Source: Anthoceros angustus (lineage: Eukaryota > Plantae > Anthocerotophyta). Taken from it: DNA of 64,000 nt. Position 1 is the first letter of the stretch; every line of letters begins with the position of its first letter. Position numbers and translations under genes: made by a program. The notes under the pieces are model-generated. The model did no database searches. It was not told the DNA's origin and was given only the letters and a program-made list of their open reading frames with translations. The DNA lies in NCBI GenBank assembly GCA_010909165.1, contig MU008160.1, forward strand, positions 1,364,001-1,428,000. Direction: 5' to 3'. This document shows, one piece after another, positions 1 through 64,000 of this stretch.

Positions 1-105
1 GCGCAGTGCGTGCACCGACACCTTGAGCTGCTCGTATCTCTGCAGCCTGTCGCCTGCCGATGCGTCGTCCTCCGTGGGCGGAAGCAGCAGACCCCTGCTC
101 TGCAT
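1..105 (-). CDS. 5' part of an unidentified gene running off the window (MQSRGLLLPPTEDDASAGDRLQRYEQLKVSVHALR...)
   Basis: ATG at 105-103 with an open frame to the window edge. It is preceded by an 80-nt GTGAGT...TTTCAG intron-like segment (186..107), consistent with a 5'-UTR intron. No family recognised. Confidence 0.4.
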   Translation of the reverse strand, partial: MQSRGLLLPPTEDDASAGDRLQRYEQLKVSVHALR

Positions 106-457
106 TCTGAAATCCGACGGCATTGTCCCTGTTTGTCCTCGATGTCTGAATTGCCCTTCACCATGATTGCCCAGATTGATACTCACGCATCTTCATGCCG
201 TTGGAGGCATTCGCAGGAAGCAAGCTTGAAGCATGGCCGTTACTTCACACTCACTCTAAGATAAAGAGTCTGTTGGCAGACAACGCTGTAACCTCCAGTT
301 CGAACCCGTCCAGGACTTGCGACTTTGATAGATACAGCTCGTCTTCTACACTGGTAGTTCTCCCCGACCCTGATACGGAGGGAAGCAGCAAGGAGGTGAA
401 CGTGGGAAGGAACAGATTGGTAACGAGGAATTGTACAGTCCTGCAGCCTGAGACATT

Positions 458-2132
458 CTAATTCAAATCTGCTTTGTAGTTTGGCTTCTCTCCTTGGCAA
501 AGATATTCATCACAAGAGTTTGCAGTGCCCCACTCCCGCCGTAGTCTCACGATATCGTTGCTGAACGTAGATCCAGCAGTCCCGATGAAGGAGGTGGCTA
601 GCGCATGAATGGTCTTGTCAAGCATGCCCATCACCTGCAACCCGGAAGCTCACTCTTTTAGGCAAGCAACGCAAGGTGGAGATGCTGAACTCGACATACA
701 AGGAGATGGATGGATGACTTATACCTCCGAACTCTTGTCCAGCCCGTGCTTCACCAGCAGAGAATCCCACTTCACACGAGAGTCGTGCTCGGGTCTGGTG
801 ATTGCAGGGATAGGTTTGCCGGCTTCCATGAGCATGGCTTTCAACAGGTCGATCTCAGACGGAGCTGCATCTGAGGAGATGAACACGACTGAAGCATTTG
901 TTGCCTGGAGTCGTCGAAGTATGCAGCCTGCAGCTTGAGGGATCGGGAAGAAGCAGTCTTCGGGGTTGGTATTGCTGCACATGGTTTTAACTCACCGTGT
1001 GTTAAGCAGTGGAAGAGACGAGAACTCTCAATTCTGCTACCATGCCCCGTGACAGATTCTGCAGGAGGGAAGAAGGAACTCACCAGAACATCAACCATCC
1101 GTGTCTCCGGAAGTGGAACGACAGGAAGTTATTTCCCAGATAAGTCTGGATAAAGCGCTGTGCAGTGAGCACGATGAGCCTGCTAGGCTGGATGATGGTC
1201 TTGCAGGCTGGACGTGCAAGAGGCCCTCCAGCCTGCTGCTGCCAGCTCTGCTCCACATCAGCGTAAAACACATCTCCAATAGCAATGACCTCATCTTCCA
1301 CACCGAACTTGGCTAGGAAATCATCCAACCCTGGGTGAGACGGTACACTGCTTCCCCCAAGTTCAGGATCACTCGGCCAAGCATCCTCCCACAAACCCCA
1401 GGTAACTCCTGCCGCCTTCAGCTTCGCCCGCTTATCCTCATCGAGATAACAATTCCGGAAATAGCAGATGAACCTGTCCACATTCACCTTCCCTCTCCCT
1501 GCTTCAAACTCATCAAACGTCAGCACCGTCCTGTTGCCTATGCAGGACTTGATATGGCCCACGTCGAGAGCACTGCTCATGTCGTACGCCCACACCTCAT
1601 ACCGCTTACTGGGCAGCACCAGACTCCGATTCAGCAGAGCCGCGAAGAACATATGCTTCTCCACGCAAATGAGCCGGTTGGAGAACTGCCCAGACACGCA
1701 CACGGCAAGCAGGAACCTCTCCTTCTCAGGCCGCCACACCACCTCCCGCCTTCCCCCCGCCTCCCCAGCCTCAACCTTGTGGCAATGTGCGCCGCCCACA
1801 ACCGGAGCCTGCCCCCCGCTCACCGAGTCAACATTCCCTAAGCTCTCCTTCAGCGTCTGTTGCATCCTCCTGTTCAATTCAAGCTGCGCCAGAATTCCAC
1901 TCCCCACCTCCTCCATCCCAGGAACGCTTCCAGTAGCCGTACGGAGCTCCAAGATCCCTTTCTCCTGCTCCTTCAGCATCGACAACACGCCCAGCTCTGC
2001 GTGCATCACCTGCCTCCCCATGCTCACCGTGCCCTCGCCTGCAGACCAGACATTGCGCTGGCTGGTGGTGGTGAGGTACAATGCCAGCAGCAGCGCGGGA
2101 AAGAGCACCATCAGGTAATACCGCTTGTCCAT
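458..2132 (-). CDS. OFUT36: O-fucosyltransferase family protein (OFUT36/At5g50420-like, type II membrane glycosyltransferase), 3 exons
   Basis: Exons 2132-1084, 974-725 and 634-458 join in phase at GT-AG sites. N-terminal TM; motifs SGQFSNRLICVEKHMFFAALL, HFRRHGW..FC, CFFPIPQAA, MLDKTI.A.AT.FIG..GSTFS.DI.RLR..WG, CDEYLC. Confidence 0.88.
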
Positions 2133-2234
2133 CCTCTTCCTTCCCGCTTGCAAATTCCTCAAATTCCTTGCCTCACAGAAAAGGGACACCTACTGAAGAA
2201 CGAAAGAAAGACGGGTGCTCGCAATCAAAGCAGC

Positions 2235-3275
2235 CTAGCCATCCAGTTGCCCCGGCACCGGCACCGGCAACGGCCAGGGCAAGGGCAAGGGCAAAGCTTC
2301 CTGGAACTTCCGGCGCAGGCGAGCCTTGAGCCCGGCGTCGGCGAAGGTGTAATCGATGGCGCTCTCCGCCAGCAGCCTGAGGTCCTCGAGAGACAGCCCG
2401 AAGCAGGAGGCGGCTAGGGCGTACTCCCGGGAGAGAGTGGTACGGAAGACGGAGGAGTCGTCGGTGCAGAGGAGCATGGGGTGCTGGACCTGCCAGAGAG
2501 CGCGGAAGTGATGATCCGCCAAGGACGCCATGCTGTTGGTGCGGAGGTTGGAGGTGAAGCAGACCTCGACGGGGATCCTGGACAGCAGCAGCGACTCCCA
2601 CTCGGAAGCTTCCAGGCAGCAGACATGACCGAGGCGGTCGGGGCGGAAGCGCAGCATGTCGCGGACCTCCGGGCCGGACCCCGGGATCTCCCCGCAATGG
2701 AGCGTGACGGGCAGCCCCTGCGCCCGAGCCCAGGCCAGCGCCGGGAGCCAGGATCCCCAGGCCCCGCGCGCCGGGTTCCCGGACAGGTCCACCCCGACCA
2801 CGGGCTTCCCTTGCGCGCGCAGCTCCTGCGCCAGCCGCACCGTCTCCATGGCCTGCGCCTCGCTCTCCCGCCGGTCGATGCTGAGCAGGAGGCGGCAGAA
2901 GCACTTGGAGTCTGCGTCCGCCATGGCCATCCCCGCCAGCACCGCCTCCGCGTACGAGCGCTTGCTCATGGCCGCGCCAGGGATGCTCTTGGGCGTGGTG
3001 CGGAGCTCCAGGTACACGACATTGTCGGCTGCGAAGTCCTGCACCACCTCGGCCGCGATGCGCTGCACCGTGTTATGATCCCGGATCACGCTGTGGATGG
3101 CGTCGAACAGTCTGAAGCAGTCCGCCAGCGTGCGCTCCGGCTTCCTCACCAGGGCCTGGACGTCATCCAGGCTCCCCGCCCTCGCCGCCAGCTCCAAAAG
3201 CGTCGCCTCGCGGATGCAACCGTTCATGTGCGCGTGCACCTCCACCTTCGGCAGCGCCCGGCACGCCGCCTCCAT
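2235..3275 (-). CDS. MAPDA: N6-methyl-AMP deaminase / adenosine deaminase-like protein, intronless
   Basis: 346-aa ORF with LPKVEVHAH.NG (HxH), YLELRTTPK, RLLLSIDRRE, GVDLSGNP, TLHCGE, R.GH, PVEVC.TSN and LCTDD: a complete amidohydrolase metal site. The Pro-rich tail comes from GCACCG/GGGCAA hexamer repeats. Confidence 0.93.
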   Translation of the reverse strand: MEAACRALPKVEVHAHMNGCIREATLLELAARAGSLDDVQALVRKPERTLADCFRLFDAIHSVIRDHNTVQRIAAEVVQDFAADNVVYLELRTTPKSIPGAAMSKRSYAEAVLAGMAMADADSKCFCRLLLSIDRRESEAQAMETVRLAQELRAQGKPVVGVDLSGNPARGAWGSWLPALAWARAQGLPVTLHCGEIPGSGPEVRDMLRFRPDRLGHVCCLEASEWESLLLSRIPVEVCFTSNLRTNSMASLADHHFRALWQVQHPMLLCTDDSSVFRTTLSREYALAASCFGLSLEDLRLLAESAIDYTFADAGLKARLRRKFQEALPLPLPWPLPVPVPGQLDG

Positions 3276-3572
3276 CCCCGCCCCCTTCCGAGGAACAACT
3301 CGATCTTCACACCAAGCAGCAATCAGAAAATTCGAAGATTGTTATAACTGCAAAATTTGAAGTATCTACATCACATTACCAGAAAATGGAACGAATGGCT
3401 ATCATAATCCGCGAGCTGAAATTAGGTCGCTCGTGGCTGGAAGAAGAGGGGACTCACTAGCATTGGTGACTGCCGCCGGCCTTCCTAGACATATGTACCA
3501 TGTGACGACATCGATTGTGCCATCAGCCGTCTCCAGTTCTTCTCCACAGCTGTGAAATTCAACCTACAGACA

Positions 3573-5524
3573 CTAGTGTGCAAGAGTAGCAGCAGCATCA
3601 GGACTTTCTTGGCCCCGGGCACTGAGCTCGTCGTAGAACATCTTCACCTTGGGATCGACCTGGATCTTCCTCCTGTCCAGACCTCGGAGTCGCAACCCCT
3701 CGAGGCTTTTCACTCTGGAGAGGGCAACGTACACCATGCCCACACCGAATGACCTTGACAGATCTGTCTCCACCTTGTCCAGAGTCATGCCTTGGCACTT
3801 GTGGACGCTGAGAGCCCATGCCAGGGACAGAGGGACTTGCGTCCTCCTGGCTAGCTCGTAATCTCCTTCCGTGATGCTCCAGGGCTCTGGTCCCATCACT
3901 CTGGGTGTGGGATCACCTGCAAACTCCACCACCGGCCACATGCCGCAGGGGCTATGGAACTTCACGAATGGAGCTGCCGAGGGGTTATCTGTAGGGCAGA
4001 AGCCGACCACCACCCCTCTGGCTCCGTTCACCAGGCCCACCCCCGTCTCCAGGTTCTTCAGTAGCATCACTTGTGCCCCGACGCAGAGCCGGATCGTCTG
4101 ACTCACGCCCAGCTTCTCCACCATGTCCTCTGCTCGCTTGTTTCTGACGAAAATCTCATCCTTCGCAGGAAAGGCATATTTCTGCCCTTGCAGTGACTCC
4201 AGATTCACTTCGTTCTCCTGGCCCACCTGATTCTTGTGCGGGTACAGCTTAGTGTAGCCAACTCTGGCTCCATCCACCATTTTTTGACTATCTGTACAAC
4301 TGAGAAGCCGTTGATAGGTTCTGTCAGAACAAGATCCTCTGCGTATTTCGTTCAGCATGGACACGAAGTCCTGGTCTGCCTGCCTGAAGACCTGCGTGAG
4401 TTCAATCTGCAGGTCGAAGCACTGCCTCCAAGTGGCTGCCTCGAAAGCAAACCCTTTCCGCTCGATAGGCGGGAGCTGGAAGAAATCTCCAGTGACCACA
4501 AGCTGTATGCCCCCGAAAGGACGGCTACTCTTCTTCACAGCTCTGCCGATGTACTCCAGTTTATCAAAGAACTGGCCGTCTATCATACTTATCTCGTCAA
4601 CAACAAGCGCGCGAGCCCTGGCCCATCGTGACCTGGCCTCGTGCTTCCTCCTGTCATTCAGCTCACTCGCAAGTGCCTCCTTGCTCTTCTCCCCGGGCAT
4701 CACTCCAGCAAACGAATGCAGCGTAGTTCCTCTCAAAGCACACGCCGCCAGGCCAGTGGACGCCGTCACAAACACCGTGTCCGGACCATGCATCATTTTC
4801 AAAATCCGTATAGCAAAATCCAGCAAGAAACTCTTCCCAGTCCCCGCAGATCCCGTCACAAAAACAGACTTCCCCTCTTGGATTGCCCTAAGCACCTGCA
4901 TCTGCTGCTTCGACGGCGCAGCCTCCAACTTCTTCACAACTTCTTCCCTCCCGCTCTGAGCTAATCCCGCCACAGCTCCAGGTTGCACGCCTACTCCCTC
5001 CACTTTCATCCTCTTCCCGGGCCCGGCCTCCGCAGCATCACCAGAATCAAACCTTCCAAAGCTCTGGCCAGGCACAGGCCGCCTCCTTACCGACCTCCAG
5101 CCATCCCCGCTCTCAACCACGCAACTCCGGTCCTCCGAAAACCTAGCTTCAGGCACGGCGTCCAGGCAGATCGGATTCCCTTCACAACCTCCTCTAGACT
5201 GCATCCCTCCGGCCTCCCTCCCGCTCAGATCTTGTTGCAAACAAAATGCTGCAAATTCACATCCAAAACACGCAAATGTCAGCACCGCATTTCCCTCAAT
5301 CCCGTACGTCATGGACGCCTCCAACCACAGCCACCTTGAGCAGAAGTCGGTTCCGCCAGCGGAAGCACACGAGCCGTGCGCTGCTGGATCTGCAGGCGCC
5401 GCGAAAGGGCCATCTCCCTGTGCCTGGCCATACGCTGCATCTGCTCCTTGGTGATGGACTTTTCCGCCGCTCGGGGCCCTGGAGCGTCATCGTCGCTGTC
5501 CTCCAGAACCACCACCTGCGGCAT
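3573..5524 (-). CDS. PIF1: PIF1-family SF1B 5'-3' DNA helicase (cellular type), probably 2 exons
   Basis: Motifs GSAGTGKS, DEISM, GDFFQLPP, LTQVFRQ, LKNL...LVNGARGVV, QVPLSLAWALSVHKCQGMTL, YVALSRV. A predicted exon 1 (5524-5335, donor CAAG|GT) joins in phase 1 to acceptors at 5248 or 5230. Confidence 0.92.
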
Positions 5525-5879
5525 TGTGCGTGCCGCTGCCATCAAGCCCACTCCGCTCCGCTTCGCTCCGCACCAGGCCCCGTCTTCAGTCGATCAGCTC
5601 TATCGACCCCCGGGAAGTGCTGCTCCCGGGCCACCAAGCGATCCACACAAGCTCAAACTCGGAGAGGCGGGAAACAGGCCCCCACAGTTTCGGCCTTCTA
5701 GCTACTGTATGCAATTTCATACAGACCTTCGCACTTCATCACAAGTAAAAGCAAATGAAATTTCAAGTTCATTTTCATTATCTCATCCACAACCTTTGAG
5801 TCTTTCTAGTGAATGTGGAGACTTTATAAAAAGAACGAGATGGGAAATCCCATCTACCCCAAGATAAAAGGAGACAACC

Positions 5880-7860
5880 CACAACCACCCAGGCCAGGGG
5901 GCACACCTCCGTACTAATCTACCTCCAACCGCCCCCAAGATGTCGTCTTCCGAGATAGGGAAGGGCCTACTTACCACTGATGTCGCCGATGCCGCGTCTC
6001 CACCACTCGTGATCGTTCTAAAGATCGCAATGGCTAAATTTGCAGGGCGATAGAAACCCGTTACTTGAAATATGCCATGATACTGGAAAGGGGGAGGCCA
6101 ACCTCGCCCCTGTTGTTGTGATAGGCCCTTGCACACTCCTTGATGAAACGAGAGAAAACCTTACCCAAGGCCCCATGGGTTTCAATGGCAAGGGGGATGA
6201 AAATGAGATCTTGCTGCATGGGCCTGTACTTGCGCTCCCTTCCGCCCCCCAACCTGGAGGGTTGATGATGACATGGTCACTAACAAATCTCTCGTTCGGT
6301 CGGTGACAACTACGTCCCCAACCGAGACCTCGTCCCTCCGCATTAAGAAAAGGTCAACTCTGATACAAACGCCATTGAGTAGAGTATACTGCCACTCCTT
6401 GAAAGGGAAGAAACCACTCTCCTTGGCCATCAAGAGACGTCTCGGACGGCATCGTGTGTAGCAATACGCTGTCCACCCATTGGGCAACGCGCTCTGTGGG
6501 CCCCAGGGTCGTCGATGGAGGCCCCACGGCAGCAGGCCGGAAGAGAAGAGGCTAGTGGTTGGACCAGATCCGGCCGAAACCTCATCGCCGTAGAAAAAGA
6601 ATATGATGCGATTTGGAATGCCTAGATGCAAGGGCGGGCCAGAAGCTAAGAACTTGCACCCTTCCCTGAGCAAGAGCGAAGAGAGCTCTAGTAGGACGAG
6701 GAATAGATGAATCCAGAAGAACACCCTGCAGCATCTCCCCATAATGCTTCTCCTACAAACCCCGAAGCCCGTCTACGAGAAATGAGGAGACATAGCCTCC
6801 CTAGCTAGAGGGGCTAAGAGCTCCCTAGTCGACCTTAGGGACACTGGAGGGGGAAGCAGCCCTCTCAATTCCTACGACGAAATTCCCCAAGATGCTGCTA
6901 TCTCGGATAAGGAAGCGAGAGGCCAAAATCGGGGCCGAGAGGGCCCAGCTTCCTAGAAAAGGCGCTGGTGCCGAGGCCTCCATGGCCCAAAGACCTGCGC
7001 CACCAAAAGCAATAGCGAGGGATGCATGTCGCCGCGCCAGGTTTCCGGCCGCACATTCGAAGGAACCTGGGCCGATAGTGTCTCCCATAGACTGCATAAC
7101 CAGCTTGTCGAAATCTCCGATGTGGGCTTCTCCGTAGCCCAAAGCTTGCTGGCCCCCAACACCCGTGAAATCCTTTGGGGGGTCACCTCCTGCACCATAG
7201 TTGTAGCTAGGATAAAGAGCTCTGAAAAATCATAAGAAGGATCCTCAAGAGAGAAGTAGTCACGGAGGTGATCATAGACAGTTCTAGAAAGACCCCCAGA
7301 AGAGAGCCGCAGGGCGATAGTTAGAGCGCGACCAAAAACCACCCTGTTTCGATGGAAGGGCTCCTCAGCCACAAACTCCAAGATATCCGATAGGATGGGG
7401 AACATTTGGAGCTGGGTGAAGGGCCCGAAGAGAAGCAATAGTCTCCTCAGACGCCGGAGCCACGGCTCAAAACTCAGTACCCCTAGCATACCGCCACGCG
7501 ACCAAGCGGAAGCACCTTTGAGACGCTACCAGGGGTCTTGACAAACCTGATCAAGTTTAGCCGACTCCAACCTCGATCGAGCAGTACAACCACCTTCTTC
7601 ATGAAGAGCTTGCCAGTCCCCGGCCCGGAAACGGCGGAGCCGGGAGGCAACCTCCATGTGGCCTAAATTCCCACCTCTAGAGCGACGGAGACACCACCTG
7701 GGGAAGAAAAGGAGCAAAGTCCACGTAGACCAAAGTCTTGCTCCGGGTGGACCACATTTACAAGTCTTGACAAGTGGGCCGTTAGGCACCCCATTTTGAC
7801 ACACATCCATTTAGAACCTCCGTGTCTCTTTCACTTGTCACTCCTCACAAGAGGACTTCT
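5880..7860 (-). mobile_element. Degenerate, internally deleted CRE-clade (R2-group, REL endonuclease) non-LTR retrotransposon
   Basis: Frameshifted fragments in order: W.LLL.PRWCLRRSRGG...RLRRFRAGDWQAL; LGASKLWATEKP (start of RT); RHASLAIAFGGAGL..ME..AP.PFLGSW; CCHC knuckle C.C.G..DDPGAHRARC..GGQRIATHDAVRDV; R.D...DVVV and ERKY...FIPLAIETHGALG (restriction-like endonuclease). RT core absent; ends approximate. Confidence 0.8.
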
Positions 7861-7969
7861 TGGTACATGATCTTAAGTACATACTATGGCTCCTCTACTT
7901 TGGTATGGAGCAATGCCTGCGGACTTCGATAAATTTCTCATGTCGTATGCCAAGTCCTACCACGCCCGC

Positions 7970-8048
7970 AAGCATGGCGCGGGGTTGTCCCTTTCTTATT
8001 TTATAACTTAGTTATGAAATAAGAAAGGGACAACCCCGCGCCATGCTT
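7970..8048. repeat. 79-bp near-perfect palindrome (39-bp arms, 1-nt spacer, one mismatch)
   Basis: AAGCATGGCGCGGGGTTGTCCCTTTCTTATTTTATAACT-T-AGTTATGAAATAAGAAAGGGACAACCCCGCGCCATGCTT, read directly. Confidence 0.97.
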
Positions 8049-8569
8049 AGGGTAAGTCTTACATCAGTCAGTGAGTCTCCATTGCCCTTCAAAGGGCCCT
8101 CTCGACGGCAATCCTTCATAAGGCAACGACGGCATGTGACACTTCTTCCTCTTCCTCCGTAGTTTGCGGGCCATTTTGTTCTTCCTGCATATGATGTTGT
8201 AGGAGCAATAGATAACTTTAGGTAAGGAGCTTAATTGCTCCTTTTCACCTTGACCTCGGGGTCCACCTTTGTTGTCCTCTGTTGGATGGATTTTTCCCCA
8301 TCGTTTTTGCCCTCAATAAAACGTACATTCTTTTGGTATGACTTTTACGATCTCTCTCAAACTGTCGAATGTAGAAGTACTTAGGGAGAGTCCTTGTATG
8401 ATTTGTCCCTTCAAGCCTCATAGTTGTAGAAGCTTCTAGTACTAAGTTGCAAGACTATCACAACAAAGTTTCAATTCTAAGTTAACTCCAATATTATACT
8501 CTAAGTCTAAAATGACACTAGTTGTACTAACTTATAGTTGGTGTTCTAATTTGGAAGACCATTAGGATA

Positions 8570-9745
8570 TCAAGGTCTGAGGTTGGTAATTAATGGATAT
8601 ATTAATATTAGGTAGCTAGAGATTACTGACCCATAGGACATTATGGTTTTTGAGATTTGAGGTTGGTGATATGTATTAATATTAGGTAGTCGGTTATCAG
8701 GGCATCAAGATCTAAGGTTGGTAATTAAGAAATGCATTAACATTAGATAGCCTGAGATTGCTGTTGTTAAAGAGAACCTCTACACTAAAAAACGATTATC
8801 GAGTTGAGACTGTTGATTCATATGCCCGCTATTACCAACTACATAGGCTAAATGATTAGACTTTCTCATACTAATAGGGGAATGGGAATCCATATGCCTG
8901 CTATCTCCAATTAGGCTAAAAGATTAGACTTTCTCATGCTAATAGAGGAATGGGAATCCATGCTTCCATATGACCACTATCCCCAACTAGACTAAATGCT
9001 TGGACTTTCTCATGCTATGGGTATAAAAAATAATTTCTTCATATGCCTGCTATCCCCAATTATGCTAAATGCTCAATTGTCCAAATGATTTAGGCCAAAT
9101 GGACACACATTTATAAGAAGGCCGATGTTAAGCATCTTGGGTCTCAGATCGATACTTAGATGGGGTGCCTAGAGGGTGTGGATGCCCTTGGCGCAAGTAG
9201 CTTAGGCATCCTTAGATGAGGTGCCTATAGGGAATGGATGCCATTATGGTACAAGTAATTTGTACCAAGTCCTAAGACATATTATTTTTACTAAGGATAA
9301 TATATTTAAAAAAAGCGTACCATTTTCTTATAAGGAGTATATACTATATATTCAAAAGTTTGCAGGATAGTAAAAGAGTGTATGCTATATATTTAAAAGT
9401 TCATAGAATAGTAAAAGAGTGTATACTATATGTTTAAAAGTTCGAGAACGCTAAAAGAGTGTATATTGTATATATAAAAGTTTGGAGAAGAGTAAAACAT
9501 GCCCACAATACAAAAGTATACGTCGACCTCGGGGACGTGGTTAGCAGGATTCCAACATGCACGGGCGAACCCACATGATTTCTAGTCATGCCCGATACAA
9601 CAAACAAAAAATTTATTTCAATTTCTAATTATGTCCGATACAACAAACAAAAAGTTTATTTTAATTTCTAATCATGCATGATACAACAAATAAACAATCT
9701 ATTTTAATTTTTAATCATGCCCAATACAATAAAAAATATATATTT
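8570..9745. repeat. AT-rich patchwork of short degenerate tandem arrays (~70-bp units near 8820-9070, ~41-bp units 9331-9497, ~43-bp units 9589-9740)
   Basis: Recurring AGGTTGGTAATTAA, TAGGCTAAA.GATTAGACTTTCTCAT, AAAAGAGTGTATACTATAT and GATACAACAAACAAAAA units. Probably non-autonomous TE interior. Confidence 0.75.
9129..9289 (+). repeat. Dispersed repeat, homologous to 52683-52963
   Basis: TAAGCATCTTG..CT.AGATCG.TACTTAGATGGGGTGCCTA.AGGG.GTGGATGCCCTT...CAAGTAGCTT.GGCA is shared with the copies at ~52.7-52.96 kb. Confidence 0.9.
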
Positions 9746-10022
9746 TAAGTCCACTAATAACAGACATGGGACTCAGTACTCCAGCAACTTGCTCCATGGA
9801 GTAAAATAGGTTAGGTACCCCATCCAAGTCTTGTTTTAGTGTAGAGCGCTTAACTACAACGTTCTTAAAGTATGAAGCGGACTACAAAAGAACAATAATT
9901 GTATCATTTTGCCGACAGGTCTAATTTGGAATCCTGGATGACTGTGAGCAGTTTGGCCAACAGCAACTGTCGCACGAGCTCTCGAATGAAGCTCTATGGC
10001 CAGCTAGCTTGCCCGTATCAGG

Positions 10023-12933
10023 ATGCTTCCGCTTTCGCTTCCGCGTCCGCTGCTCGTAACAGAACCCGGCGTAGACAAGACAGTGGCTACTTTGCAGAAG
10101 CTTGAGGCCATTGCCCAGTTCCTCAAGCCATACAAGGCACTTTGGGACGCTCATGTGGTAGACTTTTTTCAGGTCTGCGCTTGGTGCTTTCAATGACGAG
10201 TGGGCTCTGAGCTTGTTGGATGAGGTTGAAATCATGTCAGGAGCTTCTGGATTGAAGCTGAAATCGTTGGGGGTTGCCGGCAGGAGAAGCTATGGGAGCT
10301 GGTGGACTGGGACTGGTTGACCACTTTGCGCGATATGGAGATGGAGGAGATGCTGCTTCTCCCGTCTGGATTCCTGCAGGTGGAGCTAGTGGATCATCTT
10401 TTTGCTTTGGAGTGTTAAGGTATCTGGAGAGGTAGATGTAGACTCACAGGATCACTGGTGGGAATTTTCAGGAGTCATGGCCGGCTTCACTGCAGTCATT
10501 CGTGGCAACTTCGCATGCACTTGCTCTTCAGCGAGAACCACGCCTCAGCGGCCAGCTGGTATGGATCATACCTGAACCCATCTTAGCCTGCTTTCTGCAT
10601 GACAAGGATGTTAGTGCACAGATGTTGAATCATTCACATGTGTTGGTCAATCTTGGTGCTTGAACAAATAGCAATTCTTATGACAGGTTTGATGCCCTTC
10701 TTGTGGAGGGAAGGACTTGTTTGTTATCGCAGCTTTTCAGCAGCCGGTTCTCTGACAGGTAGCCCACCTGAGACCGAGACTATATGTCAGGCTCCAGATA
10801 GCTAACCTGCTGAGACTAGAACCGATGTGATGAAATTGCACCTGGCCTGTTCCTGGATGGCTGATCTTATAGCTCCTCGTGGCTCCATGTGCTTATGGCT
10901 CAGTCGTTTTGTTCTCCTTCTCCAGGACCGTGCGAGTGCTTTGCAGGTGGCCCATCTTGGCAGTGTTGTTGCACAGGGAATGAGTTCCAAGAAGCGGCAT
11001 GAGGTAACCATGTACCATAGAATGCATTGAAATCTACTATGCTTGTCAACAGGCAGCTGTGTAGAATAAAGGCTTTCAAACCAGCTCAGGAGACCTAAGT
11101 CTGTACTACTGTTTCTGCAGATAGGACTTCTGGCTGCACTTGTATCAAGCATCGCAGAAGAGGTCAAGGCAACAGATGTCATCGATGTTGGGGCTGGACA
11201 GGTGTGACGAATGACGACTCTCTTCTTCAAGACTGTGTTGTGATCGCACCTACCTTTTACCATATGTTGCTCCGCTGTTGGTGCAGGGCTACCTTGCACA
11301 GGTCTTAGCATTCGACTATCAGCTTCCAGTGGTGGCACTGGATGTCTCCAAACATCATGCCAATGTGACAAATGAGCGGGCTGTGAAAATCAAGAAGCAC
11401 TACGAATCTCGCTTGCGCCTGTGTAGGTCTCTTGTCGCTCTCACTGAGCTTGCTCTTGCAGGTTGAATAATGCAACGCGTCTTCTTCACCAGTTTACCTT
11501 CATCCTCTTTGCAGCTGACAAAGAGTCCGATCAAAAGGTACTAGGACCCCAGACCTACACATGCAGGGTGGCCTCAGGAAGTGCGCCCACCTCCTTGAGC
11601 TGCATGATCCCCATGCTCGACTTCCATAGTCTCTCAGGCTCACCCCATGCATCACAAGCCAAGAAGCAGTCCCGCTCAGTGGTGCTTGCCGGCTTGCATG
11701 CATGTGGAGATCTTTCTGCAAGCATTCTCCGGTAAGTCTGAACAGACAGCATCTAACCGCTGCCGTCTTCGTTCGATGTTCCTGACATGCCCCCGCATGT
11801 GACACAGGGCTTTCTCGGATTGCCACGAGGTGAAGGCCGTCGTATGTGTGGGTTGCTGCTACAATCTTCTGTCCGAAGAAGCTTCAGGCCACCCAGGCTC
11901 TGACTGTGGCTTCCCTCTCAGCAGAGGAGCTAAAAGCTTCGGCTTGCAGCTGCATCGAAATGGAAGAGATCTTGCTTGTCAGGTAGCGTAACCTCCCATC
12001 CAGAGAAACGCTTGTCCTGTGCTTCATCAAAACCGTGACGTCTCCCAACACTAAGCACGCCTGGCGTGTGCTCAGAGCGCAGCAAGATGGAGAGACTGCG
12101 GTACCAGAGCTGCTCGACAAAATTTCGACATACATGCCTTTCGAGCGGCTTTCCAATTGGTGAGTTTCAGATCTTCCTCGTCGTCCAACATTCAGATGTT
12201 AACATCCTCTTCCTTTCCGTAAACTCACGCACAGGCATCCGTTTTGTTCAGATCCTTCATCGTTTCTATCCAAACATCGCCACAGCCAGCCCCAGCGTTG
12301 GCCGCTTAGGGAAAGCACAACGCCGGAGGCAAGCACGGAGGGACGCGGAATCCTCTACCATAGAAAATCCATCTTCCAAGTAAGCGTGAATTGTGCATTG
12401 TCACATCAGCTCAAACCGTCCCTACCTCCGCTGTTCTCTCTCACCTCTGTGCTCTCCTCCAGCTCCTCATCACGAGAGGAAGGAGGAAATCGTCCACTCA
12501 CGAAGCAAGCCAAGGAACCTTGTGTTCCCAGCCGCAGAGATGCGTTCGAAGAGTATACGAATGAGGCACTGACGCGCATGGGACTTGCTCCGGTGCCGCA
12601 CCAACTGGTGCAAGACATTTGGCGCGAAATTGAGCCGCACCTGGTACATACTACCAGGCTTGTCGTCCTCAGTATTTTCACATCTGCCAATCCTCCCATT
12701 CCCAGGAGTCTGACCGGAACCGAGGTGTTGCTTTGCAGGATTTGATAGGTCCGTTTTGGACGCTGCGCGCGGTGCTGGCCCCGGCGCTGGAGACGTTCAT
12801 CCTTTTGGACCGGCTTCTGTTTCTGGAAGAGTTGGAGGCGAAGTCGTCCATCGAGCACTCGCCAAGGCTGGTGCCTCTCTTCGACCCCGCTATTTCGCCT
12901 CGGAATGTAGCTATTGTTGCCGTCAGAAAATAA
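10023..12933 (+). CDS. METTL25B: Methyltransferase-like protein 25B (RRNAD1, Methyltransf_32), multi-exon
   Basis: Exons encode FLKPYKALWDAHVVDFF, VIDVGAGQ|GYLAQVL (SAM motif I), VVLAGLHACGDLS, and C-terminal LETFILLDRLLFL...LVPLFDPAISPRNVAIVA. Start codon tentative. Confidence 0.85.
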
Positions 12934-13489
12934 TTGGAATGCCTTTGCCTTGCATGCCAGAAGGGAAGAGCTTCGGGAATTGGTTAGGTCATAATAATGC
13001 ATGCACGGAAGTAACAATAGCTTTTAAGTGTGCTTGTTACTGCCGGTTCACTTAGGCCCGTTTTTCATTTACCGGCGGTGGCAGTGCCACCACGGCATGT
13101 CAGGCCCGGCACGAGGTTGATATTCTTGGCGGTGGACGTGGCGCCATTGCACACCGGCGGGCACGACCGCCCGTTGCACACAGGCTTGTTCCTAGAAATT
13201 GGATGATATTAGGTTTAAAAATATAAACCTTCCCTTCCCTTGCCTTGTGGAGATAAAAAGGGCCATCTCACTCTCCTCCCCACTTGTTCTACCATCTCCC
13301 ATCTTGCCCTATCTCTACCCCTCTCCTACATTAAATATATTTCATTATGCCTATACCATAGTAAGAGATTTCTTATCATGGACGAGGTACAGCATTATAT
13401 TTTTTTGTTCATTTTTATTTTATTTTTTAACTTTTATGTAATTATTTATAACTGTACCGTATACATGAGGATTTATGGTCCGTTACATA

Positions 13490-14678
13490 ACATGGGGTGG
13501 CAGCTTACATTGCTCTTGAAGTTGCAAGCAACACATATCAACAAGGCCCCTTAATGCGAGTTGCTCTACTCTTGCTTGCCATTGCCAAGAAAAAAAACGT
13601 AAGTTTGTATGGACTGTGCAGAGAGGCATCAAGGCTACATCGAGCAACAACTTATGGTGTCTTTCTCCGATAAAATGTTTAGGCAACGGCTCCGAGTATT
13701 CCGAGGCACTTTTCAATATTTATGTGGGGAAGTCAGTCCAACACTTCTAACATTCAACACCCAATTGCGGAAAGCTTTTTCTATTGAAGTGAAGGTGGCA
13801 ATGGCACCGTGTTGACAAGCCTCTGGCGATAAGCTGCAAACTGTTGGTGACCTTTTTGGCTACGGAACATCAACAGCGGGTATGTGTGTGCATGCTTTCT
13901 ATAATGCCTTTGTGGAGAAGGTGCACAAGGTGTACACTTGTTGGCCAAGGGAGGAAAAGATGCATAATTATGCATAGGAATTTGAGGCAATTCAAGGTAT
14001 TCCATATATTGTAGGTGCAGTGGATGGCTCACATATTCCTATACTTGGTCCAACCATGCGAAGGCGGATTACTATAATTGGAAGGGTTTTTACTCTCAAC
14101 TCTTACAACTAACGGTCACCTCAAAGTGTTTGGTGTGAGACTATGACTTTGGATGGCCAGGCATTTTAAACGATTGGAACCTTCATAAGAGCATAGGACT
14201 TGGCTGGAAATGTGAGGGGGGAATGTTGGGATATTATAGCCTTGTTAGAGATGCGTATATTATTGCTGGGTACTGGCCACGTCTAGACGTGCTTACCCTT
14301 TTTCGAGGATCACGAGAGGGTTTATCTCCTTTGCAATCTTATTGGAATTATGTACATAGTAGCACCCGCACGGCCGTTGAACGAGCATTTGGGATATTGA
14401 AGGCATGTTGGAGATGTCTATTGAAGAGGTTAGACATCAACATTTCTAACATACCAAGGGTTGTGCAGACATTACTTTTGTTGCATAACATTTGTATAAT
14501 TCACAAGGACAAGTTTGATGAGAAATGGCTGGTGAAGGCTACTCGACAATGTCAACAAGACACGAGGAATCATGCAACACAACATGACAGTGTATGGAGG
14601 CAAGCCTCTCTTGTTACTAGAGCAAGCATGGCCTTACTACGTAGGGTGCATACAAATACTCCTACATCAAATATGTGA
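13490..14678 (+). mobile_element. PIF/Harbinger (HARBI1-like, DDE_Tnp_4) transposase pseudogene
   Basis: FRQRLRVFRGTFQYLC, GDLFG.G.ST, FEAIQGIPYIVGAVDGSHIPI, YYNWKGFYS, GWPG..ND, YWNYVHSSTRTAVERAFGILKACWRCL and LHNICI, interrupted by stops and frameshifts. Confidence 0.9.
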
Positions 14679-14965
14679 GAAAGACAAAATTCAAGCTCTA
14701 ACTGTTGTTCATAAGAACAACAGTTAGAGTGCGATAGAGCAGGTTTTCGCGAAGGCATGACACGTCCCCACTCTATATCTATTGCCATATATGCAGGACG
14801 AAACTAACCCCTTGTGACCTCCATGTTAGATGAAACCGCTTGCGGAGTGAGTACGTGTGGAAGACCACATGTACACTAACCCTCCCCTGGACTGTTGGTT
14901 TGAATGTTTTTTTTTTGTTTTTCTTATGTTTTGTGTGATGGAGTGCTTGGGAAATGTCCGAGGCA

Positions 14966-16806
14966 AGGCCTTTTATACTAAAAATGGTCCTTGGCGCATG
15001 ACAATATTACCTTTACAAATAATTAGTCCTTGGACCTCGAACCTATGAATGTCAGGCCAGGCTAGAAGGTCCTTGGACCTTGGGATTTTTAGGAATAAAA
15101 GTTGTCTATATAAGGTGGAGGATCCTTTATTCAGCAACAGGTGCCCAGGAACAAGTGGAGACGCTGGCACCTCTGGAGAAGTTCAAGGAGCTAGCGGAGA
15201 GGTATAAGCGGAAGAGAGATGAGGTTAGGGCCAGGGTCAAGAGAAAGACGGGCAGGCCGAAGAAGGGCAGAGCGTCAGCCACCGCGGTGGTTGAAACAGC
15301 CACCGTTGGGGAAGCAGCCACCACGGTGGTGGAGACGGCCACCGTCGTGGAAGAGGGACCCGAGGAGGGGGAAGCCACCGTCAAGAGCGCTGCAGGAGGG
15401 GATGCAACTCCCTCGGATTTCAGGAAGCAGCCAGCCCAGGATTGTCCACGGGAGGAGGGGGTAAGGACCTCTTTAGCAGAAGGGCGTATTGTGCTGCGGT
15501 GTCTGGATGAGGATGCTCATGTCCTTGGCTTCTGCCTGCATGGTGAGCGGGTGCTCACTCTAAATGTGTATGTGCTTGTTGGGACGGAGGAGGCGTAAAC
15601 CATCGGCGCACATCCTATCACCGGTTCCTTGACGGGAGCCGGGCATATCCTTCACAAAGTTGTGCTCGAGGAAATGAGTGAGGCGGAGGCTAGAGCGTGG
15701 ATGGAGGAACGCTTGTTTGGTTGTCCGATGATGAGGAGCGAGAAGCGTGCAGGGTAGTAGGCGACGGCGCCTCCTAGGAGGAGTGAAGGGACCTCGGATA
15801 GCGGAGTGAGGTGGAGATATTAAGGGAGGATCTTCCGGATCGAGGCGTAGTAGGAGGCGAGGGAACACCCATGGGCCGTGGGGCTAGGCGGTGAGGCGGA
15901 GGCCTTTATACTAAAATGGTCCTTGGCGCATGACAATATTACCTTTACAAATAATTAGTCCTTGGACCTCGAACCTATGAATGTCAGGCCAGGCTAGAAG
16001 GTCCTTGGACCTTGGGATTTTTAGGAATAAAAGTTGTCTATATAAGGTGGAGGATCCTTTATTCAGCAACAGGTGCCCAGGAACAAGTGGAGACGCTGGC
16101 ACCTCTGGAGAAGTTCAAGGAGCTAGCGGAGAGGTATAAGCGGAAGAGAGATGAGGTTAGGGCCAGGGTCAAGAGAAAGACGGGCAGTCAAGAAGGGCAA
16201 GAAGGGCGAGCGTCACCACCGGTGGTTGAAACACCACCGTTGGGAAGCCACCACGGTGGAGACGGCCACCGTCGTGGAAGAGGGACCCGAGGAGGGGAAG
16301 CCACCGTCAAGAGCGCTGCAGAGGGATGCAACTCCCTCGGATTTCGAAGCACCTGTGGATTGTCCACGGAGGAGGGGTAAGGACCTCTTTAGCGAAGGGC
16401 GACAGTCATGTGTCTGGATGAGGATGCTCATGTCCTTGGCTTCTGCCTGCATGGTGAGCGGGTGCTCACTCTAAATGTGTATGTGCTTGTTGGGACAGGA
16501 GGAGGCAGAAACTACTGGCTGCACATCCTATCACTGGTTCCTTCGAACGGGAGCCGGGGCATATCCTTCACAGGTTGTGCTCGAGGAAATGAGTGAGGCG
16601 GAGGCTAGAGCGTGGATGGAGGAACGCACTGTTTGGTTGTCCAGTGATGAGGAGCGAGGAAACGTGCGCAGGGGTAGTAGACGAACGGCGCCTCCTAGGA
16701 GGAGTGAAGGGACCTCGGATAGCGGGAGTGAGGTGGAGATATTAAGGGAGGATCTTCCGGATCAGAGGCGTAGTAGGAGAGCGAGGGGAACACCCATGGG
16801 CCGTGG
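14966..16806 (+). repeat. ~0.93-kb direct tandem duplication (14966-15899 / 15900-~16806) carrying fragments of a spliced Lys/Glu/Thr-rich ORF of unknown, probably TE, origin
   Basis: The first ~270 bp of the two copies are almost identical (identical ORFs 14973..15170 and 15911..16102); the remainder differs by many small indels. Confidence 0.9.
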
Positions 16807-17368
16807 TCAAGAGAAAGGCAGGCGGGCGCTGATTTTAGAGGGGGGCGGCATCATAGGTCAGGGGCTTTCACTCGGATTAGGGGATAAGGCGTTAGGAAAG
16901 CCTGTAGAGCTGTAGTTACCTGAATTGGTAGGTGCACTCTTGGTGGGTTAGCCATTTTTTTAGACACTGGGGAAAAATGAGTTGTGGCGTTTCGCAGCTA
17001 GATGCACAAGAGACCTTTTCGCGTCTCTCTTGTTAGACAATTTCAGGTGTGAGCTCCCGTGTGTCGAATCTGCGCGCGAGGTTGATTGGAGACGTCTGAT
17101 CAATAACGGACTAATTCGGTGTGCTGCCTTCTCGTCACAAGAGGGCCGGGGAGATTCCTAGGTGAGCTGCCACACGTAGAGCAAGTAGCACACCATGAGT
17201 GACCAAGCTCCACTTCTGGGGCGATTAACGGTGAGGGGCGCTCTACGCATGCCGGAAGGGGAAGATTTCTGCAGGGGACAGGGGTGAGATCGCGGTTGTG
17301 CGAATCGCCTGTTTTCTTTCTTTACTTCCCAACCCGCTGTCTAACCAGATTGTGTCTAATTCCAAGGT

Positions 17369-17640
17369 GAGGTCTGTGTGGCCAGGGAGGGGTCTGTGTG
17401 GCCCCAGGAGTGGGTCTATGTGGCCTGAGGAGAGGGTCTGTGTGGCCTGAGAGAGAGGGTCTGTGTGGCCTGTGAGAGAGGGTCTGTGTGGCCTGAGGAG
17501 AGGGTCTGTGTGGCCTGAGAGAGAGGGTCTGTGTGGCCTGTGAGAGAGGGTCTGTGTGGCCTGAGGAGAGGGTCTGTGTGGCCTGAGAGAGAGGGTCTGT
17601 GTGGCCTGTGAGAGAGGGTCTGTGTGGCCTGAGAGAGAGG
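17369..17640. repeat. Minisatellite, about 12 units of 20-22 bp (GAGAGGGTCTGTGTGGCCTG)
   Basis: Direct inspection; no spacers between units. Confidence 0.95.
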
Positions 17641-19368
17641 AATTGGTGAGAACATTTTGCGCGTGGTGGTGTCTGAGGGTCTTGGAAGAAAATGGGTGAG
17701 TGAGACGCTGTATGAAGTGGAGTCTGGATGAATAGGAAGTGGTGGGTGTGAGAATCTGGAGAACGCGGAACGCTGAGAAAGGGTGAGGGTAAATTGTGGA
17801 GTCAGAGGGAATCAGTGACAGAGTGAGACGCCGCGGCGTGGGTGGCCATGATATGCAACTCTAGTGAGCTCTCTGGGTGTGAATACACATGAGTGTGACT
17901 TGGAGTACATGCGAATCTGTGCGTGTGGGGCCATAACCCTTAGTGGCCGTGCCAGAAGAACCTGGTGCCAAATAGTCGATCGCGACGCGCGCGCGCACTG
18001 AACGGGTGGGTCCCGCCACAGTGGTTGAATCAGCCACTACGGTGGCTGAGCCCACCACGGCGGTGGCCGAACTTACCACGGTGGTGGGTTCGGGCATGGT
18101 AGTTGATTATGGCTGGGTAGAAACTGAGTGTAGGAGGACTAGAATCCCTAGTTTTGGAACATCTTGATACAAAACCATTCCCTTGGGATCGAATCCTAGG
18201 ACTATAACGACATAGAGGATAAATGTGGCCTCCTTGTGTCTCTAGACACAAAATTTCACTCCATAGTAGGCATAGAGGAGTATTGAGTGGAGTGTATTTG
18301 AGTATTGTCACTCTTGATTTCAAACATTACATATTAAAAAAAAGAAAATTCAAAGACCCGGTTCCCTACCATCGACTGCAGCTGTAACAATAGCAACTAG
18401 GTTTTCTAGAAGACTAGCTAATATTCTTCTCCTATGTAGTCTTCATATCTTGAGACATTTGTTGTATTACAGCAATGGATAGAGTGATTTTCATCACCTA
18501 GGCTTGCAACCTTCTTCCCTTTCCTACCTTAGTGCTTTTAGATACCTTCTCTAGTGTGTCAACATTGGACTTTAGAGTCTTCTCCATTGACTCCATACTG
18601 TGATGTGAGTCAGCATGAGCCTCACATACCACATGGGCCATGTGCCACAAGAATTGATCAACAAGGTCATACCGTGCACAACATTGAGACCTAGCACTAC
18701 CTTTATACCAAATTTGCTACCTTGTCTATCTTGTATTAGTTGTAGATTGATTTCCAAGCCTCGGCAAATTTGGCAAAGTCTGTACAAACCATGGCCACCT
18801 TATTCACGTCATGTTCGCTATGAACTTCATATATAGCATAATTATTTATCATTATTTTAAAATTATTATTACAGAATATGATTAATTAAAGAGGTAAAAA
18901 TATATTAAATATATATCTATTTTCTAAAAAGTTCTTAATTACCATTTATTATTTAATCCTTTACACATTCAAGGGAGGGCTTAGCTCCCAATTACAAAGG
19001 TTTCCCATTTAAGGAGATGCGAATTAGGGAGGGTGAAGCGGACCTACGGCCTGCTGCTGCAAGGCAGGTCTATGGTGGTGTGGACTGTACGGACATGTGT
19101 TGTGCTGCCGAGACACATGCAGTAATGTACAGATGGATGTGGGTTCGTGTAAGATGAAATGAGACGCGGTTGTTTCTTCGGGTAGAAATGCTACACGTGA
19201 GGGCGAAGTAAGTTATAGTCTTTACCGTGGTCAAGGGTGTGACCAGGGTCAAGGGAGCAGGAAACCAGGGTCACGGGTGTCTGTGTGTGTGTGTGTGCGC
19301 GTGTTTGCGCTGGACATGCAATTTGGATTTGAAGCTAGGCGAGAAATTCGGTGCAGGAACCATTGGCC

Positions 19369-21459
19369 ATGAGTTTGGATGGCATTGAAGTGGGGGCAGA
19401 AAAAGACATGAGGGAAGAAGAAGGAGAAGGAGAAGGAGGAGGAGGATTAGGAGGAGGAGAAGCAGGATGTGAAGAGGCGGGAGCGAGCGTGGTCCAGGAT
19501 TACGCAGCAGACGCCCGCAATGCCGAAGCACCAGAGGCTCCTGTTCGAGTGAAGCGGGTGACATGGGGGGAGGCCCAGACCTGGATGTTGGAGGACGATC
19601 GGGGACTTCTGTCGGAGTCGGGTGACGAAGCAGGGGAAGGCAAGGCTGAGTGGGACAGTCCCCGTGGCCACGGTGCTCGTTCCAGCTGGGAGGACGGGTG
19701 GAAGGAAGAAGGGCTGAAGCCACCATGGTTTGTGGCCCCGGTCTTGGTATGCGCGGTGCTGGCTATCTCGTCTGCGGGTGCCGTATGTGTCTCAACCCTG
19801 TGCGACGGCTCTTAAAATTTGTGGGTGCTGGAATCGTGGGGGATTGTGGATGTGGGTCGTTGATGTGCGTGAAATTGAATTTGGGGCAGGTGATGAAGAG
19901 TATGGGTGGAGCTGCTCCGGTAACGAGAGCAGGTTGGCGGGTGCAACTTACTGCTGTCATCCTGCTGCCTGGATTCGTTTGGCAGTGGTGGCGGATGCGG
20001 GAAATAGAGAAGCAACGGTTTCTTCATAAGGCCACTTTGTCTGTATTGGTGGTGGATGGGCTGTCCATCGCTTGCCATTTCGGTTTGTGGGTGCGTCTTG
20101 CGCTTCGTCATGAAACACCTGGCTTCACTTTTCGTACTAGTCCGTGCTCGGGTGGTTCATTGAATGTGTGTATGGATGATGAGCTTTTCTAGGTGGAGTC
20201 TAACGCGATTGGTTGTGCATTCGCTGTGAATGAAGGTTTGGTCCTTGGATCACACCTCGTTGCCACACAGTCTGCTCTTGGTAACCATGCCTCCGGTCAT
20301 TCTAGCAGCCGTCATGTGGTTACAATGCCAGCCGTTGTCGAAAGGAGAAGTAGGTGGAGTTGCTCTGGGTGTCCTTGGAGTAGTTATAATAGTATTTGCG
20401 TCGAGCGTACAAGGTGACCAAGAGGTCACAATTATGGGGGATGTCGCCTCATTTCTTGCGGCTGCAGCTTTTGCCCTTCATCTGTCTGCTGGACGTCATC
20501 TTCGAGGTGATCCCAGATTTGCAAACCCGGAATTTTCGGAGGCCTTCTTGAGGACAAGGAGGACCAGGAAGCCGGTAGGAAAGAACACAACAAGCGTGCT
20601 AATTGAATGCGTTTGGGCATGTGCCAGGATGGATGCCACTGTATCTCTACAGCTTTCCTATTACAGCTTTAGCTGCTGTCTTCCTTGCTCTAGCTGGCGG
20701 ACTTATTGAAGGCTGGAGCCACGCTGAGTCCGGACTCGTTAGTGGTCCTTTCAACTGGCTTCAGCAAGGTATCTGATGCGATCTTTAATCCTAAACTGCA
20801 TGTAGTCACAGTCTGGTCGAGCGATCCTGAACCTTGCCTTGTTGTCACAGAATTCTTGCTCCCGGTTGTCTACCTGGCTCTTGGACCTGGATTTGTGGGT
20901 CACACCGGCGTGAATGCTGTTCTACGGTACTCTTCTCAAGTAGTGGTGGCAATGGCTATCACAATGGAGCCAGTGCTTGGGTCCTTGATTGGTTGGGCCC
21001 TTCAGCAAACTCCTCAGCCAGGGTATCTCTCTTCAAGCACGCATGGGGTCGGTGAGGAAAGTAGAATGCTCGCGTGTTTTCAATCATTCCTGATCAAGTA
21101 GTTCCATCTTGCAGGCCCTGGACTTGTCTTGGAGGTGCAGTGATTCTGGTAGGAACGGTATTGGTGAACTATGCGAGTGAAAAGCGTAAGGTGCAACAAA
21201 TAACTGGAAAACAGATTGTGTGTAGTCTCTTGTCCCCCATTTCCTCCTGTGGAGTACTTTAAAGGCCCATGGACCCATTTGCAGCTTGCACAGGGGTTCT
21301 AGGAATCTAAGTTTCTGGAAGTATGTGCAGGGGGACACGGAACTGAACCACTTCTCTATTGAGGAGGAGGATGTTGAGGGTGGTGCGGAACAGTGGAAGG
21401 AGTTCGGTGATCAAGGTGCCGAACAACGAAAGAGTTTGCTGTCATCTTCTAGAGAATGA
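19369..21459 (+). CDS. EamA/DMT-family transporter with a long acidic N-terminal region, multi-exon
   Basis: Exons encode AVLAISSAGAV|, HFGLW|VWSLDHTSLPHSLLLVTMPPVI, GDVASFLAAAAFA, YLALGPGFVGHTGVNAVLRY...VAMAITMEPVLGSLIGW and GGAVILVG, the two-repeat EamA topology. Acidic last exon ends at TGA 21457-21459. Confidence 0.82.
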
Positions 21460-22065
21460 CGACATCTTGTAGACATACGAGGGGCTTCCTTCTTGGTTCT
21501 CATACCCCAAGGTGTAGGCCCTCGCCTCTCTCATTACTTCTGGTCAGTCTTCCACTTTTCCTTGGTTGAACCTGAGTGTTGGATTGTAGAGCTCTGGCAG
21601 AGCGTTGCAATGAGCCAATCCGAGTGCTGGATTTGGAGAGCTCTGTTGCGTAGGTGGAACGGTGAATCTCACTGTCGCATGTGAAGAGGTATGAGCTCGG
21701 AGAGTCACGATGGCCGACTGCCATGCAAAGTGTAGAAGGGAGTTGCTCTGTCTTTCGATTCGACTCTTTATCTGATCTGTATAGACATGAATGGCCAGCA
21801 GCCGAACCCAAGCAGGGTTCGGCTGCTGGCCTCGCTCATGGCTGTCATCCAGCCAATAAAATTGTCGGAAATTTTCAAATAGTCGTTGCGAGAGCAGGAA
21901 TGGAACGGACGTGCGCAGACTTCACAGGGAAATGACCTCTTGACAGAAGGAATTCGTCTCAATGAGGTCCGTAGGCGTGTATCGTACATCCCGCTCACTA
22001 GGCTAGGACTCAAGAAGGCAAACAGATTCGATAGCACTTGAGGCCCTCAACCTCAATGCTGCGGT

Positions 22066-23422
22066 TCACTTTGACAACCACAAAATAATCAACAGTACGG
22101 TACATATGGACACTACTGCCGAAATGATGATGGTATCCTTCGACTTCTTCCGTTTTATTGCTGTCAGCACGGAGCTCACCTAAACATCGTGTGACAGTAA
22201 GAACCCGTCAGGACCAAGACGACAGTGTCTCTCAGCCTCATCGCACTAGAAATCAGCAACCATGAACAATCAATGAGACCAGAGCTCCTTACAGAGGTAA
22301 ACTTCGTGCCAACGGAGTTGATTTTCCCCCCAATATCATCAAACATAGACCGCTGCATGCTCAAAGCACTGAAGGCTGCTTGGGCTTGACCAATTACGTA
22401 GTCTACCTGCGTGACATTTCGACAGCTACTTCATAAGTTCGACTGCGCTTAAAACGCAACTCAACAGGATAAGACAACCTACATACCTGTGCGGTGTTTC
22501 GGTAAATGGAAGCTTGCTCCCTGAGGAGAGACTGTTGGGAAGCATCAACATCAACCGCAGCATAGCTATTTCGCCTGTCCTCACTCGTTCTAGTGAAAGT
22601 TTGGAGAAGCTCCGCATGATCTCTGCTGGCTTTTGCAGTTGAAGTTATTCTCCGAAACTCCTGTGAACCAAACGAAAATCTGTTGACCGCAAGCCATGAC
22701 CAACGAGCTCCATCCTCACATATGTTTTCAAAAACAGGTAGGGTAGAATGCCAGAGCTTGCCTGAGCTAACTCATGGAAGATATTTTGGTGTCTTGCAAG
22801 GGTATGTGAAAGGACGTCCGAACCAGCCGTGGACACCCATGCTTGCATTTTATCATTGACATTTTGCAACTGTTGTAACAGTGTCTCTACTTCTGCTTCG
22901 TCCCCTTTAGCTTGCTCCTCTCCCCTGCCATTTGCACCTCTCCTGTAAGAGGACAATTTCACGTCTAATTCGCCTTCCAACTTCCTTGCCTGCCAAGCCA
23001 CAGCAGCAGTGTTAAGTGCCATGATATAGCTCAACCACCGTGCTTGCTGACCAGACTTCTCCATTTTCACTATGCAGTAGTGTGGACTGTTCTGTTAAAA
23101 GAACCTCCTCAGGCTTCTTTGACTACCCGAAGCGCATGGCAATAAGATCTACGGTACTAACAGCTAGGACTCAGATCTTTGCAAACTCCCAGAAAACTGA
23201 TCCAGGGTTGCGCGCAGAAGATGTCGAGCTGGTGAACGTTGTCCGGGAAAGACACCTGCCCTGACGCTTGATCAATTCCACATTCCAAGCAGCTAGCAAA
23301 TGACGACAGACGTGTCCGAACCAGAGCTTCCAGGCTCACCCGATGTGATTGACGGAAATACCTGCTGGTGTAGCACAGCGTACCTGCTTTCGCAGGTCGT
23401 CCCACTGCGCTGCCGCCTCCAT
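22066..23422 (-). CDS. GOS11: Golgi SNAP receptor complex member 1-1 (Qb-SNARE)
   Basis: Exon 1 MEAAAQWDDLRKQ (23422-23384), then ARKLEGELDVKLSSYRR, MQAWVSTAGSDVLSHTLARHQ, QRSMFDDIGGKIN, and IKRKKSKDTIIISAVVSICTVLLIILWLSK* (tail anchor). Confidence 0.92.
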
Positions 23423-24231
23423 CCCTGCTCGACCGGTCATTGGCTTCTCTCAAGCTTCCAAGCTTCCGATCTGCCCTTCCTGCTGCAGCAGGAGAACAAA
23501 ACGCGCCTTCTTGCAAGATTCGTCACTGCAGCAAACAGAGGGACGCTTGCATCTGCGGAGGAATACGAGCGCTCAGAAACGATGCTACCGCTGCGGCAGA
23601 ATGACAGCCGGCGCCGAGCTCCCGCTGCGATCATCGGGAATGCGTCCAAGCATCAGCCCTGAAGACGACCAGCAACCACAAGGCGCAGTGCGTCAATTTA
23701 AGAAGGCGTCCACGTGCTTTTCTCCTCGGTTTGCAAGGGAGAATTTACTTTACCACCTGAGTATTCAGAAAATCTTCAGTGCACTTTTAATCGATGTCCC
23801 GAGGAATGTAAAATCTGGATGTATGTATGTAGCAAGATCATGCCGTTTGGTTTTGCAAGTTCCGCGAACGCTATGGGCATGCTACATGACAACCGTGTCC
23901 TATGTGGAAGACGTACGGTTCTCCAAAGAGAGACGTCTCCACAGAAGACGTCTCCAAAAAGACACGTCTTCTCTCCATGTCGGGTCCATGAGAGAACAGC
24001 CGAGCTTCCTTGACTGCTTCTTGTCCCACCTGCAATCTGTAGCAGAACGAAAGCAATATGTAACTTGGGGCCAGAACAAGGTCTTCAGAGAGTGTCGACC
24101 TTCAGAATGTCCCATAAGTGACGGGGACTGACGACAGCTACAGAGGCCGGATGATGTGCTGTCTTACCTTTGCTGGCGTTGCTAGGACAAACCTTCCTTT
24201 AAAAGGAACTCCCAAAACCATGATGATTGGA

Positions 24232-27200
24232 TCAAGGCCTTGTCATTTTGATGAGAAAAGCGTACTCCAGAGCAGTCATGCGAAGATGTTGGTATCGGCC
24301 TCCCTCGCCAAAATGCCCTCCAGTTATAGGCTTAAGAATGACAGGGTGGCGGGGGTCCTGGTAGGTGCAAGCACGAACGCTGGCCACCCATTTTACTGCT
24401 TCCCAATAGCCCACCCTGTCACAGCATGAGAAGATACATCAGAGACGGAAGGCAGGAATTGGACCGGATGCCAGCAAATTTCCGCAGGTTACCTTGTGTC
24501 ACTGAGAGACGCTGTCACCAGCATTGCTGGATACAACGCCCCATGCCGAATGTTGTCACACGGCGAGTAACTTCTTATGTAGGAAAAGGTGGCAGGGTCA
24601 CTTGAAGGATTTCCCCACTCATCATATTCATGCACAGTTAAAGGTAAACTGGCATCCAGCATAGTGTTGCAGATGTCGAGGAATGGAACCTACAGAACTT
24701 GCCAGCATTCAAGTGTTCATCAGAGTCAGGTGCAAGCTACAGCTTGTGTCCAACAGTCAATGCCTCCCTTGAAACCGAGATTCAGGCATGTAAGTAAGAT
24801 CACCTTCAAGACTGCTGCCCGGAAAAGAGCGGGACTCTGGTTGATTGAGGCTGCTACTAGCAACCCTCCTGCACTGGTGCCATATGCACACAGTTTATCT
24901 CTGTGAGCATATCCTTGATCGAGCAGAAACTGAGCGCAGGCTATGAAATCATGGAAGGAGTTCTTCTTCTCCATCAGCGATCCTGAGTGATACCACGATC
25001 TGCCCAGCTCACCGCCCCCTCTGGTAGCAGTACAGAACAGTAGAGATCGATGAATATGACTCTTATAAGATGTCGGAGGGGATCATACAGAGCGGGATTT
25101 ACAACGGATTCAAAGCACCCATGCACAGGTCAGTGAGGAAAGGACGAAAACCATACCTGACATGCGCAAAGGCCAAAACCCAGCCCCGATCAAGTAAGCT
25201 CAGTTGGTCACTGCTCCAATTTATCTCCAGTGACTCACCATATGCACCATATCCAACGAGCAAGCAGGGACTTTGGCCGTGCAGTTCCAATTTTCGAGAA
25301 TGTACGACTGTAATCGGGACCGACACACCATCATGTGATACAGCTTCTCTTCGTGTGCAAAGAAAGAGGTTGGACAGGTTGATCAAGTTCCCCGGCAATC
25401 TCGGGGTCACCGCAGCATGGAGACGGTTGTTTTGATTTTGTGTCCCCCTCTCCAAGGAGGTGCCCTTGTAATCCGCTGCAAAGGGTACCCCATCCAGCAC
25501 CACTTGCTCCTGTTCAAGCACTTCAGCTGTCCTTGCGGACAAATCGAATCCGAGAAATGCTTCTGGGATCTGCAGGCCAAGGCATTAGATGGCACACGAT
25601 GGAGGGGAGACAGAACTGATGGTCATGTCAAACAAAGCTTACAACTAAACAAAATAAGGTATGTCAAAGCGAACCACATAGTCAAGGTAACACACCGTAG
25701 GTGATGAAACTTGCAATTGAAGGACTGGTGACAGGAAATCGAGATTTGTCCCAGGAGTTACAGAACAAACTTCTTGAGGAAGGTGCAACCTCCAAGATTG
25801 CACAGCCACGGGCTGCTGACTGGCCTGCAGTATGATTACACTGAAGGTGTCAAACGCACCATAGTGTCTGCCATATTTTCACCAACGTATATAGCCAGCA
25901 TATGATAATGCAACCTGTGCCAACCTCATTGCGTGATGACACGGGCATCTGAAGAACACGAATCCTAGGTGCTCCTGCCTTTCTCTCGTAAAGGACCAGG
26001 TGGTTCTTGAACATGTCCATGTTCTCGAAAACTACACCCGGCTCAGCCGCCACTACAGTCTGCAACACGTTCTTAGAGAGTCACATAACTTCCCCCAGCT
26101 TACATCCACGTAGGTGCTACCAGAAGTTGCTGCCAAGCATGAGTGGGTCGAGGGCCCACAATATTAGCAAAGCGAAACCAAGGCAACACTGTCCCCTTAC
26201 CTGCCAACACTCACAGTGCAGAGATTCTAATGAGGTCTGAACGAGTCTGAAGTTGCCAGAATCGTGTACATCATGGTCATCTGCTGTAAAATTTGTGAGA
26301 ATGTAGAGAAGACCAGTGTGATGTTCAACAAAATACTCCAACCCAGGCCTCCTCCTTTGAACCAACTGCAATGGAGCCTGATGTTTGTTGGCATCCATCA
26401 AATACACCTGGAGAAGACCAGATCAACAGATATTATCGCATACTAGGCTCCACTGAGTGTTGCTAAATGTTGAGCCCAACACATGAATCTAATACGCATT
26501 ATGTGACCCCATGAAAATCACCTCGCTTGAATTCTTGGATCTGACATTGATATTGATGAAACACCAATCTTTTGTCCTACCAACTTCAACAGAAAAGCTT
26601 GGATCACTCTCCTCAAACACCAGATAATCAGAATCCCGCTTATCCAACTTTCGACAAAAAACCCTATACAGACACTCCCACGAAGCATGCAATTAGGAGT
26701 CGGCCTAACACATGGCTACTAGCATTCCGGACATCTGTTCAGATTTAGATGTAGTCAACCTGAAAGGCCTTAACATATTATCCGGCACTGTGTAAAATAG
26801 TGTTCGTGAGTTGCTCGCCCATTCCATACTCGCAACACCTTCTGTTGTATGCTGTTGGAGTAAGCGCCCGGTGTTCAAATCCTTGACAAAGAGTGTAAAA
26901 AGCTCAGACCCAACAAGATCGACGGTGTAAGCAAGCAGCCGATGGTCAGAAGAAAGCTTGCACATTCCCAGCTGAGCATAACCTGCAGGACATGCAACTC
27001 ATGTCAGAACCTGTTTTTGAAAACTCCAAAGCACACTTCCACCAAGTGTGTGTGGTAGAACAGATAAGTCATGCAACATAATCTGACTCCACAGGGTGCA
27101 TATCTGAAGGCAAAGAAGTCAACCAGACTTGGAATGGGTCCTTACCATGCTCTTCAGCAATGAGATTCTGATCAACCAACACCTCAGGTCTCTCCTTCTT

Positions 27201-27893
27201 AAAACCAGTCGCTGCAGCCACCAGTTTCCTCCATCCAGATCTTGGCTCAGCAGTTTCTTGGAACCTTCTCTTCCTGTAGAATACTGGGTAATCTTTCCCC
27301 TCAGGTACCTTCGTGTAATAGAGCCTGATTCCACCGTCATTGTTAGTTTCTCAGAATCACAGTTGCCCTCCAATGCCCCAGAGCGTACGAAAACAGAATC
27401 CTGTCCGGTCCCCCAGCTTCTGGAACAGATCATAAAAAATCTTACACACTGACAGCAAGCATGATCCTCACCAAGGGCCCCAAGGAACTAAGGAGGATGA
27501 TAATTGCTTGGCCATTCTGCCTGCCATTTCTCTCTTCAGAGTCGATTGCAACTGAAGGGTATCGGCCATCACTGCATCCAAATACTTCTGCTCCTGCTGC
27601 AGAAGTTGGTGCAGACACGGATCCTGAGAATTTGACATCCAATGATAGGGATCATCCCAGGAAGTTCCATGCACACTCTTGGGATGGGACCGCTTTGGGG
27701 CCATGGGAGGTGCAACATCATCGCTTGGTGATGGTTCGCCCAATGTAGTGGCCTTACAGACGGTGTGCTTGCAACACACTGCTTCTAAAGCATAACTGCA
27801 TGCAAGCCGCTTCGCAATGTCAGCCATTCCTTGTGCAGTTTTCCAGGAGACCTGCCCAGGTTGCAGCAATCGTGCTCTGCGGTGCCATGACAT
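24232..27893 (-). CDS. Prolyl oligopeptidase family S9A (oligopeptidase B / protease 2-like), probably organelle-targeted, multi-exon
   Basis: HG.SWDDPYHWM, beta-propeller segments (LSSDHRLLAYTVD..GSE.FTL.VKDL), YGAYG, KKNSFHDFIACA, catalytic GTSAGG, RVGYWEAVKWVA and GGHFGEGG. Confidence 0.88.
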
Positions 27894-28170
27894 TATCCTG
27901 ACATATCTACCCAGAAATCCAAATTCAAAGCCAATTGCTACGCAATCGTCAACAAAATCGAGGACAACGTCTGTGGCATACAATGTGGCCCTGCTCTGCT
28001 GGCCCTGGCGGTATACCCTCTGAGAAACTCAACTCCGAAACTACGGCGCGCAGTCTTGCAGATCAAACCGGCAGCAACTTTCCTGTTGGCGTGATAGCCA
28101 AGCTATACTATGTTTGTGCTCCAGAGACGCTGGCGTAATCTGATACCGGTGCCGATTGCACCGTTACGAT

Positions 28171-28533
28171 TCAGCTGTCCACGATCCAGCTGAGGACGCC
28201 CTTGTCGGTTTGGCTTCGTAACCTTCCCTCGACCAACACGCTTTCAGGCGTCTTCAAGACCTGTCTGAAGCATTTGGACTGTCTTCCAGTTGGATCCAAG
28301 CATGAGGAGATGGGATATTCGAAGTGCATTGCGGAGCCAGGAGGTTTGCTCAGTTACCTGCCAAAGTTGCCGAATTTTGATGAAATGTTCATTCCGCTGT
28401 TGGAGTTCGTTCTAATAGCAGTGACCCACTTCAAATTAGACCATGATGCTCATGGACAGCAGACTTACTGATCTGGTTGATCACTGCTAAAGGATCCATA
28501 CAAGTCTGGAGGATGATTCTTGGCAGGACTGCT
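28171..28533 (-). CDS. 3' exons of an unidentified small spliced gene (…QSCQESSSRL|NELQQRNEHFIKIRQLWQ|VLKTPESVLVEGRLRSQTDKGVLSWIVDS*)
   Basis: Three phase-consistent exons (28533-28502, 28411-28358, 28260-28171) separated by GT-AG introns of 90 and 97 nt. Upstream exons unresolved. Confidence 0.45.
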
Positions 28534-28990
28534 CTAGGGAAAAGAAGGCATAGGTGTTGATACATGCATTGCTGCCGAACTCTTTCCTCAGGACTACAAA
28601 CAGCCGGAAATGACAAAAGACGTTCCAACTCGTTGCTGTGCCAGCAAATGGTTGAAAATCACATGTGATCTTCCTGCAAGTAACAACGTGGTGGCTCTGA
28701 CTCTTGTGTAACTGGTGTACGAGGAGACATACTACGCACAAGATGGTGGCACCTTGGGCTCTTGCAAAAATTGAAGGAGCTGAGCACCAGGCGAACTGCT
28801 ATTCCTCAGTCTACACCGGCAAAAAAGCAAACTCACTTAGCAAAAAAACAATGCATGTGAGGTTCATGCCTTTGCCTTAGCCAAAGAAGTCATCAGACGT
28901 CTCTTCACCAGCTGATTCGATGCACCAGGCAGGGCGATGTTGCACCCGTAAGCCACCCAGAAGAAGTTATGAGAAAGGAACTTGCAGATT

Positions 28991-29745
28991 CTAGCTAAAC
29001 TCACCTCGCATACTTTCACTGATGCAGTGCATGGAAGCAATCTGCAGCGTACGAAGTTCTCTCTCCCTCCCCCTCCTGCGGATGCAAATTCGCAATAGTA
29101 TCAGTATTGCAAACACGCTAACCCAAAAAAAAGAAAAAAATTTGGCAGCATTGGCAGGAGCAGGGAGCACCGTGGCACACCTTGGAATTGCGGAAGGCGA
29201 CACAGAAACGCGACGGCGGAATCCGCAGATGGGCCTCCAGAACCCGCGACATGGCCGCACTCAGCTTCGCATTGATCTCCGGGCCGAGGCCGCTCACACA
29301 CAGCAGCTCCCCGAAAGCAGCTGGCTCTCTGGTTCCTCCGAAGCACAGCGCTTGCTCGCCCCGCAGCAACACCATCACATGCTGCACGCCCCAGCCACAA
29401 TGGTTCCGCAATGAGGCGTGAGATGAATGATGATGCCTCCAGCTTGGTACGAAATATCAGATCTTCACGACCCACAGTCAGAACACGGGAGCGCAGAGGT
29501 AAGACGTCGCGTCCGGCACGCTTTTCCTTGGAGCGTGAACTGGAAAGCTCTCATGACAGAAACATGCAACAATGCAACACACAATTCCTGACGCAATTTT
29601 ATGACAGACAGTGAAGCAGGAAAGTTACACTGACATGCTGCGGCTGCTCCAGAGTGCGAGCCACGGCCGAGCTGAGCAGCTCCAGCAGCGTGGAGATGGC
29701 GGCCGGCTGCACAAGCACGTTGGTGGAGATGGATAGCACTGGCAT
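28991..29745 (-). CDS. MIF/D-dopachrome tautomerase-like protein (MDL)
   Basis: Exons 29745-29635 (MPVLSISTNV...), 29381-29181 (HVMVLLRG...FGGTREPAAFGEL...GLGPEINAKLSAA....LE.HL.IP.SRF) and a tentative third exon from 29041. N-terminal Pro1 is present. Confidence 0.82.
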
Positions 29746-30336
29746 TGCTTCAGCCACTCCTTGCACACAGCAAGATAATCTGGAATGCACAGAGAAATTC
29801 TCGCAATTCGCCTGGCTGTTGCAATCAACCCAAGCTCTAGAACCTACACCGCAAATTCCTTCTCCTGAATCTTGCAGACACGCTAGGGTTTGAGAGTGGG
29901 ACTCAGGGTTTAGTGCTTGCATGCTGCCTCCATGACCATGGACAAGGACAGGGTCCCGGTTGACACCTTCTGCTGCAAATACACAGCCATAGGAGGCAGC
30001 GTTCTCCTAAATAATTGAGCACCGGGATTGCAATAACAACAGGACAGGATGCTATGTACAGAAATATCAGGTCGATACAGATAGGTGCTATACAAGTGGG
30101 CGCCCTGAAGGTTCAAGCTATGGTGAGCAGCAAGGGAGATGGAAGTAGTCTCACTCGCAGTGGCCTGAATAACTCAAAACCCAGGATGTCTAGGTGCAGA
30201 ATGATCAGATTGATACAAAAAGGACACGGCTTTGGTGTGGGATCCTATACAAGTGGCCTCCAGTGGCGAGGCAGGAGAACGTTGAAGGTGTCAGCAGCAA
30301 GGGAGATGAGAGGCAAGTAGAAGTGTCCATGTTCCG

Positions 30337-31124
30337 TCAGCTGCGGCGAGACGTCTGGCTCTCCCATCGCATGTCGTCATTGAAATGGGCATAGGCTGCT
30401 CGGATATCTCCGTCTGCCAAGAGCAAGTAGTACCGTGCAACCTCGTCATCCACACGCAAGCTTCTCTTGAAGCATTCCACAATCCCACTGTTCACTCTGG
30501 ACTGGGAGCCCCTGCAGAAATCGGAATGGAACAGGGATGCCTTCGTGTGATGGCCAGCCCGGGATCCCTCCAGATACAGCACAGCCACCTCCCGCTTCGC
30601 ACAGATGTCCAGCTCGATGAAACAGGTCTGTCCCTCCAGAATCTCAGCCCGGGTCACAGGGATCAGGAGCCTCCTGCGGGAGTGGATTGCGTGCTCATTC
30701 ATCATGTTGTTGAGGCGCAGGATATCTAGAACCTGCCACAGACACAATGGGTGATTCAGTCCGGTGGGCGAGGCGATGCATGCACGTCCCTGAAATCCAC
30801 AGGCTGAAACCCCCACTCGGGGGCAACCTGGGTATGGTACCGCAGAGCCAGGCCCTGCAGCGAGTCATGCCGGCGCAACTGATGGGAGATGGCGAATTGG
30901 CCCAGATGCTGCCGGCGCCAGAAGGACGTGGTGGCCGGGCGGCCTTTCACCTCCTTCACCTTCCATGCGGAGCGGAAGGAGGTGGCCATCACCTCAGGGT
31001 CCGACACTATGTGCTGCCATAGCCGGCACACGCAGGCGGCCCTGGCCAGAACGGCCACGGGCAGCCTCTGCAGGATCGCCCGCCAGACCTCGGGAGGGAG
31101 CTGTTCTCCCTGGGCTTCCGCCAT
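30337..31124 (-). CDS. F-box protein with LysM domain (At1g55000-like), 2 exons
   Basis: F-box LPPEVWRAILQRLP...LARAACVCRLW; LysM-like FAISH.L..HDSL.GLAL.Y..QV.DI.RLNNM.NEH.I.SR.RLLIP; C-terminal RSLRVDD..A.YYL..ADGD.RAA. Confidence 0.9.
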
Positions 31125-31247
31125 AGCCAATCGACACCTTCTCCCTCAGCTTTTAAACGCTTGGAACTTGCGGTTAAGATTTGATTCCGACGTTTGGCAC
31201 GTTTGCAGTAGGACACGATGTGAAACATCTGATTTGTGGGTTTTAGT

Positions 31248-34200
31248 CTACAGCAGTTCTTTGGTCTTTTTCCACAGCTCATCGGCTTCTCCGGGGAAAT
31301 CCTTGGATGCCACCAAGTCCTCTCCAATCAGACGATTTATTGCAAACAAACTCTGCAAGCAAAGCAGGTTGCTGGGTTGAGATGAAAGCCAGAGAGTAGC
31401 ACACCTTCAGAGGATGAATATGGGGGAAGATTGGGGGAGCTTACTTGTTCGATCTGTCTCACCAGGTTGGCAAACTGGGAGTTGTGTGGCGTCATGTCTT
31501 TGTTGGGGAAGGAGTCGAGCTTTTTGAGGTCAGATCTTGCTGACATCTCTGCTTCAAGTAGGAGGGAAGCTGACTTCTTGAAGATGGATATCACTCTGTT
31601 CCCCTTGAACAGGAGCTCCCATATGGCAGATGATGCGTACGCACGTGCCTCTGGTGTTGGAGCGCCCAAGGACTTGAGGAGTAGTGGAATGGTGCGCTGA
31701 TTGGACACGAAGTGCATTTGACAGTCCTGGGAGAAAGCCAGGTTCCGGAGCAGGAAGAGGGCAGAGCTGGCTGCAGGTTCTTTGCCTTGCTCAACGATGT
31801 TGAGGACCTTCACATTTTTGCAAACAGTGTTCATCAGTGGAAATGTTTTTGTTGTTGCTCAATTATTGACATGCCGGTGCAGATGGTACTTACGAGGTCG
31901 AATTGTGCGTCTGTGGAGAGATGCTTCGAGATCATCGTCTGGCCGTGGGGGAAAGCTGCCACATTCACAAGTAATTGCAGGAGCAAGTGCTGCCGCACAA
32001 CATCCTTTCTGCGGACGCATTCGCTGAGTTGAGATATTAAGCCCATCAGCCAATGCTTGTGCAGAAACCTTGCTCGTGGTTCTGCCCTCGTCATCAAGGT
32101 CTGCAGCAAGCTGAGTCCTACACTGTAGCACACCATGCCGACTGAGGGGGTCAAGACCAGGTCGATGACGCTGTCCATCAGCCCCGCCTTGCTGATGACC
32201 ACTCTGGCTTGGTCACTCTGGGCTGCCAAATTGGACATGAGACCAAGCAACTCCGAAAGAAGGTCTTCGTTTCTGTGGGCGAAGTGCCAGAGAGATCTTA
32301 TGAGGCTGAAGACGCCACTGCCAACAGAAGCCTCAGCTGCTTCAGGACTCTTGTACACCATGTGCTCCAACAGCCGGATAGAGAGGAGAAGCTCTTCAAA
32401 GAGGAGCGCCCTGAATTTCCTTACTCCCTCATCAGCCCTGTCTGTCCAGCAGGAGCGCTGCTTCTGGCCAGGCTGCTTCACTATCGCTTTTGCTTCCTGG
32501 TTGCTGCATATGGGCATTCCTCGGTGTCTGCTGGAGTTCCACTGGGGCACCTTCTCAGGTACAGACCGTTGCTTGCTAACCACCCAACGCCCACGCCTGG
32601 ATCTCCTTACTATTGCCTGAAGGGACCGGATATATCCATAGGCAAGAATCGAATGGGCTTCATGGGCAAGCTTTACCAGCTTCTTCGGTATGAGTGACTG
32701 CACGGCAAACTTCTTGGCTTTGCCACTGGCAAGGCAAGAGTGATGATCTGAGTCCGAAGAGAGTGGTACAATTGAACACAGATGAAGCAGAATGGACAAG
32801 GAGATGGTGAGTGCACCTGAAAGTAAGGATGTTTTGTAAAGCCCTGCCAACTGCAGACAAGATGAAAACGAGGTGATGGAGGAAACGTGCATCGTTGGAA
32901 GCCTTGGCTCTCCTGCTCTCTGCAAACAACTCCTCCAAGACAGCCACTAAGGCTGCGCAGATCTGCACCATAGAGTGAGTTGGGGGATGTGAGGATATTG
33001 CCATCCATCAACATGGTGGTATTATGGATAAAAGGAAGACCACCCTTACCTCTACTGCAAAGTGTTGTTGCACTGCTCCTGCTCCGGACGTGACTGCACC
33101 ACATGCCTCGTGCTCTTCACTCAGCACCATTTCTGCCTTCTCTTCTTGTGACAGTAAGGTGGCCAGTAGTGCAGACACTGACAGCCACATTCTCCATAGC
33201 AGAGGATAATCCTCAATTCCACCGGTCGCTTGCATGGTGACATCCTCGACAGCATTTATTGCCCTTCGTAACAGGTGAACAGAAGGATATGCTTTTAGCA
33301 CACTTGCTACAGCTGTGCAAATCATCGTTCCTGATGTACTGAGGATGTCCTTCAATTGCAAATCAGGCGAGCAACCTTCTTTTCTCGAAGCAGCAGGATC
33401 ACCACCGGATTGCTCTGAGGCATCGGATCTGTCACTGATGGGTGGTAAGGCCTCGGGAGGCACCGGGCCGCATGCTGTGTCCCGTGCATACCACTGCTGG
33501 AGGAGCATATTCAAGGTGGTAGCCACATGAAACACACCTTCTGCTCTTTCATACTCTGTGATGGCCTTTCTGGTGGGCTTCACCTGCTCCTCCAACAGGC
33601 GCTGTTTTGGACCTTTGAAATTGCCATAACTCAGCATGGAACTCTCTCGTTCCTCGTCGTCGAGGGCACAATGGCACAAGGCACAGATGAGGGCCGCAAT
33701 GGTTGTGGAACTATTGACCCGCTCTTGCAGAGTGGAATCTCTGGTAGAGGCCATCAACTCCAGAATTTCTGCTATTTGTGCTATCACACCATATCTGTCT
33801 GCCAATTGGATTCTGCTATGCATGCATCTTTTCTCCCAGACCGTGACATACGATTGCACCGCACCTGTCTCTGGTGCTCTGTTACTGGACTCAAAATCCG
33901 AGGTTGGACATCCTAAATGCATCAAGAGCGCATTAAAGATCGGCGGCACCAGAACAAACTGCTCTTGAATGAACTCCATGTCTGTAAAAGTCAATTTCCT
34001 GATGAGCTCTAAGAAGACTCGATAAAAACCAGGCGTTCCATTTCGTTCAGTCAACATGGCCGGAAATGCCTTCCAGAACTTGCATTTCTTAAGGGCTGTA
34101 TTGATGTCAAAAAGATCGATCTCCTCAAAATCGATCTGCATTTCTCCGTCTCCAGTTAGACTATCAACATTCAGCTTGCAGGCTGCTGTCCAGAAATTAG

Positions 34201-37200
34201 AAGCCAAGATAAAACGAAGAGCTTCCTGCCGCACGGCATAGCATTCCTGGGTGTTAAGAACTGCTCTGACAGCAACAAGGCCCACTTCAGGCCAGTTCTT
34301 TAGAAGCATTTTTTGGGTGACAGGTGTGACGGGTGAGGCCAGCATGGCCAGTATGCCGAAGGCCATGCCCCTGACAGTCCCTTCGTGATCAGTGACAACA
34401 CGTGAAAGCCAATATGTGACACTAGTAGAGGCCCAGAGCTCCTCCCAGAAGAGAGGTAACACAGAACATGTGATGCACCACAGGCAGTAAACTATCTCCC
34501 TCACCAGCTGCTTGTGCCTCAGAGATGGAAGATCTGTGCTGTAAAAGCGTGCCATGTGCTTAATCAGTGGGACAATCAGCTGAACTATATCTTGTTCCAT
34601 GCTGGTGTTAGGTGCTTCCTCATTCTGTGGCCCATCCAGACACCTGGTCTGTTCCAAATAGCTCAGCTTCATGAAAGAAAATATGTTTGTTGATGCCTTG
34701 CCAGCTACGTTCACAGCCATCCCTTTTGCAACAAGAGAGAGGCTTTGAACAGCCAGGATACAATAACTATACGGGGCAGTCTGGATCTTCGTGACGATGA
34801 TTTGCAATACAGACAGAAATGCTGTACCCTGGGACATTTACATCGAATTTCAGGTTGACAGAGTTGATGATTGTCTGTGTCCAGAGGGCATGACGTTTGG
34901 TGAAATACCTCTAATAGAAGCGTTACCACTCTTCCGAACAATTTTCTGTCCACGTGATTTTCAGCAGAGAGAACAAGATTGAACACTAAATGCAGCAGTC
35001 TCAAATCTCCCTGGTCAACAGTGGATGATTGCTCCTGCGATGTCGATTGTCCTGCACCAATCAGATCTCAGAATAAGTCACGGCTTGATCGTTTGTTTTG
35101 TCTTTCTCCCTTCTGTTCTAGTTGAAAAGAAGTACCCAATCCTGCAGATAATCTGTCAGCCAGGAAGGGAAGAAGAGCCGTCTTGCATGATGTAGCGAGA
35201 AAGATGATGCCAGATGAAGGTATGCAGTTGGTGCTCATCATAATCTCTACCACGTGCAGTACCTGCGTTGTGTCAATACATGTCAGTTCTTCAACAACAG
35301 GGAGAAAGCAAGAGCATACTGTCTTCACTTTTGCAATTTGTGTTACAATTCATTGGCACTCGTGTGCCCTTCAACATGTTCAGCGACCTGGACTGGACAT
35401 AAAATGCTTGTACAAACCTCAAGCAGCAATTTCATCTCCTCTTCTGATTTTGGACATCTGGTGAGAAATCGTTCAAGAGGCACCATCCAATTGCCCCTAG
35501 CAAGCACAATTGCTGCCTTTGATGCAATCCACGAACAGTCAGAGAGGATGCGCACACAACCCAGACTAAGTACATGCAAAAAGCCGAGTCCTGGTCTACC
35601 CACTGACAGTGTTGAAACTTGTATGAGATGCTACCTCCGGGTGTCTCGAACATTGTGCTGCCAACTCCACAAGCTGGCGAAACTCATCTTGGTAGTCCTG
35701 CTGTCCATCTGAATGCTTATTTGTTGCAGATACTTGTGGGGCAGGCTAGACAAGAGGAACTACTGACATAAATGATACATAATGGTAACAATTTATGGAT
35801 ACCTTTGAGTAAGAGAGATGCTCCAGCAGGGTTTGGATCACATAATCGGCGTTCAGTGCAGAAATGCACCTGAGAGATTGTAGCTCCAGGGGAGATACAC
35901 CAACTCTTGAGGCAATGCTTGTCTTAACTTGATAGAATTCTGCCAGAGTTTTGAACTCCCCTGCCATGATCAAGCCAAGAAGCACTAGGCTTAGATGGCA
36001 ATCCTAGAGATGGATGAGCTCACAAACAAAGCTGCTCAAAGCCACCACAGGGCCTACCACCAAGAAGCCGGAGCTGAGCAACCATGTGATCAACAAGAGG
36101 GTCATAATGCAAAGGCTCTGATACAGGCTCATCAGCTTGACGTAAATCAACAGGAATAGCATGGCAAGGGAACCGGTAACAGCTGGTAAATATGACAGGA
36201 ACAAACAGTTGAACTTCTTTCGTCAATGGGTATGGGATTTGCATGGATAATGCCGGAAACAACTGATCGTCTGTGGATACTACCTGCAAAAACCTCGCAG
36301 TGGTCAGTGAAACCCTGACGATCAAGTCAGCTAGCACGGTCTAAGGTGGTTGACAGACACGAAACGCTCACCTTCTTCAAGTTTGAGTACAACAAGTCAG
36401 CACTGAAGAGCAGAAAAGACAGTATCAATCCTATATTTCTGCGCACACTTGTTACAGGGTGGAAAACCAATGGCAGCAATGGCTCAATCCGCTCCTTTGG
36501 ACTTGTAGTAAGCCAATTTCGCACTCTAGCAACCTCCCTTGCTGAAGGGGAAGTCGTTAGGTTTGTTAGAAGACCAAGGCAAACTTCACCCATGGACTTC
36601 ACTGCATTTCTGCTCTCTTCTTCGGTGCAATTGTCCATCATCTTGTTTTTGCTTTCTTCTGCCTGTTGACAAGTCATTCTCATCCAGCTTACAATCTCGT
36701 AAAGCAAGACTTCAACTAAGTCCAAGTCTTCTTCCATAACGTGGAACAGCTCTTTATCTTCGGACAGCTTGTTGAGCTGCTCAACTGCCGCTCTTCTAAT
36801 GGTTGCACACATAGACGTGGACTTCATGATGTCTAGGAGGTCATGCAGTTTCTGCCGTCTCTTTCCCAGGAAGTCTGAAGCCCGTTGATGGGTACCTGTG
36901 TCCTTTAACACATCGATGAACTTCACCGATGGGGAGGGTCTTTGGCGTTTGTCCGGTTCCAATAGGAGCACATACCGAAATGGATCATGCATGTAATGAC
37001 CAGGATTTTTCCTCTTAATGCAACCTTCACTCCGAGATATCCACCAGGGAACATATCCATCAGTTTGGCAGCAGTTCTGCAAAGCCCCAAGAAGCTCTGT
37101 TGCTGCATTTACCCGAGCAGAGCTACTCAAGCTAAAGAGAGGTCTTAGAAAGAAGGATATTTCGGTCCATGCTGCTGTGGGTGCATCGTAGCTTATCCGA

Positions 37201-40200
37201 TCCACACAGTCACTGCTCCTTTTGGTCTCCATGGCATGAAGGAGGAAGTTGGCCACCTTATCTACCGTTGAGCATCCTCTCATATCGGAAGCAGAGCAGG
37301 CTATCCACGACAGAGCTGGGAGCATCTGTTGTCTCTCGTGTACACCCAGAAACTCTACATGATGAAGTAAAAGCTCTGCACATGACTGGTACCTTCAAAG
37401 TAACAGTACACAGATCAGTCATCAACATCTTGGAACGTTCCATAAGAGCAGGAATTCATATTTTGCTACATCGTAACACTGATCAGCAAACATGAAGGTC
37501 CTTCTTGCAGTCAGATCTAACCTTGCATGTGGCCGCATCATGGATACCATTTGTCAGAAGCTCACTCATGATCCTTGAGCCTCGTAGGAACACATTGTGA
37601 AGGATGCTTGCTGGTGAAACTACACAATTACTGGGACTATTCATTGTTTGGCTCTGTGTGTCTTCTGTGCAGGCATCCCCGAAGCCAAGCTCATTCAAGG
37701 CACACCATTCGTCTGTCCGCGCCTTCTCTGCTGAAGAAACCTCAAGAAGAGCTTCATACGCTACTTTCCTGACATTCCCGGAACCATGGGAAAGCAGGAG
37801 CACAAGCAAGTACCCAGTCAGAGCAAGTTTGTTCTCCAAGTCCGCATCGAAGACAAGCCAAAGATCCTGTCTTCTGCCAGAGTTGGCAGGATCCGTTCTC
37901 ATACCGAAGTGTCTTTTCATTTTTTTCAACTTCCCCCGGTGTCTGTCTCTGCTTGTCTGGAATTTCTCCACTTCAATCTCCAGCAACCCAAGCACAACTG
38001 AAATGAATCTTCTGACCAAGTTGACATCTTCAAATGCTTTCATATATGGGACGGCTTCAGACATACATTTCACAAGCGTTTCAGTATTGACTTTCTCTAG
38101 AACTTTTGAAGGTGATGAGGTTCCTGAGTCCCTCATCATAAGACACTCAAATCCAGCGTTAACCATCCTCTCGGCATCATGGATGGAACCGTATGCATCG
38201 TGAGCCATACAATATGCATGATAATAGTCAGGATCAAAGAACTCTATATACGGAAGAATCTGCAAGACGGTACAAGAAGGAAGACAACATCATTCCATTG
38301 AAGTTTGATGAGAGATAACTGCAAACAGCCACACAGAAGAGAAAATACCCTTGTGTGGATTCCGAAATTACATTCTGCGAGGATAAGGTTACTCGTCAGT
38401 GCTTTCAATGCTTTGATAAGTTTGAATGGCAAAAGGCCCACTACATCCGCAGGTTCGAGCAGAGATAGTAGGTCAGCTGTGTAGCTTAAAACTGTAAGCA
38501 CAGGAATACATTTCGATTGCCAAGTTTCTGTACTATCTTCACTATCTTGCATGATGCTTCCCAGACAGAGTGCACCCAGATCCTGAAATTCTCCACCTAG
38601 AGCTCCAACGACATCATTAAGTGCCCCAAAGTACTGCATGTAGTGGGTCCGCAGCTGCATTGCAAGTTTGTTGCCATCAGATCTGGTGCTTGATGAAGCG
38701 GAGAGCTGGAAATGTATGGAGGACACACTTGAGTTCACCTACCTTCGGGTTAAACTGCTCATCCGCTGTTGGTTTCAGCAGCAACAACAGCTCTCGCAGA
38801 ATCTCAAAGATGGCCTGGTGGTATTTTATTTCTGACAGAAGCTTGATCAAGTGTAATGTCATCATATGTAAATATCGTCCAAGATAAAGCACAAGCCGGA
38901 TGCGCGTCCCAAAGCTGCCTGGGTGCTGTCTTGAGAGGTTCATCTCCTGCTTCGTAGAAACTGGATAACTATGTGCAACGTTGGCCGGATAGATCGCCCC
39001 ATGACTGGTTGCATTTCGTTGCTCATGGTGATCATGTACATGCTGGGCATCAGGGTGAACTTGAAAGGCAGCTTCATATGAAAGACTCAGAGCAGCCTGC
39101 GAGAGGCAACTACATTAATCAAAACAGATGCTCAACGACATGTTTGGGAAAGCAAACGACTTGATAAGGTTCTACCTTTATCCTGCGAACAAGAGAGCGT
39201 AGAAAGTCAAGAGCCACTGGAACTAGGTCAGTATTCTTCAGGACATGGAGCAAGGCCAAGACGTTCTGCACAGAGGAGAAACATGTGAGAAACATTTTCC
39301 TCTGTAATTGCAAGACGAAGAAGGTTGCAATCAATAAGTGCAGGAAGTGCCCACCTCCAAAATGGGCTGTGATTGAAGGATGGCTTCAGGATGAAAGTCA
39401 ACGACGACAGTCTCCCTTAACTCTCGGAGTGCATCTTCAACAATTTGAGGATGTTCAATATCCTGCAGCCTTCCTGTAGAATAGCAAGACAGGTACCCCA
39501 TGAGTGCCAGAAAACCCGACACGGGACAGTGCACAGGACTTTGCAGTGGGCAAGTTTGCATCACATCCCCCTAGCTGATGCAGACACAGGGCAGCTCAAA
39601 CTTGATTCCCGATACCCCAGCCTCAAGCAACTCAACTGCAACCCGCTGGAATAGTCTGAGTCCCATCGGCCAGATTCTTGTGTTTTTTCTCATAAAACAA
39701 GAAGCCGACCAAAAAGCAGACAAGAACTCACAATCTGCCGGCAAACCCCAACATCCTGAACTCACCATATTCACTACTTCATGCCAGTTTCATCCAATGG
39801 AGTGCTGGGAAGTGGACCCAGACCATTCAATTCGAACAGATACTGATTATCCGCAGGCTCCAAGTCAATGTATGGCAAACTCGGTCCAACATCTTGAAAC
39901 CCTGGCCCACAAGTTTGCAAAACAAATCTTAGACGCCTGCCAGGGGTGTCCATCCAGTGCACCACCATGCCACCGTCTCTCTTCTCACCTGGGCTGCAGA
40001 TCTGGGTTTCAGCATAAGAGGACTCCACATCTGGTGAGGCAACAAACTGGCGAGGAGCAATGGAGTCCAGCCAAGGTCGGGAGAACGTTTTGCCATCCTG
40101 CCATGGCACAACCGGGTGCACCTCCCATGTCCGGTGCGGAGGGACATTCGGCCCCTCGATGGGGACAATCCTATCAGCACTCACTTGTGGGCAAGGCTCA

Positions 40201-41183
40201 TCCTGCTGGTTCTCCGCTGAAGCATGCCACTCGGTCAGCGCCGAAATAAGGAGGTTCACCAACGGCAGCAACTTCTCCCCCTTGTCTTCCCGCAACTGCT
40301 GCATAAACTCAATAGCTCCAATCTCCAGCAGCTGGGCTCGCATGTAGCCATCCTGCCACCATCACAAAATGCCTCAGCCTCCCATGCATGCATGCATCGA
40401 TGCCCACAAACACCTATCACACACATCAACCATACCTGGGCCAACTTAATCAAAATGCTCAGCACAGTCTCCTCATGAGCAGGGCTGGGCAGGTTGAACC
40501 ACTCCAACAGATTCCGGGCCAGAGGTTCCGCGAACGGGTGAAACAAATGCACGCTGATCAAGTTCTGCGCCACACAGAACTGCAGCCCCCTGAGAGCCGT
40601 CACCCTCGTTTCCGCCTCCGGATCCGCTGCCCACAACGCCAACAACCCTCCTCATCAGCACGACATGGAGCAATGCAGCCTCCCCAACAAACCCAACAAA
40701 ACCCAACAAAACCCAACAAAAATCCCACACCACACCTAGCCTGAACACCAGAAAGTGCAACGACCCTTCCTGCTCCTCCTTCCCCGCCTTCTTCACGCCT
40801 CCATCTCCCGTTCCCGCTGCAGTTCCCGGGCCACCGTGCTCTGCCCCGGCTCTTCCTGGCGACCTGACAGATCCGTTGGACGACGTTTTGGCGTTCCCAC
40901 ACTTCTCCTCCCGGTCCTCCACACTCCTTCCCCCCGACTCCCTGGACAACGGGCTGCGCGGGCCCACAATCCTGCCCCTCCTGAAGGACCCGGTCGTGGA
41001 GCAGCTTCCAGCTCCCGTGGACGTCTCCGACGTCGCCTGAGCCGAGGCCGGCGGCTTGGAGTTGCAGGACCGGGACGTCTCCCGCGAATCGTACGCAGAG
41101 GTGGTGCTCCCGGCGCTCCCCTGGGAGCTCATGGCCTCTCGCCGACCTGGCCCAGAATCCGCGCGACCCTGGGTCCCCGCCAT
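31248..41183 (-). CDS. RTTN: Rotatin (centriole/basal-body ARM-repeat protein), many exons
   Basis: The N-terminal segment ETRVTALRG...NL...LLEWFNLPSPAHEETVLSILIKLAQ...LLEIGAIEFMQQLR matches the RTTN_N signature (human LLEWFNFP...EVL.LL..L...GAVEFLSKLR). About 10 kb of helical-repeat exons follow, ending near ARAYASSAIWELLFKG. Start at 41183 is tentative. Confidence 0.85.
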
Positions 41184-41504
41184 CGCTCGCCTTCCGAGGC
41201 CGCGGACACCAAGAACCTGCAGTTTTGTCCCACATTGCAAGAAAGTAGTGCGCGCCAACCGTGGCGTTCATGGTCGTGGGACTCCGCTAATACGCGGTAA
41301 CGTAACATAACATGACGTTATCGAAGGACTAAATAAATTCGTCCTTTCCTTCTATCAAGTCGCACTGTTTCAGGTTTAGGTGGGACGCAAGCGACTGACG
41401 TTCGGCGACCCACACAGTCCACCAAGAATGTTGAAGGGAGAGCATCGCGAGCACATAGAGTGGCAGGAAATACACCTGTGATATGATATATATAATCCAT
41501 CTAT

Positions 41505-41800
41505 CCAGATATCTGGATACCTAGGATACATACATATATGATATATCTACCAAGATCTTTTGTATGATCTACCACATGCCTTGGCTTTTTGATCGTTGGC
41601 CTTTTTACCCAGATACCTGGATACCTAGGATACATACATATATAATATATCTACCAAGATCTTTTGTATGATCCACCACATACCTCGGCTTTTTGACCGT
41701 TAGCCTTTTCATTCTCGATACATAGATCTATGATATATATACCAAGATATTTCATATGATCCACTACCACATGCCTTGGCTCTTGGATGGTTGGTCTTTT
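41505..41800. repeat. 104-bp tandem repeat, 2 copies plus a degenerate third
   Basis: CCAGATA.CTGGATACCTAGGATACATACATATAT... at 41505 and 41609. Confidence 0.85.
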
Positions 41801-42289
41801 CATTCTTTTCATCCGATCCTTGCCCCTGGACATTGTCTTTGTTTGATTTGGATTCTGGTAGGGAGATATTTTGGATTTTGGTCAGGAGATGTTTAGGAAG
41901 GCGTTTGTACAAGACGACTCTAAACTAAAGTCCCCTCTTGTTGTGATGTTGTAGCTTGCCAATTTTGTATATGTGAGTCTAACATCTACCTTCGAATGTG
42001 TGTGATACCTCTTTTCACGCAGGTCCCTATGTAAGAGAAGGCTATCAAGCGTGGTGGAAAGTCTATAGACAAAGAATACTTGTCGTAGGATGGTATGTGG
42101 GACTCCCTTGAACAAGTTCATGTACATGAGACCATCTGGTTTAGAATAAAAATAAAAAAATAATAAATAAAATCAATCCTTAAAATAAAAGGTGATAACA
42201 AGATATGCATCCTCGACAACCCCGTGGTGTGTAGGCTCTTCCATTTTCCTATATTCATCACCTTTGGTGTTATGGGTTTAGGATTAGTT

Positions 42290-42571
42290 AGGGCACCCAT
42301 CTTGGCCCACTTTTAATCCTCTAGCATCTAAGGGCACCCATCTTGGGCCACTTTTAATCCTCTAGCATCTAAGGGTACCCATTTTGGGCCACTTTTAATC
42401 CTCTAGCATCTAAGGGCACCCATCTTGGGCCACTTTTAATCCTCTAGCATCTAAGTACAATGATATGGTATTCTATATGACTGAGCGGAGATATCATATT
42501 AAGGCTCATCGTCATCATGCAATGTGCGCGGAGATATCATATTAAGGCTCATCGTCATCATGCAATGTGCC
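42290..42571. repeat. 41-bp unit x4 (AGGGCACCCATCTTGGGCCACTTTTAATCCTCTAGCATCTA) followed by a 43-bp unit x2
   Basis: Direct inspection; head-to-tail, no spacers. Confidence 0.92.
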
Positions 42572-43575
42572 CTGTCTCATGAGTTCCATGCCTTCCCATC
42601 CACTCTCTCCTTACGAAAGCGGAATATCGTGTACAAGTACAAGCATATACCGGCAACCGATTCCTTCATCCGGTTAGCGGACAATTTTTTCCGTCCTAAG
42701 TGAAACAAAGAAAACATTCTTCTTCTTCTTTGCGCATGGGGTGCTAGCGTCCGGCATGCTGAAGTCTCCATTTGTGCTTTCTCGAATGAGCGCTTGGGGC
42801 TATTTTATGTTCTAGTGCTACCTCTAACTCTTCAAAGTCCAGGCTTTTTACCTATGTATTAGAGAAGCCCCGTTATGAAGGGCACGCTAGGCTACCTGGT
42901 GAGTCATTTTGAGTGAGACCACCATTTCTTCAAGTAAAGTAAAGTACAAGAGCCAGCGCCGCTGCAGCTTCCTCCTGTGTCGTGTATGCATCTAGATATG
43001 TGGACTAAAATAGACTTTGTATGTCTTGGAGGAAATTTTCCAAGTCGAGGGCTTTCAAGCGAAAGCGCGAAAGGCTTGCATAACGCGACAGAAGCGACCT
43101 GACGCGGGGTCTTCTTACTGGCACGGCAAGTCGATAAATCGATAAATCCAGAACGGCCACCTCGGCCCTCTGTCGTCAGGAACCTTCGCGTGAGCCTTCG
43201 TCAGAGCAATACTCGAGTTGCGGCCTGCCTTGCGACGGAGCTTGTCCGTCAAGGTGATGACGTCTTCGACTACAGCGCGTGTACCTGCACAACTGCACGA
43301 TTGGAGCAAGCCAGGGCTTGCCCGGGGCCGCATCGATCTCCCAGCGGTCAATCCCGAAACTTTCAACCAGGGATCTATGGATATTTCGACAAAGCCTGCA
43401 AGCCTGCTCCACTGCTACAAATGCTCGCATGCAAGCTCCTCGTCGCAACCCCTGAGGCTCAAATCCGAGTGCATTGCGCACAGTGCAGACCTGCAACACG
43501 ATCACTGCAGAGTGCAGACGTTGCACAAAATTGCACACTTCGTGCTGCAAGAACAAGAGCACTAGGTTTGGAAAT

Positions 43576-44936
<1,361 letters not shown>

Positions 44937-45365
44937 TGACAGGAGATATTTATCCCAACTTTCTTCATTGCTTATTACCGTTGTATTGTATGCTTACCAT
45001 GAACGACATCTGTAAAGGGGACAGTGAATGAAAATCTTACTTCTTGGATCACATCCCGATGATGGTACAATTCACTATGTTGGCTCATGACATTGAAAGA
45101 AATGACTCCATCCGTCTGCCCTTCCTTCGGCCAGTACTGTTGAGTGATCAAAACTTGGTATTCTAAGCTTGGACATGCCTCAATGCTAAAGCTGAACCTG
45201 CCTCAGTTCTGGTGTCCCAGCTACACATTTGGTACATTTGCATAACAGGCTTCCCAGCATTTCCTTGTCTGGAAGCTGTGCAGACCTTCCTATGGATAGG
45301 TAGACGAAAGGAGGGTCTCTTGTGATAGATATACCAGTCCAGTGTTGACAAAAAAGGTGAGACCA

Positions 45366-47929
45366 TTACTTGATCAAACTTGCCAGCACTGGGTGTTTTG
45401 CGAAAAGGTCCCTGGTGACGGTGTCTGGATTGCAGCCGTGATCGAGCATCTCCCAGTACAGCTTTCTGGCATAGTTTACCTGTCCGCTTTTTATGAAGGC
45501 ATGGTAGAGGGCATTGTAGACATAGATGTTTGGAGCCAAGCCAGCTTCTCTCAGCTCCTGTAATGGGAGGGAGCAAATTGAAGTGAGTGAGTGAGAGAGT
45601 AAGACAGGAATCAAACAACCGAGATGGTGTGGTTTTCATGGAGCAGGGAAAGAGTGAAATTGATTACCTGAAACAGCTCTCTGGCTTTATGCCAGTTGAA
45701 CACCTTGCCGCAGGCTCGGATGAGTGAGGCATAAGTGAAGCAATTGGGTGCGACTCGGATTTGCAGCATGTGCTCATACACCTCTAGAGCCACCTGCGCT
45801 TGCCCTGCCGCCTCGCACGTGTTGATGAGGAGAGTGTAGACCTGGACATCTGGCTTCAAGCCTTCCTTTTCCATCTCCCACACTAGCCGCAATGCCGTCT
45901 GCCAGTTCTCCACCTTCAGGCATATTGCAAGCATGGAGCTGTAGACCTCGCAGGTTGGCTTCACATCCATGTCCTTCATCGACTCGAACAGCTTCCATGC
46001 TCTGTCGTACTCGCCTGAGCAGTTCAGAGCGGTTAACAGAGAGCACCAGGTATATGGGTCTGGCTTCAGTCCCAAGGCTCTCATGCACTCGTACCCTCTG
46101 AAAGTAAGGTTTACCTCTCCAGATTTTGCCACGGAGCTCAGAACAGAGTTCAACACAGTTGCCGATGGTTTGATCCCGCTCACCAACATCTCGTCCAGAA
46201 AATCGAGGGCTAGCATCCAGCGTCCCTCTTTGGCACAGGAGCAGATCAGAGCTTTCAAAATATCCTTGTTGGGTTTCCAGGCCCTCTGGATGATGGAATG
46301 GTAGACTTCAAGAGCAAGGTGAACCTGGTTACACCGCACAAAGGTACTGACCAAGAGGCAGTAGGTGCCCATGCCCTCCTTGCACCCATCCTGCTTCATT
46401 TTCTCCCATATTTGGGCAACCTCTTTCCACTTGTGAGCCCTCCCAAAGGCCGATATCAAGCAGTTGAAAGAAAACACATCAGGCTTGCACCTGCCATCTT
46501 TAACCATCTCATTGAAGACTCTCAGAGTAGCTTTATACCCCTTGGTGCGGGCCGCTACTTGCATAAGCAGCGTGTAACTGTACACACTGGGCTTCACATC
46601 CTCGCTCTTCATCTTCTCAAACACATCATATGCTTCCTCAAAACAGCTCGCTCTCACCAGACCCGCAAGCAGAGAGTTGTAGGAGGTCAACCTCAATTGA
46701 ATTCCGGCTTTCGACAGCCAATCAAGCACCTGCAAAGCTATTTTCGCTCTGCCTGTTCTGCACAGCTCCACCACCACCATCGAAGATGTCAATTCACTCA
46801 GACCCCCGTTCTCGGCCTGATACTTGGATAACTCAGCACCGATGCCTGCCTCATCAGAAACTCGTGCAAGCAACCCCACCAACTCCTGCACATTCATTTT
46901 CCTCTTCACAATGTGTGCTGATTGCGGAAGTGTCTGCACCACTTTCTCCGCCCACTCGTACAAGGCCTGGGATACATTATCGTCTGCCACTTTGTCTGGC
47001 AACCGTTTGGAAAGCTGGTTGCTGGCTTCTGCTTTGTCCTCGGAGGACTTTGATACTGAAGGCCCATCTCCTTCGCCAGCTTCTCCTACATCTCCTCTCC
47101 TAGTGGTACTGCTCTCCAACTCCCCATCCTCAAACAAGCTGTCCACAAAACTTCCTGGCTCCAAACTCCTCAGTATGTTCTTCTCCGCCCGTGGAGATGC
47201 CTCATCAGCCCAGAGCTCCACAAACGGCCCACTCTCCCCCATACCGCCGACTCCAAACCTGGCGCCCCCAGCAGGGAACAAAGCTTCAATTTCAGCATCA
47301 TCCATGGATTCAGACTTCGCAGAATCCCCTTTTTCTGCGTCTGAAACCTCGACATCCTCTGTCAAGAATGTCTTAGGTTGGACCTTAGCCACTTCTATGA
47401 AAGAACTCACCTTCCGTTGCCACTCAGCCCTCGCCAATCTACTCTCCTCCGCATCTTCCAGACTGTGCATCTGTGATCGATTATCATCAGACTTCTGGTG
47501 AGATGTGCTTGTGTCCTGTGTCCCTCCATTGCCATCCGACCCGGGAGGCTGAACGTCAAGTTCACCTCCACCTTCCGACTGGTTAATGTCTGCCTCCTCC
47601 CCTGATTTTTCAGAATCAGGCCGACCCTGAACAAGCTCACGCACCCAGGCACCCTCCTGCCAGTCCAACTGCAGCTGGGTCTTGGGCCGTTTCACAGGCC
47701 GCCTCAGGAAGAGAGCTGGGGAATCCTTTCCGACTGAGTTGCTCTCTGCATTGCTTTCAGGCGAGCTTGGCAATTCCGGAACTGAAGCAGTCAGGTTCCC
47801 CCTATACCCCCGAATGGGAGGGAACGAGACCCGGTCCACACCGAGTTTCGGGCACCGTCTCCCTTTTCTGTTGATAGGAATCGTCTGAGGGGGCTGACTG
47901 ATGATGATCGTCGCCTGTATCACCTCCAT
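45366..47929 (-). CDS. P-class pentatricopeptide repeat protein (At3g29290/EMB2076-like), 2 exons
   Basis: Long acidic N-terminal region, then tandem 35-aa PPR motifs (SYNSLLAGL, KPSVYSYTLLM, KPDVFSFNCLI, KPDPYTWCSLL, KPDVQVYTLLI). Exon 2 (~45560-45366) adds a final motif. Confidence 0.9.
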
Positions 47930-48252
47930 TTCCTAAAACCCAAAACCCTCACCAAAATCTGAGGAGCAGTCTCCCCAATGCCGAAGAAAACAGCCCCGCC
48001 ATGATCTGAAATTCACAAGCGCTCAAGCTGCATCTATCAGTTCAAACCTTGCTCTAAGCAGACGGGCGAGGTCATATCATCAACATATCGACAGCCACAG
48101 GACGATTTCCCTCAGCCTCGCAGATTCCCGATGAAAATGCTGGCTCTGATGATTAGAATGAGAGGAATGTGGAGCTCTCAACTCCGGGATAACTGAATCT
48201 CGGACTGTGGCTCAGGTACCACCGATACCTGAAGGGGAAAGATTCATTGTTC

Positions 48253-48267
48253 AGGGTTTAGGGTTTA
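48253..48267. promoter_or_regulatory. Telo-box (AAACCCTA) / two plant telomere repeats in the divergent PPR-PPD5 promoter
   Basis: AGGGTTTAGGGTTTA. Similar AGGGTTT motifs lie just upstream of the MIF-like gene (~29885-29912). Confidence 0.55.
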
Positions 48268-48726
48268 AAGAGGCTGTGTACTAGTGTAGGTGTCCAAAAG
48301 CTGGTAGTTGTGAACCACAGACATGCCGATTTGTCAGATGGACTGACGGGGAGCATCTTGGTCCTTGCTTTACGATTTGGAATTCAATCTTACACCTCGC
48401 CGCCCACCAACTCTGCCGTGTGTGTTTTTGTACTTTTTGGTTTACAAAGGATGGACTGCTAGTGAACCTCCACACATCGAGGACGAGGAGAAACGAACAG
48501 CTTCATGTGTGACGTGGAGGAAAAGAGATAGCGAGCTCGCCAGCTTGTACAATATCTACCTAGATGGTAGGCGTGCGATGCACCTGTCTGGCTACGAGTA
48601 CATGGCCAGTTTTGCATCCCCCAGGTTCTGGACGGTGTCGATTTTTTCCTCGAGATGAGGTGGTTTCAGTACCGGGTCAAGGTTCTGGGTTCTGGAAAGA
48701 AGGAACCCACAAGCTGGTTATGAGGA

Positions 48727-50361
48727 ATGCGCTGTGTCCGCGTCCAGAGCGGGTTGGGCTTGAGAATGATAGTCCGGATGCATCATGGTCATCCGGTCAC
48801 AAGAGGGCGGCATCTGCAGCCACCCATTTCTATCAGGAGGTGGGTTTTGCTGCCTGCACACCTGGATTGGGGATGTCGAATGCAGTGTTCAATGCTGCTT
48901 GCATTTCACTGACTCTAATGTTTCATCACGCAGGGTGATGCATCTGTTAGCAACAGTGGATGCAGTGCCGGACATGTGAGTGTGGGACAGGACGAGCATG
49001 ATTATCTGGATGGGTCTCCTCTGCATTTCAGGAGAAATATGATTGCATCGTCTCTGGCATTTGCAGTTCTGGCCCCAACTGGGTGGTTTTCCGACGCAGT
49101 GAGAGCCGAAGCTGCTGAACAGCCTTCTCCTCCCTCTGCTTCTGCCGACGTCAAGCCATCACCATTTCCAGTTAGCACCGAGTCATGGTACCGCTACAGA
49201 GGCCAAGGATTTGTCGTTAAGGTGCCCCCTGACTTTGAGGACTTGCAGGAGCCTGAGGTATGCCATACTGCCAGCATGGTTACCAGCAGGAGCGTCTTCC
49301 ATTTGATGTTTGTGATCTGAGCTGTTTTGTCATATTTCATTCTACTGGGCTGCCCTTGCTAGTAGAGTTCATATCAAGTGAAGCCATTGGCTTGCGTTGC
49401 AGGAGTTTGTGGATACTGGTGACTCCCTGTATGGTGAACGAGCTAAAGCTAAGCCATTCGCTGCTCGTTTCGGATCGGTCGACAGGTACTCTTGTTTTCA
49501 GCTTCAGGCACTTCTTCCTCGGTCGAGTGAGTGAGAGCCTAGCTATCTATGGAGGCTTTCTCTTCTTCTCTCTTCTTGTCACGCATCTGTCATCTACGAC
49601 ATTGATGTGCCACAGGAAGGAGGTCCTGAGTATAGTTATAAAGCCCGCTTCACAACTGAAACTTTCGTTCTTTGAGGTAACCTACTGCTCTTCTCTCCTC
49701 TGTGCATCAAGCATGCCGAACATCTTTCTTCTCATGTTGTCGTTAGCATGAAGTCTGTCCATAACTTGTCTAAGATGGACTGAACGGGGTCTAATGTGAA
49801 GGCCGATGATATCACTGCTCTTGGATCTCTCGAAGACGCTGCAAAGATTTTTGTTCCAGGTAACTCCTCTTCTCACTTTGTCAGAGCTGTGAAAGCGTGA
49901 GCTTTCGTTGGCAAGTCTGAACGTGAGCTGGTGGAGCTCTGCAGTAGGAGCGAGAATCATAGGAGCACGATCTCTGCTCTCCGACAGTGCACGGGGCACC
50001 AGGTAAAGCAGAGCTTCTTCAGCATCTCGTGTAGCACAGTGGCCTGCGAAGCATGACGTCTGCTGTGCTTTGGTTGCACTTGTTCAGGACATATTACCTG
50101 TATGAATTTGTGACGCAAGACAAACGCGTGGCCATGGTTGCTGGTGCAGCCAGTGGACAGGTGATCAAGCTCGTCCTTCCCTGCCACTCCCTAGACTCCA
50201 TCACAAACCCTAATTCCACAGTGCAGCAGACTGAGATTCCATGCGGCCTTGTTCCCTCCCTGCTGCAGGTGTATGTGGCAGGAGCCATGGCTTCGCAAAG
50301 CAGGTGGCGAGAGTCTGCAGCCAAATTGCGCACAGCCGCTTTGTCGTTCTCAATCCGATAG
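48727..50361 (+). CDS. PPD5: PsbP-domain thylakoid lumen protein (PPD5-like), multi-exon
   Basis: Lumenal signal ending AVRA; WYRYRGQGFVVKVPPDFEDLQEPE, EVLSIVIKPASQLKLSFFE, RTYYLYEF, and VYVAGA.A..S.W......LR.AA.SF. Start codon tentative. Confidence 0.75.
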
Positions 50362-50601
50362 CAAGCGTTCCTCACTTCCGAACACTGCCCACGAATCTGC
50401 TGTTCTGGTGTGGTGTTAGGGAGGCGTGCACGGTGTCTGATATACGTGCTGAGAGATCCAGCTCCGCAGAATGTATTGGCTGCAGTAGGTTTCTTGTTCA
50501 AACCGACCGGCTTCTTCAGAAGCCAGGACTTTTTGCGGGTTTGTTGAAAGAGCGTGGTGAACGTGTGACATGGTATAGAATGCCCAGCGGTTTCAGGGAC
50601 G

Positions 50602-52026
50602 ATGGCTCATCCAAATGCGTTCGTCACCAATCCCCACAAGCTGAGAAAAGAGGAATTTGTGAGCAATCTGAATGGCACCAGCATGCTGGAGATCGCAGCT
50701 CTGTCAGCGGTGGTGCCGGGGTTTATGGTTTTGGGGCAGATAGTGGCCAGCTACACTGCGTTCAGGACCCCGTTGGCTGCCAAGGGCGGACGATTGAGGA
50801 GCGAGCTGGTTAGGTCTGTAGGAATCGAGCTTACGGTGGTGATCCTGCCGATTCTGGCTAGCCTCACTGTCCTTGCCGATTCTGTCAATGTCGTGCTTAC
50901 GATCTTGGCCTGCGTGCTGCTAACTTGCTTTTTGCTTCTCCGGTGCACAAGTCGGACCACCGAAGATGAACAGCAGGTGGTGGGCTCTCCTCGCAGGTCC
51001 TTCCTTTCATCGTACAGGTGCGCCATGATGCTGGTGACATGCATCACAATTCTTGCTGTGGACTTCACAATCTACCCCAGAAGGCTGGCCAAGACAGAGA
51101 CCTATGGCACAGGGTTGATGGACGTGGGAGTAGGATCGTTTGTGGTGGCTAACGCATTGGTCTCCAGACAAGCAAGAGGTTTGCCGCCCATGCATGGGGC
51201 TGTGCTGAGGAGCACCAGCCCCCTTCTCATCCTTGGCTTTGCCAGGCTGTTTCTGACCAAAGGTGTGGACTACCAGGAGCATGTTGCAGAGTACGGGCTC
51301 CATTGGAACTTCTTCTTCACGCTCGCTGCTGTGACTCTCCTCACATCCGTGATCCAGATCCCGGCCTCTGTGAGTGGGCTTGTAGGCCTCTTCATTCTTG
51401 CAGCATATCAAGCATGGCTATCCTCCGGGCTCAACGAGTATCTGCTGTCGTCAGAGAGGGGCTCCAGCATCGTGAGCTTGAACAAGGAAGGCCTGTACAG
51501 CACTTTGGGATACTGGGCCCTCTATCTTATCAGTGTTCAGCTGGGGTTCATGGTAAACCAGTCAGCTGGGCTTGTGTTCAAGAGATTCAGGACTGTAACC
51601 GATGATGACAAGCTCAGGGAGGAGTCTGCCCGCTGGTACACCGCTATGGAAATATGTGGCTTGGATGCCTTGTTCTGGATTCTGGCAGCTGTGACTGATC
51701 AGTTCGTTGAGCGAGTGTCACGGCGAACATGCAACCTGGCCTATGTTCTATTTGTTTTGGGGCAGAACTTCCAGGTGATCGGAAGTTTCGCCCTGGCAGA
51801 AGCTGTTCTTCCTCTGAGACGGATGATTTGGATGGATGCCTTCGATCAGAACCTTCTACCAACGTTTTTGCTGGCAAATGTGCTCACCGGACTTGTGAAC
51901 TTGAGCACGGACACCATCTCGGCCACCCCGATTTGGGCATTCTCTACACTCATTGCGTACCTTGCCTTCCTTGCTGGAGGCATGACCCTCGCCCAAGCCT
52001 TCCACCTCAAATTGAAGTTCTGGTGA
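50602..52026 (+). CDS. PIGW: GPI inositol acyltransferase PIG-W/GWT1, intronless CDS
   Basis: KEEFVSNLNGTS, YR..MML.TCI.ILAVDF..YPRR.AKTET.GTGLMD.GVGSFV, YQEHV.EYG.HWNFFFTLA, N.EG..S and VSRR.CNLAY; multi-pass TM. Confidence 0.95.
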   Translation: MAHPNAFVTNPHKLRKEEFVSNLNGTSMLEIAALSAVVPGFMVLGQIVASYTAFRTPLAAKGGRLRSELVRSVGIELTVVILPILASLTVLADSVNVVLTILACVLLTCFLLLRCTSRTTEDEQQVVGSPRRSFLSSYRCAMMLVTCITILAVDFTIYPRRLAKTETYGTGLMDVGVGSFVVANALVSRQARGLPPMHGAVLRSTSPLLILGFARLFLTKGVDYQEHVAEYGLHWNFFFTLAAVTLLTSVIQIPASVSGLVGLFILAAYQAWLSSGLNEYLLSSERGSSIVSLNKEGLYSTLGYWALYLISVQLGFMVNQSAGLVFKRFRTVTDDDKLREESARWYTAMEICGLDALFWILAAVTDQFVERVSRRTCNLAYVLFVLGQNFQVIGSFALAEAVLPLRRMIWMDAFDQNLLPTFLLANVLTGLVNLSTDTISATPIWAFSTLIAYLAFLAGGMTLAQAFHLKLKFW

Positions 52027-52232
52027 GCGACATGCAAACTGTTGCACCTTGCAGCTAAAAATCTCTAGATACTATGGACTTCAAGAAAGCACATAGAATT
52101 TCTTAAGCATGTAGGGGGGAAATTTCCTTACTACCTTCACCTTGACAGTCTTAAGGTGAGAACGATGTAGTGGACAATTCGAAGTTTTAATTTTAATGTA
52201 CAAAATTTAATAAGCGTCGACAGGCCAACTAT

Positions 52233-52313
52233 GTGGTCGTGCCGGAGTGGTTATCGGGCATGACTAGAAATCATGTGGGTTCGCCCGCGCAGGTTCGAAT
52301 CCTGCCGACCACG
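52233..52313 (+). tRNA. tRNA-Ser (anticodon AGA)
   Basis: Acceptor stem GTGGTCG/CGACCAC+G; anticodon stem CATGA/TCATG with loop CT-AGA-AA at 52266-52268; long variable arm; GGTTCGAATCC T-loop; upstream CAA motif. Confidence 0.97.
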
Positions 52314-52682
52314 AACACTAGAGTGGTGTGTCGCCTGTCATCCTATTTCTTTTATGTGCACACTCAGTTCTTTCCTCATGCAAGTAAGTTATGTGCATAC
52401 TCAATTCCTTCTTCATTGCAAATAAGTTGACCCTAATAATATCTTTGCCTTGCCGGCTTGCTACTCCGTCCTTAGTGGACTTAAATAAAATTCTTCTTCT
52501 TCTTCCTTCTTCTGCTCCGTCCTTAGTGAACTTAAATAAAATTCTTCTGCTCCGTCCTTAGTGAACTTAAATAAAATTCTTCTTCTTCTTCTGCACCCTC
52601 CTTATAAGTTGACCCTAATAATGTCTTTGCCTTGCCAGCTTGCTGCTCCCTCCTCCAAATGTATTTATAAGAACATCGTTAC

Positions 52683-52963
52683 TAAGCATCTTGCGCTTAT
52701 TACACACATTTATCAGAATATCGTTCTTAAGCATCATGCGCTTAGATTGGTACTTAGATGGGGTGCCTAAAGGGAGTGGATGCCCTTGGTGAAGTAGCTT
52801 GGGCACACCATGGTACAAGTTGCTAAGTACCACGTCCGATATTCTTAAGCATCTTGCGCTTAGATCGGTACTTAGATGGGGTGCCTAAAGGGAGTGGATG
52901 CCCTTCATGCAAGTAGCTTGGGCACACCATGGTACAAGTTGTTAAGTACTAAGTCCCATGACA
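52683..52963 (+). repeat. Dispersed repeat family (two tandem ~117-bp copies), homologous to 9129-9289
   Basis: Shared GATCGGTACTTAGATGGGGTGCCTAAAGGGAGTGGATGCCCTT core. Confidence 0.9.
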
Positions 52964-54121
52964 GGTTCTTCTTCTTCCCCTTGTTTTTGCATAAATTCAA
53001 TATTTTTCTCATTGCAAATAGATTGACCCAATAATGTCTTTGTCATGTCGGTGTAGTGCTTCCTCCTCCCCTCGTTGCAAATAGGTACCCAATGATGTCT
53101 TTGCTATGTAGGCTTGTTGTTCCCTCCTTCCCATTCCCTCATGTGCTTATATTCCCATGTGTGTATGGTCTACGTATCTATCTTCTATTTGAAAATGTTA
53201 CCTACTCTTTGTAGCACAATTTTATACAGACCTTGGAGGATAATTTCACAAGAAATTTGAACAATAATTTCACAAGAACTTTGAACAATAATTTCACAAG
53301 AACCTTGAAGTATAATTTCTTAAAAACTGTGAAGTTTCCTTTGTAGATCTAAGAGAGAATGTACAGGAGTGATATGACGCGTTTTCTTTGTCTCTCCCGG
53401 CGTATGATATCGTGCACGTTATAATGACTAGGTTTTGGTATATGTAGTAAATTTGTATGCTAACGAATAACTATTAAATGGGATAGTTTCCACAAAAGAA
53501 CTCTTACCAAAAAGTTCGACTGTCACAACAACAAATTATTACAACCCAATAACATACATATAAATTTTCACATTCCCCTATTTATAGCTTAGTTCACTAA
53601 TAATAAGGACCTCAATGGATTGGTAGTTTGCAAAGGCCATTAGCTCAGTTCAATTCACTTCTAACCCACGTCAACACAAAACTGAATCGAATCAGTACCC
53701 GGAAAAGATCTAACATAACATGGTTCTCTGTCCTCGGCTAACGTAAGCAGTAGTGATTGGATTTCAATTCGGTTTGAATCAATTCGGAGGCCAATTTGAA
53801 CCAGTGCGAAAAACCCAAGGTTTGACGACAAACTGTGAGGTTAATATACGTACTTTTACGGTGTACACATTACATTTTGAGCACCACGAACTGTGAGGTT
53901 AATTTACATAGTTTTACGATGTACATATTACATTTTGAACACTAGCCTGCTATATCTCATTCAAATTTCTCCTTCATATGTCAGGGAGATGGCCGTAGCT
54001 ACTCACCCACATAAAAGAACCTAGCAGGCTTCATCCTCATCAATCTCTTCCACCTTAAAGCACGCACATCTGCAAACTTGCTCATCAAAAAGCGCTAAAA
54101 CCTTACGTTGCTTCTTTCTTT

Positions 54122-55105
54122 TACCCACCAACCTGAATCTTGGCATAGGCTTTCACCCACCAATCTGAATCTTGGCATAGGCTTTTACCCACCAACCTGA
54201 ATCTTGGCACAGGAAGATGTACTTCGCTAGCTTCCACCATGTTGTGCAACTGATTCACCCACATGAAAAGATGCTTGGCTAAACATAGAACCTCGTCATC
54301 TTCATCATTCGACATTTTTCTCCGTTTAAATCCTAGCCCAACATAGCCAAATTGCTTTTGGTAGCCAAATAGAAGTTCATGAATACCCATGAATAATAGC
54401 TCAAGATGAACACTCGAGTCTGCAAAAGCAGCAAGAATTTAGTTTGTGGTTCCTAAAGTTATGAACCTCCCCATCTTCAGCACTATTGTGTTTAGACGAA
54501 TTGAGAACTGGTTGACTTACCGAGATGTTGGGCACAAAACCCTACAAGCAAAAAAGAGTTTTAGATTTGGCATCGGATACAATGGAATACGTGCCAAAAA
54601 GAGGATCGTAGCCAGATCTCAAACGGGTGACTTGGGGTAATTTCTATCCAATTGGCCTATCCGTGGGATCATGGTTCATTATTTACAGTTTGGTTAACAG
54701 TTCAATTCAATCTCAAAATTGGACTGAACTGTCCAGGTAGGAGCTGAACTGTCTAGTTGGTACACGGTTAGTGTAACTAAATTGTGAAACTGGATGGGTG
54801 TAGTTCGGGTGAACCGCCATTCCATATGGGTCCTAATCAATTCGATCTAAATTAAACTACACCCCGCCACTGTCCAGGTTGGAGCTGAACTATCTAGTTG
54901 GTACACGGTTAATGTAACTAAACTATGAAACTGGACGGGTGTAGTTCGGGCGAACCGCCATTCCATATGGGTCCTAATCAATTCGATCTAAATTAAACTA
55001 CACCCCGCCACGTCAACAAACTATATGCCACATCGGATTGTGTCTGTGCCGCCAATCTATAATGATCCTAATCAGTTCGATCTAAATTAAACTACACCCC
55101 GCCAC
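54122..55105. repeat. AT-rich TE-like island with a 33-bp unit x~2.7 (54122-54210) and a 141-bp unit x2 plus a partial third (54729-55105)
   Basis: TACCCACCAACCTGAATCTTGGCATAGGCTTT repeats; CTGTCCAGGT.GGAGCTGAACT...ATTAAACTACACCCCGCCA at 54729 and 54870. Confidence 0.8.
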
Positions 55106-55507
55106 ATTAGCCAACTACATGCCACATCGGATTGTGTTCTAGTTCATGTAGTTTTAAATTTACCATGTGGCCAACTAGTAGCTGAACTGCAATTCAACTA
55201 CACCCAAACCGCCAAAACGAAAAGGTCCTATGTATTCGGACGGGTCTTGAGATGGCAGTGTACCTACATACGGACTGGATGTAGAACTGGTATATATATA
55301 TATAAGGTATATACAATAAAGGTATCTGTTTATATATATGTATACGATATGTACATATGTATAACGTAAGTATGTACGAGTGCAGAGGAGTCGGTGAGTC
55401 GGTGCTGAACATCACGAGTGGCGAAGGGGCAGCAGTTAAGTGTCCCAGGACACTTTTCTTCAATGCTCCAATTCACTTCTGCGATGTGTCGTCACCCCCC
55501 GTTGATG

Positions 55508-55558
55508 CATCCTCTCGTGAGAAGCATCCTCTCGTGAGAAACATCCTCTCGTGAGAAA
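55508..55558. repeat. 17-bp unit x3 (CATCCTCTCGTGAGAAR) upstream of the SD2-5 gene
   Basis: Direct inspection. Confidence 0.95.
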
Positions 55559-55935
55559 TCGTATGCTCGTGAAAGCGAGGAAAGGCCTCTGTCGGTTAGA
55601 TATCTGCTGGTGAGGCAGATGTACTGGCCCGATAGCGACTTCGGACGCAATTCCAGCGCTTGAGGAAACCAGGTACCTGCCACTGCCAGGATGTTAGAAA
55701 GAGAAATGCACGTGGTGAGCTCGCTGGCCGCTCCCGGCCAGCTCCTTTGCATCCTCCCGCCGATAGGACGGTGTGAGCATGGAAAATTCTGCACGATGAT
55801 CCCCGATTTCCACAGCTCCAATCCTGCAGACAGCCTTCCTTCTGCAAGTGTTGCATCAGCCTTCTCAGTTTCTCAAAAAAAAAACGCAGCCGTGGTGGTG
55901 GTTTTAGTACATATGGCGCTAAGATTAGAGGTAGA

Positions 55936-55980
55936 GGGAGCGGGAGCGGGAGCGGGAGCGGGAGCGGGAGCGGGAGCGGG
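55936..55980 (+). repeat. (GGGAGC)7 microsatellite upstream of the SD2-5 start
   Basis: Direct inspection. Confidence 0.97.
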
Positions 55981-56087
55981 TGTATGATATCCCTGCGTGT
56001 GGAGATGTAGGAGAAATTTCAAGCTGGCCGGGCCGTGATTGCCGTGCCTAAACTGCTAACCTTTGTACCTTGAATTCTGAGATTAAG

Positions 56088-58781
56088 ATGCTCCGTCCGC
56101 TTTCTCTGAACCTGTCCTGGTTCTCATCTTGTATCGTGGAGGCTTGGGTAATCTCCTCCCTCCTTGTGTTTCCTGTGCTCGGCGTGGTATATGACAGTCT
56201 TGCTGTGGGATTTACCGGATCTCGAGTGAATTTCATCGACTCCAATGGAGCGTTTCTGAGATCCGCAAACAACAGCTTCCAGCTAGGCTTCAGGTCAAGC
56301 ACGGATGGTTTCTATCTGTGCGTCTGGCATCCTGCAACGGATTTTGTGGTGTGGACTGCTAATCGGAATTCCCGAGTGAGGATCTCCGATCCCCTGGTCT
56401 TTCAGCGTGATGGAGATGTTGTTTTGAGCAACTCGAGTGCTGTGGTGTGGTCGACTGGCACGGGAAACTCCACAGCGACCAGCGTACAGTTGCAGGTACT
56501 ATCCTACTAGTTCTAGTCATTTTGCATCTGGCTTTTGTTAATGTAGTGTGTTTGATGAGGACGTTGAAAACTGGTGGAGCAGGAAACCGGCAATCTGGTT
56601 GTTCTGAGCAACGACACCACCGTGCTGTGGCAAAGCTTCGACCATCCCACAGACACTTTGCTGGTAGAGCAGAAGTTCAACAGCGTCTCCAAGCTCGTGG
56701 CTAGTGTGTCAGATGGAGACCTATCTGAAGGCAACTATTCTCTCTCGATGTTTCAAGGGGATTTGATGCTGATGGCATCAGCTGCAAACGAGGAACAATT
56801 GTACTGGAGCATGAGACGCGACGCAAGAAGCACTGCTCAGGCCAATGTCACAGGCAGTCCGGCCTTTGCGATGCTGTCAGGACATGCTTTAGGGCTTTTC
56901 ACGAGTGAACGGCTGCTTGTCTCACAGTTCTCTGTTGGCAACGGCGGAACACGTCCTAGAGGGCTCACCTTGAAGGAGGATGGCATGCTGGAGGCTTTCT
57001 ATATCGATAACACAGGAGCAACGTGGGCAGACAGCCAGTTCTCTGCCCCTGGTGATGATGCTTCCTGCAAGCTGCCTGGCACATGCGGACCTTACGGTAT
57101 CTGCACTCAGGGGCAATGCCGGTGTGCTGTTCCCTTTGTTCCTGTCAATGGTACAAACCAGTTCCTAGGTTGCCAGCTGCCGGAGAATGTCGGTCGGGTC
57201 GCCGCTGGTTGCTCTTCGGAAACGATAGGCATGGTTGCTGATGTTCGATGGTTGCAGATTACTAGTCCTGCGGGAGGGGTGAACTACTTCTCAAACCAGT
57301 ATGAGAGTCCGGTGAAGACGGGAAGTTTATCAGCCTGCAAGGAACTCTGCGCCCAAAACTGCTCATGCTCAGCTCTATTCTATTGGGATACCACTGGGGA
57401 CTGCTACTTGGTGGACCAGGTGGCCACGTTGCAGTCGGATGATGACCCTAAACATGTGGCATTTGTCAAGGTCGCACTGTCGTCAGCGAAAGGTGTGTAT
57501 CACTTCACTGTCTGCACTTTTCACAAGCACGTAATTCTCGCGAGATGTTTGTTACACCGTGTTTTATTCTGACAAATTTCTCACCTGGCAGGTGGTACCA
57601 GCATTGCCACTATCAGCACCATCTGCATCGCACTCCTCATACTGCTGGCCTCCGTTCTCCTGGGAATGCGAATCTGCAGAGGTAAGAAAACGGGCGAGCT
57701 GGAAGATACTGAGAACATAGAGGAGGAGATGTTCCTCGAAGCAATACCAGGGCTTCCCATGCGATTCTCATACAAGGAATTGGAACGGGCCACTCTCAGC
57801 TTCAGCACCAAGTTGGGTTCTGGAGGTTTCGGTTCAGTTTATGAAGGCACTCTCGCAGACGGCAGCAAGGTGGCTGTGAAGAAGCTAGAGAGCCTTGGGC
57901 AAGGCTTCAAGGAATTCCGGGCAGAAGTGGCCACAATTGGGAGCATCCATCATTTACACCTCGTCCAGCTCCGAGGCTTTTGCGCAGAGGGAGTGCATCG
58001 GCTTCTTGTGTACGAGTACCTCGCCAATGGGTCCCTCGACAAATCTCTCTTTTCTGCAAAGAAGAATCTGCAGTGGCATCAAAGGTTCAACATTGCGCTC
58101 GGCACAGCACGAGGACTTGCCTACCTGCACGAGGAATGTCGTGAGAGGATCATTCACTGCGACATCAAGCCTGAGAACATCCTACTAGACGAGCATTTCG
58201 TGGCCAAAGTTTCGGATTTTGGGCTTGCAAAGCTGATGAACAGAGAGCTGAGCCAAGTGTTCACCACCATGAGAGGCACCCGAGGCTACCTTGCTCCAGA
58301 GTGGGTTACAAACTACGCCATTACCGAAAAAAGCGACGTGTTCAGCTATGGAATGGTGCTGCTAGAAATCGTCAGCGGCAGAAAGAACTTCGATTCCTCA
58401 GAGACCTCCGAAAAATGGTACTTCCCAGCCTATGCTTTCCGGCAAGTGGAAATCGGCAACATCTCTGAGTTGCTGGATCCCAAGCTCCAGGGACGTGTAG
58501 ACGGCAACATGGTTGCTCTCGTGCTCAGAGTGGCTCTTTGGTGCATCCAGGAGGATGTCACCCTGAGACCTTCCATGGGTAAAGTCGTGCACATGCTGGA
58601 GGGCAACATCCACGTCCCCCAGCCTCCCCTGTGCAGCCAGTTCTTCGGAGGCCTCTGCCCCAAGGTAGATGCCGCTAGTGGATCCAGCAGCCACTCTCTA
58701 CACGGCTTTGACGGGTTCGGGGAGTACGAGGGAGTGAAATTGAGCCAACTTTCTGCTGAGCGCTTATCTGGACCCAGGTGA
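56088..58781 (+). CDS. SD2-5: G-type lectin S-receptor-like Ser/Thr kinase (SD2-5-like), 3 exons
   Basis: Exons 56088-56495, 56583-57492 and 57592-58781. B-lectin (VVWTANRNS, LWQSFDHPTDTLL), EGF-like (CKLPGTCGPYGIC), PAN (CKELCAQNCSC), TM, and kinase LGSGGFGSVY, VAVKKL, HCDIKPEN (non-RD), DFG, RGTRGYLAPEW. Confidence 0.95.
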
Positions 58782-59088
58782 GCATGCAAGACCACTCCAG
58801 ACAAGAATCAACAGCAGCAGCAGAAAGGTAGAAGACGACACTTCCACATCCGGTACTGTCTTCTTAAACTACAGCCTCCAGCGGCCTGTATGTCACAGCA
58901 GCATCTGCTCCGACGAGGATCCCAAGAGTTCATTCCTACTAACCCTCCCAGGCTGCGAACAGATTTCCTGGAGGGATCCTCCAGTTTCATCACAACCATT
59001 CCTATGTAAGTATTTTACACACCCGAAAAGTGTTGCCCATGGGTGATAAAGAAGGACCAGGACTACTACCTCATGCCTCTCACGCGGC

Positions 59089-60018
59089 TCAATTGTCTCT
59101 CCCACGAACAGAGGCAGGCCGCCTGTACCCGGTCTCAGCTAGCCCGCTGTCCACAAGAAACTTGGTGTACGAAGCTTCCAATTCGGCATACGACTGGTAG
59201 AGATCCATCTCCTCGTCCTCTTCGCATTCCTCCACCCCATCCGCCCTCTTGGCACTGCCACTGGCAAGAGCCAACGCAACAGGCTCAGCCGGCAACTCCC
59301 CGGCCTTGAATTCCCCCATGCGTCCCTTCCATCCCCGCAGCTGGTCCCGGTGGTGAATGTCCCATCTGGCATCCTCCACCAGCCTCGCCTGCACCATGTC
59401 CTCCGCACTGGCTCGAATCCTATCCACCAAGCACCTCACGCAGAACCCCAAGATCGGGGCCAGCAGAAACACGGGGACGGCAAATCTCGCCAACCCAACC
59501 ACCGGCCCCGCTGAACCTCCCCTCCCGCCACCTTCTCCGGCTTCAAACCCTACCGCCTGCGACACAACTGGCTCCGTCATGTCCGTGATGACGGCCGAGA
59601 CCCTGGTGAACCCTCCCGGCAGCACGGGCACAACCAGCACCTGCCCCGCCCGAAGCACGTCGATGTTGGTCACGTCGTTGGCCAAGGCGATGGAGCGCAT
59701 CGTCGTATTGTGCTGCTTGGCGATGGAGAAGAGCGTGTCCCCCTCCTCCACACGGTGGTAAACCCTGGGCCCCTGGGCCAGCCTTTCCTTCGCCGTCCTG
59801 TGCCTTCCATTTCCCGCTGCAGCACGCAAGGCATGCAAATGCGGCCTCCTGTCGCCTCCTAAGCACCACGCCCGCAGCGACACGGGAGAGGCAAGCTTCC
59901 TGCTTTCGCACAAGAAAGACGTCTCCTTCCTTCCGCACAAGGACTTCCCTCCGAGACCGAGCCTTGCGGTTGCAGCCAGCTCCATGTAGGTCGAGCTCCC
60001 GCTCACTCCATAGCTCAT
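59089..60018 (-). CDS. LysM-domain transmembrane protein with a plastid-transit-like N-terminus (At4g09970-like C-terminus), intronless
   Basis: LysM YHRVEEGDTLFSIAKQHNTTMRSIALANDVTNIDVLRAGQVLVVP; TM FAVPVFLLAPILGFCVRCL; C-terminal helix YQSYAELEASYTKFLVDSG; Ser/Arg/Ala-rich leader. Confidence 0.8.
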   Translation of the reverse strand: MSYGVSGSSTYMELAATARLGLGGKSLCGRKETSFLCESRKLASPVSLRAWCLGGDRRPHLHALRAAAGNGRHRTAKERLAQGPRVYHRVEEGDTLFSIAKQHNTTMRSIALANDVTNIDVLRAGQVLVVPVLPGGFTRVSAVITDMTEPVVSQAVGFEAGEGGGRGGSAGPVVGLARFAVPVFLLAPILGFCVRCLVDRIRASAEDMVQARLVEDARWDIHHRDQLRGWKGRMGEFKAGELPAEPVALALASGSAKRADGVEECEEDEEMDLYQSYAELEASYTKFLVDSGLAETGYRRPASVRGRDN

Positions 60019-60401
60019 GCTCCCGACCTCGGCGCGCCTAGGTCACGGCAGCCGGGAACGCAGCCTGCAACATTTCACGCTCCACGACCCGCGAGCTCCC
60101 ATTCCAAGAAACCTGCAAGACATGAGCTGCGAGAACGTCCTGTGCCGAAAACCGGGACGAAGGGAAGCAAGGAAGTGTCGAATTTCGCTGAGCTGATCCT
60201 GGAACAGGGAAGGCAAGAATGTGAGCATCGGCATGAACATGACAACGGCTTCCAATTCACACGACAACGCAGCATCGTTTGTATAACCAATGAGCGGGAA
60301 GGCGGCAAAATGGGGACTGAAAATATCTTAGGTTTCTTCCCACCTGGATTGCCGCAGCTGCTAGCTGTGGCGGAGTTTCCAGGAAGTTGTGATGCGTGGC
60401 G

Positions 60402-62263
60402 ATGGAAGGGTGCTACCTGACGACGAAGGCTCCCGGCTGGGTTCAGCCTGCTGCTGTTTGCACTGGAGCGGTCCCTCGGAGCCGGGTTGTTGTAAGGGCA
60501 GCAGGGGACTCGAGCAAGAAAGGGTTCGGCAATGTCGAGAAGGAGGAAAAGAAAGGGAAGAAGGGCGGGCGGCAGCAGAAGGCCGTGGTGGTGAAGGAGG
60601 GGTCTAGAGAGATGAAGAAGTTGATCAGTTCGGTAGAGAAGGTGCGTGGGTGACGGGGTTTGGGAATGCGGATGCTGCTGGTGCTGGTGGGACGGGGTTC
60701 TTGGAGCTGTGACAGGCTTACTGTGTGCATTGGGATGCAGGAGAGTAATGCCGAACAGCACCGGAAGCTGAATATCGATCCTCAAGTAGCAGCTAAGGGG
60801 AAGGTGGATTTTGTGCGTGTGGAGTCCTGGGGTGATGAGAGTCAGACGGAAGCGGATTTGGAGAATCTGAAGCTGAAGACATTCAGTTCTGGGTTTGATT
60901 CGTCGGACTACAGTGCCCCCTTCTACGAGCAGCTTGTTCGACGGATTCAGCTTCTTGAAAGCAAGGTAGACGTGCGTTCTCTCCAGCTTGAGTGGAAAAT
61001 TGTGGGAGTTGTTTGTCCGACTATTTTGCTGACTGGTTCCTGTGAGTGAGCAGGGTGAAATCTCCGTGGTGCAAGCACAACCGCTGCCGCCTTTCGAGAA
61101 GTGGGTTTTTGGTGTCAATCGGTATGCACAGTACCTGGTTGATCAGGTTAGCACACTTGTTCCTGGGCCTCTGGGAGAGGCAAAAGGGGCCTTCATAGAA
61201 TGGATCAGGTCTTAGACTTTAAGCTGGCGGTATTTTAGCATGCAGTTCACGAGGCACTGGAGGGTGTGATAGAGGCCATCAATCAAGTTTCAAGGGAAGA
61301 AGCAGATGGTGCAGTCCAAGCTGTCCAAGCTGTTTGCCTCTTCAGCAGTGCCTTGGGCCTCCAGCGTGCAGAGGTTTGGCCTCTGCTCCTTGACATGCGT
61401 ATTTCACTATGCTACTCAAGACACTGCTTCAACGAGAGCGGCTAAACAGCCGTCCTTCAGGCTATTGCAGTGGACCTGAAAAGACTTTCAGAGGAATCAT
61501 CTACCGCTGGGCCTTCAGAACCTACTACCCAAACACTTTCTTATGCAAAGGTAACACTGATGCTTCCGTCCAGTTTTGCAGCCTTGTTACAGTCTGCTGA
61601 GAGATCTGGCGTTGATGCAGTATATTCAAAGACTTGGGAAACTAGCTTCCGGTGTTGGAGATGAAGGCAAAGAAGCTTGCCTCCGTTTACTGGCTCATAT
61701 TTTCTCTGTTCAGATTGCACACCTAACCACAGGTACCTTTTTCCTCCTATCGTCGTTTCCCCGGACACAGGCATGTTGTCCGTAACATTGCCGCTTGCGA
61801 CTAAAGGTGTCTCGACCTGGCAGGAATGAGAGTTGGCTCCAAGGCCCTTAACGACTTGTCGGTGGTACGATCGGCTAAGGCTGTTAGCTTTTACCGTGAT
61901 TATCCCCAGGTACGTTGATTTCTCCAGCATCGTGATGCTCGCATCCAAATGCTCAGATTGAAAATAATCGGCCGACGAACGGTTCCAATGCAGGAGGCTG
62001 CTGATCCTTTGAGGGTTCTTATCTTAGCGTGCAACAAAGCAGGCAAGATAATCTCCAAAGAAGCAGACTTGGAACAGGTGACTGTTGTGCGTGATTGCTC
62101 TCTAGCTGTGAATCTACACGCACAAGGAGGAATGGGAAGGTCTTTATGTAAACTGGTCAATTTTGTCTCACAGGTCATGCAGGAGCTTCCTAAAGCTATC
62201 CAGAAAACGAGTCTACTGCTTTCTGTCTTGGCTGTCGTGGATCAACCAGCACTTGCAAGCTGA
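60402..62263 (+). CDS. Heme-oxygenase-fold plastid protein, divergent (probable pseudo-enzyme), multi-exon
   Basis: Transit-like leader (RSRVVVRAA), then KW..G..RYAQYLVDQ|HAVHEALE, LGLQRAE|AIAVDLK, PT.QTLSYAK|YIQRL, LLAHIFSVQIAHLTTG|MRVG.K.L and SFYRDY. These are colinear with plant HO motifs GYL.FLVDS, GLER.E.L..DL, FICHFYN.YFAH.AGG.MIG and FYKW. Confidence 0.7.
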
Positions 62264-62939
62264 CACTTATATGGGCTATGTTCTTGATCTTGCTCGTGGT
62301 CACGCCCTTTCTTGTTGTAATGATCCCACAACCCGGTCACTTCATTGAACTGTAAGTGAGGATCGGGCCCGGCACAGCTCTACTGCAAGGACAAAGGACC
62401 ATGAACAGAGCGTGTTCGCAAGCCAGCCGGTGGGCACGCACGTCCATCTGCATCAAACACTTGTTATGTACCTAATATGCATGTAGGAGTTTAGGGTTGG
62501 GAGTGAGTTGGCGAAATTGCCTCACCAGCACAAGGTCCGGTCACTTGCGGACACCCTTCACAGCGCTCCTTCCTTATTCCAGTCATACCAGCTATGTCTA
62601 CCCTGTCCCTCGCTTTGGTAACATCTGGACCTCGTCTGCGTTGTCCACGCTCGAGCTTGCCCTCGAACTGTGAGGTAAGGCGCTCCTGTCCGTCCCACTG
62701 CTCGCCCGCTCTCTTCGTTCAGTTGGCTACAGGTCTCTAGGTGCTCGACTGTGCCTTGCTGGCACCGCCGCCCTCCCACTGGCAGCAACTGGTTGCCGCC
62801 TTGCCGCCTTGCCGCCTTGCGTACCTCTTGCCATCGTGTAGGTCCAGTTGATTCCTCTTAGGAGTTTCTTAGGAATTAGTTGGCTTTCTATTCAGCGGCT
62901 ATGAGAGCCAAGGCATCTCGGGTGTGGAATTATTGCTAC

Positions 62940-63448
62940 TGCAGACATGACTACACCGGGAGATGGATGTGATACAGATATGACTGCACCGGGAGATGGA
63001 TGTGATGCAGAGATGACTGCACTTTGGAGATTGATGTGACACCGGGGGAGACGGATGTGATTCAGAGGAGATGACTTGCACGGGGGCAATTGGATGTGAT
63101 GCAGAGATGAGTGCACCGGGGCAAATGGATGTGATGTAGAGGTGATGACTACACCGGGGCAAGTGGTTGCGATGCAGAGGAGATGACTGCACCGGGGCAA
63201 ATGGATGTGATGCAGAGATGATTGCACCGGGGCAAATGGATGATGACTGCACCGGGCAAATGGATGTGACGCAAAGGTGACTGCACCGGGGCACATGGAT
63301 GTGATGCAGAGATGACTTGCACCGGGGCAAATGGATGTGATGCAGAGATGACTGCACCGGGGCAAATGGATGTGATGCGACATGACTGCACCGGGGCAAA
63401 TGGATGTGATGCAGAGATGACTGCACCGAGGTAAATGGATGTGATGTG
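62940..63448. repeat. Minisatellite, about 14-15 units of 34-35 bp (ATGGATGTGATGCAGAGATGACTGCACCGGGGCAA)
   Basis: Direct inspection; head-to-tail degenerate copies. Confidence 0.95.
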
Positions 63449-64000
63449 AATTTGAACATCCATGCCTTTAGGGGTTATTTAGTCTATGTTTTGAAGAAGT
63501 TGGTGAAGATTGCAAAGAGGTGTTCTCATCACAGTGAAAAGTTTTATCGAGTATCGAGGCAAGTTGGAGAGGTTAGAGCTCCGAAGGATGAGGATATTGA
63601 AGAGGTTGGAGCTTTGAAGGCTGGAGAGGTTGGAGCTTTGAAGGCTGGAAATGCTGGAGTTACAACGGTGGTGCAAAATGCAAGAGCTGGAGATGCTGCA
63701 CGTACTAGAGTTGTGAAGAATGTAGAGATTGGAGATGTTTGACATATCGCAGTTGTGGAGAGTGCAGGGACGGGACGTATGGCAGGTAGAGAAATAAAAT
63801 TTAATCCTATCTTCAATCTGCTTAAGGTAGAGATTTAAGAATTACGCATGAGCCACCAGCAACAGTTAGCACATCATGAACAGGAGATTGAAGACTTCAA
63901 AACTTGAAATAGTCTTACCAGCAGCAGGTTTCCAGCTTCAAGTCTTCATCTTGAATTTTATTGATAGTGAGATTATTTCAAATCTTCAATCAGCTGTTCA

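Follow-up and report, generated by a model that had tools for sequence, protein, structure and literature searches.

Three tightly packed genes and unspliced RNA across a 102-nt spacer at the PIF1-MAPDA-OFUT36 locus of the hornwort Anthoceros angustus

Introduction

In Arabidopsis, 271 read-through loci have been described, 158 of which show intergenic splicing (Kurihara et al., 2022; PMC9768141). [quoted passage not shown] The second ORF of such RNAs is rarely translated, and the second genes mostly have start sites of their own (PMC9768141). Green algae have nuclear polycistronic mRNAs (Gallaher et al., 2021; PMC7896298), as a first-pass annotation of the DNA studied here had also stated. 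These loci are conserved in relatives and their RNA is continuous over the ORFs; the ORFs are colinear with a very short gap, and the upstream ORFs are small and bypassed by leaky scanning (PMC7896298; PMC11892635). The Y Patch, found around plant transcription start sites, is a pyrimidine element sensitive to direction (Yamamoto et al., 2007; PMC2094075; PMC1832190).

Here we describe a locus on the minus strand of Anthoceros angustus contig MU008160.1, where a PIF1-type helicase gene, an intronless MAPDA gene and an OFUT36-like gene follow one another head to tail, with stop-to-ATG spacers of 297 nt (PIF1/MAPDA) and 102 nt (MAPDA/OFUT36). As in the Arabidopsis cases, same-strand neighbours are covered by common RNA, separate RNAs of the genes appear to exist as well, and between PIF1 and MAPDA a probable intron would remove the ends of the first gene's RNA. 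Unlike in Arabidopsis, the spacers are much shorter, the step from MAPDA to OFUT36 involves no splice, and the evidence comes from sister-species short-read contigs, not long reads. With the algal loci it shares colinear ORFs with a very short gap, conservation in relatives and continuous RNA; it differs in lineage (a land plant) and in its upstream ORF, which has 346 codons, a strong start context and 12 internal AUGs, and its continuous RNA is seen in contigs. The literature searched yielded no report from hornworts of nuclear RNAs that are polycistronic or formed by read-through.

The first-pass annotation had placed MAPDA either inside a 5'-UTR intron of OFUT36 or in one transcription unit with it. 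The reading we favour, with a probability of about 0.6, is that three separate genes are packed together, the 102-nt spacer is transcribed uncut, OFUT36 has its own mRNA, RNAs with several ORFs are by-products, and species C (a sister species) appears to splice an intergenic intron.

Materials and Methods

The window is the whole stretch of DNA analysed, 64 kb long, and all coordinates refer to it. RNA evidence was taken from Logan contigs of four RNA assemblies (runs X1, X2, X6 and X8) covering three species, namely A. angustus (X1) and two sister species about 94% identical to it (species B, X2; species C, X8). These De Bruijn contigs merge overlapping transcripts and cannot reveal RNA ends, strand or single molecules. 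A distant relative, L001, only about 62% identical, served for genomic comparison. The exons of the OFUT36-like gene were compared with homologues one by one. Four ORF pairs less than 160 nt apart were scanned in the window: one pair turned out to be exons of the same gene, a lectin receptor kinase, and the other three had no or a single Pfam match and give no background on tandem-gene spacing. An Rfam scan of positions 1-8000 returned no match, in the spacer or elsewhere.

Results

The MAPDA gene was delimited as follows.

2235-3275, minus strand: MAPDA CDS (N6-mAMP deaminase / ADAL-type), single exon, 346 aa; from ORF, Pfam and structure alignment
3276-3330, minus strand: MAPDA 5' leader without upstream ATG; colinear RNA in species B, where the X2 record reaches 3330

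The single-exon structure reported in the first-pass annotation holds: the CDS is one uninterrupted 346-aa ORF ending in TAG at 2237-2235. It matches Pfam A_deaminase (PF00962) at 3e-49, residues 9-324 aligning with positions 1-327 of the 330-position model, and its best named homologues are called 'N6-mAMP deaminase'. It lies closer to MAPDA/ADAL proteins (Arabidopsis MAPDA chains from PDB 6IJM, 6IV5 and 6J23, full-length, E 8e-98; the adenosine deaminase-like protein 8QCH, 5.5e-65) than to classical adenosine deaminases (about 1e-18 to 1e-25). The zinc-binding and catalytic motifs (HxH as HAH, LHCGE, GH, and TDD as CTDD) are identical to those of 6IV5 in the alignment. By these comparisons the ORF is a member of the MAPDA/ADAL subfamily, with predicted N6-mAMP deaminase activity. 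It differs from Arabidopsis MAPDA in having no introns, in its codon composition and in an added Pro-Leu/Pro-Val tail of variable length. The higher GC content already noticed in the first-pass annotation is also borne out (67-74% against 55-61% in the neighbours), and is clearest at third codon positions, with GC3 at 0.91 for MAPDA, 0.63 for PIF1 and 0.67-0.70 for OFUT36.

When searched by tblastn, MAPDA falls into 9-10 segments in Marchantia paleacea and Klebsormidium and at least 6 in Sphagnum, but into one segment both here and in L001. Judged from these alignments, it is a derived intron-less gene that lacks every one of the roughly 9-10 introns found in a liverwort, a moss and Klebsormidium. 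MAPDA would be an old processed gene, stripped of every intron. Like processed (retro)genes, it has lost all ancestral introns at once and keeps an intact, expressed ORF; it differs from them in that the loss is old and no intron-bearing parent copy is known. In a relative just about 62% identical the gene lacks introns too, so marks of recent retroposition such as a poly(A) tail or a target-site duplication would have decayed. The first-pass annotation had also considered a retrocopy inserted into a UTR intron of OFUT36. A recent event of this kind is rejected: the intron-free, GC3-rich MAPDA is also found in L001, where it lies on a contig other than that of OFUT36, and OFUT36 there has another upstream neighbour.

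The downstream gene consists of three exons.

1084-2132, minus strand: OFUT36-like exon 1, 350 codons, with N-terminal signal anchor; from homologues, exon end from the RNA joint 974->1084
975-1083, minus strand: intron 1, 109 nt, GTGAGT..CAG; RNA joint in 4/4 runs
725-974, minus strand: exon 2; RNA contigs
635-724, minus strand: intron 2, 90 nt, GTATAAGT..GCAG; joint 632->723 (cut +2) in 4/4 runs
458-634, minus strand: exon 3 CDS, stop TAG at 460-458; RNA contigs and frame check

From the ATG at 2132-2130 the exons join in frame to encode 491 aa, and the 3'UTR extends to about 239-214. Within it, the RNA contigs show 335-411/436 swapped between species for letters that cannot be aligned, and UTR and intergenic parts diverge strongly in general. 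Exon 1 shares 42-46% identity, across 88-100% of its span, with proteins that have PF28573 and PF10250 and are named O-fucosyltransferase 36; the Pfam O-FucT model, with exons scanned singly, gave only sub-threshold pieces (exon 1, model 6-47, E 0.25; exon 3, model 295-324, E 0.18). By homology, the nearest named family is OFUT36, plant O-fucosyltransferases with OFUT_helical_N. L001 has an OFUT36 with the same three exons.

Upstream of MAPDA, the features are these.

3573-5324, minus strand: PIF1-type helicase, large last exon, stop at 3575-3573; ORF, Pfam PIF1 1.9e-40 and Pif1_2B 1.7e-10
3352-3572, minus strand: PIF1 3'UTR; colinear contigs stop at 3396 (A. angustus) and 3352 (species B)
3305-3457, minus strand: probable GT-AG intergenic intron, 153 nt, GTGAGT...CTGAT...GAAG; missing from the species C RNA contig

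PIF1 is covered by RNA contigs in 4/4 runs (3396-4353 in X1, 3352-4218 in X2). No RNA contig covers 3270-3395 in A. angustus, and species B has a gap at 3331-3351. These gaps indicate that PIF1 and MAPDA RNAs mostly end and start separately. Past 3457, both species show the colinear form only. The species C contig (X8) contains a joint 3288->3460 with 13 letters between, which connects the PIF1 3'UTR to a point 29 nt before the MAPDA AUG. We scanned 3885 deletion models for this joint; the single best was 3457..3305, by a margin of one mismatch. The alignment requires a 5-nt deletion, which species B shows independently at 3289. A CTGAT branch-like site lies 17 nt before the AG, and the segment encloses both PIF1 contig ends, 3396 and 3352. 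It is therefore probably removed by splicing in species C, the joint being known from the RNA contig, and the arrangement resembles the intergenic-splicing read-through of Arabidopsis. The donor GTGAGT at 3457-3452, which the first-pass annotation had listed among its candidates, would probably work in species C, but with the AG at 3306-3305 as its partner in place of the predicted ones at 3348 or 2193.

Alternatively, the joint may reflect a genomic deletion of roughly 158 nt in the species C spacer, with no intergenic intron. The raw joint ends are not GT..AG, the other two species are purely colinear here, and UTR and intergenic sequences differ strongly between the species, as in the OFUT 3'UTR. 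Yet an unbiased scan locates the best breakpoints precisely at GTGAGT...AG, with CTGAT at a branch-like distance; the 153 nt agree with local introns of 90-125 nt; and a deletion would take out the stretch that holds the PIF1 RNA ends of the other two species. We therefore regard it as possible but rather unlikely, and retain splicing as the preferred reading of the joint.

Between MAPDA and OFUT36 the following were defined.

2133-2234, minus strand: spacer between MAPDA stop and OFUT36 ATG, 102 nt; uncut in RNA of 4/4 runs
2193-2217, minus strand: pyrimidine patch followed by CAG, unused as acceptor (RNA colinear); putative Y-patch and/or MAPDA U-rich 3'-end region

The sequence elements from which the first-pass annotation argued are present at the positions it gave: the 102-nt spacer, the AG at 2194-2193 that ends TCTTTCTTTCGTTCTTCAG, the donor candidates GTGAGT (3457-3452) and GTAATG (3379-3374), and a second acceptor-like TTTTGCAG with AG at 3349-3348. 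No ATG occurs from the first AG to 2132. The RNA does not follow the splicing deduced from them. All four assemblies run colinearly through the spacer and across 2193, flanked by 300 nt or more on either side (1794-2820 in X1, 1084-3330 in X2, 1913-3280 in X6, 1084-3288 in X8), although both OFUT36 coding introns (975-1083 and 635-724) are removed in all four. The absence of any joint or break at 2193 indicates that MAPDA is not nested in a 5'-UTR intron of OFUT36, and the proposed first exon choosing between two acceptors finds no junction into 2193 in four assemblies from three species.

Co-transcription of the two genes, the other half of the proposal, fares better: contigs bridge the MAPDA and OFUT36 CDSs in 4/4 runs and three species, and a single 4264-nt contig of species C crosses PIF1, MAPDA and OFUT36. 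Contigs are no proof of a single molecule, and the unbroken spacer RNA is compatible with either overlapping mRNAs or read-through, between which they do not discriminate. In the two runs with separate contigs, mean depth was higher for OFUT than for MAPDA (15.9 against 8.9; 11.3 against 7.0), weak evidence that 3' bias alone may explain. Each of the two AUGs is preceded by a purine at -3 and followed by G at +4, the purine of the MAPDA AUG being G. Twelve AUGs lie between the two, in RNA that also holds the 346-codon ORF, and OFUT36 therefore most likely has its own mRNA, from which its protein would be made.

The MAPDA-OFUT36 or PIF1-MAPDA-OFUT36 RNA could instead be a working template whose downstream ORFs are translated in the green-algal manner. 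The bridging contigs and the three-gene contig would be just as expected from a true polycistronic RNA, the arrangement and spacer are kept in three species, and green algae provide a precedent (PMC7896298). Against this, leaky scanning to the OFUT36 AUG is excluded by the twelve AUGs and the well-started long ORF upstream, while the algal cases combine leaky scanning with small upstream ORFs (PMC7896298; PMC11892635). The spacer folds less stably than shuffled sequence (z +1.44) and shows no IRES-like structure; second ORFs are seldom translated in the Arabidopsis read-through RNAs (PMC9768141); and De Bruijn contigs fuse overlapping transcripts. The adjacency is also missing in the nearest other relative: synteny of PIF1, MAPDA and OFUT36 beyond the genus was found neither in L001 nor in the 6-kb flanks of Marchantia (liverwort), Sphagnum (moss) and Klebsormidium (alga). 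We consider a working polycistronic template improbable, and separate mRNAs remain our preferred reading.

A MAPDA-OFUT fusion protein, whether made by reading through the stop or after a splice into 2193, was ruled out, with in-frame TAGs at 2237-2235 and 2192-2190 and stops in all three frames between 2193 and 2132.

The exact pattern of pyrimidine tract plus CAG has a single occurrence in the window; allowing one mismatch gives 16 occurrences where 4.2 are expected, and each strand has about 126 pyrimidine patches of any kind per 64 kb. An equally good patch with CAG at 1077-1059, within OFUT intron 1, is unused as an acceptor. The motif at 2193 is real, but such patches are common and this one is not used, and it is no splice-site marker by itself; the confirmed acceptors at the locus have weak pyrimidine tracts, so a long tract is no hallmark. 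A minor isoform is very unlikely in which an OFUT36 mRNA arises from a promoter further upstream and skips MAPDA by splicing from GTGAGT 3457 or GTAATG 3379 to 2193. In its favour, contigs drop rare variants, the 3457 donor appears functional in species C, and 2193 looks like a textbook acceptor, with no AUG following it until 2132. Against it, 0/4 runs show a joint or break there, local acceptors have weak tracts, the intron 1 patch is unused, and a leader reaching 3458 would include an AUG at 3463, and as many as four more if it started further 5'.

As for another role, one CT patch is found in the 5' non-coding region of each of PIF1, MAPDA and OFUT36, and, as with the plant Y Patch, the one at 2193 is a sense-strand C/T stretch shortly upstream of a coding start. 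In Arabidopsis the related motif reads TTTCTTCTTC, compared with TCTTTCTTTCGTTCTTC here, under a statistical definition from Arabidopsis and rice that may not be that of hornworts. No TATA box was found upstream of OFUT36, and no comparable CT patch upstream of the OFUT36 of L001. We infer that the patch is a core-promoter Y-patch for OFUT36 and/or a U-rich MAPDA 3'-end region.

Discussion

The mutually unrelated PIF1, MAPDA and OFUT36-like genes are most likely separate neighbours in a compact genome, an ordinary case of gene crowding with read-through. Because the spacer has just 102 nt, a MAPDA mRNA and an OFUT36 mRNA must meet or overlap at their adjoining ends. A capped OFUT36 mRNA would start within or slightly upstream of the spacer, with the CT patch possibly serving it as a plant Y-patch-type core promoter. 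The Y-patch reading has its basis in angiosperm data and may not fit a hornwort. Part of transcription probably reads through into the next gene, and RNAs with two or three ORFs would be by-products. In species C, such RNA would be spliced at the 153-nt GT-AG intron 3457-3305, removing the region of the PIF1 RNA ends.

This picture suggests extreme gene crowding in a small land-plant genome, in which promoter, leader and 3' end of neighbours share about 100 nt. It also carries a warning for annotation, since transcript assemblies fuse such crowded genes. Should the PIF1-MAPDA-OFUT36 RNA be truly polycistronic and conserved, with its downstream ORFs translated, algal-type polycistrony would reach into land plants, which on present evidence is very unlikely for this locus. 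The probable PIF1-MAPDA intergenic intron of the sister species would, if true, extend an Arabidopsis phenomenon to a bryophyte. Finally, the loss of every MAPDA intron in this lineage is a point worth keeping.

Gene arrangement and gene products

Three consecutive ORFs occupy the minus strand in window 1-6000, and the following genes are assigned to them.

Minus-strand genes in window 1-6000
5324..3573, minus strand: PIF1-type helicase, large last exon (Pfam PIF1, 1.9e-40, plus Pif1 2B domain)
3275..2235, minus strand: MAPDA, single 346-codon ORF (full-length adenosine-deaminase domain, 3e-49)
ATG at 2132, minus strand: O-fucosyltransferase-like gene, OFUT36 (homologues of exon 1)

The MAPDA stop TAG (2237-2235) and the next ATG (2132) leave a spacer of 102 nt. 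The other features picked out by the first-pass annotation were likewise found in place: the AG at 2194-2193, which ends a tract (TCTTTCTTTCGTTCTTCAG) and is followed by no ATG down to 2132, the AG at 3349-3348 (TTTTGCAG), GTGAGT at 3457 and GTAATG at 3379. We favor, with a probability of about 0.6, a reading in which PIF1, MAPDA and OFUT36 would be three independent transcription units, overlapping or abutting, with some read-through, and in which PIF1-MAPDA intergenic splicing probably occurs in a sister species.

By homology, the deaminase belongs with MAPDA/ADAL: E-values reach 8e-98 against the crystal-structure chains of Arabidopsis MAPDA and 5.5e-65 against 8QCH, a chain named adenosine deaminase-like protein, compared with 1e-25 at best for classical adenosine deaminases. 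The HAH, LHCGE, GH and CTDD motifs are conserved in the alignment, and the closest named relatives (48-55% identity) are the ‘N6-mAMP deaminase’ proteins of seed plants, ferns, liverworts and Klebsormidium. MAPDA is, as had been noted, GC-richer than its neighbors (67-74% versus 55-61%), with a GC3 of 0.91 versus 0.63 for PIF1 and 0.67-0.70 for OFUT36. For OFUT36, single exons were used as queries; exon 1 is 42-46% identical, over almost its full length, to proteins named O-fucosyltransferase 36, and the three exons join in frame to 1476 nt (491 aa).

RNA assemblies and the PIF1-MAPDA junction

The RNA data consisted of contigs from four public runs: X1 from the own species, without mismatches, X2 from sister species B, and X6 and X8 from sister species C, each sister species sharing about 94% identity with the window. 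Because both OFUT36 introns (975-1083 and 635-724, both GT..AG) are removed in every run, the four qualify as RNA assemblies. RNA contigs cover 5376-5694 (minus strand), and in X2 and X6 the sequence passes from 5250 to 5376 across 18 divergent letters. PIF1 thus possesses a further exon upstream, beyond an intron of about 125 nt (5251-5375). Further upstream, 5811-5990 is matched in all four runs by many RNA contigs with unrelated flanks (depth 60-480). This segment carries an 18-nt direct repeat (5848-5865 and 5924-5941), has no match in Rfam, and resembles a short repeat or mobile element that is transcribed and present in multiple copies. A CCC/TTG-type low-complexity repeat (2254-2300, minus strand) encodes the C-terminal tail of MAPDA (PLPLPWPLPVPVPG); unrelated contigs match this repeat and cause a spike of depth in X8. 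At 2254, species B and C are shorter by 24 nt (8 codons, in frame).

One 4264-nt contig of X8 runs from the PIF1 CDS (4836) to the OFUT36 3'UTR (214) and skips 3289-3459, in place of which stand 13 other letters. The junction was compared with all deletion models (35 left ends combined with 111 right ends, a total of 3885, GT..AG not imposed). The best single deletion (1 of 3885), by a margin of one mismatch, removes the 153 nt of 3457..3305 (GTGAGT...GAAG), with a branch-like CTGAT 17 nt upstream of the AG; the alignment requires a 5-nt deletion at 3289, which species B shows independently. The segment encloses the PIF1 contig ends at 3396 (own species) and 3352 (species B), and its layout corresponds to ‘intergenic splicing’, which at 158 loci in Arabidopsis promotes read-through (PMC9768141). 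The 3457 donor is thus probably real in species C, with an acceptor at 3305, but it does not pair with 2193 as had been proposed. That the species-C joint is instead a genomic deletion is conceivable, though we consider it rather unlikely; past 3457, the own species and species B present the colinear form alone.

RNA contigs are lacking over 3270-3395 in the own species and over 3331-3351 in species B, which suggests that RNAs of PIF1 usually terminate, and those of MAPDA usually begin, separately. A leader with the 3457 donor includes an upstream AUG at 3463; in the own-species sequence after splicing, this AUG begins an ORF of 29 codons that runs across the MAPDA start in another frame. RNAs carrying this leader look more like by-products than good MAPDA templates.

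The MAPDA-OFUT36 spacer

The first-pass annotation had proposed, as one option, that MAPDA might sit inside a 5'-UTR intron of OFUT36, a single first exon being spliced to either of two acceptors. A joint at 2193 was found in none of the four runs (contigs, three species), and in each run an uncut colinear contig passes through the whole spacer, deep into MAPDA and OFUT36.

Contigs bridging the spacer
X1: 1794-2820
X2: 1084-3330
X6: 1913-3280
X8: 1084-3288

Dominant splicing into 2193 would branch the assembly graph, so that either the spliced path wins or the contig breaks; neither was seen in any run, which refutes the nested-intron arrangement as the main route. Splicing into 2193 might still occur as a rare isoform, since minor variants get lost from contigs.

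Geometry by itself predicts continuous RNA over the spacer. If contig ends are taken as limits, the 3'UTRs of the neighbors measure about 180-245 nt (PIF1 to 3396 or 3352, OFUT36 to 239 or 214), and 102 nt leave the 3' end of MAPDA and the 5' end of OFUT36 almost no option but to abut or overlap. Co-transcription, another earlier proposal, is possible, with contigs bridging both genes in all four runs, but a two-gene contig is no proof of a single molecule. Within the OFUT36 3'UTR, about 77-102 nt at 335-436 are swapped in species B and C for unalignable sequence of similar length, and the flanking UTR still aligns. A further minus-strand ORF (window 1-125) appears to start at an ATG near 123, about 335 nt past the OFUT36 stop and about 90-115 nt past the OFUT36 contig ends (239, 214), and to extend beyond the window.

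Pyrimidine patches number about 126 per strand in the 64 kb, 11 of them on the sense strand within 1-6000, and a patch plus CAG, with one mismatch, occurs 16 times versus 4.2 expected. One such combination, at 1077-1059 within OFUT36 intron 1, is unused as an acceptor, and both confirmed acceptors, like the probable 3305 acceptor, have poor tracts (...ACCATGTGCAG, ...GGGTTGCAG, ...GGTGTGAAG). Each gene has one patch in its 5' non-coding region.

Pyrimidine patches in 5' non-coding regions
5661-5678: PIF1, site where PIF1 RNA contigs end
3435-3454: MAPDA
2194-2217: OFUT36

The ‘Y Patch’, a direction-sensitive C/T core-promoter element around the start site, is common in flowering plants (PMC2094075). 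With one patch per gene, this leads us to read the tract at 2193 as a candidate promoter or 3'-end sequence and not as a splice acceptor. No similar tract was found upstream of OFUT36 in a distant relative.

Templates for OFUT36

It is quite improbable that a polycistronic, two-ORF RNA serves as template for the OFUT36 protein: between the two start codons stand 12 AUGs, the context of the MAPDA start is good (G at both -3 and +4), and the fold of the spacer RNA is not more stable than that of shuffled sequence (z +1.44). The spacer has no match in Rfam. Green-algal polycistronic loci have small upstream ORFs (PMC7896298) and rely on leaky scanning (PMC7896298; PMC11892635). Read-through RNAs of Arabidopsis seldom have their second ORF translated, and most second genes of such pairs have their own mapped start sites (PMC9768141). 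Among the papers searched, none dealt with polycistronic or read-through nuclear RNAs from hornworts. Returning to independent units, OFUT36 contigs are somewhat deeper than MAPDA contigs where the two are separate (15.9 versus 8.9; 11.3 versus 7.0), only a hint, as these depths are not for ranking. The OFUT36 ATG shares the MAPDA reading frame (the spacer equals 34 codons); a read-through fusion is implausible because two in-frame TAGs intervene (2237-2235, 2192-2190).

History of MAPDA and its neighborhood

By tblastn, the MAPDA protein maps as one uninterrupted segment in the window, but its matches are split into about 10 pieces in Marchantia paleacea, 9 pieces in Klebsormidium and 6 or more in Sphagnum, at boundaries that are shared; the intron-less state of MAPDA is derived. 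A distant relative, the nearest in the protein collection and represented by one sequencing sample, has a MAPDA only 62% identical, again one uninterrupted ORF, with a GC3 of 0.83 versus 0.61 for its OFUT36, whose three-exon structure is identical to that in the window. A single-exon, GC3-rich MAPDA in this relative too makes the wholesale intron loss an old one and the high GC3 a property of the gene in this lineage. In the relative, a CRS1/YhbY gene and not MAPDA precedes OFUT36 on a genomic contig of 12 kb, and on the relative’s MAPDA contig neither PIF1 nor OFUT36 is adjacent. The PIF1-MAPDA-OFUT36 adjacency, seen only in three close species, is therefore a later rearrangement. A MAPDA retrocopy landing in an OFUT36 UTR intron, also suggested earlier, finds no support in this order of events. 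What survives of the earlier interpretation is possible co-transcription, the derived intron-less state and the probable donor, but not the 2193 mechanism.

As to the organism, the locus data show only a streptophyte with compact genes and PPR editing-type genes nearby. In the relative’s OFUT36-bearing sequence (L002), CRS1/YhbY-domain and PPR E-motif genes (344-2143, 3100-4333) precede OFUT36, and these may provide a synteny anchor for dating the rearrangement.
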